Part shown: in pieces, positions 1 through 64,000 of the stretch
Numbering within the stretch: position 1 is the stretch's first letter
Layout: each line of letters begins with the position of its first letter
Source: Lama glama
Taxonomy: Eukaryota
Reading direction: 5' to 3'
Assembly: GCA_028534125.1 (NCBI GenBank)
Contig: CM052816.1
Location: 66,776,001 to 66,840,000 of the forward strand
DNA length: 64,000 bases
Translations under genes and position numbers: made by a program
Notes under the pieces: model-generated
What the model was told of the DNA's origin: nothing
The model's input: the letters and a program-made list of their open reading frames with translations, nothing else
Databases searched by the model: none

Positions 1-400
1 TCAAGTCCTTATAAGGCAATGTTTTAAGAAACAGGTGTGAAATATTCCTTCTCCACAAAATCCTACACATTCTTTCTTATCCCCTTTTCCATAAAGCTGA
101 AAATAGTACATCAAGAAATTATTGCTAGGTTTGAAACCTAGGGGGCTCAAAAAAGATGCCACACTAATGCCAGGAACAACTTAAAACATTTTAATGACCA
201 GCGTGGTTATTTTATTAATTTCATGGTCATTTATAAGTTAGAAGGATTAAAAACTGCTTCACGCTAACTTTATAGGACACATTGCAAACTCTTAGCTTTA
301 CATCAGTGTTTGTCTATTATAATTTCTGAAAAAGTGTTGAGGAAATTGTAATAAAAGAACATTCAGGGGATAAAGACACTGGTTAGAAATTGTTCAACTG

Positions 401-1006
401 AGATACCTGTATCCCCATGTTCATAGCAGCATTATTCACAGTAGCCAAAAGTTATGGGAACAGCCTAAGTGTCTGTCAATGGGTAAGTGGATGAAGATGT
501 GGTTTATATATATAATAGAGTATTTATTCAGTCTTCAAAAAAGAAGGAAGTCCTGTCATTTGCACCAACTTGAATGACTCTGGAGGGCATTATGCTGAGC
601 AAAATAAGCCAGACAGAAAGACAAATACTACACGGTAACACTTAAATATGGAATTAAAGTCAACTCATAAATAGAGTGGAAAAGTGGGTGCCAGGGCTGG
701 GGGTGGGGGAAAGAGGGAGAAATTTTTTAAAGGGTACAAGCTTTCAGTAATAAAATGAATAAGGTCTGAGGATCTAAACTAGAATATGGTGACTACAGTT
801 GATAGCCCTGCATTGTATAACTGAAATTTGCTAAGAGAGTAGAACTTAAATGCTCTCTCTCACACAGACAAAAGAGGTAAATATGAGGTTATGGATGTGT
901 TAACTTGATGGGGGAATCCTTTCAAGTTGTATATCAAATCATGTACACTTTAAATATCTTACAATGTTATTTGTCAGTTATATCTCATTAAAGCTGAGGG
1001 TGGGGG
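401..1006 (+). mobile_element. 5'-truncated LINE-1 3' end (L1MA8/L1MA9-like), ORF2 C-terminus plus 3' UTR
   Basis: Typical L1 motifs (CCCATGTTCATAGCAGCATTATTCACAGTAGCCAA; GAAATTTGCTAAGAGAGTAGAACTTAAATG). Flanked by an exact 15-bp TSD GAAATTGTTCAACTG at 386-400 and 1007-1021. Confidence 0.92.
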
Positions 1007-1047
1007 GAAATTGTTCAACTGGTTTTAAAGAAACAGGATCAAAATGT

Positions 1048-1192
1048 TATTGTTTTGTGTGTTTTGGGGGGGTTAATTAGGTTTACTTATTTTTAATACT
1101 TATTTTTATTCTTTTAACAAAGGTACTGGGGATTGAACCTAGGACCTCATGTATGCTAAGCACACATACTACCAGTAAGCTATGCCCTCCCT
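1048..1192 (-). mobile_element. tRNA-Ala-derived SINE (camelid Vic-1-like)
   Basis: Minus strand reads GGGAGGGCATAGCTTACTGGTAG...GGTTCAATCCCCAGTACC (A-box- and B-box-like), followed by an A-rich tail containing CTAATTAACCCCCCC. Confidence 0.85.
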
Positions 1193-2924
1193 TCAAGATC
1201 CAAATTCTTACTCCACGAATGCCAGTACTTCACCTTAAGAATTTAAAAAACGGCTTTTTTCCTAATTTGGACCCCTCTGTTCCCAATTTAGACTTTAAGT
1301 GACATGAAAGTAACAAGAGAAAAGATCATTTCAGTAACATGCAGTTTTCATTCAGTTACACTGAGCATCAAGGATACAGAGTGTCCTGCCCCAGGCATTT
1401 GAGCCATAACGTTACAGCACAGTCTCCTCTGAGAAGTGTTAATACACCTGCCCCATCTAACTGGGATACAGCCAGGAATTAGTCATGATTTGCAGGGGAA
1501 GGCCTGTCAACACACTTTCCCACTTGTGGGTTGAGACATCTACCACCCAGGAAGATTTTTAAGAGGATCTGTGAGTTAATGTTTCCCAACTGCTTTAATA
1601 TCCTAGGATTAAAAGGGGCACATCAGAAAGAAGTGGCCTTGCTGGAATTTGGAGGCCATTCAAGAATCCCGCCCGGCGAGTTTAATGGTTTGTTTTCAAC
1701 ATTTATTTAACCTCCTTCTGCTATCAAGAAACCGGAGAGGTTTCTGAGGAAGTTTATATTGAAGGAAATGGAGAAAATGTACATTGTTTTTGAATTGTTT
1801 TGTTAAAGCTTCTGGATGGCAAGAGTGTGTGTTTTGTAACTATGAACGTTTGCACAGCTCGTGGAGATGCTGTAGGGCCATGTCTCTGAGCCCCCCAAGA
1901 TCGGGTATCATGCAGTGCCTCCTTAGCAAAGTAAATATTGTTGGAGCACTTGAAATAGCTATAAATGAACTTGGCCTCTGTTCAACGTGGCCCAGTGGAG
2001 AGAACATGCCAGGGGGAAATGTTTTGTCCATTCTGGAATGGCCAGCTGTCCCTGCGGGCGCAGAATTGCCGGATCTGGGGGAATAAGCAAAACAGTTCTG
2101 TTTTCTTCTCAGAAACTCATTTCCCTTTGCTTCATATTGTCAATTGGGAGCTGTGTTTACAAGGGGGTTTGTATGCAAAAGAAGCATCCACTGGGGGGAG
2201 GGCATGTATTTACCCCAGTTCATCTGGGGAGCCACCCAACCCAGCTTGCTTTTTATAGAACCAGGTGATAACACATTTCAAAGTGCTGCTTGGGGAGGCA
2301 AGTGTCTACTGGAGCAAAAATGTTCTTTAATTAGTATTTATCTCAGAGCCAGGGTGACATAAGTTGCTAATTATGCTGATACCAGAACAGATTGAGGTAT
2401 TCTTGTATGTCAAGGAGAAAGGGGTAATAGGCATGCCTTTTGGATTTGGAGTATATGTGGTTTAATTTGACCCTAAATTAGCTTGGATCCTGTCTGGCCT
2501 GCCTTGAAAATAGCTTTTCTAGTAGTTAAGGAGACTGTGCTACCTTTGGTCTTGAACAGTAGGAGTTGCAAATTGTGTACTGCATAGTTAATTCATAGAT
2601 CATCTCTGTGCCTCATGAAGGTTACTTTTTATCCCAACCCTGATTAGTGGGGCTTATAGACATCTCTCATTAGCTCTAAGCGCTAAGATAATTTTTTAAA
2701 TAAAAAATTCAAATGGAGAAATATTTTATTTCCACCTAAGTTCAAATAAGAATATTTCATTAGAAGTCCCTTTTGTGAATTAAATGACTTAAAATATGTG
2801 TACTGCTTATAATACATAGTAAGAAGTCAATTAACTCCGTATACTTTAAGTATTTAAAGGACGACTATAATATGGCTTTTTCGAAAAGGAGAGCCTAACC
2901 ACACTGTCAGTTTTTCTCATTGCC

Positions 2925-3160
2925 AATAATCATAGTTAATGCTTGCATATCATTTGTTATGTGTTCCTCCCTATTCTAAACACATACAATTCATCTGATT
3001 CTCAGGCAGCCCTACGAGATGGGTACCATTAGTACACCCATTTGCTTTGATGGGGATGTCGAGGCACAGAATGAGTAAGTAGCTTGCCTGGGCTCACGTA
3101 ATCAGTAAGCAGCAGAGTAAGATAAGAATCCTGAATGTCCAGGTGCAGAATCTGTGCAGT
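2925..3160 (-). mobile_element. MIR SINE
   Basis: Degenerate MIR core (CCCATTTGCTTTGATGGGGATGTCGAGGCACAGAATGAGTAAGTAGCTTGCC). Confidence 0.75.
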
Positions 3161-4709
3161 ATGTCACTTGCTGTTCTTCCAGTCAAAAAGTATTCGGGTA
3201 CCAGAATAAACTCATGCCCTGTCAGTGATCTTTTCTCCAGGCCAGTTAAAATACTTATTTATGGCTGCTTTGATACGATTATGGTAGGTGTTTATTATGG
3301 TGAATCTACAGCAAGATCCTGAATTCCATTTGAATCATTGACAGACTGCATATTTACTGTGATAACCAAGAGAATTAACGTATTAAATATCTCATGGACT
3401 AGGACTCTAGACCCCTGTCAGCGTGGCAGGTCATGCTGACAGGTTATGAGTGTAGGACAGTTGGGAAGGTAGCTTTCAAACAATTACTTTTAACCTCACA
3501 GGAAGCACGTCAGAGTTGATGACTCTGCTGATGGAGAGTCTTGCTGGCCTCAGCAGCACTGCATTGTTTACTTTCAAAGCCATTTAGTTTCATCATTGGT
3601 CTATTTCTGGAATCTTCATACTACTTTTTCTGCTCATTTCTCTCCTATTCAGACTTAACTTCTAGCATCTTGCATGACTGAAACCTGTAACATGTCAATG
3701 TATGACATGCAAGGACTTCAGGACTTTTGTCTGCTATGTTTGTACTGTCTACACACTTTATATAGTCTTCTCTGCCAACCGTAGGACAGATTATTTGCTC
3801 CCAGTGTTCATTCAGCCAATTTTTATGAAATGGAAATAAAACCACTGTTAAACATAAAAGGAGAAAGCTTTCACATTATTTGGTTATTTCTATTCATAGT
3901 CTGTTTCAGCTATAAGATTTGCTTACAAACCACCTCAGGGTGAAGTCCCTTTGTACACAAAGTGAGGTAAGGTGCTTGCCATACAATACTAGACTAAGTG
4001 CTGGTATGCTCTGATTTTCCGTCTTTTACATTATGATAGTGATAGATTAAAATGACCTAAGAAGGGCAATGAAATGCTGTGTAAGCTGTGGAGAAGGATT
4101 ATGTTAGGTTTCTTAAATATCACCAACAGTGTTGTCATTTTCTGAGTTTAGGATAGATATCTCATGCACACAAATCTTGGGCCACAAGCTCCTATTTATA
4201 AGAACTACAACTTCATTTCCAATGTCTCAATTTCTATTTTTAGCCATAATCCCACTGGACTGGCAGGATTTTTAGACAAAAAGTTATTTTCATGGATTTT
4301 CTCACCTTCATTCCTACTCTCGAATCAACTTGGACACACTGGACCATCCTTTACATCAGAGGTCTTCTGTTTCCACGGTGCTAAGGGAGACCAAGCAGCT
4401 CCTCACCTCAGCCTTCTTACTTCTGTGACCCCAAGGAGAACCACCTTTTAATTTAAATCCTCATTTCTTTCAATTGAGATTCCACACTCAAACACTATTT
4501 TGCAATCCTTTTTATATATTTTCAAGAAAATATTTTCTTTGCAAAACTTTAAGTATCCATAAAAGCTTGGCATTTTGGAAAGTAAGTCATTTCCACAACT
4601 TGAACCGCAGGTGGTGAAGGTTAGCAAAACGTTAGGCATGGAAAGAGAAAGTCCAAAAAAAACAACATGGGCTAATATTTCAAAATGTTATCCTATTTTG
4701 TATGCTGAT

Positions 4710-4975
4710 AGGCAGTGGACTGTGGGGGTTAAGAGCGTAAAAACATTCAAAAGTCGGACTGCCTGGTTTGATTCTCATTTCTACCACATGTTAACTGAGT
4801 TGCCTCGAGTCAATTACAGAATCTCTGCACCTCAGTTTCCTCAGTTGTAGGATAGGGATGGTGCCAGTAGAACCCAGCTCACAGGATTATTGTGATCATT
4901 ATGTGAGTTAGACTTAAAGCACAGAGCACAGTGCCTAGCACAAAGAAATGGTATAGCACTATTAACTGCTATTAA
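4710..4975 (+). mobile_element. Near full-length MIR SINE
   Basis: GGTTAAGAGC head, core CTCTGCACCTCAGTTTCCTCAGTTGTA, tail CACAGTGCCTAGCACA. Confidence 0.88.
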
Positions 4976-5659
4976 GATTAGTAGAACAAAATACTCCTTA
5001 CTTGCTCATTATTGCCTCTAAAACAAAAATCTCAACTTAGAAAGTTCGAAATGTGAGTTTGATGCACATTACATTTTGTATTTAAAACCATGTGTATGGA
5101 ATATGCTTCGTTCTTAGACTCCAGGGTGATTTAAGGTTCAGAAAATAGCAGGAGCTCTCAGTTAAAGGCTCAAGGTTGTCACATTTGACAAATTTTTAAT
5201 TCTTCTCATTAAGGAGGAGAATAAGGAAGAGAACAGTCTTCTCTCATGAGGAAATGTAGTTTATTGAAAGCAAAGCTTTGAGAAACAAAAAAGTCTGCAA
5301 TAATAACTTCATCATGTGCACACACAGAACTTTATCGAAAAGACAATGCCATAAATACACTGCATCTTGTAAATGGATAAGGCAAAGTGATGCATTTTGT
5401 GTTATTTAATGGACTTGCTTCAAGAAAAATTTCAGATACTACTATTTCATGATTTTTAGGCACAAGGTATTGACAAAAGATAAGCCTTCATTAGGAAAAT
5501 GATTTTGCTTTATGGCTTTCAGGTATTTATAGTTTTTTTCATTTAAATTTTATGTATTTATTGTTTTGTCTTATAAACACCGTAAGTACTAAAAGTTCTA
5601 TTTTTTTCCATTCTAAAAGTTCTATTAGTTAAATTTTAAAGGCTTGACCTGCTCATTTT

Positions 5660-5972
5660 ACCCCGTTTTACTGAAATGTAATTGACATTCAACATTGTGT
5701 TTAACATAATGATGTGATATGTATATGTTGTGAAATGATTACCCCAATAAGTTTACTTAACATCCATCACTTCATGTGGCTATAAATTTTGTGATGAGAA
5801 TTTAGATCTACTCTTAGCAACTTTTAAATATGCAGTACAGTATTGTTAAATATAGTCACATCATTACTATGTATATTACAGCCCCAGAATTTATAACTGG
5901 AAATTTGTACCTTTTGACTGCCTTCACCCATTTCCCCCACCCCTCATCTATGGCAAGCACCATCTAGTTTTC
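5660..5972 (-). mobile_element. LINE-1 3' UTR fragment (L1MA8/9-like)
   Basis: AGATCTACTCTTAGCAACTTT and ATAACTGGAAATTTGTACCTTTTGAC are the reverse complement of L1MA 3' UTR motifs. Confidence 0.85.
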
Positions 5973-6229
5973 ATATGACTTAATATTTTATAGCACTGTG
6001 AGTAAGTAGTAGCAAAGTGCTGAAAGAACATAATAACCAGGAAATCATTTAGTGTAAGTCAGAATATTGTAAATGAGACTAGCATACAAATAGGCTTGAT
6101 TGCTTAGCATGAGTTGACTGGTCATGAACAGGGAACAAACTGCTAGTTTGTGTAACTGATTAATCCAGCTTCAAGTGTAGAGACAATGTCAGAGAGTGTC
6201 GTAATAACGCTACTTAAGAGTATTTACTT

Positions 6230-6825
6230 AGCATCAATCACTTCAACATTTTTGCTGCAGCCACCAGAACTACCAGCCCATCTGCCCTGGATTATTACAA
6301 TGGCTTTTCAACTTGTTGGCAGCAGCCAGGGTGCTCCTAACACACTCGGCTCATGGGAATTTCCAGTGACTCCTCATCTCACTGAAAATAAGAGCCAAGG
6401 CCCTTGCTATGTCCCACAAGGCCCTAAGTGATGTGCACCTCCCTCCACAGTGTCTTTTTTGCCACCCCTTGGATGCTCCTGCCTCCCAGAAGCCAGGCGC
6501 CTGCCTCCAAGGTGGGACTTGGCCCTTGCTGAGCTCACCACCTGGGCTGCTCTCTACTTGCATGTACATGGCTCATTCTCTCACTCATCAGGTCTTTACT
6601 CAAATGTCACCTTACATGAGGTCTTCTCTAGTCATCCTGCAGGACCCTTTAGACTTTTTCCCATCTACCTACCATGCTTTAAGTTTCTTAGTACTTGCCA
6701 TGATCAAACATATTATGTATTTTCAGGGAAAGTCCACAGGGTAGGATTTTTCTCAGTATTGTTTACTGCTGTGTCCCCAGCACCGGGCCCATAAGAGGTA
6801 TTCAATAAACCTGTCAGTGAAGGAG
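6230..6825 (+). mobile_element. LINE-2 (L2a-like) 3' end
   Basis: CTGGATTATTACAAT..., CAAGGCCCTAAGTGAT and terminal TGCTGTGTCCCCAGCAC...TTCAATAAAC. Confidence 0.8.
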
Positions 6826-6934
6826 TGCTTACTCGACTCCATGTTTGCAGTCCCTTACAGGGAATCTCTCTAGCATAACTACAGTCCTAAAAGGTTGGAG
6901 TCACAGGGGGAGTAACATGAACAGACTTCATTTT

Positions 6935-7065
6935 TTATTAGGATCACACCAGGTGCTGGTGACAAGTTGGGAAGCTATTGAAATCATCCAGGGCAAAGAG
7001 GCTGGTGGTTGGGAGCAGGGTGGCTGTAGTGGAGGTGGTGAGAAGTGGTCAGATCTCAGTAAAAA
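6935..7065 (-). mobile_element. LINE-2 fragment
   Basis: GGGTGGCTGTAGTGGAGGTGGTGAGAAGTGGTCAGAT is an L2 motif. Confidence 0.7.
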
Positions 7066-8724
7066 CGTTTAGTAAGTGAGGACACTGAGCTAGAAGAGCT
7101 GGGTATATTGTTCAGAGTTACCAAGTGGCCGATGCTGGGTTTGGATCACACAAACTGGCTCTTATCCCCTGAGTCTGGCTGTTGCTTACACCACAGACTC
7201 TGGAAGACAATGAGGCTTTAGGGCAAACCTACCTGTGACAAACAATTCAATTTAAACACGTGTTTCTCAGCAAAATGTGGTTAATAGTTATATGTCCAGA
7301 ATTTTAAACTAAATACCATATATGAAGCATCTTGTTACATAATCAGATAGTAGTTGCTTGATAAAACATAGCTGCCGCGGCACACATGTTGTGTAGATAC
7401 AACCTTATTCGTTTGTTTTGTTTATACTGAAAGTAATTGTTAGATGATGGTTTTAAGGGTTTTTTAAAAATGGAAACAAATGAGAAAATTAGAGGTATCT
7501 TAATCTCTGCCTAAGAAATATTTTAAAGGAGGGGGAATGACAAAGGGAGAGATAACAGATACTATCCTGAGAGTAGCATGAATCTCCATAAATAATTTAA
7601 GATCCATAAAATTCTAAAGAATCTGAATTTTTGGATTCAGTTTGTAATTCATTTGATAACCTGAGCCAATCCTGTGAGTTGCCCTGACAACCAGTTTTAG
7701 TAACATAAAGAAGTGCTATAGTTGTTAATTGGTATTCAGAGTTAGTAACTGGTGTCTCTGCTTCTGTCTCCATGGTAACCTTGCTGTCATGTTCTCATCC
7801 CTAGCATGGTGGTGAGATTTCACACGTGTGTGCCTTAATCTACATGTCCATAGTCTCTGGCACAGTGTTCTATTAAATATCTATAAACATGATCACTTTT
7901 GAGCTATTAGCACTATTGCTAAAAAAAACAAAAAACAAAAAACAGTGGCTCCATTGAAGTCAATTTCACCTCCATCCTCCATACATTACAAGCTTCCATT
8001 TTGGGGATTGTGTTTGTATGGTTGTCTGCATGGAGAAAATTCTGCATAACTGCAAGTACATGGAATATGGATGTTTTGAATATGCAAAATAGGGCAACAT
8101 TGTATAAATAAGGGATAGTTTTTCAAGGGTATTTATCTGAAGCTAGAGGTAATGAATATTGATTTGAGGGATAAATGCCAACTTAGAGAAATGAGCTCTA
8201 ATGTTTTCTCTGAGAAAATATTCTCAATTCAGTTGGATAATGCAGAGATGCCTCATATCCATTTTCTAGCAATTTCCTATTAAATAGAAAGTAGGGTTCC
8301 CCTCCATGTTACATTTTCTTTCTCCATTTTTTCCTACTTAGAATAAAATCACAGTTAACCTCTTTATTTTTGATTTTCACTAGTATTTTTTCATCCCTGA
8401 AGTAGAATTATTTCTCAATCATAAAGGGTCAGCTAATTAGTCACAGTAGTCTTTCTCATCATTACAAATACACTAATACCATGATGGAGGCAAGGAAAGT
8501 GGTCTGGGCAATGCATAGCAATTAATCCTCTTAGAGAGGTATCATACATACTAGAAATAAAGTTAACCTTAGATTCGTTCAAACATTGGTTTCAAATTCT
8601 GGGCTTTTCATTTAATATCCTTATGCCCTTGGGGAAAGCAAAAATACCAAAAAAAAATTACATACAAATTTTAAAGTCTCTCTTCCTTAATTTTCTTTAT
8701 CTGTAAATTAGGGCCAACCCTACT

Positions 8725-8946
8725 CACTGATGTTCTCATAAATACTTAAACAACCAGCTCTCTAGAAGGAAGATTTGTGGAATTTAGCAATTTCCACAGT
8801 GTAAATAGTCCCATCAAGTTTTTTTTCCCCCTCCCATCATGGTTTATTTCAAGCTTCCAACATGGTGTCATTTAACATGGAACTGGATAGATATGCTAAC
8901 GACTGTCACTCACAAGCCAGGGTGTACCAGCCCCAGCACATCACTA
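8725..8946. mobile_element. hAT-Blackjack MITE, MER63-like
   Basis: AACAACCAGCTCTC, GCAATTTCCACAGTGTAAATAGTCCCA and terminal CCAGCACATCACTA resemble MER63. Confidence 0.7.
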
Positions 8947-9169
8947 TCCTGAGTAAAATACCAGGTATGTAACAAGCTCTAAAGATCTCAGTTCTTTCTC
9001 CTCTGAATGAAGTGCCTTCCCCATTTGTTTCTTTAAATAAAAAAATTAACAGCTTTGTTGAGATAAAGTTCACATACCATACACTTCAATTTTCCATTTC
9101 TTTTAATACTGGTCTGCTGCTGGCCACCATATGCACCTAACATTTATTCATGGAAAATAAACTTGCATG

Positions 9170-9686
9170 TGTGGTGGTTTTAAAATATACCCAAATTCTT
9201 TGATATGCCTCCCTTAACAATGTGGGGAACTAATTCACCTCCCCTTGAATGCAGGTTGTACTTAGTGACTGTAAAATATGGTGGAAGTGATGGGATATGA
9301 TTTCCAAGACAAGGTCATAAAAAGCATTGTGGTTTTCTCCTTGCTCTCTCCTTTGAAACTCTTACTTTGGGAGAAGGTAGCTGTCATGCCATGAGAACAC
9401 CCAGCACCCCAATGCCCTGTGGAGGGATCTACGTGCCTAAAACTGAGGCCTCCAGCCAACAGCCATCACAGTGAGCCATCTCGGAAACTGATTCTGCAAC
9501 CCAAGGCAAATCTTCAAGTACCTGAAGTTCTAGCTGACATATGGACTGCAAACTCCAAAACTTTCTGGGCCAGAATCACTTAGCTAGGCTGCTCCCTAAT
9601 TCCTGACTAACAGAAACTGTTAAGTGCTTTTTGTTTTAAGCCACTAATTTGAGTAATTCGTTACACAGCAATAGATAACTCATGCA
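9170..9686 (+). mobile_element. MaLR solo LTR (MLT1F-like)
   Basis: TG...CA ends and terminal TTTTAAGCCACTAA...GTTACACAGCAATAGATAAC. The 5-bp flanks GCATG / GCACA are compatible with a CpG-decayed GCACG TSD. Confidence 0.88.
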
Positions 9687-12064
9687 GCACAATTTATATT
9701 TGTCCAAAAGCTTTAGAGTTAAGTTCATTAGCATTAGATTTTGATTATAAAGTGCATCAGTCATGTAGGGGAAATCCTTTAATATTCTGAAGCATTGATA
9801 AAGAGCTTATAATGCCATCAGGAGAGGAGTTGCTATTTAAATTCACTATTAATGACTTATTTATTGGGTATTAATGGCTCATCACCACTAAGAAGCTTCT
9901 GTGATGTGTAGGTATTTCAAGTGGTTTTCTGTTAATGAGCCAGCTGATCAGCTGTGGTCTTGGGAGTCTGTAGAAAGATGTGCTTATACATATGTAACCC
10001 GAAGTTCAATTTCATTACGTTCCTAGAAGCACATAAGCTTAATTAACTGGTGACATCAATTCAGATTCCTGGCAGGTCAGAAGGCAAACTTAAGGGCTAT
10101 TACTGAGACCATTACAGCGGTCATTGGTGCAAGAAAGAGATATGTATTTCTTTTGAGACAGTATCTCCTTTTATGCTTTTTAAAAAATAGTTAAACAAAG
10201 CACACCAAGGATGTTTCCATTTAAGTTACTTTAAGTGGATTTTTTTCTCTTGGGAAGACTTAGTAATAAGGTAGAGAAAATAAAACTTTAAAAACAAAGA
10301 CTCTCTGGCCTATATTTTACCTTGAGTTTCACTCTTTCGACAGTAGGTTCTATGATTCACATATTTCACTTTCTAACAGGGCAAAATTGTTGACAAGCCC
10401 TCGCATAGTTACTGGGTGCAAATACTACCTCTTCAGGCTTCTGTATTTTAACCTGATACTACTGAGATAGCACAGGAGTGGTCCTAATGACCCCAAAAGA
10501 CTGACATTGGAGGAAAAATTCCAAGTGAGTCTTAATTCAGCAGATCACAAAGTACAGCATGCTAAAGAAATGCTAATTGCACTTACAAACATATGCAGTG
10601 TGAACAGAAGTGCACAGATGCACTTGCTAGAGATTTAGCCACGCTTGGGGAAAAAAGAACCAAGACGAAGATATCTTCTCATGATGTCTTCTTCAACATG
10701 TTTGGTTCAAAGCTGGGGCACAAATTCCAAATAAAAATAAGATGAACTGAGATGGGAGAAAACTAAAAATTCCTTAGCCAATTAGGCTATTTCTCAACTC
10801 TTTGTAGTGGACTTGATTCTACTGAACAAACCACAAGTGGACTCTGGCTGTGTGACTACCCACATACACAGGTAAACTTTTCAAAGCCACAAGTCACTCA
10901 CATTTTCTGCTTTGTTTCAGTTTTTTAAATTGCTGCTGAAAAGCCACAGCTAGTCCATTACTCAAATACTTTAAAAAAACTGAAACATGAGAAGTTACTT
11001 CAATTCAAGCATTTGTTTTGAGGGCTAGGTCATGACCTGCTGAAGAATTGTATCTCTAATAATTCTTTAATTCCTATTATTGTGCTTTTCAAATAAATTA
11101 GCCAGTGAGGAATTAGGTGATAGACATATGAACCAAAAACTTTTTGTGGATAAACGGGATGCTGACTTCTACAGGGACAAGCTTCTTGACAGTGAAGAGA
11201 CTAGGACTACAGCCCTCATTTCCTAACTCGGCCTCACTTGCCTTTTCCCAAAGTACACAGCTGCTGGACAACGGAGCCCCTGAAGAGTCAAACTCACTTG
11301 GAAATGACTTTATAGCCATGTATAACTACACCAATTGTCTTTTTTCCATGAAGTCACTGTCTAGTACCTTCATCCAGAACACTCTAGACAGACCATGTCT
11401 GAAGATGGTCTAGGTTTTCAAACCTGCCAGAAACATTGGCACGCAAGTACATCCTTCATAACCAGCATAGCTCTCCCACTTCTAGTGCCCTTTGAGTATC
11501 TCTAACTGGAAAGATATTTTCATTTAACTCCTCTCTGCTGATACTTCATCATTTTTTCCCACATGCATCTATTTTGGTGAGGTCAATCAAAAACTAGAAA
11601 GAAAAAGCTAAATAAGATGAAATACTTTAAATGGCCGATTTTTTGCATAAAATTATGATGAAAAACTTTAGAAACACAGTTAATAGAAAAATCAATCATC
11701 TCTGAATCCAAGGACATTTTCAATCTAACAGAATTTGTAGAAATACTCTAACCAAGATTATATATTTGACTATTTTTGCATTCTCTTGATTATGATACCC
11801 AAAATTAAATATATGAACATTTCTTTTTTTGTGCCCATAGCATAAGATAAAGTTAGAATTTCTGGGGAAATTCAGAGCTGAGTAGACACAGTCCTTGAAC
11901 TCAAGGAGCTCACAGGTTAACCAGTGCTGCCCCTATTTGTGGGCTGAACACCTTTAGCTGACAAACTTCATCTCTTAAGTTGGCCTTCACAGGACTCTTT
12001 TGAAAATATTTTCCCTACTACTTTTTACCTCTTGCTCCCTGTTGTGTCCAGACACAAAATATGC

Positions 12065-12640
12065 ACACACATGTTCAGTAAACATTTACTGTGTGCCCAC
12101 CATATGTGAGGCATGAGGCTTTCCAGTGGCTTTGGGATGTAAGATATCACTGCCTTCTAAGAACTCTCCATCTGTTTTCCAGAATCAGCTTGAGGAGGGG
12201 CATTTGGCAGCAGCATGGGTTGGGTCCCTTGTACACAAAGGATGTCCCATATCCCTCAGCATCATTGGGAATAGCTAGCCCTTAGGGCATGTGATTCTTG
12301 AAGGGAAGACAGTCATGAACTTAGAAAATTACAGATTTATAATAATAATCCTATGAAAGACATAAGGTACAGTTACAGAAAGAAAGAGGTATCACTAGGT
12401 CATCCATGATGATTTGGCAGAGGTCCTAGAGAAGGTGATTCACTTTCAGGAAGTGAACAAGAAGTTTGGAAGTCTTCTGGAGAGATGTGATTTGAGTTGG
12501 GACATGAAAGATGAATAAAAATTTGCCAAAATGAGAACAGGGGAGAGGATATTTCAGGTAGAGGGAAGAGAGGGTACCTAAAGTCAAGCATTTAGGAAAT
12601 ATTCTTGAGTCTGAGTAGGAGATGTGCTGTATGTCTGGAC
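12065..12640 (-). mobile_element. LINE-2 fragment(s)
   Basis: TTCAGTAAACATTTACTGTGTGCCCAC and GAGATGTGATTTGAGTTGGGACATGAAAGATGAATA are L2 motifs. Confidence 0.65.
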
Positions 12641-15600
12641 TGTGAAGTTGTTTCTGTGGGTCACATCTCTATAACCTAATGAGGGGAAGAAGAGGGTTTT
12701 TGGGAAATAGGGCAAACAATATGTGGAGATGAGATTATGACATATGTAAGTCATATTGTACACTGGCTGTTTAAGATTGTCAGTCAAGTGAAATCATGTT
12801 TTTATAGGAAGATACCACATTTGGGTGATAGGTAGGCAGCATCGTGGATGGGGCCACAGTGTGACCTTACCTTCTGGAGGACCCCTCAGGAGAGTACAAC
12901 AGTCTATTATTTTGATTCTTTGATAGAGGTGGCAGAGAGCATGGTAACCAAGTTGGCATGTTACAGATAAACACAGGTGTATCTCTGGGTAAGAATTCCA
13001 AATTAGTTTTGAAGGGACTCTGACTTGCCCAGTTTGAATCCAGTGTCCATTCCTGGAACAATTAGTTGTGGCCAAGAAAAGGGGTAGGGGAGATAGCAGC
13101 TGGGATCCCACCTCTGTGGCACAACAAGGGGGTTCCTGGAGGAAGGGACATTTGTTGTGATCTGAGAAGACAACTCAGTAGGGTTCCACTAGGGTGTACA
13201 GATGAAAAATTCAACTTGGGGCACAATGTCCAAGCTCTTTATGGTTGCTATTTAACTTGGGTTTGGTGTCAGGTGCAATCAGAACAGAGGGACACAGATT
13301 GCCTTCAAATATTTCAAGATGCAGTAGCCTTGGTGATAATGTTTAGCTCCCCATCTAAGGTGAAAGATAATATCTTTTGGAAATATAGAAATATATGGCT
13401 TCCAAGAAGTTTATTTTAAAGACTGGTTTTTTAAAAAAGATCTTTTTCCTTCTGCTTCTCCCTAGGAATAAGAGGGAACCTTACCTTCCTAAATATTTAA
13501 CTAAAATTTGCAGCTTGGAATAACCAGTGGAAAATAAATTTAAGAGACTTTACAAACTTCCAGTGTGTTTTGTTTTGTTTTGTTTTTACTACAGCTTTTT
13601 AATGTCTACACAGAAAGAGTTTATACTGATTATCAGAAGTTTGAGTTGGGGTTTGTTTAAAACTCTACAGACCTAGATGTCTAGGACCAAATTGACTATG
13701 CCTTAGCTGAGTGTATTGTTTCTTTTATCCTCTGATCCTGCTTAACATTTCCAGTAATGAGTTTCCCCCCACAGTTTAGCTCGTGGATTGTTTTGTGTGG
13801 GTTAATATTTTTTAATCCTAGGTTTATTTCTCATTGTCTCAAAAATTTTGGTTTGTACCCATTCTACCCTTTCATGCACACCTAGGGGATACATTTTGAA
13901 AAGTGGGCTAAAAACAATTAAGTATTTATTCCACTTAACCCCTGAATCACCACAGAATATACCCCAAAGACAAAATGGGAAAGTGTCTGGGTTAGTGGAC
14001 CTCTGGAAAAATGTCTTCACCTTTCAGACTTCAGTTTCTTCAAACGAAAACTCCTATGTAAAATAAAGTTCTCACAATTTTCAACATAGGTAATGTCGGA
14101 CATTTATACAAGCTTCTTCTTTTGTGTGTTGACAGCATGGTTGGGTAGCTCCTAGCGTACAGGCCTTGGAGGGAATTAATGGTTACATCTTAAGCTGTTG
14201 GTGCCTGGTGGATTCTAGGAAGACTCCTAGATCTCACAAATGGAGTCTCAGTATGCCCTGATCATAAGAGACTTCTCCACAAAAACTCTGAAACTCTTTC
14301 CAGAGAGAAGACCAGAACAAAAAGCAAACTGAAGCAGTGACTATGAATAACACTAACGTCTTAAAAGAAAATACACCTGTCATCTAGCACATAATTAAAG
14401 ACTCAGAACATAGGTCTAGACATCTAGAATCAACATTTACAGAAAAGCCTATTGGAAGCCTGGTGTCTCTACCAGCTGATCAGTACTCAGATACTTAAGA
14501 CTATACATAAAAATAAGGGCATAATCAAAGTCTTGAGACCAGTGAAATCAGACTTGGCAAGAACCAGGTATTCCAGTGCAAAAAGCATGTTCCTACTAAA
14601 ACATGGGACCCAGGCTGGGCTAGAATGGGCTTGTTAGGTACCTTACTGGTATCTTAACCTGCTGTAAGTCTTTTTAATTCATTGGCTATAAGCATGTAGA
14701 GTAACCTGTGTAGTGATTCAATTGTAGAGTCTGGGCTCAGTGATTCTCTACTGAGAATAATCACCTTCCTTGAAAATTCACAGGTTAACTCCTAAGGAGA
14801 ATGACAGGTGATGAAGGCAGGAGGCTGGCTGCCCCTTGCTTGCATTCGTGCATATGGTGTAGGCAGAAACAACTATCCTCTGTGCGCAGGCAGAGTGCCT
14901 GGCCCTTGTTTGGTGCTCAAGTGAACAGATGTATTCAACCTCAATTTCTTCTATGTTACAAAACAAATTTTTTGCTGCTTCTAGACTGAGATGGACCCAA
15001 CACCTGCACAGGTGTAATGGCCTCAGGCTAGAAGCAGAGTGATTCTCGGGCAGTTTCAAAGCTCTAGATGGTGAGAGATTGTTGTTTGGAAGCATGTTTG
15101 GGGTTTACAAATGATTGGAGTATAGAGGCAATCTATGGGAGCTGAAAAACAGGCCCCCACAAAACGGGAAAAGTTTTGAGGGCTACATCTGGAGAGGTTT
15201 GCAAATTGGTGCCATAGAGAAAATAAGGGTCAGTCTAGAGTTAGTGGGAAGGTCAGGTTCCCAGACACAGAAAAGATGCGGCTTGGAGACTATGGAAATT
15301 GACAAGGTAGCTCTTAGAGTGAAGATCATAAGTCTCAGTAAGTCTTGACTTCCCTGGTTTGCTCAAAGGGCCCTCTGTTGGGAAGAGAGGGTATCAAGGA
15401 GCAAGGAGGGCCTGAAGAGAAAAAGCAGTGCCTTGGAGATCCATCACGCTAACGATTGAGGCAGTGTGCTATAAACAGGTGACAGGAATTAACGTTAACA
15501 GGAATAGTCTATAGGAGGCACATGTTAAGCACTTTATATTCATCACGTTTAATCCTTCCAGCAGCTGCAGAGACAGGTATATTATTCCCAAAACAGATGA

Positions 15601-15689
15601 GACAACTTAAGGACAATTTAGGGGTATCAAGTCCCTAATAGGTACAATGTAGAAAGAACAGCAGACAAAGTTTAGCTGTTTGAGTTGTT

Positions 15690-16140
15690 CGTCAGGGAAT
15701 TAAGCAGGAATCAGGACACACAAGTGGAGACACTAAAGAGAATTTAACAATGGGAATGTTCAAAGATGTGGACAAACTTTTGAGAAACCAATGGAAGATA
15801 GCCTTGTACTCTGAAGGGGGCCCCAGGAAGGAACATTTATCACCCAGAGCCTAGATAGACAAAAGGAGGGCGTGTTTCCTGAATCTGGCCATTTCCTCAC
15901 GAAGAGAGGGCTTCCTGACAGGTGCTCTGGCAGCCAATTAGCAATGACTGGACAGGAAGGGAGCCTGAGGACTAAAGACCTTGTCCTCACTCCTCCCCCT
16001 CTAGTTAATATCGCCTTCTCCTCGTGTCTGAAATTACCAGGAAGCCAGAGAGCAAGGAAGCCTGCTGAAGGAACCCATACATGCATCCTCCCTCCCAGGG
16101 CAGAGAGGGTCTGGAGGAGAAAAGCACACAGATACCCAGC
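15690..16140 (-). mobile_element. Old ERVL-class LTR fragment (LTR67B-like)
   Basis: AAGAGAATTTAACAATGGGAATGTTCAAAGATGTGG...GAGAAACCAA...CCCAGAGCCTAGA resembles the recalled consensus. Highly diverged. Confidence 0.5.
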
Positions 16141-16178
16141 CTGGGGATCAGGAGTAAATCTCTTCTGACAGCCTAGGT

Positions 16179-16375
16179 CAGTGGTTCAGCAACTTTCTGG
16201 GCATAAGAAAAATTTGAGGCTTGGTTTTGTTTAATGCAGACACCTGGGCTTGCTTCTCACTCATTAGAGATTCTGAATTATTAGATCTGAAATAGGACTC
16301 ATGCATCTGCATCTTCCAACAATGCAAAATATTCAGTAGGTCTTCATTGGATCACACGATGAGATCTATCATTGT
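16179..16375. mobile_element. hAT-Charlie MITE (MER5-like)
   Basis: CAGTGGTTC terminus; AGAGATTCTGAATTATTAGATCTG...CATCTGCAT. Confidence 0.65.
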
Positions 16376-16489
16376 AGACTGCCTTTGAGAGTCAACTTTC
16401 ATGTCACGATCTCTCCAGGGTCTCCCTTCCAGGAAGTTAGCACCCTGTAACATGGTGATTGATTGACTGGCAGTCAGTCTATCAATCTA

Positions 16490-16715
16490 CCTATAAATAA
16501 AGGCTTTGAGGGGAGTCACAGTTGAGTCTGAATTCCTACTCTTTCACTTTCAATGTATGATCATCTTCCCTAAGCCTCAGTTTATCTTAATAGAATGACA
16601 TGAAAAAATTCATAGGATTGCAATGAGAACTATGTGTGATTAAATGTAAAAAAAATTAGTAAGCTTGGCATAGTATTTGGCAGAGAGTAAATACATAATG
16701 GTACCTAGTATTACA
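16490..16715 (+). mobile_element. MIR SINE
   Basis: CTAAGCCTCAGTTT core and CTTGGCATAGTATTTGGCAGAGAGTAA tail. Confidence 0.7.
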
Positions 16716-17652
16716 AGCTGTCATCAATTTGTGGTGCTGTGTCAAGAATCTATGTTCTGCACTAGCATTAGATGTGGTATAGAGTCAAAAGGTACAGTAT
16801 GGAGCCAACTATGACCACTTGTGTTGAATGCAGATGATGATGTAGTTTTCATACCTTGCAGCTTTAGATGTAAATCTAGGAGAGAAATGCCAAGATAGAG
16901 GAGACCTAGTCTACTTTCCTTTGCCTATTATTTATTCAAAGACATTGAAAAACTACTCCCAGAAGGCTTCCATTAAGTTGGGGAATAATGAAAATCTTGA
17001 ATAATGAAAAAACTAAGTTTGGTCCTGAAATATTTTGTATTAAAGTTCACTTGCTTAACTTAAGAATGCTCAGAATTAGGGCCCTGCCTGAGTTTGTGTG
17101 GAAAATAAGAACTATCCCCCCTTTTCTCAGTAAACAAGGAGCCTCATTGTCTTGTTTGGGTTCAGGTGGCTCACTCAGTGGGAGTCTAAGTCCCTTCCAA
17201 GCTCCACCACAGCACCGTCCCAAGCCTAAGTCTCAGAAACTGCTAGAACATCCCTTCAAAGCATCTGTCAGAGCCCTTGCAAGACACAAAAATCTTAGCT
17301 TTGAGTCAAGTCCATGCTACTAGGGAGACCTACCACCCTGAAAACAGCCCGTGTGTCCTAGTGACAAGACAGAGGGGAGGACAAAATGAAGGACCTCTGT
17401 TTTGAAGGGGAGAGGACTTTTTCTCCCTTGAGTAGGGCTGAGCAGCTTAGGCTGGGCAAAGGACCAGGAAGAAGGCAACCTAGAAGATTCATCTCATTTA
17501 AACAAAGAGTTTAAAAAAAAGTTTTCAAAGATTTGTTACCCTTTCAGAGATACAAGGGGAAAAAATGGGGCATTGAGAAGTGATTGTGGACTAATTTAAG
17601 AGGAAAAGAGATTGTGAGCCAAGTTATTTTGCCTTTCTGCTACGATTTAGAG

Positions 17653-17865
17653 CAGTGGTTCTCAGCTTGGGGTGAATTTGTCCTTGGGGGGACATTTGGC
17701 AATGTCTGGAGACATTTTTGGTTGTCTCAACTTGGCAGGGGAGGTGCAATGGCATCAGGTGGGTAGGGGCCAGGGATGCAGCTAAATATCCGAGAGCACT
17801 CAGGACAGCCTCCAACAAGGAGCTAAACTCCAAACTTCCTTTAGGGCTGAGATAGAGAAATACTG
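17653..17865 (+). mobile_element. MER20 hAT-Charlie MITE
   Basis: CAGTGGTTCTCA...GGGGACATTTGGCAATGTCTGGAGACATTTTTGGTTGTC...GAGAAATACTG. Degenerate 8-bp TSD ATTTAGAG / ACTTAAAG. Confidence 0.93.
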
Positions 17866-18988
17866 ACTTAAAGCATTTGTAAGCATTTTAAGCTGCCATT
17901 TCCAGTCTCAGTGAGCTTTAGAGTTCCAACAAGTTATCTGGGTCTCTAGATAAATTTCCATCAATGTAGTTACATGTATGAGGAAGAGTCATCATGATTT
18001 TGCCACCTGATGTTATTTAAGGCATTATCTACTAACCGCAGGTTTTTTGGTTTTTGTTTTTTGAACTAGATCTACTATCTTGAGGGAAACTTGATATCTG
18101 ATATTCAAGTCTTGTTATGGTAATAAAATTAAGAGGAAGAAGCTTCACTAAGAGTAGCTAAGCCAAGTTTAGCGTTTACGATTACTTAGACCCAAGTAGA
18201 AGATCACCTACACATGTGGGAGAAAGATCTGTGTTGTAAATCCTCCAAATAGGAGAAATCACAAACAGAATTTGTTTTTTAAGTGAGTTCTATTTTAAAG
18301 TACCATGTGAGGCCATTTAGATTTGCTTTTAAAAAAACACAAACTAGGCTTATTGAAGGTATCTGTATTGCCAGTTCTCTGTGAGGGTAAGATAAGTTTC
18401 TTTTATATTTTGGCTTCTTTCTTTCAAGATGTTCTGTCAAGGGATTTTTGTAGCTCCTTTGGGAAAACTTTCCATTTTCGGAATACTTTGATAGGAACTT
18501 AGTTGAAACTTACTTTAGCCACTACGCCTTCCTCGAGATCTCATTACAACATTCACATTTTTATATGCAAACAGCCCTGCCATGTGCACACCCAAGTTGG
18601 TGGGAAAAAACCCTCCCAGCCTTTCAACAATGTTGTGTGTTGTACAAAATAGATTCCGTCTCTTACTGAAGTATTTGAAGAAAAGGAAAAGCACACAAGG
18701 AAATTTTGAACTTACTAGAGAGAATAGTGAATTTAGAAAAGGTCTATCAAATTCGCTACGTAAGAGAAATTCCTTAGCCTAAGTTCTGTTTTGTGATAGC
18801 CCCCAAGCTGTTTTTTTCTGTTGAGACACAAAAGTACAGAGAGTAGGACTCAATCATAAATGACTTCAGTTGAGCTGCCCTTACTTGAATATAGTATTAC
18901 AAAAAGTAAAATCTAATAAAAATTGTGAAGCAGAAGTTATCCACAAAAATTTTTAATTTACTTGGTTAAGACCTCCTCTCAGAAAGCT

Positions 18989-19489
18989 TGTTCCCAAATC
19001 TGACGGCAGCAAACAAAAAGCTGAGATGATGAGGTTTGCAGCAAAGAGACAAAAACAGAGTTTATTTGTAAGACAGCCAAGTGAGGAGGCAGGAGAAGAA
19101 ATCCCAAGCCTGCCTCCCCAAACACCAGCGGCTGGGGGTACTTATAGGGTAACGAATAAAGAAGCAGGGTGGTCTGGGGCATGGCAGGCATGGGGGTATG
19201 GGGAAAGGTGAGGAGGAAAAGGTGTGATAATCACTGTTCTGCAACTGCTTAACTAAGCTACAGCCCTCCACACGTGCAGATATGCACGCATGCCCAGTTG
19301 GAGGGCCGGTGGTCCTATCCAGTCTTTACTGGCTCAGCTCAACTAGACTCATCTGCCTCCCAGTTCCTGGAAAATAACTCAGGCAAACATCTTGTTGGGG
19401 ACCCATGCCTTTTGGAGAACATGCAAGCCTTAAAACAACCTTAATTAGTGAAGGCAGGTGAAATGGATTCAACTGATTACTCAGTTTCA
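18989..19489 (-). mobile_element. ERV1-class solo LTR, complete (501 bp)
   Basis: TG...CA termini and an exact 4-bp TSD AGCT (18985-18988, 19490-19493). On the minus strand there is a TATA-like TATAAG (~19141-19146) and an AATAAA (19061-19066). Confidence 0.88.
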
Positions 19490-21758
19490 AGCTCTCATCT
19501 AGGCAATATGCTGTCCATTCCTCCACATGGGGAAAAATATATATATGTATGTACATATATATTTAGAATTTTAAATTCTTTTTACATTAAATGCTATCCT
19601 AATACAAAGCAAATTAGTCCATTGGCTATTTTTCAGCTACGTAGAAAGTGACAGACTGACCATAAGAAAGATAAAATGACAAATCTTAAATGGCTAAATC
19701 AATTTTGTTTTCTGAGCTTTCAAAGGACATTGACTGGCTCTAAGTCTTTAAAAGGCAGGACAAGACTGACAATGACCACATGGACCTTGGCGGTCTCTCT
19801 CTGTGCCCTCTGGGTTTTCACCAACTCCTCAGGGATTGTGATTTCCTTTCCATATTCCCCATCCTACTCCATTACCTTTTATTCCATGCTTTAAAGATCA
19901 AGCTTGTTTTCTTAGATTTCAAATTTTGCCTGCCTGGGATTCATTTCCTGGCCAATACAACTGAGAGTTCCATTTCAAAACTTCCTCAGTGCTTTTCTTT
20001 CTTTTCACTGACCTTTAAAGAATAATTAGGAACTCAAATTCCCTGAGGGTCTCAGGCTATACTACGGTTTACTCTCTTTTAACACGAATGTGCAGAAAGT
20101 GGACTCTTGGCAAGAGACTTCGCACTCACTTCTGAATGCCTTTTTCTGGGCTTTTTTTTTTTTTTTTGAGAGGGTTTCTTTCAAAAGTACACTCAGCAGG
20201 GTCAATTCAAGAATATATGAGAGAAATTGACTCTCTGCTCAAGCACATATGAGCCTCTGGAACATCACTAGATGACTAAAAAAACTAATAAAGGATTATT
20301 TTATTACATGGTATATTTTTCACATATTCTACTATATTCATAGAAATGAAAATGAGGCTTTGAGGAATTAAGAAAATCAATCACAAACTACCATTAGGAA
20401 AAAAGAGAAAAAAGTGTACCCATCTTGGTTTTTTGTTTGTTTGTTTTTTACTTTTTATTGTTTTACTCAGCCTTCACAGAGTAAACGTGAATTTTCAATT
20501 CTATATGGTAGCAATTTAAAAGAGTAATATGATTTTCTGTGGTAACAGGACAAGAAAAGGCATAGATAACTAAATTCACTCCTGGGACCACACCTTTTTC
20601 AAATAATAGAAAAGTAGCAATCCAGTCAGTAGATGAGAATCTGTTTTCCCTCCTCGCTCATCTGTTTGTGAGAAAGCTCCAAAGAGATGCAGAAATAAAA
20701 ATCAGGCAGACAAAAAAAAAGGGGGGGAAAATAAAAGAGATCTGATGATCTGTGAACCCAACCATCTATGGTTCCTGAACTAACCATGTAGGGTGTGGAT
20801 GGACATCGAGGGTGCCTAAAAGAAACAGAGGGAGCCTGTTTTTTCAAAACACAGAACAGACTGATGACAGTTACCATTGAAAGGAAATCTTGTTAATAAC
20901 TAAGAAGTTGTTATTTACTAGGGAGACACTAACATGTTAGGTGAGCGGGACCTTTAGATTCTGAGGGGAAAGTGTTTTCCACACTAAAGCTCCAAATCCC
21001 ACAAGGTAACCCCTTGCCTTCCCACCCAACACACTTGATCCTTTGCCCAGCTCCATTCTAAACCCTTTGATACCAAGTCCTGCATATCTAGCTGTAAACC
21101 CATTCAACTATGTTTCTTTTTCCCCCCTCTGCTGGCATTAGCTTGTTTTCTCCCAGTTCTGAGTTTCATTTACATTTTCTATTGCATAAAAAATGAGCAA
21201 CGCAGAAAATGATCCACCTGTGGGTTCTCCGGAAGGATGCACATTAGAAATGAGCCAGAAGCATTGCAAAATAAAATAATATTAAAGGATCTACTTTTAA
21301 TATACTATCCCGAAACTCTGAGTGTATCAGAAAATCAGGGAAACACAACAACAGATCGAATATACGTCAAGAAATCAGAATGTTTTGGTGGACTTTATAG
21401 ATAATTTGATACAATCGTTCTTAGCTTTTCGGGTCCAAGATCCCTTGGGGAACCTCAGGAAAGACAAGGAAGTTCTATCTTGAAGAAAGCATCAACATGC
21501 CAGACGCAATGATGTGCAGACAATTTTAGAAGTGCAGACAATTTCTAAAGCCCATTCAGGGATCCCAGGATAAGGGCTTCTGAACTCCTCCAACCCCTTC
21601 GTTCCTGTGTGAATGACTAAGATGCAGTCAAGTGCAACACCAGAGCGAGCTTGTGCATACCCAGGCCTCCAGATTCCCAACTCAAGTACCCTCCACCATG
21701 CCATGATTCTATATATAGAGATCTGAGGTCAGGGACTACTGATAACTCCTACAGTGGT

Positions 21759-22245
21759 TGTACTGATGGAATAGCGTCCTCCCTAATGCATGTCTACTTG
21801 GAATTTCAGAATGTGGTCTTATTTGGGGAAAGCAGCTCTTCAGATGTAATCAGTTAAATTAAGATGAAGTCATGGTGGTTTATGGTGGGCCTTAAATCTG
21901 AACGACAGATCCTTAAAAGAAGGCCATCTGAAAACAGAGGCACACAGGAAAGAAGGCCAAGTGATGACTGTCACTGTGAACTGGCATACTGTCTAGGGAC
22001 TGTAGTGAGCATGAGATTACAGTGATGCAGCTACACCCAAGGAATGCCTAGTCCTGCCAGCAACTACCACAAGCCTTGGACACAGCTCCAGAATTGATTC
22101 TCCCCTAGAGCCTCCCAGAGGAACCAACACTGCTCACTCCTGGACTTCAGACTTAGAGTCTCCAGAACTATAAGAAAATAAATTTCTGTTACTTTAAGAA
22201 ACCTTGTTTGTGGTAATTTGTTACAGCAGCCCTAGGAAACATACA
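21759..22245 (+). mobile_element. MaLR solo LTR (MLT1B/C-like)
   Basis: CAGAATGTGGTCTTATTTGG, CAGATGTAATCAGTTAAATTAAGATGA, and terminal AATAAATTTCTGTT...GTTACAGCAGCCCTAGGAAACATACA. Confidence 0.9.
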
Positions 22246-23864
22246 ATTCACTGCTATTTGTTTATATCTGTATTAACATTATTTTTAAAAGCCTTCATAT
22301 GTTGTTCCCATCACTGAACCACTGGGTCTCTCCCCATTTTCTTTTCAGATCAGCTGACCTGGATATTAAGGCTGGACATATCAATGCCCTTCCATATCCT
22401 TCTAAGTTTTCTTCATGAGCAGTGATGAGTTATGCTGAGAAGAATTCTTGGATTTCCATTTATATAACATTGCTCTCATTACTTTTCAAAAGTGGACCAT
22501 GTTTTCCCATTCTGTTGTTGATCTTGCAAGAGGGTAATAAAAAATCCAAAGAAGATTTAAAAGGAAGTTCCATTTAAAGTATGTAGTATAATGGAAGTTT
22601 GCTTTACGCAAACAAATGAAGAAACCTTAGAAGATAATGTTGTTGACTTCCTGTACTCTAAAGTATTCTTTGCCTTAGGAGGATAACTCAGGCTTTACCA
22701 AGGATAAGCTGTCTGGAAATAACTGCCCATAAAGGCCTCTCAGCAATCCCATAAAATAAGTGAAACTGCTTAAATCAAACCTCTCCCAATTCCATTTATT
22801 AATCACATTTACCTGCCATTTTTATAAATATATATACATGTATATATGTATATTTTCCTTATGTTGCTAAAACCCTAGATTGATCCACACATGGAGATAC
22901 TGTTTTTATGCTGCTGCCAAAGCATTTTCAGAAATCCAGCCACACTTAGGAAATAAAGAGTCCACTGCTGTTTCTACCCCTAACTCTTTGGTCTCAGTAG
23001 ACTGTGTGCTTAAGGAGATGAGCTGCTTGGTCTTGAGAAATTTTCAGTGCCAGGTTATTGTGAGAAGTAGGCTAAGTGTGTGGTCCGAAATGGTATTTCC
23101 AATTCTGTCTATTTTCATTTCCAAGAACTGCTTGGAAATAAATACCCTTGATTTTCTTAGGAAAGGGTGAATCTTCAACACTTTGGGAATCATGCCTTAA
23201 CTTTAGGCTGCACATTGAGCTAGCTTCTATTTTTGGATCCCCTTCTGATTTCCTGATACATTTGCTGAAAATTGAATAAATCATTCTGAGACTCTGTTTC
23301 TTCACTAACAAAATGGGAAGGGACAACACATGGATGAATTGTGAGGATGAGTTGAACATGTATATCCACTGGATTTTTTATAAGCCTCTTGCAAATTGAT
23401 AGCAAAAAAAAAAAGACTCAGCCCTTTGAAAAAGCATCCTATCCCTTTAAGGGGGTCATAAGAGTTTTAGGAAGAGACTATACAAAATAGCTGGAGTTGT
23501 TGGTATTCAGGTATAAATATGGGCTCAGGAAGCTAAGACAGGAATCTGTGGAGTTGCACTGAAAGCTCAGCTGTGCAACGCTTAGTCATATAGGAAGCAC
23601 GGCAAGGAAATGCAGTATGACCCAGAATAGCTTAACACACATGATGCCAGCTGGACAGGGGCACAGAGCAGTAAAGCCAGGAGAGGTGAGCAGAAGGTGG
23701 CCTCTTATGGGGAAAAAAAAAAAAAACATAAGAGAAAGAATAAGTCTAGGAAGTAAAAACATGAAGCAGAGAAAAGCTGGGAATGGTATCATTGATAATT
23801 GGACCAAGAAGTCAGGATGGCTTGGTAGCAGGCAGTGTTTTGATGACAAATTATCTCAAAGAGG

Positions 23865-24110
23865 GATGTGTGTCACAGACTGGAGATCAGAGACAGTGAG
23901 AGGACAGGATTTCTTTATAGTAGAACTTGGTTTAAATCCTAGGTCTGTGGCTTATTAACTCTGCAACATCAAGCAAGTTACTTTACTCTTCTGAGCCTTG
24001 TCTATAAAATGTGGATAATAACTGTCTTTTAGGGTTGTTGTGAATATTTTAGATAATATATGTATCTAGGTCCCAAGCAGAATGCAATATGTAAGGGATG
24101 TTAATCCACC
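23865..24110 (+). mobile_element. MIR SINE
   Basis: GCAAGTTACTTTACTCTTCTGAGCCT...TATAAAATGTGGATAATAA...GGGTTGTTGTGA. Confidence 0.8.
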
Positions 24111-24295
24111 TAATAAGGAAATAAAAGGAGGAGAAACTAAGAGGGAATGTTTGCTAATTTTTAACTTTAACTCTCTGCTCCAAGGGACAAAATGAAGCGG
24201 GGAGGGGGCTCAGTCCCACTGAAGGCACCCGGGTCCCATGGACCTATGAGAGTTCCTTACTAGTATCTAGACATATCCTGCAATAATCTCGTAAG

Positions 24296-24505
24296 CAGTG
24301 GAGCTGTGTGGTCCAAGACAGTAGCCACTAGCCACATGTGGTTATTTAAACTGGAATTAACTAAAATTAAAAACATATTTCTTTGGTTTTACTAGCTACA
24401 TTTCAAATGATTAACAGCCACATATGGCTATATATTAATATATATGTAGATATGTGTGTGTGTGTGTGTGTGTTTCCATCATCACAGAAAGCTCTATTGT
24501 TTGTA
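24296..24505. mobile_element. MER3-like hAT-Charlie MITE with an internal (TG)n microsatellite
   Basis: GTAGCCACTAGCCACATGTGGTTATTTAAA...CATTTCAAATG...TTCCATCATCACAGAAAG. Confidence 0.82.
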
Positions 24506-25219
24506 CATACTTGACACCATGGATGATGTGGGCAAAAGGGTATAACCACAGGAGAAATCAAAGTCATGGGAAGAAGAGAGAGGAAGAGAAGCTGGAATAG
24601 GAAGGTAAAGCTTCTGAAGAAAGAAGTCCCACTCTTTTTAAAACATGCCTGGGATAAAGGCAAGGAAGAGGAGGATTTTCCTCTTCCTGGGGAAGGTCAG
24701 TAGGTGGTAAACCTTAAGCTGTGATGCCCAAGGCCTGGGATGAAAGGCTCTTAGCTACATTTGAAATCCATCTTAGGAAAGGTACTTTGGTCTCTGATGT
24801 CAAACAGATAACCTATTCCATAGTGACTAATATGGAAGATTGTTTACCTAGAGTGACTAATGTGGTGTCACCGAGAACTAAATAAGAATAAAACAGATGT
24901 TATCATAGCAAGTGGGTGTTCCTAAACGGATCATACAATTCATGGAAGGACAGAAATCAAAAGAACATTGAGATCAAGAGTGAGGTTTTTCTATGAATCT
25001 TAAGTGCATAAATCCAATTCCTGAGAGAACGAGAAGAAATCCCTATAGTAAGTCTCCCTAGTACCTAACATGCCATGAAGAAATATCTGAGTAGGTGGAT
25101 GAATGGGGGAAAAAATATCCCACAAACCTGAAGATGGAACAATCACAGTAGCATTGTCACACCTGAAAGAGAAATGAAATGTGAAGTGTCTTTGGGGGTA
25201 GCATTTAGGGTCTGAAGCG

Positions 25220-25400
25220 CATAGTAACCAGGGTCACAGCAAACATCTGTGAGCATTGACCATGTGCCAGGCCCCGGGTGGGGAGCCTGAACGTACCCTG
25301 TCGCATTCAATCCCCATGCTGCCCAGGTGTTATTATCCCCAATTCATAGCTTAAAAAACTGAACCTTAGGAAACTCTAGCCATCTGTTAAAATATAAATG
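25220..25400 (-). mobile_element. MIR SINE
   Basis: GAGCATTGACCATGTGCCAGGC and TATTATCCCCAATTCATAG...AAACTGA. Confidence 0.7.
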
Positions 25401-26451
25401 GCCAAAGTAAGATTCTTAGTATTATCTCTGCAACTGACAAATGTCCTGGGAAGATAAAGATCAATAATGGACCAAGAATAAAATGAGGAAGGGAAGGGAA
25501 GCCATTTAAATAATATTGTGTATTCTTTCTATCCTCTCTGCTTTACCCATTTATGCAAAAAATGGCAACTAAAAATAAATAAATAAAAGATGAGGAGGAA
25601 GAGAGCATAGGCCCTTATTTCTGATGCTTGGGCAGAGAAAATCTGCCTAATCTGACAGTTCAAAGCAGTTCCCAGGGTCTTGAAGTCAGATAAGCTGAAA
25701 GCAGGAGTGTGACAGATGCGATCCCAACGTTGAGGTGGGCCCCAAGGCTTTCCTTTCTGCAGTGGTATATTTGATGACTTTATTCCTTCATGAATGATGC
25801 CTTGACAGATGGTTTTTACTGAGTACTACACAGGACTCTTTGTCTAAGGCAAATTTCAGTCCTCAACTTAGACTTAACATTTTGTCCAGCCACCCTCTTC
25901 CGTAGTTTACAGAATTGAACATGTACAGATGAATCCACATGTTCTGACTCATAAAATCACTTCCTGCTTTGATAATTTTCACATACAAACACACATGCTT
26001 TTAAACAATATTTTGCTAGCACTCCCAAAAGGGCGATTGAGTTCTGAGAAACTATCATAGCTGAAAAAACCAGGAGAGGATTTTTATGAAATATAAAAGA
26101 TTTCATCCTAAGTCCCCTCTCCAGGATTTACAGGGAGCCATGAAAAGGATGTGACAGGCTCAGAGATCGTCGAGGTCAAGGCTGTAGACCTAGTAAGTGT
26201 TGGAGACGCAAGCCCCGGTTCGTTTGATGTGGAGTCCATTCTCTGACTCACTTCCATATGTCCCTGAAATGTGTAGGGAAGAAAGTGTTAACTGAAAGGC
26301 CCATGTAACAAAGAAAGCAGGAACAAATGGAAACTTCTTAAAGGGAAACTTTACAACAATAAATAATGCTTTATGACAACTAAGTCACAGGACTTTCACA
26401 GAACAGAAATGAGAAGAACCCAAAGAATAGAGTGTAGAAATGACACTCCAG

Positions 26452-27792
26452 TCTCTTCAGCAAATGGTGTTGGGAAAACTGGACAGCAGCATGTAAAACA
26501 ATGAAGCTAGAACACTCCCTTACACCATACACAAAAATGAACTCAAAATGGATCAAAGACTTCAACATAAGACAAGATAGAATAAACCTCCTAGAGGAAA
26601 ATATAGGCAAAACATTATCTGACATACATCTCAAAAATTTTCTCCTGGAAGAAATAAAAGCAAGAATAAACAAATGGGACCTAATTAAATTTACAAGCTT
26701 CTGCACAGCAAAGGAAACCATAAGTAAAACAAAAAGACAACCTATGGAACGGGAAAAAAAACTTCTGCAAATGAAACCGACAAAGGCTTGATCTCTAGAA
26801 TATATAAGCAGCTCATATGACATAATAAGAAAAAAACAAACAACCCAATCCAAAAATGGGCAGAAGACCTAAACAAGCAATTCTCCAAGGAGGAAATAGA
26901 AATGATCAATAGACACATGAAAAAATGCTCAGTATCACTAATTATCAGAGAAATGCAAATCAAAACTACAATGTGGCATCACCTCACGCCAGTCAGAATG
27001 GCCATCATTCAAAAGTCCACAAATGACAAATGCTGGAGAGGCTGTGGAGAAAAGGGGACCCTCCTACACTGCTGGTGGGAATGCAGTTTGGTGCAGCCAC
27101 TGTGGAAAACAGTATGGAGATTCCTCAAAAGACTAGGAATAGCCTTACTATATGACCCAGTCATCCCACTCCTGGGCTTATATCCAGAAGGAACCCTACT
27201 TCAGGATGACACCTGCACCCCAATGTTCATAGCAGAATTATTTACAATAGCCAAGACATGGAAACAGTCTAAATGTCCATCAACAGATGACTGGATAAAG
27301 AAGATGTGGTATATTTATACAATGGACTACTACTCAGCCATAAAAACCAACAACATAATGCCATTTGCAGCAACATGGATGCTCCTGGAGAATGTCATTC
27401 TAAGTGAAGTAAGCCAGAAAGAGAAAGAAAAATACCATATGAGATTGCTCATATGTGGAATCTAAACAAACAAACAAACAAAAACAAAGTATAAATACAA
27501 AACAGAAACAGACTCATAGACATAGAATACAAACTTGTGGTTGCCAAGGGGGCGGAGAGTGGGAAGAGATAGAGTGGGATTTCAAAATTGTAGAATAGAT
27601 AAGCAAGATTATACTGTATAGCACAGGGAAATATATACGAGATCTTATGGTAGCTCTCAGAGAAAAAAATGTGACAATGACTATATATATGTTCATGTAT
27701 AATTGAAAAATTGTGCTCTACACTGGAATTTGACACAACATTGTAAAATGATTATAAATCAATAGAAAATGTTAAAAAAAAAAAAAAAAGAA
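26452..27792 (+). mobile_element. Young 5'-truncated LINE-1 (camelid-type): frameshifted ORF2 C-terminus, 3' UTR, poly(A)
   Basis: ORFs 26501-26791 and 26902-27465 are L1 ORF2 ([17 protein letters not shown] cysteine-rich motif). Poly(A) at ~27774-27789. Exact 14-bp TSD AAATGACACTCCAG at 26438-26451 and 27793-27806. Confidence 0.97.
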
Positions 27793-27859
27793 AAATGACA
27801 CTCCAGCTTCTTCCTCCCCCTCAGCATGGGTGTTAACTTGAGCGTAATCTTTCTCTAGG

Positions 27860-28268
27860 AGTACCGGTTTGATAGGGCTGCCATAATAAACCACCATAGA
27901 CTAGGTGGGGTAATGGATGGAATTTTATTTTCTCAGAGTACTGGAGGCTGGAAGTCCAAGATCAAGGTGCTGGCAGGTTTGGTTTTTCCTGGGGCCTCTC
28001 TCCTTGGCTTGTAGATGTTTGCCTTCTTGCTGTGTACCTACACGGCCTCTTCACTTTGTGTGTGCAGCCCTGTGTCTATGAGAACACCAGTTCTCATAGC
28101 CCTCCTATGAGAACACCAGTCACACTGGACTGGGGCCCACCCATATGACATCACATCACCTTAATGACCTTCTCAAAGACCCACACAGTCAGATTCTGAG
28201 GTGTACTGAGAGTAAGGACTTTAACATATGAATTTGCGGGGAGGGGGCATACAATTCAGTCCCTAACA
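27860..28268 (-). mobile_element. MaLR solo LTR (MLT1A-like)
   Basis: TAGGGCTGCCATAA...CTGGAGGCTGGAAGTCCAAGATCAAGGTG...ACATATGAATTT...ACAATTCAGTCCCTAACA. Confidence 0.92.
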
Positions 28269-28779
28269 TTAAGGTAGCTAAGTTCCCACATGCCTCAGCA
28301 ACAAGTCTTTCCTCCAACCCCTCACCTACTTATTAATGAACAAAGTTCCCCCTAACATGTATCAGGTCACATTTGAGAGCCAGCAGTGCTTAGACCTCAA
28401 GCAGAACAGTAAGGTAATTGACTTTGCAACTCACTGTATTTCAGCAAGGTTTCCATCTGAGACTCTGGTATTCATATCCAAATTGGAGACAGGGAGGCAC
28501 CAGTCTGCCAACTGGACACTTGTTCAGTTTATAATGGCATAGGTTGGTCAATCCAGACACATGTAATTACAGGACAAAGGGCACTGAGCCATATATTTAC
28601 CATGGTGGGGATTGTGTTTTCCCAAGCTCTCTATGGAGGAGATGTACTCATGAAAGACTTTCCCAGGAGAGAAAATGGGAGCTCCTGTGACCAGCAGGAT
28701 AGGACACAAAGTTGAACTAACTGCATCAGGTCAACACTATGGTCACCCTTAAGTCTAAGAGATGCAGTGAAAGGGGACA

Positions 28780-29190
28780 CAATCTGGCTAAAGCACTTAG
28801 GGTTCACGTAGATGAGACACCCAGGAATGATTTCTGTGAGGTGCCATGGATGGCCTCATTGACTGCTAGGAAGGCACAATCAGATATAAGGAGGGAAGGA
28901 AAGGGAAAGCATATACAAGGAGCAGGAACAGAACACACGGCCTGCTCTGTGCTGGGGTGTAAGGAGGAGAAGCAGGCTCTACAGGATGCAGGGAGGGCCT
29001 ACAACAGGAGGAGACCTGTCAGCCAAATGATGACATTCGACCTCCCTTTTGGGGATGATGGGTCGTGAGTGAGAAGCTTAAGGAAAGAAAGCAACATTAT
29101 AAAATTTGCTTTCAAAAGACCAGATACAAGATGGGAGGACAGGAGTGCATTCAGCTGGAAGCAATCCATGGGCTGAATGATGGAAGTTTG
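28780..29190 (-). mobile_element. LINE-2 fragment
   Basis: Purine-rich, L2-like degenerate motifs (TTCTGTGAGGTG, GGAGTGCATTCAGCTGGAAGCAATCCATGG). Confidence 0.45.
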
Positions 29191-29519
29191 GGTTGCTGGG
29201 TATGGACCCCTGATATCTTTGTCTCAGGTCTCTTTACGTCCAGAGAGAGAGAGAAAATCAACTTCTTTTTTCCTGTTCTTACTCAAGTAATTTACAGAAA
29301 AGAAAACCATCATTCATCAGAATCTACAGAATCCCTACTTAGAAAACGAGGGTGGGGAGTAAGAAAGAGGCTGTCTGGAAAGTTCCTGAAGATGGGGAGC
29401 CCACAGCTCTGCAGAAGAGACCAGTGACCTCTGTAGAGCGGGTGAACAGTCGAACCTCACTCTTTAGACAAGGCAGGGCAAAGGCTGAAATGTTGCAGGA
29501 ACTAAATTCAAGAACTATA

Positions 29520-29617
29520 TTATATAGATAGATAGATACATGTATAACTGAATCACTATGCTGTCCACCTGAAATGAAAACAACATTGTAAATCAACTAT
29601 ACTTTAATTTAAAAAAA
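29520..29617 (+). mobile_element. Very short LINE-1 3' terminus (artiodactyl type)
   Basis: TGTATAACTGAATCACTATGCTGTCCACCTGAAA...ACAACATTGTAAATCAACTATACT followed by an A-tail. Confidence 0.85.
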
Positions 29618-30324
29618 GAACCCTATGAAGCATTCCCCTGATGTGTGCTGAGCCCTGATGAATTTCCTGGTCCTCTTTGGTATTTTATAAGCTTGGCTCC
29701 TGGTGTTTTTCCTTGGGATTATTTAGGAAAGGAAGAGGGGATGGGAAGAGGATGCTCATGATGCTTTATCTTTCCCAGGTGACTGGCCGCGCTGGGAAAA
29801 TGGCCCCAAGCCTGGCATGATTCAGAAGTCTGAGAAAGGACTAGGCGGCCGCTCGTGGGAAAATGATGACTTGTCATCGCTCAGCAAACATGTCATCAGA
29901 ATAGAGTGTGAGGAGTACCTGCACACATCCTGGACACGTCCTTCATGCAGGCGCTCCCCACGGTGAGCCTGCTGGAATCAGCATAAATCAGCATGAGAGG
30001 CTTTGTGAGTTCTCGCCCTCCATCAAGTTACAGATGAAGAATGTCACAGCAGCTCAGCACTGACGGTGACAGATGCTGCCGCAAGTGCCTTGGGGCTCTT
30101 TGAAAGCCCTCTTCCCAGCGTATTTATATTAAGTAATTAAATATTAAACTGTTTCAATAACTGTCTTCCTAAAACCGGGAAATTTTCATCAGTGGGAAGA
30201 TGATTCTGCAGACACAAGGATCATTGTGGCCTTCAGATGCTGGATTCATTGTGGTCTAAGGGAGGCCAAGAGAATCCAGAAAGATCCTCAGCATATAACT
30301 TCAAATAGAGGGCAGTCCATAAAA

Positions 30325-30395
30325 ATATCAAATCACTGTGCTGTCCACCTGAGATGAATATTGCAAATCAACTAGACTCCAATTAAAATAATAAT
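30325..30395 (+). mobile_element. Very short LINE-1 3' terminus
   Basis: AATCACTGTGCTGTCCACCTGAGA...ATTGCAAATCAACTAGACTCCAATTAAAATAA. Confidence 0.75.
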
Positions 30396-30704
30396 TTTAA
30401 AATATTTCAACAAATTGTTTCTGTGCTCATAGACTTAACTAGGGATATATGTGTATTAATATAACTTTGCATGCATATAATTTAGCATGTTCTTCAAAAC
30501 AAAAATAAAATAGTTCTACATAATGGGGGAAAAAAGAAGGATCCTCAGAAATCTAGTCGACATTTTCCAGATGGGGTAAGACTCACTAACTCTTCACATT
30601 AAACTGTCAGCATGGCTCTTAAGTTTTTTACACTTATCTTAAACTCCTATTAGGTCAAAAGACAGAGTAGAGTGGCTTGTGCTTTTAGTTTCTCTCTTAA
30701 AAAT

Positions 30705-30905
30705 AAGTGACACTATTTATTGATCTACTTGCCACCTGCTTTGCAAACATTCCTGCACTGAGTCTTTCCAACAATTCTGCAGGGTGGCAGCATTATTTCT
30801 AGTCTCTATGCTGAGAGTGAGGCTTGGAGAGGTTCAGTATCTTTCCCAATGGAGTGTTCCCAGTGAGTGGCAAAGCTGGGTTATGAGTCCTCATCTACCT
30901 GGCTT
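30705..30905 (-). mobile_element. MIR SINE
   Basis: GAGGCTTGGAGAGGTTCAGTATCTTTCCCAA...GTGAGTGGCAAAGCTGGG. Confidence 0.7.
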
Positions 30906-31099
30906 TCCTTTCTCATCTGTCATCTTCCTGTAACACCTTGCTATCTCTTCTCTCCAGGAAACCACATCCCTGGAGCCCAACAGCAGAATATGATTGAAGT
31001 CGCACAATACAGTTGACAGCACCAACCCCTTCCCCAGGACTCAGCTTTACTTGAAGTAGTCTCCCCTATTCAGTCATCTCTTTCTTGATTTGTTGGCTA

Positions 31100-31435
31100 T
31101 TTAATGACCAATTCTTTTGATCCAAGCAATGAGGGAGGGTGATGAACATGTTAGGGTCCCTACTCACATAGAGTTTGGTGTCTCATAGGGTTAAAAAAGG
31201 CAGTAAATAGTTAAGGAATAAATATTTGAAATACACTCAGAATAAGTGTCCTGAAGGCAGCAGAGGAAGAGGGAACTATAGAAAGTGATTTGAGGGAAAC
31301 TGGGTGGTCAGAGAAGGCTTCTCTGCTGAGCGATACTCAAAGTGGGAAGGAATGAGAAGAAACCAGTCTGGGAAAAGAGCATTCCAAGCAAAGGAACAGC
31401 TTGCACAAAGGCATGGAGGCTGGAAAGAGCCTGAT
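31100..31435 (-). mobile_element. LINE-2 fragment
   Basis: GTGGTCAGAGAAGGCTTCTCTG and GAGCATTCCAAGCAAAGGAACAGCTTGCACAAAGGC. Confidence 0.8.
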
Positions 31436-31471
31436 GACTACACATTTGCTGCTCTCTCCCCTCAGAGAGAG

Positions 31472-31855
31472 ACCTTTACTGAATGCTAAATACAAGGCAG
31501 TCTTTGTTACTTCAAAATGATCCAGGTGTGCATAATTCTCAACCATTTCCTACATGAAATCTGCTAAGATGATCATATAGATAAAAATGGCATATGAAGG
31601 AGTTAGATTCCAGGAGGAAAGCAGACAATATGTGGCTGGCATTTTTGAGCAATGTCTACGTTACTGTCACTATGTTGTGTCCCTTTCCATACATTATCCT
31701 ATTAATCCTCATTTAACAGTAGTGACCATTGTTATTTTATTTTAGAGATGAAGAAATAAGTCTTAGAGGGGTGGTACCAGTTTGCTAGGGCCACCATAAC
31801 AAAGCCTATAGACTGGGTAGCTTAAACAATAGAAATTTATTTCTCACAATTTCAG
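31472..31855 (+). repeat. Left arm of a ~380-bp inverted duplication
   Basis: Reverse complement of 33479-33857. Perfect blocks of 37, 32 and 37 nt. Manual alignment gives ~90% identity over the 31480-31768 core. Confidence 0.97.
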
Positions 31856-32169
31856 AGGCTAGAAGTCTGAGATCAAGGTGTTAGCAGGGTTGGTTTCTTC
31901 TGAGAACTCTCTCCTTGGCTTATAGGTGGGCTATCTTCTTGCTGTATCTTCATATCATCTTCCCTCTGTACATGTCTGTGTCTAAGTTTCCTCTTCTTAT
32001 TAAAATGCCAGTCATACAGGTTTAGGGCTCACCCTTAACCACCTCATTTTAATTTAGCTACTTCTTTAAAGACGTAAGTCCAAATATAGTCACATTCTAA
32101 GGTACTGGGGGTTAGGACCTCAGCATATGAATTTGGGGGTGGGGGCGGGACATACTTCAGCCCATAGTA
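31772..32169 (-). mobile_element. MaLR solo LTR (MLT1A-like) inserted into a MIR
   Basis: GTTTGCTAGGGCCACCATAACAAA...CATATGAATTTGGGGG...TTCAGCCCATA. The MIR core (AGATGAAGAAATAAGTCTTAGAG | GAGGTTAA...CAAGATCA) is split on either side of it. Confidence 0.92.
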
Positions 32170-32299
32170 GAGGTTAAAATAAGTTTCTCAAGATCAAATA
32201 GAGAGCAAGAGGTTCAGCCAGGATGTGAACTTTCCTCCACCCCTCTTTGTGAGCCTTAGAATGACTCTGAGTAGTAGTGTCTGCCCCATTTCCCTGGCT

Positions 32300-32760
32300 G
32301 GTGTCATTACGGAACACCTGCTCTGTGTCAGACCCTGCTGTGGATGCTGAGGGTGGAGCAGGGAGCAGGATTCCCAAGCTCCTGATGGAGCCTGCTGTGT
32401 CTTGGAGGAGACGGACTGCAAACAGGTAAACAAATGCACAACAAGGAAATTATACAAATACATGAAGTACCGTAAAGGAAATAAACAGGACGATGTGATA
32501 AAACGTGACTGGGTCGGAGAGGAGGCTACTTTTGAAAGGAAGGTCACAAACTTGTTCTCTAAGAAGGGAGTTTTGGGACTGAGACCTGGCTGGCTAGGGA
32601 AGGTGTCAGCCCTGTAACAGGCTAGAGGTGAGTGTTTTTGCAGAGGAGCTGGGACCTCTTTCTAGGCAGGACATGTTCCAGTGCTGCTCAGTATGGGTAT
32701 TAGGACGGGAATCTTGTCTTTGTAAAGTAGAGAAGAGTGGGGCATTGGGGTAGAAGCTGG
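32300..32760 (-). mobile_element. LINE-2 fragment
   Basis: GAACACCTGCTCTGTGTCAGAC, GGAGGAGACGGACTGCAAACAGGTAAACAAAT. Confidence 0.7.
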
Positions 32761-32985
32761 GAATGGTCGGAGTCTCCAAGTGGGAATCAGAAGCCTGAGG
32801 TTCTAATCTCAACTTCAGCACCTACTAGGTGTGGGATTTGGAAGGTCACTCTCTTCAGCTGAGCCTGATTCCTCCAACAGGAAGCAGGAATATCAATAAC
32901 ATTGCACCCACCCTGCCTCCCCCCAGAGCTTGTTGCTATGCACCAAAGAGAAAATACCCAAAATAGTGCTTCTCAAACTGAAAAA
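32760..32985 (+). mobile_element. MIR SINE
   Basis: GGAATCAGAAGCCTGAGGTTCTAATCTCAACTTCAGCACCTACTAGGTGTG...CTGAGCCTGATTCCTC. Confidence 0.7.
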
Positions 32986-33478
32986 TACCAGAGAAACAAA
33001 TGCAGGGTCAACGTGAAGACCTGCAGCCATTGTTTGCACGTGTCCATCTATGTGTATTTTTTCCTCCAACTTTTACCTACGTGTAATCCCCACTCAAGGC
33101 CTCCTACTGATGAAGTAATTAAATTTATTTGCCATAGTAAAACATATAAGACGGTAAGGAGGTGATTTCCCTCCATTCATTAAACACTCAGAGTGCTCAG
33201 AGTGAAGTCAGCTATTTTTTGTTAAAAGAAAGGCTCACAGTTCACACTACCATCCCTTCGAGAACTCCAGCATGACCAGATACACCCTGACCCTGCCTGG
33301 CCAGCACGTGGGCTGGCCAGAGCTTTGTTTTCAGGAAAGTCCACAGAGCTGGATGAGAGAACTACATGTGGATAACTTTCTGTGGATGTCCACATTTCAT
33401 AGCTAAGACCACCCCCCCACAGTACAGGGAAACAGTTCTCACTCCTTGACAACCAGGACCTCTGCCACAATGGGGAAT

Positions 33479-33857
33479 TCCAGAATTGTGAGAAAATAAA
33501 TTTCTATTGTGTAAGCCACCTAATCTGTGGACTTTGTTATGGTAGCCCTACCGCATGTCTCTAAGACTTTTATCTTCATCTCTAAAATAAAATAACAATG
33601 GTCACTACTATTAAATGAGGGTTAATGAGATCATTATGGAAAGGGACACAACATAGTGACAGTAACACAGACATCGCTCAAAAATACCAGCCACACGTTG
33701 TCTGCTTTCCTCCTGGAACCTAACTCCTTCATATGTCACAGTTATCAGTTTGATCATCTTAGCAGATTTCACATAGGAAATGGTTGAGAATTATGCACAC
33801 CTGGATCATTCTGAAGTAACACAATGAGTGCCTTATATTCAGCATTCAAAAAACGGT
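33479..33857 (-). repeat. Right arm of the inverted duplication
   Basis: Reverse complement of 31472-31855. Includes unique sequence, half a MIR and ~70 bp of the MLT1A end. Confidence 0.97.
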
Positions 33858-35094
33858 TGTTGTGTGAATAATGAATAAATGAATTTATAGACATAAGTGA
33901 TACACTGATGTCTATTCTCTTGGTAAGTGATTCCTTCCCAGTGCTATAACACATAGAGGCACCTACCTAAAGCAGAGGGAAAAATCTCATTACAAGAAAC
34001 ATAGCAAATCCATATCATCACCTTATATAGACATTTAACTGTGAGACAATTTGCTCATGAGAAAATCATTTCTAATTTCTTTCTGGAGCAAGATTATACC
34101 ATGAATCAAGCCTTCTTTTGTCTAAATCCTACTTCTTTCTCCCAGGAGAAAATCCCAGCCCTTAGATGTTTCAAGGACAGACCTTTACAAACAGACTAAG
34201 AATCAGGGCATTTCCCATCCCCCTACTTCCTGGAAGAAGTTCCTGCTTCTCAAAGGTTTGTCTGTCCAGTGCCAGCACAGCCACCTCCAGACACCCACGC
34301 CCTGCATTTCCTGTTGGGAACGTCCTTTGGAGTATCTGGTCACATGGATGAGAGAAACACACACACAAACACACTCAAATCCATATTTGTCAGAGGAAGG
34401 AAACATGGGAGTTGGAAAGGCCTCTTAATTTATGGTAAACATACATTGTTATTATTAACTTATCTCTGTCATCATTTGAGAATATTTCCACGGGGCAGTT
34501 TCTACCTACTGGGTACCCTACGTGGCCTTATGCCAACACCCAGATTTAGAAGCTCTTTGCTACTTCCCTATCTTTCTAACCAAAGAAAATTTGCATCTTC
34601 CAAATCTCACGTTAATTAGAAGTAGCTGCATGGTGATCAGATACAATCCACGCACCCATAGAATGCTTCCCCACCCCTCCTTTTTTCACCCATAAGGAGA
34701 GGAAACACTGGCTAGAAGGGAGGAAGGATTTTATTTTTTCTTGGCAAGTGACAGCATGTAGGTTTACACAGTGTACCCAGCCAAGTTGTTACTTCCTTTC
34801 ACTAAATGCTGAAGTTAGATTCAAATATACCAAAGGAATATAAGGAGCTACTGGATTATTTTTTTTAATTCCTTATCACACATAATAGCTTTCACATACC
34901 TTCCTGCAAAGATGTAAATATATTCAACGGGCAAGTCATCATCAATTCCAAAGAAGCAGCAAAAAGCTAGTTTCACTTATTTGTTTTGCTTGGTTTGTTG
35001 TGTTAACATCAGATTATTAAAGGTACATGCTCTCATTTCCTTTGTTTGTGCTTTATTAGAACTAATGACTGTTATTACTATTATTACCACTCTT

Positions 35095-35260
35095 CATAAT
35101 AACATCTTACCTTTGAACACAATCTTTCGTCCTGAAATATCCCAAAGCTGTTTACAACCTATGAAACAAATTAGACATGGGCCTCACCTCACTCTCCCCG
35201 AAAAGGTAGCCACTTCCTGCAGTGAAACCCAGCAGCTGTATTACGGCATGCCTAGCCTAG
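35095..35260 (-). mobile_element. Probable AmnSINE1 (ancient Deu-domain SINE) relic
   Basis: CTTTCGTCCTGAAATATCCCAAAGCTGTTTACAA and GAAAAGGTAGCCACTTCCTGCAGTGAAACCCAGCAGCTGT resemble, in the right order and spacing, the AmnSINE1 3' region as I recall it. Not database-verified. Confidence 0.55.
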
Positions 35261-38200
35261 CCCAGCCTGGGGTGGCACTAAATACAGAAAGGCCAAGAGA
35301 AGGCATAGTCAAGCCACCCAGCCACTAGCCATGGCACTATCAGGCCCAGAGAGACAAGCAGAGCAAAGGCCTTTTTTGAATTGTGGACCTTGATCAAAAG
35401 CCTAAAGAGCTGGAGAGATGCTCTGCCTTATCTTTTAGATCCAGGCCTAAATTAGAGGTGCAAGTCAGGAAATATGGTATTTCTATTAATGCTAAAGGGG
35501 AAAACAGTTTTGGAAGTTTTATGAGAAAGTTAGTATCTTTAAGTTAGAGAATTAACACTAGTGAGGCATTTAACCTCTGAGATCATCTGAACTGAATCCA
35601 AATTCCTGTTTCTCATGTTTGCCTTTATTATTCACCTTCCATGATGAGAATAGAGAGCTGCTTGAATCCCATCCAATTGTCTGTGCTGTGTTTTGTCCCT
35701 CAGACTGTTGATCTGACCACCAGGAACCATTTTTTCACTTCTAAATTCAACCACATTGCCTTTTTCCTGCAAGACCACCCACTTTTGACTTGGAAAAATT
35801 TCATCAGAAGGCATGTAAACAAATCATCTCATTCTCCAACATCTCTCTACTCCTCTGAACTGGGAGAAAAGTAGGCTTGTTTGTCACAGGTGTATTTCTG
35901 AGAGTCTGGGTGGACAGCAATAGTAATCCATAACAATTCATCTATGAACATTCTGAATTTTCCTGAGCAAGCCCCTCTGCAGCCCTGGCCCAGCCCCCAG
36001 CCCACCACACGTGATAGGTTCAGAGAGGACCAAAGCTCCTAGGTTCCAAACGACACTAACTGTGCTCATTCCTTCCATACTCAACTCTTCCTTCTGCTGC
36101 TGCCCAACCCTTTGTCATTAAACAACTTCTCTAGGGGAGAGGACCTCAGCTAGATTTCAGTTTCCTTATCAAGTCTGGGGAAATTTTTTCTGAACTGCAT
36201 TGTTAGTATAGCCTGATTAGAATACCATGGATTATGGGCCTGAGCTTTAGAAAACAAAGCAAGCAACACTCCTTTGAAATATGATATATATAGCCTTCCA
36301 GTCATCTTTGATAGTGACTCTTGGTAAAGTCTTAAATCCATTTAGGTATGCTGCTAAATGTGTTATAAAATTAGAAAAACACTGGCACCAGAATTTGTCC
36401 TTTAGGGTATTCATTTTTGAGTTGGAGGGGGAGCATCTAAGGGAAAGCAGATTTATAGCTGATGAATACACTCCGTACTTACCTACTTCCAGGGAGCCTG
36501 GAAAGTTCCAGGTCACCTGATTTTTCTACTTGCAAATTACAAAGCAGCTGTCATAAAGCAGAGGTGACTATATCATGCACCAAAATTCAAATTCCATTTT
36601 ACGTCACTTAATCATGATATAATCCTGTGTAATACGCAAAATAGTTTAAAGGATTATGTCTGCACAGAAGTCTATGGAAAACTCATTGTGAATTTTGAGG
36701 GGTGGGGTTAGTGTAGTTAAATATGACTTCAACTGACTTGATTATACGTTGCCATGGACTGCATTAACCAAATTTTAACTCTTTAACGAAGTGACTATAG
36801 ATTCTAAAATCTTTAGGGCTAGAATACCAGAGGATTTCTACTTATGAGTTAGATTTGTTGATGTAGAAAGACTTCTGCTGGTGTTCATAATTCTATTTTG
36901 CCTAGGAGAAGGAAGACAATGAGACATTTAAAAATATTTTGCTAATTCTAAGTCCCCCAAATCCCCTCAGATTATTGAGCCCAAGGGTTGGCATCACTGG
37001 ATTTGCCATATTCAGAACTCTGGCAGATGAGAAAGAAGTCTGAGGCACCAGCCCTTTGTATCTGACCTCAAGGGACCGCTTTGATTAGCTAAATGACCCT
37101 ACAGTCTTCCCTTGGAAATGGAAAATATTCCAAGATTTCTGTTCTTATCCAGATGTTGGAATGAATATGTGGAGTTGTTGGCTTATGAGAGTGAAACATA
37201 CACATGCATGCTTTTTATCATACAACTGCCTGGCCCTGCAGCTCTTACAGCGTCATCTCATCCATCTGGACCAGAGGAAGAGTGTGTAAGCGGAAGCCAG
37301 CTGGACCACAATTGGCACAGTTTCCGGTTCTGTTGACTCAGCACCATAGGCATGCTGTGATTCATTAGGCTTTTCACCTGGCTCTTCGCTTTATTAGAGA
37401 GACCCATGAAGTTGGAAGGTAAGGATTCTCCCTGAGGAAAGTTTGCGCTGACAGAATTACGGCATCCATAACAGCAACTGAAAAGTCTCAGGTACAAGCA
37501 TGAATAATACTAGAGAAAGATGAGAAAGTGCTTGACGGGTAAATGGTGAGATTTAAAATCTTTCTAGAACATAATACACTCTCTTCCCATTTTAAAATTA
37601 TAAATAAACATTTATCATCAAAAATTAACAGAGGAAATTAGTTTCCGTAGCATAAATTAAATTTTTCTCTGTTTTAAACAGGGGACAAAATGGAACTCCT
37701 CCTGTATGTGGTATCCTGTGCTGAAAGATGAGAGAAGTTTTAAAAAAATCATCTTGGCAACCCAGGCAGAATCCCTATCTTAGGTGTCTTCATATGTGAG
37801 TCATATCTAAAACTAGGACTACTGGGGTAGCAGAAAGTTGCAGTAAAAATCAAATCAACCTGCTAGAGAAACAATTTTCTCAAGGTTTTGCTGTACAAGT
37901 AAAGCTCCAGGCTTTGAGGAAAGAAAGTTATTTTCTGCTAGAAATCAAATGTTTAAAGAAGTACCTAATGTTGTCCTTGGGAAGGATGAGAGAAATGAAC
38001 ACATATCCTGAAGGGAAAAAGGTCAGGTAAGATAGTTTGAGTCAGGATTCAAAGCCAGAATCTAGAGGAACTAGTACTGGGAGAAAGGAAAAATAGGTGA
38101 GTTTCCTCGATGTCTTTTCAGGTGGGAAATAGCATCTTGCTTTAACTGCCAATAAAGCAAGAGCAGAATGAGCCAGAGGAAATGCATGTATCCAAGAAGC

Positions 38201-39728
38201 AGAAAAAAATGGATGATGCAGAAATCTGAAAACCCCTCCCAGGCTATATTATCTGCGTGTCCAAATGAACCCAAACTTTGAAGTTGATATGAGAGTTAGA
38301 TTAAGTGATGAGGTAGCTCACGGAGCCTTTGATGGAAACATAAATGAGGTAAAACTGATACATGGAGTGATACTGTTCATGTATGGAATATTGTCTAACT
38401 GAATGTTATGGGATTCTTTTGAAAACTTCTTTAAACGGTGAAACACCCAGTACACAAAGGTAATGATCACAAAGGTATACTGCAAATTTACCTTCTCGTT
38501 ACCTACTACTTTTCAGTTTTTCTCTCTAAAGGCCTTTTCCATAGCATAGAGAATTTGCTAGAATTTGCTGGGATCATTTGCCAACATTCCTGTGTCAGAG
38601 TCTCCCAAATCCAGTCTTTTTTTCCCCCCACTTTTCAGTTTGTGAAACGTTTCTGTGTGTGCAGGAGCAAGACAGTGACAGAGAGAGATAGAGTTTGATG
38701 GAAAAGGAAGGAGGGAGGAAAAGACAAAAGATGTTCCAGTGGACACTTGGCAAACACACACCTGAGAGCCATCCGCCTCACCTGAGCAACACCATTCTTC
38801 CCCCTGAAGCATCTCTTCCTTCTTTTCCCATTATATATATAGACACATACACATACATACATTATATATTATATATACACATTTTTCCCATTATATTTTT
38901 GAGATCCTGTTTAAGATATGTGACAAACAAGAGCCAAGGAAAATGAATTATTAGAGAACGTGAAATCTTAAACTTTAAATTTGATATGTGTACATCACAT
39001 ATTCTTCAGTGACATACATTATTGTATTAATGTATAAAGAATATATTAAGAATTTTTTAGTTAACTTCAAAACCCAAAAGGCATAAAATGTGCAAAGATG
39101 ACTTTTATTTCTAAGAATCCTAAAACCCCATTTCTTAGTCTACATAAAATACACTATTGAAATCATTTATTATGTAAGTTATATACTAGTTTCACACATA
39201 AACCAATCAGTTCCATGAGTTCCATGACTCATTCTTTCATGATTAATTAGAATGTATAAGGCTGGCTTTGCACAATTTAATGTGCTTGTGCCTTTTCTGT
39301 TACATTGCTGACTATAAAGTAGTGGTTCCCAAGGGACGAAGAGCACCACGTGTACTTGAAACAGCTCCTCAAGTGATTTTAATGCACTGCCTCCCCTACC
39401 CTCCCATCTTCAACAAAAGCACTGCCCTGGCTCACACCTGGAACACAGAGTCTCCACTTATTGCCAAAAACTCAAACTTTCAGGTGGAATATTGTCCTCC
39501 TCTTCTCCATTCCCCCTTTGATGACCATGTAGAAATTATAAGTGGAGAAACAATCAAAGAGAAAATTTTAATTGCTTTATTATTTTATTTATAGAAAATT
39601 GTCAAATAAAGATCTTATTAGAACTGGTTTCTGGAGATTGATAACCAATTATTTTTAGAGAAGAATCTCTTTGTTCCAAAACAAGCCAAACATTAATTGA
39701 GAAAACCATGAAATAAAAACTTCATTTA

Positions 39729-39994
39729 TACAGACTAGTGGTTACCAGGGGGGTGGAGGGTGGGAAGGGATAGACTGGGATTTTAAAATTGTAGAATAGA
39801 TAAACAAGATTACACTGTATAGCACAGGGAAATATACACAAAATGTTATGATAACTCACAGAGAAAAAATGTGACAATGAGTGTGTGTATGTCCATGAAT
39901 GACTGAAAAATTGTGCTGAACACTGGAATTTGACACAACATTGTAAAATGATTATAAATCAATTAAAAATGTTAAAACAAACAAACAAACAAAC
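39729..39994 (+). mobile_element. Young LINE-1 3' UTR insertion with a (CAAA)n tail
   Basis: Highly similar to 27527-27775. TSD AACTTCATTTA at 39718-39728 and 39995-40005. Confidence 0.95.
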
Positions 39995-40749
39995 AACTTC
40001 ATTTAGTCAAAAGTGTAAAATAAAGCACATTCCTACCCATTGCTCTTTGAAAATCTAACAAAATAACCATACACCTATATACAGATGTCGAAGAATAATA
40101 TATTAGATGTTTGGTTTTGTAATGAAAGTTGGAGTTTATTATTAGATAAAAACTGTTCCTTAAATATGTATGTAAATTAGACTGTCAGTGCCCTACAAAA
40201 AGTTAAAAACAAATCATCAAGGCTTTGAATCCACTACTATAATTGCTTCTTCTGGGTGGAGAAGTTCTAATTGTATATTGTAGATGCACACATAGGATTC
40301 TCAGGCAGGGAAAGAACTTATTCCTGCTAATCATCTAGGGTGAAGTGGAGGAGAAATGTTACCTATCATGGGCACAAGACGGGGAGTGTGGGATTTCTAG
40401 ACTGAGTTATGAGAATATAGATTTCCTTTTGGTCCAAGAAAGAAAACTAACCCTACCACCTGGTCTTCAAACAGAAACACTGAGCCTGACATTAACAGTG
40501 TTGAAATTCTAAACTTTCAATAAAAATATGTTCAACAGCATCCTTCAGTTTACTTGAGTATTTGGATTGTTAAAGATGAAGACAGCTTCTGTTCTTGGAG
40601 CAAGTTGGTACCAAAAGAGGATATATCCAGGAAAAGCCATTTGCCTGACTGAATAAGGTAACCTGGAAATCTTTGGGACCACAATGTTCTAGAGCTATAA
40701 TAGTGGCATGGGATTGGTGGGACAATCTACAAGTTGTTTTCAATTCCCC

Positions 40750-41360
40750 TCCCACAGTTTATCCAGGTCTAATCAATATTACCTCCCAAACACATCTTCA
40801 GGGGTCCATACCTTTCAAGGCCCCTTTGAGTCTCACCTGGATCACTATCATAGCTCTTGACTGCTCACCCTACTTCTAATCTTGCAGCTGCAATCCATCC
40901 ACATACAGATGACTCTTCTAATGCTATTAATCAACTCACGCCTACTCCCTACTTATAAGAATCCAGTGATATCTCAACACAGAACACTAAAATGCAAATC
41001 GCCATCAGGCTCTATAGGACCTGTCCCTGCTCCCCCTCTCTTTCAGCCTCACTCATGCATTCCAGCCAAGAGGGCTTTCTTCCTGGTCACTCAGACCTCA
41101 GCTTAAATACCCTGCCCTCAGAAAGCCCTGCCATGACTACCCTGCCACTGCTCACCCCATCACCAGAATGTAATTCTAGAACAGTGCTTACATTTTCCTT
41201 GTTATTTATTTTTTTGATGCTTATTGGCCAGTTTATTGGTTTGTTGGGTTATTGATTATTTCTTCCAACTGGAAGCAAGGCATTATGTCTACCCCCAGTG
41301 CCTGGAACAGTGCCTGGCATGTAGTGAGTAAGAGCTCAGTCAGTATCAGTTGAGTTGACC
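40750..41360 (+). mobile_element. LINE-2 3' region
   Basis: TCTCACCTGGATCACT, TCAGACCTCAGCTTAAAT, CCCCAGTGCCTGGAACAGTGCCTGGCATGTAG. Confidence 0.8.
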
Positions 41361-41739
41361 TGTGAGAATTCTTCACGGGTTGCCAGACATTGCTTTAGAA
41401 GAGAAATTCTACAAGACTCTTGCCATTTTGAGACAGTAGAGTAACCAGAATCATTACTGTTGAAATTTCAAATAAATGTCTCCTTATTTTGTATTCCAAT
41501 CTGATGAAGTGGGGCACACCAGTTAATCATTTTATACAAAAATTATTTTTAAATATTTAAAGTTATAACATTTGTTATTATTCCTTCCTTGATAGATAAT
41601 GTGGACCTGATCATATCAAATTCCTCTCTACTTAACAACCAAAGCCTACTGTCATTTCTGCCAATATCTTCTGACAAGCAGTCTCTTCCCATTCTTAACT
41701 CTGGACACATAGCAAAATGACACTTCTACAGCAATGACT

Positions 41740-41900
41740 GCAGTGCTTTGTGTTTGTTTTCAGGTCTACCCTCCCTATTACCACTGAGCTCTTAGAAGGG
41801 AGGTGGCCCACCCTATTCACACCTATATTTTAGCACCCAGAAGAGAACCCATTATCTGGTAGCTGTTTTTCCTATGAATTCAAAATGAATGAATAAAGAA
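41740..41900 (+). mobile_element. LINE-2 3' end fragment
   Basis: CTGAGCTCTTAGAAGGGAGG...AGCACCCAG...TGAATGAATAAAG tail. Confidence 0.55.
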
Positions 41901-42689
41901 AGGAAGGCTGATATTTAAAACATAAAATATAAATTTGGGGTTTTTCTACATTATGTTTTATTTTGAGATCCTCCAAAAAGGAGGGTATAGAGTTGATTGA
42001 ACCCTTCTGTAGTAGGCTTTGGAAAAGCATTACACAAAATGATGTATTTTATTTCATATCATTTCATTTTCAATGCAATGATAACTAACTGATCTAAGAT
42101 TGATTTACTTGCCCAACTGCATTTAAATTGGTTAAAGTTAATCCAATTAATTTAATAATATAACCCTGGCCAAGTCTGAATATAAAACATTTGAAACAAT
42201 GATTCTACTATACTTCAGGAAAAAAATCTGAACAGCAAGGAGTCAGCTAATCCAACAACATATTTCAGGGAAAACTACAGTCGGGTTGTAGATGTATTCA
42301 CCTGTATTTCTTTTTACTGTGTTATGGAGATTCCCAGGAATATTATTTTCTGGAGCCAGTTCTGATTTCAACTGTGGACAGAGTTTCAAATCATAAGATT
42401 TCTGGAAGAGATTAATTTCTAATTCCTCTAGGCTGGACAGCATGTCTCAAGCAGATTTCCATGACAGACTGATGCACTCTCAGCCTCTTTAGAGGAACAA
42501 TTCTTGATGGCTAAAGGCCTCAAACACTTTGGAAATTTAACCATCCCATGCGAATTTTTTTCCTAGAGCAGACTGTCAAATTGGCCTAACTCTGGAAGGT
42601 GATGAGTGAGAAGAAAACCCAAGGTTGGCCCAAAGGAGCAGTTGCTTCTTTCATCTTCCAAGATCCCAGCTGTTTCTACTCTTCATCAC

Positions 42690-42870
42690 TGGCAGTGTCC
42701 CTAATGCACAAACTGCAGCCACCTTGATGTCTATGTGCCTCTGTCTCCTTAATTCGACACTGAGCTTTGTGAGGACATATACTGTTTCTTAGTCATCCCT
42801 GCGTCCCTAGCTCCTAGTCAAGCACATGGCACACAGCAGATGCCTAAAAAAATATTTACTGCACTGAACA
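42690..42870 (+). mobile_element. LINE-2 3' end
   Basis: CTGAGCTTTGTGAGGACA...TGGCACACAGCAGATGCCTAAAAAATATTTACTG. Confidence 0.75.
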
Positions 42871-43659
42871 AAAGCAGGACTGGTGGTCTCACAAGGTTTC
42901 CAGATGTCTGCTTTTCCCTGCCACCGAATGATCCTCCAGTAACATCTTTCATTTCTGCTCTCCCCTTGGCTGTTCTTGGGCTTTAGGTAGGAGCTTGAGA
43001 GTTCTGACACCTGCTATAGATTAAGAATATTACCAAGTCATGTGAAAGGGGAAAAAAGCCTACTTGTTAAAAAGGGCCCATCTTAGATGAATACAAGAGA
43101 AACAATTATTATATAAAAAAATAAGAATGACTCAACCAGGAGGACTGGTTTATCTCTGAAATAAGTAGGCGCTTGAGTGAGATAAACAAACATTGCCATT
43201 GGCGACACAGCCTGCTTCCTGTTGCTAGGCAGAAATCAAGTTGGCTTTACTCAGACGGCAGTTTAAGTTTCTTAGCTGCTTCAGATGCTATTCCAGATAA
43301 GCTGAAAAGAAAGAGCATGGGGCAATGGAAAAGTGGGCTGCCCCCAACCCACTTAATATGTCTGCTGTGGTTGTTGTCCGACAATCTTAGAGAAACTCTC
43401 TTGGGGACATGGAGTTAGTAATAACTGGAAACCAAATGAGATCAAATGGGAGAGAGAACCAGGGCAACAGTTAAAAAAAAAAGTGCTTGATTACACTGTG
43501 ATTAGACGATTAAGACCGGGCAGACCTGTCAGACAGTGAACAAAGCTGGTAAAGAATGATCAGGGCCATGGGAAGGACAGCCTCATGGCAAAATCAGGCA
43601 AGTTCTCCAAGAATGATGAAAGGAAGCATTTAAAGCAACTTAAGAGGCCCTGTGTTTGA

Positions 43660-43850
43660 GTGGGAAATGGCACGAGTTTGGAATCAGACACACCTCTCTT
43701 TGGGATCCTAGCTCTATCCAGCTAAGACGTTTCTTAACTACTCAGGGCAATAGTGACTCATTTCTTAACTACTACAGGCAAGTTCCTTAATCTCTCTGAG
43801 TCTCAGTTTTCTCATTGCTAAAATGGGGACAAAAACTTGGTTATCAACTT
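43660..43850 (+). mobile_element. MIR SINE (partly duplicated core)
   Basis: TTTGGAATCAGACACACCT...GGCAAGTTCCTTAATCTCTCTGAGTCTCAGTTTTCTCATT. Confidence 0.78.
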
Positions 43851-44149
43851 TCTGAAAAATGTATATACAGTACACAAACATTTCTGTGTGTACTCTGAGG
43901 AGGTTCACAGACTCTCTGCAGCCCATTTTGAGTCTTGAGAGTAAAAACACCTCCCTAAAAATGTTCTGACCCTGGGATAGATTTGTTATTTCACAGGACT
44001 TTTCTAACTGGAAGATTGATGACAACAGAAGGACTATTAGGAAATTCCATTACTCATCAGTTGCAGTTTTCTTGTAACTAGTATCTCTATGCTTTGACAC
44101 ACATTAATAATTATTATAGTGATAAACCACACTCAACATTTTGCAGAGC

Positions 44150-44320
44150 ATAGCCCCAAATCAATTTGTGTGTGTGTGTCAGAATTACCTTGGTTGCTTA
44201 TTTAAAATCCAGAACTCTACCTCTGGAAATTCTAACCCAGAAGGCTTGGAGTGGGCCCAGGAATCTGCATTATTTTTAATATTATAATCCTGATCTTAGT
44301 TCTTATATAAAGTTTGAGGA
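44150..44320. mobile_element. MER5-like hAT-Charlie MITE
   Basis: TCAGAATTACCT...GGAGTGGGCCCAGGAATCTGCAT...AAGTTTGAG. Confidence 0.72.
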
Positions 44321-47289
44321 AAGATCAAATTTTAATCCTAGCTCATCTGGGTTTTATCACTCCAGGCAATACCCATGTGTTTGCTTTTCTGCATTGAATG
44401 CTCTACTCATTTAAAGTCACATAATAAACCAATACTTGATGTCCCACCATTTTGACTGATTCATCTGAAAGATCCCTTTCAATGTCAAAGCAAGATAATC
44501 CTGACTGAATGTGGAACTGAATCCAATGTTCTCAAGGTACAGAGTAGTCCAAATTTGTGCCTTAATGTTCATGTGAACCAGAGTTCATATATTTTGGGGG
44601 TTCTTAGGCATCCCCAGAGCACATGAAGAGGTGGACGCAAACACTAAAAGCAATGAAGAAGATAGTTTAGGAAAGCCAGACAAAAGATTGTAAAAGCCTC
44701 CCAGTATGGGGCCACTGATATACGGGCAAACAGCTCCATCCTTCCTAAGGCCTCATTACGTCTTACGGCAGGGAATATAATCAATGTCCCTGATGATGAC
44801 TTAAGTCATTAAAAAGTTGAAAATATGCATAGGATACTTTGCTTAAGAAGGAAGTCCAGTGCACAGTATACTTCAGATTTTCTATCCAAAATTTGTCCGT
44901 ACAAAACATTTTACTGTTCAGCTCTCAAGAAAAATGTGACTTTCTGGAATTATTTGTTTTTGAAATATGAAAGTATACACTATTTCATACCATAAAGAGC
45001 TCCCTAAGGATACTAAACAATTAAGCAGTCTCACTACCAACTCTGGCCCCACTTCAGTTGTAGCAGGAAAGACGTAGGAAGCTACCCAGAGATACAGATG
45101 TTTTTGACAGGAGGCAAAAGCAGGAGAGATTAATTTTCATCCTATTTGAAAAAGTGGGTTGTCTTCATCAAATTTTCCTTTTGTAAAAATGCATATACCT
45201 AGCCTGCCATGAAGAAAATTTCATAGTAACCGATAAATAGAAAAGCTTTAGACATAATCCTAATGCGGGAGGATTGACATACCACCAAATAGAAGAACAC
45301 AGAAGTTCAGGGAGAAAAGCAGCAGTGATGAGGGTTAAACCCCTGCCACCTAAGGTTCTGATTCGCTCTAACTGCTCAGTAAGCATCTGCAGTTAATGAC
45401 AAACTGACTCAGTTTAGGGCAGGTTCAAGGAGAGTAGCCTTAGAGTTACTGCAGACATTCAATGGATTCTCTCCAAGACAAATAGCATAAACCCCAGGGA
45501 TAAACGCTTGATAATTTTTCTAAAGAAAGTGACACCAAAGCTGCCATCAGGGTCATATATAATTAGTTTGCCATTAAAGAGACTTGAAAAGGCTCTACCC
45601 TGGGGACTTTCTTTTTCCTCACTCTGTGCCACTGTCTGAACAGGTTTAGGTTCCTTTTGCCTCTTCCTTTCACAAAAGCCAAGAACAATGGAGAGATAAT
45701 GGGCCCCCATTTAAGAAAGTGAAATTGGGAATTTAATATGCACCCTTCAGGTAATCCTTGATTACCTGGTGCTGTTGCCAACTGCAAAGCAAAGAATGAT
45801 GGTGGGTAGTAATTCCTACTTTTTTGGACGATTAAAAGTTCAAAGAGGGCACATAAAAAATAAATATAAGGTATCAGAAGGAGATTATTCCATACTTGAA
45901 TCGAATTACTTCCCTTTGGCAAAAGAACTGCATTTTCTTGTGAAATTCATTTTGGTTAAAGCAGTGAGCTGTGGCTGCCAGCTAGCCCTCTGTTAGAGAG
46001 GTGTGCTGGATGATTCCCAAGGAACAGGAGGCATTAGTAAGTTTGTTTTTCAGGCCATGGAAGCTAATGTCTGCTCTGATTCTGCTGTGTTTGTGTGTTC
46101 TTCCACATAACATTAAATATATTATTTAAACATCTAACTGGTGAAACTGGAGGTCCTGGAGGATTTGGGGAGAAACAAATTGAAACCATCTCAGAAAAAT
46201 TAAAACCCAAAAGGGAAATATAGACAGAATGGAGGAAGAGGGAAACAGACAACATGAAGAGAAAAAAAATGAATGGATTTTACCATTAATTCCCCCAATT
46301 AGATCAGGGCTTGACTGAGCTTAAATTTTCACTGTTAAGTATGATTTCACAAAGGGTATATCCACCAGACTTTTGATACAATGATCTGAAGACTGCCCTC
46401 CTCCAGGGAGGGATGTCAAAAAGGCTTTCTGCTATTGTGCAGGCATCTGGAAGCAAATCTATGCAGCAGAGCCGCCCTTGTCACCCTGATATCCTGGTTG
46501 TTTTCTTCACCTGGTAAGACATTATGAGCAGACCCCTGAGTAGCAGCGTACAGGAACCACAGTGAAATGACTTCAAAGGAAATGCCTGGGGCTAAGAAAT
46601 TATTCTCTGATTCTGTGAATCTTTAGGTACCACCTTCTCACCAGAGCCCTCTGTGGTTCAAGAGAGACTCCTTTTAGAGTCCAGACACTGATCATGTAAC
46701 AGAAAAGTGGATTAGTGAAAATTTATCCCATTTCATGCAAATGCTCTTAGTTCTAACCTATAACATCAGCCTGAAAGCCTGCCCTCTAAAGGAACTCTTA
46801 GAGGAAGAGGAACTGGAAAGTTGTTCTCTGATTCATGACTCCAGCTCCAGCTGTATTTATGATAATGGGCCCGTGCTGAGTGCCCTTGGGAAAATGTGTA
46901 TTTTGGGGAGGAAGATGCCTGGACAGTATATTGAGATTTCCTGTGCAGCCATGAGCAATCTGTGATTTAATGAGTATATTTATAGATACATTACAGGTCC
47001 TTTATCATTTCAGAAATCAATGAAGTAATTTCCAAAGGAAGTTAGAGGGATCTGTGGCTATCAGCTGCCCTGACTTAATTTATCATAAAGAAAAAAAAAA
47101 AGAATTCATCCATTAGGGAAAACTGGAAATGGAACAATTTACCAGGAGGAAAACTTAACTTTGATACAGTTGAATGAAAAGTTGTATAAAGGAAGATGCT
47201 ATCTAAAACAAAAACATATAGTGCTTCTAGTGGTTAAGTCTTTTTTTTTTTAATGATTAAAGCATTCTTTATGTCTCTACTACAACAAG

Positions 47290-47550
47290 CACTTAATGAA
47301 AACAGCTGTCATTTGCCAGGAACTTGTTGCTTGCCAGCTTCCTGCTAAATACTTTGTATTTTACCTCTTTCAATCCTTATACCCAAGCAGTAATTTACAG
47401 ATAAGGAGAAATGAGGCTCCAAGAGATGTAACAATTCTAATTCCTACAGAGGGACTAATAACTTGTCCAACTCACACAGTCAGGTAAAGGGGCACAATTG
47501 GCTTTGAACCCAATTCTATCTTACTCCAAACCCATGCTCTATATCACTAT
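47290..47550 (-). mobile_element. MIR SINE
   Basis: TTTACAGATAAGGAGAAATGAGGCTCCAAGAGA...AACTTGTCCAACTCACACAG...TTTGAACCC. Confidence 0.8.
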
Positions 47551-47613
47551 ACCATATTTCCATCACTCTATTAAACTTATTCAACAACTTGCATAAACAG
47601 GTGTGATCTGATC

Positions 47614-47792
47614 TTTTTTTTAACTTATTTTTATTGAAGTATAGTCAGTTTACAGTGTTGTGTCAATTTCTGGTGTATAGCACAATACTTTGGTTACATA
47701 GGAACATACATATACTTGTTTTCATATTCTTTTTAATCATAAGTTGCTGTAAGATATTGAATATAGTTCCCTGTGCTATGCAGTAAGAAAAC
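47614..47792 (-). mobile_element. LINE-1 3' terminus (camelid/artiodactyl type)
   Basis: TTTTATTGAAGTATAGTCAGTTTACAGTGTTGTGTCAATTTCTGGTGTA...ATAGTTCCCTGTGCTAT. Confidence 0.88.
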
Positions 47793-47799
47793 TTTTTAA

Positions 47800-47950
47800 A
47801 TTTCTTTTGTTTGTTTGTTTGTTTGTTTGTTTATTTTGGTGGAGGGAGTTAATTAGCTTTTATTTATTAATTTTTTTAATGGAGGCACTGGGCATTGAAC
47901 CCAGGACCTTGTGTTTGCTAGGCATGGGCTCTGCCACTTTCCCTCACCCC
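47800..47950 (-). mobile_element. tRNA-derived SINE (Vic-1-like) with a (CAAA)n tail
   Basis: TTTTAATGGAGGCACTGGGCATTGAACCCAGGACCTTGTGTTTGCTAGGCATG; same family as 1048-1192. Confidence 0.85.
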
Positions 47951-47999
47951 TTGATCTACTGATAAATTCGTTTCACTCTATGTTTGAATATAAATGCAC

Positions 48000-48270
48000 A
48001 CACACACATCCAATTTACTTATTCACCCCTTCAACAGATACTTATTCATTGCAAACCTTGGGTCAAATCCATGCTAAGGCCAGGAAACCTGACAATGAAA
48101 ATATAAGGACTCTCATTTCAATGAGTTTATAGCAGAGAGATCAAAAAAAAAAAAAAAGACAGGCTTTAATAACACAGTATGTGCAGGAATTAAAGAAAGC
48201 ACAAAGTGATGAAAGCAGAGAAGGGATGGGGCCTTATTCTCCAAACAGTCTTGGGAGACTTCCCTGCTCA
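48000..48270 (-). mobile_element. LINE-2 3' fragment
   Basis: TTCAACAGATACTTATT...CATGCTAAGGCCAGG...GAGTTTATAG. Confidence 0.5.
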
Positions 48271-48889
48271 CGTCAAATTACCAAAGATTTTCCCAAAGCT
48301 ACTGATCTCAATTCAAATTTAAGATAATAGCAAAGGAGTCGAGGTTGTTTACTTGGTTTGAGGAAAACTCCCATCTGGGTTTATGCAGAGCGCACAGGAA
48401 AGGGCGTACTTCAAGACAAGGGAAATCTCCCTCTCCCAAATATAGAACCTCTAGGAAACTGGGCTCTCAATTTAGAAACCAACTTCAAACCGTGGTGCTT
48501 GCAGAGCGGGTGGGTTGAGGTGAAGCACAAGTTTGGAGCCGCTATATGTATTACATTTTCCTTCTTTCCATTTCCTTGGCAATCCAAGAATTAGGTACAA
48601 AAAGACTTGCAAACAATAATTTTCATTTTGTCTGCACATAATAGACTATGTGTTTCCCTGGTTGGCAAAACATGAGTTTCTCTTCAAAATTAAAGCTTTC
48701 AAGATAATGAGAAATGACTTTCAAAAGCTGTAATATTTCTTCTGTGAAAGCACTGTTGAATAGTCCCTGCAGTAACTAAATCCTACTTTTTGTTCCTGGC
48801 TGAAAAAGGAAAATGTCTTGTAAATATAAATGTGAGAAAAATGATAAGGAGAGACAGCATGCTGGAAGGGTGAACATGACTGTTAAATG

Positions 48890-49125
48890 TTATTAAGATG
48901 CACCCTGGTCCAGGTTGTATATTTTACCCCATGCATTCATTTATCTCAATCAACTCTCATAAAAGTCTTATGAAATAAGCCAGCTCAGTTTTTCTTCTCT
49001 GCTTTCCATTTGAGGAAGAAGAGTCTCTAAAATTATCACAACCTCCCTGGAGATCATCTAACTAATAAAAAGGATCAGAAGCTGAATGCAGTTCTACCAG
49101 AATCTGAGTTCAGCGCTCTCCACTG
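48890..49125 (-). mobile_element. MIR SINE
   Basis: TCATTTATCTC...TGAGGAAGAAGAGTCT...GGAGATCATCTAACTAATAA. Confidence 0.55.
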
Positions 49126-52100
49126 CTTGGTAGGCAAAATTACAACTGGAAATACACAGTAAGCTCCCTGACATTAAAATAAAAATCACTTCTAATGATG
49201 TTAATGGGGTAAATATATATGGGAAGTGTTATGTTTTATTCATTTAATACATATTTATCGAAGGCAAGTCATTGTGCTAGGAGCAATAACAGGAACCCAA
49301 AGATGAACAAAGCTATACCTCTCCTTTAACCAGGAAGATCATGTGTATGTGCCCGTGTGTACATGAAAATCCATCCTCTCTAAATACGGTCTGAATTGTA
49401 TTCTGGAACAAAAATTTTGAAATAAGCACAGCTCCCCTTCTTGAGATATTTCAGACATCTGGTAATAGACTTAGGTGAACACAGACAGTGATAAAAGATA
49501 TAAACAGGATCCTGATTATACTTAACTTGACCTTATTTACTGGTTTGAAATCAGCTTTATGTCACAAATGCCTTTTAGACTCACTAGGTCTAGTGGTCAA
49601 GGTGCATATACTAGAATTTCTACAGTGTTCAGAAATCACACACCAGATTCCACCAATATTGACACAGCCTGACATTTGCTGTCAAGGTGGAGCTCATAAT
49701 TAAGCTGCTGGATTTGGGAACTTTATAATGAAACTCTTGATGAAACTTAGACTGGTGAATTTGACATTTCATTTTTTGTTTGCAGATACAAGATGTGGTA
49801 TCAAAATACTAAGTATTACAGAGACCGCTGCAGAAGAGAATATTATTCTTACACATCAGACACTGAAGTGACTGCTCTCACTTCTTTGGGCTGCAGATGG
49901 AGACTCTCTTTATATACATGTTTGTATACCTTTCTCTCTCTCTCTCTCTGTGTTTCCACCTCTCTCTCCTTATTTGTTTCACATTCATCCTTGGCCCAAG
50001 TTAGAGAATTTGTCCTTTCCTATTCCCCAGAAGCACATGGTTTTTGAACATCTATTTCAATGCCTTTTAAATAAAGCTCTTTCCTCCCCAAAACACATTT
50101 TCCCCTTGAATTCATGTTCCTTTGTGGAGCTCAGACATATCCACCAACTCATCAGTCAGAATCTTGACTATGACTTGAAATACATTCCCCTAGGTAAAAA
50201 ATAATTTTGTGAAAGTACTTCTTATTATTTTCAGTTTAACAGTTCTGAAGTCTCTCCTTGACTTTTAAAAAAAAACTCATAAATTTCTAATTCCTTAAAG
50301 TCACAGACAGCTACAATTCTCAGTCAGTGAGCCATTGTCATTAATCACTTTTAAAATCATCAGAATAATTATGCAGAATAAAAAAAAAAGTTTAGACTTT
50401 AGCATCATCCTAATTCTACTCTGAAGATTACTTTATGATAACATGTATTCTATCGAGGTAGACAACTTGTATTCACGTGACCTATGAAACATTAAGAGCC
50501 TTGTTCAGTTTAAAAGTGATATCATTTCCTCCCTATCACTGGCAACACTTTGTTTTTCAGGAGCCATTGTCGTATTATGAACCATATTGTTGCAAAATGG
50601 TTCCATTGTCCTGGGTTTGGACTCCATATCTGCCAGTAAAGACTCAGAAGGAAAAGGGCAAGGCCTAAAGTCATTTATTCTCATTGTATAGAAACTTGTG
50701 ACTCTGGAGAGGAACTGTCACTAGCCCATAGTTACAAATGGTAAGCAGCTGATCCTCCTACTAGTACTGGATGGAAAATACATTTTAAAAATTATATATT
50801 TACATATATAAATATCTCTATACACACATGTAGATATATCTGTAAAGCTTACCCTACATCCTTTCCATAGGACATCAAGATGGAATAGAATTTTGTTTTA
50901 TTTTAATAAAGTTCACAGCAAGACTTAAAATCATTCCAGAGAATTGCAGCAAGATTATTTGCACTCTCTGTCAATGCCTTTGAAACGCTAGCACATGACT
51001 CACATTTTTGAACTGAAATATGTATCTTTCAACATACATATGATATATAGATACAGATATTTCAAAACACATACATATGTAATTTTTGAAATTAAAATAG
51101 GTTTGAGGGATTACACCAATGCTAGACTGAGATATCCAACATGTGCAGTCATGATTTTGTTTTCAGTTCTTCAAGGACTGCCAGATTGGTCATTATAAAT
51201 TACAACGATCCATTTTTGTGCTTAAAGTTTTGGTTTTTTTTTGATTATTTATTTAGGGAACTCTCCCCAAGAATTATTGGTACAACATGGTGACTTCCTT
51301 TGAGGATCCCACTTCATGCTTTTGTGCAGCTTTTCAGCAGAGTCACAGTGGTTTTCACAGCCAGCCTTCTCCCTACCTTCACCTGGTCAGTTTTCATGAC
51401 CTGCAACTGCCACTAAATGCCATAATCTTCCCACTAAAGGGCCAGTTACAGCAGATGACCCATGCATTTTGTGACATTGTAAGCAAATTCGCACCTGCCT
51501 CGACCTAAGCGTGTTAACACTTTATGAAAGGAAGATCTAGTTCTTAAGCACCATGGAACCCTTTCAAAAGGGACATACATAGTCTATGAAGAAGGAAAAA
51601 ACTGCAGGAGATTTCAAACCAAGGAGACCGAGGTCCTGCAGCATCCTGTGTTAGCTGCTGCAACATTCAAGGGGCCTTTGTTCTTTTTCCTCCAGGTGAC
51701 TGACACGTGCACGATGGAGGGGTGACTGTCCTCCATCATTATTACTAACATGGATGTGTCCCAGCAGGTCAGTTATCCAAAGCCTGATGAGGGCATTTTC
51801 AGACCAGGCCTAACTCCCACAGACGAGGTGATAAGCTACATTAACCCCAACCAGATGAACTCCTAGGAAAGAGGTCATTTTAATCTATTTAGACTACTCT
51901 GAAAATAACAACAAGGCCATCATACTTCAAAGATGAATGGTATTACTTATCCTTACATTTGCTGTGACATGTTTTCTTACCTACAGCGAGAACTCATTGG
52001 CTAGGCTTTTCACCTTCCTCATACAAGAGGACATAACTCAGTGACAAATACCCACAGAATTCTACTTGTCTGGCTAAAACTTCTGGAGAGCTTGCACTTT

Positions 52101-52749
52101 TGCTCTCAGAAGTACAACAGGCAAGTGGTCTTCTACCTTTGAACGGGTTCTTGCTATATTTACCCTTGTTTTCTCGTAGGATGCTCACACAGGCAGAGTG
52201 CAAGCTAAATCGAGCTCTGCTAGGGCTTCCTCATCCTGAGCCCATTTTCAGAGCACACTGCATTCATAAATAGCCCGCAAGGCTTTGGGCTTCTGAGGTC
52301 ACTGTGCTTCACACAATTGTTCTCCGCGGGACTACGTGAAAGACAGTGCCTGGGCTAAGGCCTGGAGTTCCTGGAAGCTGGCTTTCTCAGCATTGAAGGG
52401 CTATCTCTTCTCAAACAAAGGCACAGCCAGACAGTGAAGGGTGACCTTGGCCATTGTTTTGGGGGCCTGTGACTTCAGAAGTGGCAGTTACTCCTGAAGT
52501 GATAGGACCGACCTCTGAGCTGATACCACCGTGCTCCCAGGACACCTATATAAATAGCAGATTGATATGTGCAATGGGATAAATGCTTTGTAAACCTTCC
52601 TCTATTAAAGAGGAATGCAAATTACAGTATTATCCAAATACTTTTCCTACCCACTTCCTTGACACTCCTCACACTTAATACTCAGAGACATCAGGGAGTG
52701 TAGTGATGACCAGTTGTTAACCAACAAGAGCAAGATGAGAAAAAAGTCT

Positions 52750-53029
<280 letters not shown>

Positions 53030-53262
53030 GGAGGAAGAAGAGGAGTATTAGGGATCTGCTGATTTGTTGACGGGAATACAGTACGTTGCCAGGTAGATAC
53101 AGGGAAACAGAACACGCAGCTGCAACCCAGAGATCACAGCTCATCTGCAGGGTCACATTAATTTTTTTTTCAATTGACTTTCCATTTATTCTGAAAGAAC
53201 TACTGTAATTGATACAAAATCCATGAAAAATTCCTCAAATAAATACCCTGAGAGTACTTCCA

Positions 53263-53707
53263 TGGGAGAGTTATGCTTCCAGCCTCTTTCTTTTTCTTCA
53301 GTAATGCTTTGGCAATTCTAGGTCTTTCATGGTTCCATATAAATTTTATTATGATTTGTTCTAGTTCTGTGAAACATGTCCTGGGTAATTTGATAGGGAT
53401 TGCATTAAATCTATAGATTGCCTTGGGCAGTATGACCATTTTAACAATATTGAGGCTTCCAATCCAGGAGCATGGGATATCTTTCCATTTTTTAAAGTCT
53501 TCTTTAATTTCCTTCATCAGTGGTTTATAGTTTTCCATGTATAAGTCTTTCACCTCCTTGGTTAGATTTATTCCTAGGTATTTTATTATTTTGGATGCTA
53601 TTTTAAAGGGGATTGTTTCCTTACTTTCTTTTTCTGTTGATTCGTAGTTAAAGAAATGCAACTGATTTTTGAACATTAATCTTGTAACCTGCTACCTTGC
53701 TGAATTC
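53263..53707 (-). mobile_element. LINE-1 ORF2 fragment, antisense, running into the gap
   Basis: [26 protein letters not shown]...[11 protein letters not shown]...[16 protein letters not shown]. Confidence 0.96.
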
Positions 53708-54207
53708 NNNNNNNNNNNNNNNNNNNNNNNNNNNNNNNNNNNNNNNNNNNNNNNNNNNNNNNNNNNNNNNNNNNNNNNNNNNNNNNNNNNNNNNNNNNNN
53801 NNNNNNNNNNNNNNNNNNNNNNNNNNNNNNNNNNNNNNNNNNNNNNNNNNNNNNNNNNNNNNNNNNNNNNNNNNNNNNNNNNNNNNNNNNNNNNNNNNNN
53901 NNNNNNNNNNNNNNNNNNNNNNNNNNNNNNNNNNNNNNNNNNNNNNNNNNNNNNNNNNNNNNNNNNNNNNNNNNNNNNNNNNNNNNNNNNNNNNNNNNNN
54001 NNNNNNNNNNNNNNNNNNNNNNNNNNNNNNNNNNNNNNNNNNNNNNNNNNNNNNNNNNNNNNNNNNNNNNNNNNNNNNNNNNNNNNNNNNNNNNNNNNNN
54101 NNNNNNNNNNNNNNNNNNNNNNNNNNNNNNNNNNNNNNNNNNNNNNNNNNNNNNNNNNNNNNNNNNNNNNNNNNNNNNNNNNNNNNNNNNNNNNNNNNNN
54201 NNNNNNN
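53708..54207. other. Assembly gap (500 N)
   Basis: Run of exactly 500 N; the true size is unknown. Confidence 1.
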
Positions 54208-54850
54208 GAATACTATTCAGCCATAAAAATGACAACATAATGCCATTTGTAGCAACATGCATGCCCCTGGAGAATGTCATTCTAAGTAAAGTAAGCCAGA
54301 AAGAGAAAGAAAATACCATATGATATCACTGATGACTGGATAAAGAAGATGTGGAATATTTATACAATGGAATACTACTCAGCCATAAAAACGACATTAT
54401 GCCATTTGCAGTAACACGGATGTACCTGGAAAACGTCATTCTAAGTGAAGTAAGCCAGTAAGAGAAAGAAAAATACCATATGAGATCGCTCATATGTGGA
54501 ATCTTAAAAAAAAAAAACATAAATACAAAACAGAAACAGACTCATAGACATAGAATACAAACTTGAGGTTGCCAAGGGGGCGGGGGGTGGAAAAGGACAG
54601 ACTGGGATTTCAAAATTTGTAGATACTGACAAGCATATGCAGAATAGATAAACAAGGTTATACTGTATAGCACAGGGAAAAAAATATATACAAGATCTTG
54701 TGGTAGCTCACAGCGAAAAAAAATGTGACAATGAATATATGTTTGTTCATGTATAAATGAAAAATTGTGCTCTACACTGGAATTTGACACAACATTGTAA
54801 AATGACTATAACTCAATAAAAAATGTAAAAAAAATTTAAAAAATTAAAAA
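54208..54850 (+). mobile_element. LINE-1 3' end (ORF2 end, 3' UTR, A-rich tail); the ORF2 end occurs twice
   Basis: Similar to 27287-27780. Segment 54208-54330 recurs, diverged, at 54370-54490. Confidence 0.93.
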
Positions 54851-57800
54851 CCCAAAAAATTCTTTCACTACTGCTCTCCAGGGCTCAGTAGTTTATGGTA
54901 ACCCTCAAACTTTAGGGAAGGCCTCCTTTTGGGAAAGAGTAGACAGGTGGAGAAAATGGATAATTTGATAAATAATCCCTTTAAAATGGGTACAAATATA
55001 TCTCAGACTCTTTTCTGTCTATATCGAAGGGCATGAAGCCTTTACAAGCTGGGAAGTACTTAAACAATTGTAATTAACTATTTCAGATATATAGTGTGGT
55101 TTAAAGTAAAATAATGAACTACTGTGTATCCAATCTTCAGATCAGGAATAAAACATTACTGTGTTAATTGCCTCCCTCTGTCCTTCTCTGACTACTTTTC
55201 CATCCCTCTTTGCAAAGATATCCACTACAAACTGCTTTTAAATTTATCTGAAGTCCAACCACTAAATAAGCACTGTAATATCCTAAACAATACAAAATGT
55301 TGACAACTTATTTTTTACAGTTTCTGAGGAAGGCAGGGATGCTAATACATCCTAGTCACAGATACAGCTGAATATACTCTTACCTGCCAAACACAAGAAA
55401 TGTCTTCATATGCTTTGAATAGACACTCTAAGGAATATGGACAGGAAACTAAAAGTATCTATGTGGTTGTTTAAATAAGAGTCAATATTTTCATTTGAAA
55501 ATAATTCTACTGACGTTTGAACTAAAAAAAAAACATTTAGGTCACAGAGGGTTGTAAATGACCTGGCATGTTTGCACTGGCCCTTCCCATACTTAAACAG
55601 AGCCATATTCTTTCTCCTGCAGTTAACACTCTGGGTCTCTCCCCTGGGCCACATTCATGGGCATAGAACACAGACACACACAGACACACATGCAGAGGAA
55701 ACAGCCTCAGAAGCAATATCCTGAATACCTCAAGCCACCCGTCATTTCATTAAATTGATATCAACTGATTATTTTACTAAATGGACCTAGGATGGGATTA
55801 AACTGACAGAGCAGTAATCAAAATGGACCAACTAGAGTTTCTGGCCCCAACAAAATAGAAATTGACTAAAAAAAATTAAAATTATGAAATTGCTGAGGTC
55901 ATAGTTTGTTTTTAATTGAGCCAACTCTAGTTTCTTTGGGGCTTGGTGTTTATTTCTAAAGCGTAACTAAGGAGCTCCCTACTTTACATAATCTGTAAGA
56001 ACCGTGCTACCTACCATTTGGCTTTCTATAACATTCCCTAGTCATAAACACACCCAGAAATTTGGGAGTAGTCTCGGATTTGTTCATCTGGTGGTGCTAA
56101 TGTAGGCTAGGCAAGTTGGAGAGACATTTGAATGAGGCGGGGCTGTGCTCCCCAGTAGTGAAGAGAGCAATTAGTGCCTCAGTTTGCATCTCCAGGCACC
56201 TGGTCTTAGGTCTGGTGCAATGACTCCTCATGTATTCCTATACCTCAAAGAACTGGCAACCCCAGCTCTAATGATGACCTAAAATAAGTGGAATTTATTT
56301 TAAAAATTCTAGAGAGGCTCTCGTGTAGCAGTGATAGCGACAGTGTAGAAATTATAAGAAATATAAACTTCACACTGTTTCTCTTTGCATTCCTGAATAC
56401 TGTGTCCCCATCCCACCTTGGACTACTAGTTCCCTAGACAGAAAGAGGAGGGGACTTTTGGGTGGCATCCAACTTGCAGATCTGGTGGCTGTTTTGTCCA
56501 CCTGAAGATGCTACAAGCTATTTTGGAGACAAGAAATTATTCTAGACCTAACTATCCCAACTCATCACAAAAACTACCCCCATCCCTGTCTGCAGCACAA
56601 ATATTTTCTAAGAAACCCTTGAAAACCTGCTAAGATACTCCAAGACCCCAATAATTTAGGTTGTAATGCGAAGTTGAGATATTGATGTACAAGAGGGAAC
56701 ACAGGCAGTCACTCAGACTTTATTCTGCTATGCTTAAAAAATATGCTGTGTATCCAGATATATTTCTCACCAGAGCTTACCATACTTTAGTATATCTCAA
56801 CAACTCAGAGCTCCCATGAGTACCTGAAATGTTATAATTCAAGACCTGAAACTGAATTTCCTGTTTTGCTTTAAATTCACTATAATTGAATTAGGAGAAA
56901 AAAAATAAGAGTGAAAAAATAAAATTCTCCTTACTTTCCAGCAGATCTGAGTCTACTGTTCTACGCTAATTCACTGTAAATTAACTAATCCACCACAATT
57001 GGTAGAACTACACTAGATGTTGACAGTATTCTGACTTGCTCAGGGAGAGAACTTGTACCAGTCTGGAAGACTGAAGAGAACAAAGCAACTGAAATCTGGC
57101 GGCGCCCTAGGACATTCCCACCTCTACTGTCTGACAATGAGGCAGAAGGAGAAAAAAACACAAAAGTAAACAATGGCTTGTTCATTCTTACAGAACCTCC
57201 AATCATTTCTAAAGACCTCTGGAGAGGTACAGAGAAATGTTTCCTTCTTAACAACCCTTTCAGGCTGGAAGTATTTCCGCTGAGCTAGTGCAAGTCCTGC
57301 TGTAATATAAAGGCTTCTTCCTCCACTGTACAGAGCTGCCCACTAGCCTGTGTGCAGACATCTTTCCAGTCACTCCAGGCTAAAGTTAATGAAATACCCT
57401 TTCTTATCCAAGTTAATAAATGCCTCTTGATATTTGCTGGTTTCTTGAGATGGTCATCCCCCATTACCGCTATCATCTTCCAAGGCAGGACTTTAGGGAC
57501 TGAGAAAATTAAAGCCTATGACTCAGAAAAATCACTTTTGATCATTATGTCATTTGTGTCAGGCCATCTAGATAGCCTTCGACAAACCATGAAGGAGCCC
57601 GTCTCCTTCCTCTTGATCCTCTTTCCTTGAATAAAGCTTTCTCTCTCCTTGTCTTTATGGGGCCTCAGAGATGATCATTTTACATCCATATTAAATATCA
57701 GAGATAATCCAATCAACCATGCTATGACACAAACCAGATGTTAAACCCACCACAACCTTTAGATGATTTTTTAATCTCCTATTTTTGATGTTATAGATAT

Positions 57801-58124
57801 AGCCCAATCCTTATTTTTATTTCTCTTTTCTTTAGGACTTTATTTTGAAAATTCAGTAAAGCATTACAATATTCTGTTTGGTTTTGATATAAAATGATGG
57901 CTTTAATTAATTAAAGAATATAGATTAATTTTGTCCATCACTTGAATGATCACTTGCTAGATTTTATAATTCCTCTTACTTTTATTTTGAGCAGCCTTGT
58001 TACTACCCTCAGTCTAGGGGTGCCACTTTAAAAGTGAACCTAGATTATGAAAATACAATGACTTCTTTAGGGTTAAACCAGTACAACCAACATGTAATAG
58101 GCAAGATGAGTCTTCTGCAGAAGT

Positions 58125-58300
58125 CATCTGACACTTTGCATGCTTGACGCCTAGAGATTTCTTTAAAATCTAGGTCCTCAGGCCCCAAATCAGAGATTCT
58201 AATTTAGAATTTCTGATGTGCATCCTATGACTCTATGTTTTTAAACAAACACCTCAAATGACTGTGATGATGATACTGCATGTGACACAATTTCAACAAA
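58125..58300. mobile_element. MER5-like MITE fragment
   Basis: TCAGGCCCCAAATCAGAGATTCTAATTTAG...TTTTTAAACAAACACCTCAAATGA. Confidence 0.6.
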
Positions 58301-59436
58301 TAGATCAAGGAATAGGGTGTCCCATTAGACAAAGCAGGAAGATTAGTTAGTTCCCAGAAACTGAACCAAGACTTGATAGAAGTGAAAGGAGCCATAGCCT
58401 AAACAACGATGAGAAATTAACATAATTGTTAAGGTAACCTAGGAGAAAAGTATGAAGATAAAAAGGCTGGAGATTTGTATAGAGACTATAGGAGGGAAAA
58501 TCAAAGTACAGAGATTTGTGACAGCCACCCCTACACCCCATCCCCAACCCCTGCAACTGTTCAGAGATTATCTTGACGTCCATCAGGGGCAGTCAGGATT
58601 TCACAGTGGTGATTTCCCCACAGTGGAGACATATGCATCGAGTTCTCTGTGGCTTAATGGCAGTATCTATCCACTAAATAATCTAGTTTTCTAAGAAAAA
58701 CTAGAATTATTTTGATAATAATTTGGCAAGCTGTTTTTAACTCTTTACAAGGCAGAAAAAGCAAACACAAATGCCTGGTCTATTGAACAGTTTTTAAATA
58801 CTACATTGACGTTTGTATACATTGATGTCTCGTGAATATGATTAGCACAAGTCAGCTAGTCCGAGTCTGATCAGCATGGAGCAGAGTGACACCTAGTTTC
58901 TGGATCTTCAAAAATGTAGAGTGTTAACTCCACAGTAGGGTGATCCTGTCCATGGTTTCCCCTCCTACACAGACCTGACAGAGTGAGGGTGGGGAGGTTA
59001 CTGTCCACATCTGAAGGACAGCTCCACCGCTCACCAGACTTTCCATAAGTACATCAACCTCTTTGAATACCAGGACCTGCTTTGTAAATGGAACTAATAC
59101 TTGGTGCAAAAGGTTGTAGAAATAATCACACAAGCTAATATATAAAATATTCACTTATATAGGTTTTAATTTCTGTTAAAATTTTTCCTAACCTTCTCCC
59201 CTGCTTAGTAACTAGCTAAGCTTGCTCAACTTTATTACTTCTATGTAATTTAACATCGTTAGTTGTTATTTAAAATCTCAAATATCATGTATGTACCTTT
59301 GTGCCTGTGATAAAACCAAAATATTGAAACTGCTAATTTCTGAGCAGTGTATGAAATTTTCTTTCTGTGTTTCTCAAAGCCGCATATACAATATGTAATG
59401 TTTTCAAAATTACCATTAAATATCATTAATCTAATT

Positions 59437-59614
59437 AAACGATTCTTGAACTTGACTGCACTCTAGGATCATCTGGGGAGCTTTTAAAAATTCCAGTGCC
59501 TAGGATACACCCTGGAGTAATTAATCAGAATCTCTGATGGCAGGACCCAGGCATCACTATGCTTTTAAAGGTCCACTGGTGATTCCATTTTGCAACCCAA
59601 GTTGAGAATCCCTG
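59437..59614. mobile_element. MER5A hAT-Charlie MITE
   Basis: ATCATCTGGGGAGCTTTTAAAAAT...AATCAGAATCTCTG...AAGTTGAGAATCCCTG. Exact 8-bp TSD ATCTAATT at 59429-59436 and 59615-59622. Confidence 0.92.
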
Positions 59615-60689
59615 ATCTAATTCTCATGTACGTATTCCTTATTCAATCCCTTAAAGAGTCAAGGGGTGACACCTTACGAAAATCCGTAACATTTTGAGAT
59701 TTAAGTATTTTTCCAAAATGTCTTAAAGGTCAGTTACTAAATCTTGATACAAATCAAAATGGCTGAACTCTCCAAGATTGATATTTAATACAATTTCAAA
59801 AACTTAATTTATTTATTCTGTTTAGCTAAGTTTTTTATTTTTTAGAAATCTGAACCTCTAAAAATACAGATATAGGATGCCATGCCCCAAACTTAAACTG
59901 AGGAAACTCAATGGCCAGTGTTTTGGGAGAGCTCCTTATGACCTGTTAAGGTGTCAGCAATGGTTGATCACATCAAATTGGAGAGGAAAGGACCCACTCA
60001 GACATCAGTAAGACTGATGGTGGAAGATACTTGAAGAGACACCAGTAGCAGGTCACTGGCTGAAAAACAGAGAGACAGATGGCATGGCATCAGGAGACTG
60101 ACAAAATTAAACAATATAATACAGTTGAGTAGCAACAGCAAGAGTCAACAATGGGCACAAGAGACCTCCCAGAGGCAGGGTGGAAAATCAAGGTGGGGAC
60201 TCTACTGACAGAAAATGGTAAACATCCAGGAATGCAGATGGTTGACTTAGGAAGATTGGAGTGAGGAGGACTAGAGCAGGACTCCAGTATTAGCAAGGAG
60301 GATTATTTGGTCCTGGTTCTCAAGGCACTTTAGAATTTAGTTTTTTAAAAGTCAAGATTCTAGTTGTTGATGTTTGAGAGAAAAGACAAAAGAATGCAAA
60401 TGGAATGGCTATACTAGGTTCAGGTTGGACTAGATGCAAAGCTGGCTCTGCAAGCTTCTTAAGTTCTGTCTGAAAGAAACAAAATCCATGACATCCCTAG
60501 GACAAAGCTGATCTTCTTATGGGAGCAAAGAAGCCCCCCTGCCTGGGATCTGTAAGGATACAGAGAGCACCATTTCAGAATCTAGGGAGAGGGCATGTGG
60601 CTTGCAACGATGCTGAACATGAGAGAAAGGCACTGCTCATTTGTGACATACCAGCTAGGACTTTGGGAATCCTTTTGGAGGTGACCTTC

Positions 60690-60910
60690 TCCTTCAGCAT
60701 ATCTGATCAGTCACATCTCATATCAAATCAATCACCAGCTTCAGGTAAATCTAACTCAATAGTAGGTTTAAGAATACCCAATTAACTTAATCCCTCTATA
60801 ATTGCCCTAATTGAGGCTGACCTAATTGTTCATGTTGATTACTGCATCAATCTCCTAATTGGTCTCTCTGTTTCCTCAAATCCATCGTAGGCTAAGAGAC
60901 ATTTCTGAGC
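60690..60910 (+). mobile_element. LINE-2 fragment
   Basis: GATTACTGCATCAATCTCCTAATTGGTCTCTCTG is an L2 motif. Confidence 0.6.
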
Positions 60911-63099
60911 ATGACCTGTGTTTTTCTCTCTCTTTTGCATGCTATTTAACTCTATCTCGCTATAAATGTTTTCTCAGAGTAGTATGGGGACTCCCAGGGA
61001 TGTTCTACATGGGCTCATGAATAAGTCTAGTTGATTTTTGGTTTTTCTGTGTATAGAAATTATGATGACTTTCTTCTGCTGTAATGATTTTCTCACAATA
61101 TCACCATATCTTCTGGATATTACAGGTCCCTTCTGGGTACTTCCATAACTGCTGGAACCCAAAGAGTACCACCAGGCCACTATTTCTATCTGTTTCCCCA
61201 AATACCTGATACCTTAGAGCCTCAAGACGTGGTTGTCTATACTCAAGTGGGGAATTACAACTTGTACTAGAGTCAGAGAAAAATAAACTTTGTAATGCAG
61301 AATATTGTCATGATTCTTTTGCAGTGTTTGCAGACAGAAGTCACAGGTCCAATTCCAAGCTAGTTTCCCTCTCATCCATTATGGCCACCACTCAAAACTC
61401 CTATTCAGCTCCCCAGGGAAAGAAGAGAGGAAAGCACTCATCAAGACATACAGGCAGACCTGCCTCTTTCTGAATAGGAGCTAACTACCAGGGCACGGAT
61501 GGTGGACAATTAGGAATCCACAAGCCATCTAGAGAGGGATTACTATTTGAGAACTTTCACTGCCCTACTCGTTAATTTTTTTTTTTGAGGGGGTGGGCAA
61601 CGTGTAATTGGAGAAGAAAGTTTCAATTTCACAGAGCTGGCATGAGTATTTGGAAAAAGCACCTGACTTATCTTACTTCTTTATAAATTCCTTTCTTCCT
61701 ATGTGTAGACAAAATTAAAATAACCTGATCCTGGTGGTGGTACATAGGTGGTACCCAAAGCATAGATGGGTACTAGGTGGGTTGGGGAAGGGATTCCTGC
61801 ATCTTTCCAGATCTTGGTCTCATAGGTCTGGATTTCAAAAAACTTTCTGTAAGGAGCAAGATGTTAAAGATGTCCTTTCTTTTTATATGTAAGTAGCCTG
61901 GGGGTTAAGTAGGGAGGCATCAATCACTTAGTAAACCTCAAGCTGAAACATTTTAAAACCCTGTCTTCTAACACAAGTTATCTGGGTTACTATCCTTTGG
62001 TTTACTTCACTTTACTTCCTTTTGGTTATACCCTGGCATTTAGTAGAGTCTCTTTGGACATTCAACCTAGCCATGGCTATATTAAGGAATATTAAGCAAA
62101 ATAATACCCATAGCTAGGACAGGTTGCTATTTAAGAACCAATTACCAATCCCCTAAAAGCCACATCTCTAAGGGGAAAATAGACATTTAAAGACAAATAG
62201 GAGGACAGTGAGGCCAGTGTCCCTCTCCTACAGGAAGCCGCTCCTTCCAGAGTGTGAACTCTATTTCATTACAGAAGGTGGCGACTGCGTGTACAGAACT
62301 GAAGTCCTATGGAGAACAGTGGCAGAGGTACTGGGATCACTGGAAAGTCTCAGCAGTACCTTGAAGATTCTCAGGGCTTTTCATAGAATTAGCTGGCTGT
62401 TATTTGAGCTCAGTAGTGCAGTTCCTTCAGCCAAAATCAAAGACTGACTCAATCCAATTCCACAAATAGAGTGAGAGAGAAAAAATGGGAATAAATGACC
62501 CAAGAGACTTTACAACCATTTCTTAACCTAAGCTATTGATCTATTGTGAGTCTTGGAAAGGGCGTGTGGTTTTGTAATCATTAGGGAAATGTCTGATGAG
62601 CAAACAGTTTCCAGCATCTTTCAGAAACAGCCTGATGCTTAGACCCTGAGAAAAATGTCTCCGACAACCTTGGAGTTCCCTGAGGTTGCAGCTGAGTTCA
62701 CTGAAAGAAAGCCTTTTCATCTTCAGCCTGACAACCAGCTTACTAAAAACACTCTGTACCTCTTCTGTTTTCCGTCTGGGGCATCTACATCCCCTTGGTT
62801 TCCTGTCTCGACCTCATACAATATGCTATTATCTACCTGTTTTTTTTTGAGGGTTAAATTGTAGCTCATTAGTTTGCTTTGAGCACACTCTCAATGAAAT
62901 TATAAAGTTTAGAGGGGAAAAAAAAGGTACATGAGCAGCCGTGAGTCGGCCCATTCTACAACTATCTCCTCTAACATAGAATCGAGGAAATCCTTCCAAA
63001 GGCCATAACATACATTTGTTCTATTTTAAAATATTTTGCTAAGTATTTAAACTATTTTCATACCCATTGTTTCAATTACACTCCAGCAATAGTCTCCCT

Positions 63100-64000
63100 C
63101 TTATAATGTTGATTTTTCTCTCTTCTGGATTGTCCACATTAGCATAAAAATACACTCATTATTTCTACCTTAAAACAATAATATGATTCCATTTCCTGTT
63201 AATCTGTGGGCCGACTTTTCTGTTTCCATTGGCAATAATCCATTCTCTCTTGACCCACTAGAGTCTCCTTTCATCCCAACCACAGCAAGATTCCCAGTGA
63301 CCTCCATGCTGATGAATCCAGTGGTCATTTCTCAGTCCTCATCTTACTTGACTCATCAACAGCATTTGACACAGTGGATTGTTCAGTTCTTGAAATACTT
63401 TCTTTACGTGGCTTTTAGGACATTGTTCAGTCTTGACCTAATTGGTCACTCTTTCTCTGTCACTCTTGCTGGTTCTTCCTCATTTTCTGGTCCCTTAAAC
63501 ATGGGCGTAAACCAGGACTCAGGCTTCACACTCCTTTTCTGCTCTAGCTAAACTCACCTCCTAAGTGATTTCATCCAATCTCGTGGCCTTAAGAAGCATT
63601 TGTATAGTGTGGCTTCCCAACTTTCTTTTTCCAGCACTCATCTCCTCTGATTCTTCATCTGCACAGCCATCTGCTTACTGGACATCCCTGTGTCAGTGTC
63701 TAGTGGGCATCTCAAACTTATATCCAAAAGCAAACTTCTGTTTCTAACCACTACAATTTTTGTCCTCCATCACATCCCATATTGGTAATGGAAATTACAT
63801 CTTTCCAGACATTCAGACCTAAATCCATAAAAAAATCCTTGGCTCTACTTTTCAAAATATGCCCAGAATCCTGCCAGTCTCCCAACCTGTGCTGCTACTG
63901 CTCTGGTCCTAGCCAACTTATTTTTTTCCAGCACTACTGCAATAGCCTCCTAACCGACCTCCATGCTTCAGCCCTGCCCCCTTACCTTAAAATCTTTTTT
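63100..64000 (+). mobile_element. Long LINE-2 (L2a-like) fragment, running off the window end
   Basis: AATCCAGTGGTCATTTCTCAGTCCTCATCTTACTTGAC...CAGCATTTGACACAG; GGCATCTCAAACTTA; TACTGCAATAGCCTCCTAAC. Confidence 0.88.

What the first reader, a model, noticed from the sequence alone, without database searches (positions are those of the whole stretch)
31472..33857. ~380-bp inverted duplication whose flank continuity suggests a 1.6-kb inversion with a duplicated breakpoint
Seen: 31472-31855 and 33479-33857 are reverse complements. By hand I count about 28 substitutions and 2 indels over the ~290-bp core. This is not two independent TE copies. The unit joins unique sequence, half a MIR and ~70 bp of an MLT1A end, with a locally altered MIR/MLT1A junction. 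The left arm continues inward into the complete MLT1A and the other MIR half, while the right arm's MLT1A part stops abruptly at ~33479. The right arm continues outward into an L2-like tail (GTTGTTGTGTGAATAATGAATAAATGAAT, ~33856-33885) that is absent outside the left arm. Inference: the ancestral order was X-revcomp(spacer)-arm-B, and an inversion by staggered breaks or template switching gave X-arm-spacer-arm'-B. The arms could also support recurrent re-inversion.
Basis: partly seen in the sequence, partly recalled or inferred. Interest (0 to 1): 0.72.

Follow-up and report, generated by a model that had tools for sequence, protein, structure and literature searches.

The report
Old micro-inversion scar, duplicated breakpoint
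A 385-base stretch of non-coding mammalian DNA occurs twice, back to front and 1.6 kb apart, most likely as the scar of an old 2-kb inversion that copied one of its own ends, a well-known and probably harmless kind of rearrangement.

Summary
The inverted pair is real: 31470-31859 against 33479-33858, with 28 substitutions and 2 gaps in the 288-column core and K2P 0.12 overall. It is a local duplication, not two transposon insertions.

The left arm runs inward into a whole LTR with a 4/5 target-site duplication, while the right arm's LTR piece stops after 72 nt. Support for the outer end is weaker. An L2-end motif and a TGAA run continue past the right arm only, but two profile tests did not confirm this.

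Each arm thus appears to have one old and one new end. That is the pattern of a 2.0-kb inversion with one duplicated breakpoint (INVdup; template-switch order 1-3-4-2). My odds: inversion about 0.7 (single event 0.45, duplication then flip 0.25); duplication plus later deletion without inversion 0.2.

No outgroup, read or population data could be obtained. No gene, RNA family or conversion tract was found. Present-day re-inversion is unsupported. The class is known, and this scan has noted it before in other genomes.

The parts
31135..31435 (-). L2-like fragment in left flank X; ends about 35 nt before the arm
   Evidence: read by eye, label recalled; no significant in-window homolog
31452..31471 (.). 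7-bp CT/GA stem with 6-nt loop at the inferred new junction X|left arm
   Evidence: 94 of 3,976 random 40-nt windows reach a 7-bp stem; low complexity, noticed post hoc
31470..31859 (+). left arm; outer end new (inferred), inner end ancestral
31470..31482 (-). inner part of an L2 3'-end motif, cut at about 31469/31470
   Evidence: 11 of 13 match to the L2-derived miR-95-5p motif (7 of 127,878 positions reach 11), then 1 of 8; inner part in the top 0.02% of an in-window matrix
31500..31665 (.). non-repeat core of the arm
   Evidence: one other copy in the window, the right arm
31665..31772 (.). first half of a MIR-like element, ending in the left target-site copy at 31768-31772
   Evidence: label recalled; in-window MIR profile E 0.063; target site
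31773..32169 (-). whole solo LTR (MLT1-type, label and strand recalled), crossing the left arm's inner end without a break
   Evidence: 286 of 376 identical to the copy at 27861-28268; 5-bp target-site copies alike at 4 of 5
32170..32240 (.). right target-site copy (32170-32174) and presumed second MIR half
   Evidence: MIR half read by eye, not found by the in-window profile
31860..33478 (.). spacer, 1619 nt; inferred to be inverted together with the left arm (block 31470-33478, 2.0 kb)
   Evidence: inference; orientation not tested against an outgroup
33466..33490 (.). 6-bp stem with 13-nt loop across the inferred new junction spacer|right arm at 33478/33479
   Evidence: 387 of 3,976 random windows reach 6 bp; not significant alone
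33479..33858 (-). right arm; inner end new, outer end ancestral (inferred)
33479..33550 (+). 72-nt LTR piece, cut at 33479
33551..33558 (.). 8 nt replacing 17 nt at the MIR/LTR junction, right arm only
   Evidence: the third LTR copy sides with the left arm
33846..33885 (+). L2-tail-like stretch crossing the right arm's outer end into flank B
   Evidence: 14 of 21 motif match plus 3 TGAA, the only such site of 127,878; not confirmed by in-window profiles
27861..28268 (-). independent LTR copy used as the internal reference; not part of the rearrangement

Best explanation
One old germline event inverted a 2.0-kb block and copied 385 bp at one breakpoint. The inferred ancestral order was X, reversed spacer, right arm, B. 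Synthesis stopped at the end of X, jumped about 2 kb ahead to the opposite strand at the outer end of the right arm, copied arm and spacer backwards, and returned at the inner end of the right arm (four-point order 1-3-4-2, the FoSTeS/MMBIR family). An offset (staggered) break filled in and rejoined gives the same product. The result is X, arm, spacer, arm', B, with new junctions at about 31469/31470 and 33478/33479. The arms then drifted apart neutrally. Shown: the duplication, its divergence, the cut LTR on the right and the whole LTR on the left. Moderately supported: the cut L2 tail on the left. Inferred: the inversion itself, the adjacency of X to the reversed spacer, and that it was a single event.
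For: Each arm has one end inside an intact older element and one end cut, on opposite sides: the LTR (target sites) and the L2 tail (inner 11/13 and outer 1/8 on the left; inner 9/13, outer 5/8 and 3 TGAA on the right). Two new junctions suffice. [quoted passage not shown] Mismatches are spread evenly (longest identical run 37 nt, p 0.44; sum of squared fragments p 0.11), as expected without later exchange. Short stems sit at both new junctions (7 and 6 bp), which is suggestive only.
Against: No outgroup or read data. An HMM from 7 hand-picked in-window L2 tails found neither arm end. A matrix from 6 anchored copies scored the outer part 0.3 bits on the right and 2.6 on the left, the opposite of the prediction; it had little power there (leave-one-out negative for 4 of 6). 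Rfam gave no L2-derived family at the tail. Nothing spans X and the reversed spacer, and base skew is uninformative. Plain inverted duplications under 1 kb within 5 kb are the commonest human inversion-type variant (54%; PMC4617611), so two-step routes have a high prior. A 2-kb copied tract is far beyond the 128-nt maximum in the short-range template-switch survey (PMC7954356).
Confidence: 0.45

Rival explanations
1. Two steps, same end state. First a 385-bp copy was inserted in inverted orientation 1.6 kb away (plain inverted duplication). While the arms were still nearly identical, recombination between them flipped the spacer, once or an odd number of times.
For: The first step is the commonest class and has this size scale (PMC4617611). 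Inverted repeats over 90% identical drive recurrent inversion in humans (PMC6748972). The product cannot be told from the single event within one genome (inference).
Against: It needs two fixed events. The smallest repeat in that human set is 654 bp. No conversion tract is visible, although early exchange would leave none. The 1000 Genomes analysis found no intermediates for its complex inversions.
Confidence: 0.25
2. No inversion. The left arm is the original and the right arm is an inverted inserted copy that at first included the L2 tail. A later deletion removed the tail beside the left arm, or the tail-like run beside the right arm is unrelated to the arm.
For: The firmly shown facts (whole LTR left, cut LTR right) fit. 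The outer-end evidence is the weak leg. Plain inverted duplications are common.
Against: It needs a further deletion and a hidden third junction in B, or a chance landing beside a run found at 94 of 126,882 positions in register with the motif.
Confidence: 0.2
3. A maintained functional element or a live switch: the arms pair as double-stranded RNA in a transcript, or the spacer still flips within populations.
For: The arms can pair over 340 positions (duplex -506 kcal/mol). Of 31 transitions, 21 would leave G.U pairs on a minus-strand transcript (p 0.07).
Against: 12% divergence, gaps and a junction deletion-insertion look neutral. No Pfam hit in 283 of the 403 open frames of 50 aa or more (the 283 of 56 aa or more were scanned) and no Rfam family. 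The G.U bias is not significant. Transcription was not tested.
Confidence: 0.05
4. Assembly artefact, or two independent transposon insertions.
For: Reads could not be checked. Part of the arm is repeat-derived.
Against: The arms differ at 39 of 358 aligned positions (28 of 288 plus 11 of 70), far beyond allelic difference. They share a non-repeat core and the same junctions. They agree against the third LTR copy at 13 sites, against 4 and 7 the other ways. There is no gap nearby.
Confidence: 0.02

Closest known systems
dupINV / INVdup complex structural variants (Collins et al. 2017, PMC5338099; passages read)
   Same: An inversion with a duplication at one breakpoint, attributed to MMBIR/FoSTeS or repair of simultaneous breaks.
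   Different: Those are present-day human variants, mostly above about 5 kb resolution and called against a reference. This one is 2 kb, old and inferred from cut repeats.
Four-point template switch, type 1-3-4-2 / 3-1-2-4 (Loytynoja and Goldman 2017, PMC5453318; Walker et al. 2021, PMC7954356; passages read)
   Same: [quoted passage not shown]
   Different: Copied tracts there have median 12 nt and maximum 128 nt; here it would be about 2,000 nt. The ancestral sequence needed to assign a type is not in hand.
Staggered-break inversions of Drosophila (Ranz et al. 2007, PMC1885836; passages read)
   Same: Inverted duplication of non-repetitive breakpoint sequence that gives the polarity of the change (17 of 29 inversions).
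   Different: Those are chromosome-scale, often with duplications at both breakpoints. No second duplication was found here.
Inverted duplications ('Inverted Dup') of the 1000 Genomes phase 3 set (Sudmant et al. 2015, PMC4617611; passages read)
   Same: A copy under 1 kb inserted inverted within 5 kb of its source, which is this size scale.
   Different: In a plain inverted duplication one copy keeps both old ends. Here each copy appears to keep one.
Recurrent human inversions between inverted repeats (Giner-Delgado et al. 2019, PMC6748972; passages read)
   Same: A spacer between inverted repeats.
   Different: Their repeats are over 90% identical and 654 bp to 24 kb long; these arms are 380-390 bp at 86-90%.

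Membership tests
Inversion with duplicated breakpoint (INVdup, 1-3-4-2, staggered break) | Two inverted copies of once single-copy breakpoint sequence | tested here: met
   (single copy tested within the window only, not genome-wide)
Inversion with duplicated breakpoint (INVdup, 1-3-4-2, staggered break) | One copy joins the inverted segment ancestrally while the other is cut there | tested here: met
   whole LTR with target sites on the left, 72 nt on the right
Inversion with duplicated breakpoint (INVdup, 1-3-4-2, staggered break) | The other copy joins the outer flank ancestrally while the first is cut there | tested here: inconclusive
   favoured; not confirmed
Inversion with duplicated breakpoint (INVdup, 1-3-4-2, staggered break) | Spacer reversed relative to the ancestral or outgroup sequence, with one arm there | not testable with these tools
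   no genome held; no runs listed; no contig hit
Inversion with duplicated breakpoint (INVdup, 1-3-4-2, staggered break) | Arose in a single event (no intermediate state in relatives) | not testable with these tools
   needs several species
Short-range template switch | Copied tract of tens of bases | tested here: not met
   about 2,009 nt against a maximum of 128 nt; same geometry, but not a member of that size class
FoSTeS/MMBIR | Microhomology or templated insertion at the junctions | tested here: inconclusive
   longest nearby exact matches are 9-10 nt and mostly low complexity; short stems at P 0.024 and 0.097; the ancestral flank is unknown
Plain inverted duplication | One copy keeps both ancestral ends | tested here: inconclusive
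   the left outer end looks cut (inner part), but a later deletion would look the same
Recurrent inversion between inverted repeats | Long repeats over 90% identical | tested here: not met
   380-390 nt at 85.9% overall and 260 of 288 in the core, against 654 bp or more
Recurrent inversion between inverted repeats | Both orientations present in a population | not testable with these tools
   no runs listed
Independent transposon copies | Homology confined to repeat sequence, each copy with its own insertion site | tested here: not met
   shared non-repeat core and junctions

The most novel reading that the evidence does not exclude
A 2-kb template switch whose two junctions both carry fold-back stems, leaving 385-bp arms that went on flipping the spacer in some lineages or pairing as double-stranded RNA in a minus-strand transcript (21 of 31 transitions favour G.U there). 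It would be a dated natural test of how short and how diverged inverted repeats can be and still invert, in the size gap between short template switches (up to 128 nt) and recurrent inversions (repeats of 654 bp or more).
Probability: 0.07. Interest if true: 0.45.

Novelty: new member of a known kind. Interest (0 to 1): 0.15.

Why it matters
If right, it is a tidy fossil of a known mutational process, readable from one genome because two old repeats are cut on opposite sides. It would serve as a lineage marker and as a mid-size data point between short template switches and large complex inversions. No gene, RNA family or phenotype is implicated, and it opens no long-standing question unless both orientations turn out to exist among living animals.

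Tried and rejected
Own genome: none held. Sequencing runs for 29700-39600 with the library word PACBIO: none was listed, which is no evidence; without run ids no reads were laid. Exact-pattern scans of metagenome contigs for the arm core and for L2 copies: 0 loci each. Earlier findings, relatives and near: nothing; a words look-up with 7 words found 0.

Genes and RNAs: 0 Pfam hits in 283 open frames of 56 aa or more, out of 403 frames of 50 aa or more; short exons could be missed. Rfam at gathering score: 0. Rfam at E up to 10 gave 7 and 1 sub-threshold, unrelated matches at the two outer ends.

A second duplication at the other breakpoint or a templated junction insert: none found. Gene conversion: not detected; the LTR part is not significantly more diverged than the core (11/70 against 28/288, p 0.20). 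Base skew as an orientation marker: noise larger than signal (sd 0.11 over 38 tiles). In-window L2 and MIR profiles: too weak. Structure within one arm: folds no better than shuffles (z +1.44). The 13-bp hairpin at 33887-33915 as a trigger: 18 such hairpins occur in the window, so it was rejected as evidence.

Literature searches for this locus or for camelid micro-inversions returned one unrelated paper each. The locus has no name, so absence from print is not established. No supplements were read; supplementary tables of the human inversion papers could refine the size comparisons.

Full report
Observation. The finding is in the sequence. A self-comparison of the window gives one inverted match of this kind, 31480-31851 against 33848-33484, 85.9% over 375 columns, E 1e-119; the other 15 hits listed are, by my reading, interspersed-repeat copies or short matches. 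The core aligns with 260 matches, 28 substitutions and 2 gap openings, and the LTR part with 59 matches and 11 substitutions. Over 358 columns the K2P distance is 0.12, bootstrap 0.084-0.16. I place the arms at 31470-31859 and 33479-33858, with a 1619-nt spacer. The non-repeat core has no other copy in the window. The arms share that core and the same junctions, so they are a local duplication and not two insertions. Their divergence makes an assembly artefact very unlikely, although reads could not be checked.

Inner ends, well shown. An independent LTR copy at 27861-28268 aligns along the whole left element (286 of 376) but along only 72 nt of the right arm, which stops at 33479. The left element has 5-bp target-site copies at 31768-31772 and 32170-32174, alike at 4 of 5. 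So the join of left arm to spacer is old and the join of spacer to right arm is new. The right arm also carries 8 nt in place of 17 nt at the MIR/LTR junction; the third copy sides with the left arm, so the change is on the right. The names MLT1A, MIR and L2 are recalled; no repeat library was available.

Outer ends, moderately supported. I used the L2-derived miR-95-5p sequence printed in PMC6433296 (passages and section 8 read) as a short probe. The left arm's last 13 nt match it at 11 of 13 (7 of 127,878 positions do as well) and the next 8 nt at 1 of 8. The right arm matches at 9 of 13 and 5 of 8 and is followed by three TGAA; it is the only site of 127,878 with at least 14 of 21 and three TGAA. 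Three TGAA in 30 nt occur at 94 of 126,882 positions, in 11 loci. That L2-clade elements end in short tandem repeats is stated for fish elements in PMC2653535 (passages); the mammalian unit is recalled and the criterion was chosen after seeing the site. Three other checks did not confirm the tail. An HMM from 7 hand-picked in-window tails hit neither arm. A matrix from 6 anchored copies scored the outer part higher on the left (2.6 bits) than on the right (0.3), though it failed leave-one-out on 4 of 6 of its own copies there. Rfam returned no L2-derived family.

Mechanism. If each arm has one old and one new end, the ancestor read reversed spacer, right arm, B, and two new junctions give today's order. 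Nothing in the window shows that X lay next to the reversed spacer; that step is inference. The geometry is type 1-3-4-2 of the four-point template-switch model (PMC5453318, passages), the dupINV/INVdup class of human complex variants (PMC5338099, passages), and the staggered-break pattern of Drosophila inversions (PMC1885836, passages). Sequence alone cannot separate template switching from an offset break. Short stems sit at both new junctions (7 bp, reached by 94 of 3,976 random windows; 6 bp, by 387 of 3,976). They were noticed after the fact and one is low complexity, so they carry little weight.

Rivals. Inverted duplications under 1 kb within 5 kb of their source make up 54% of 229 characterised human inversion sites (PMC4617611, passages). 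Such a copy followed by a flip between the young arms gives the same end state. Such a copy followed by a deletion beside the left arm gives the same visible ends with no inversion at all, at the cost of a hidden third junction. My odds, which are judgement and not computed, are 0.45 single event, 0.25 duplication then flip, 0.2 no inversion, and small remainders for function or artefact.

Re-inversion and function. Recurrent human inversions have repeats over 90% identical and 654 bp or longer (PMC6748972, passages). These arms are shorter and no more alike, and show no conversion tract (longest identical run 37 nt, p 0.44). No Pfam family was hit in 283 of 403 open frames scanned and no Rfam family in the window. 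The arms could pair in a transcript, but a G.U bias of 21 to 10 is not significant (p 0.07) and transcription was not tested.

Age. At 5e-9 per year (2.5e-8 per generation, 5 years; PMC8605555, passages) the distance gives about 12 million years; at a recalled typical rate of 2e-9, about 30. Camels split from cattle 55-60 million years ago (PMC3514880, passages) and from llamas 11-25 million years ago (PMC1939714, passages). Other even-toed ungulates should therefore show one arm; whether all camelids share both is open.

Novelty. This is a new instance of a known class. A 2-kb copied tract exceeds the 128-nt maximum in the great-ape template-switch survey (PMC7954356, passages), but lies within the size range of human inversions (median 1,697 bp). 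Earlier notes of this scan describe the same kind of scar in a phage, bacteria, a fungus and another genome (unchecked AI notes, not used as support). Searches for this locus or for camelid micro-inversions found nothing relevant, which does not show absence from print. The decisive outgroup and read tests could not be run.

Noticed in passing
window 33887-33915: 13-bp near-perfect hairpin (one mismatch, 3-nt loop) 29 nt outside the right arm; one of 18 such hairpins in the window, so not unusual.
   Followed up: yes
window 33541-33568: The 8-nt replacement in the right arm is flanked by two tiny inverted repeats (a 5-bp stem, and a 4-bp stem seen by eye), as if partly templated by local fold-back; 5-bp stems occur in 30% of random windows.
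   Followed up: partly
window 26440-27795, 39728-39993, 47614-47785, 54208-54849, 402-628: L1-like 3' ends, 72-91% alike (label recalled). Their divergence overlaps that of the two arms. The copy at 54208 abuts the 500-N gap.
   Followed up: no
window 28074-28121: Inside the third LTR copy a short stretch is repeated and forms a 12-bp hairpin, a possible small template-switch product.
   Followed up: no
window 29551-29616 and 30331-30391: Two short L1-end-like fragments 780 nt apart, 79% alike.
   Followed up: no
window 6268-6340 and 6938-7010: A 73-nt inverted pair, 77% alike; nature not examined.
   Followed up: no
window 3414-3443 and 16457-16487: 12-13-bp hairpins with one mismatch, candidates for short template switches.
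   Followed up: no
whole window: No Pfam or Rfam hit and CpG observed/expected at or below 0.25 throughout: intronic or intergenic. Scan notes place it on one assembly piece with WNT9A, ADAM19, ABLIM3 and CAPSL, 12.4 Mb before CAPSL (unchecked).
   Followed up: partly
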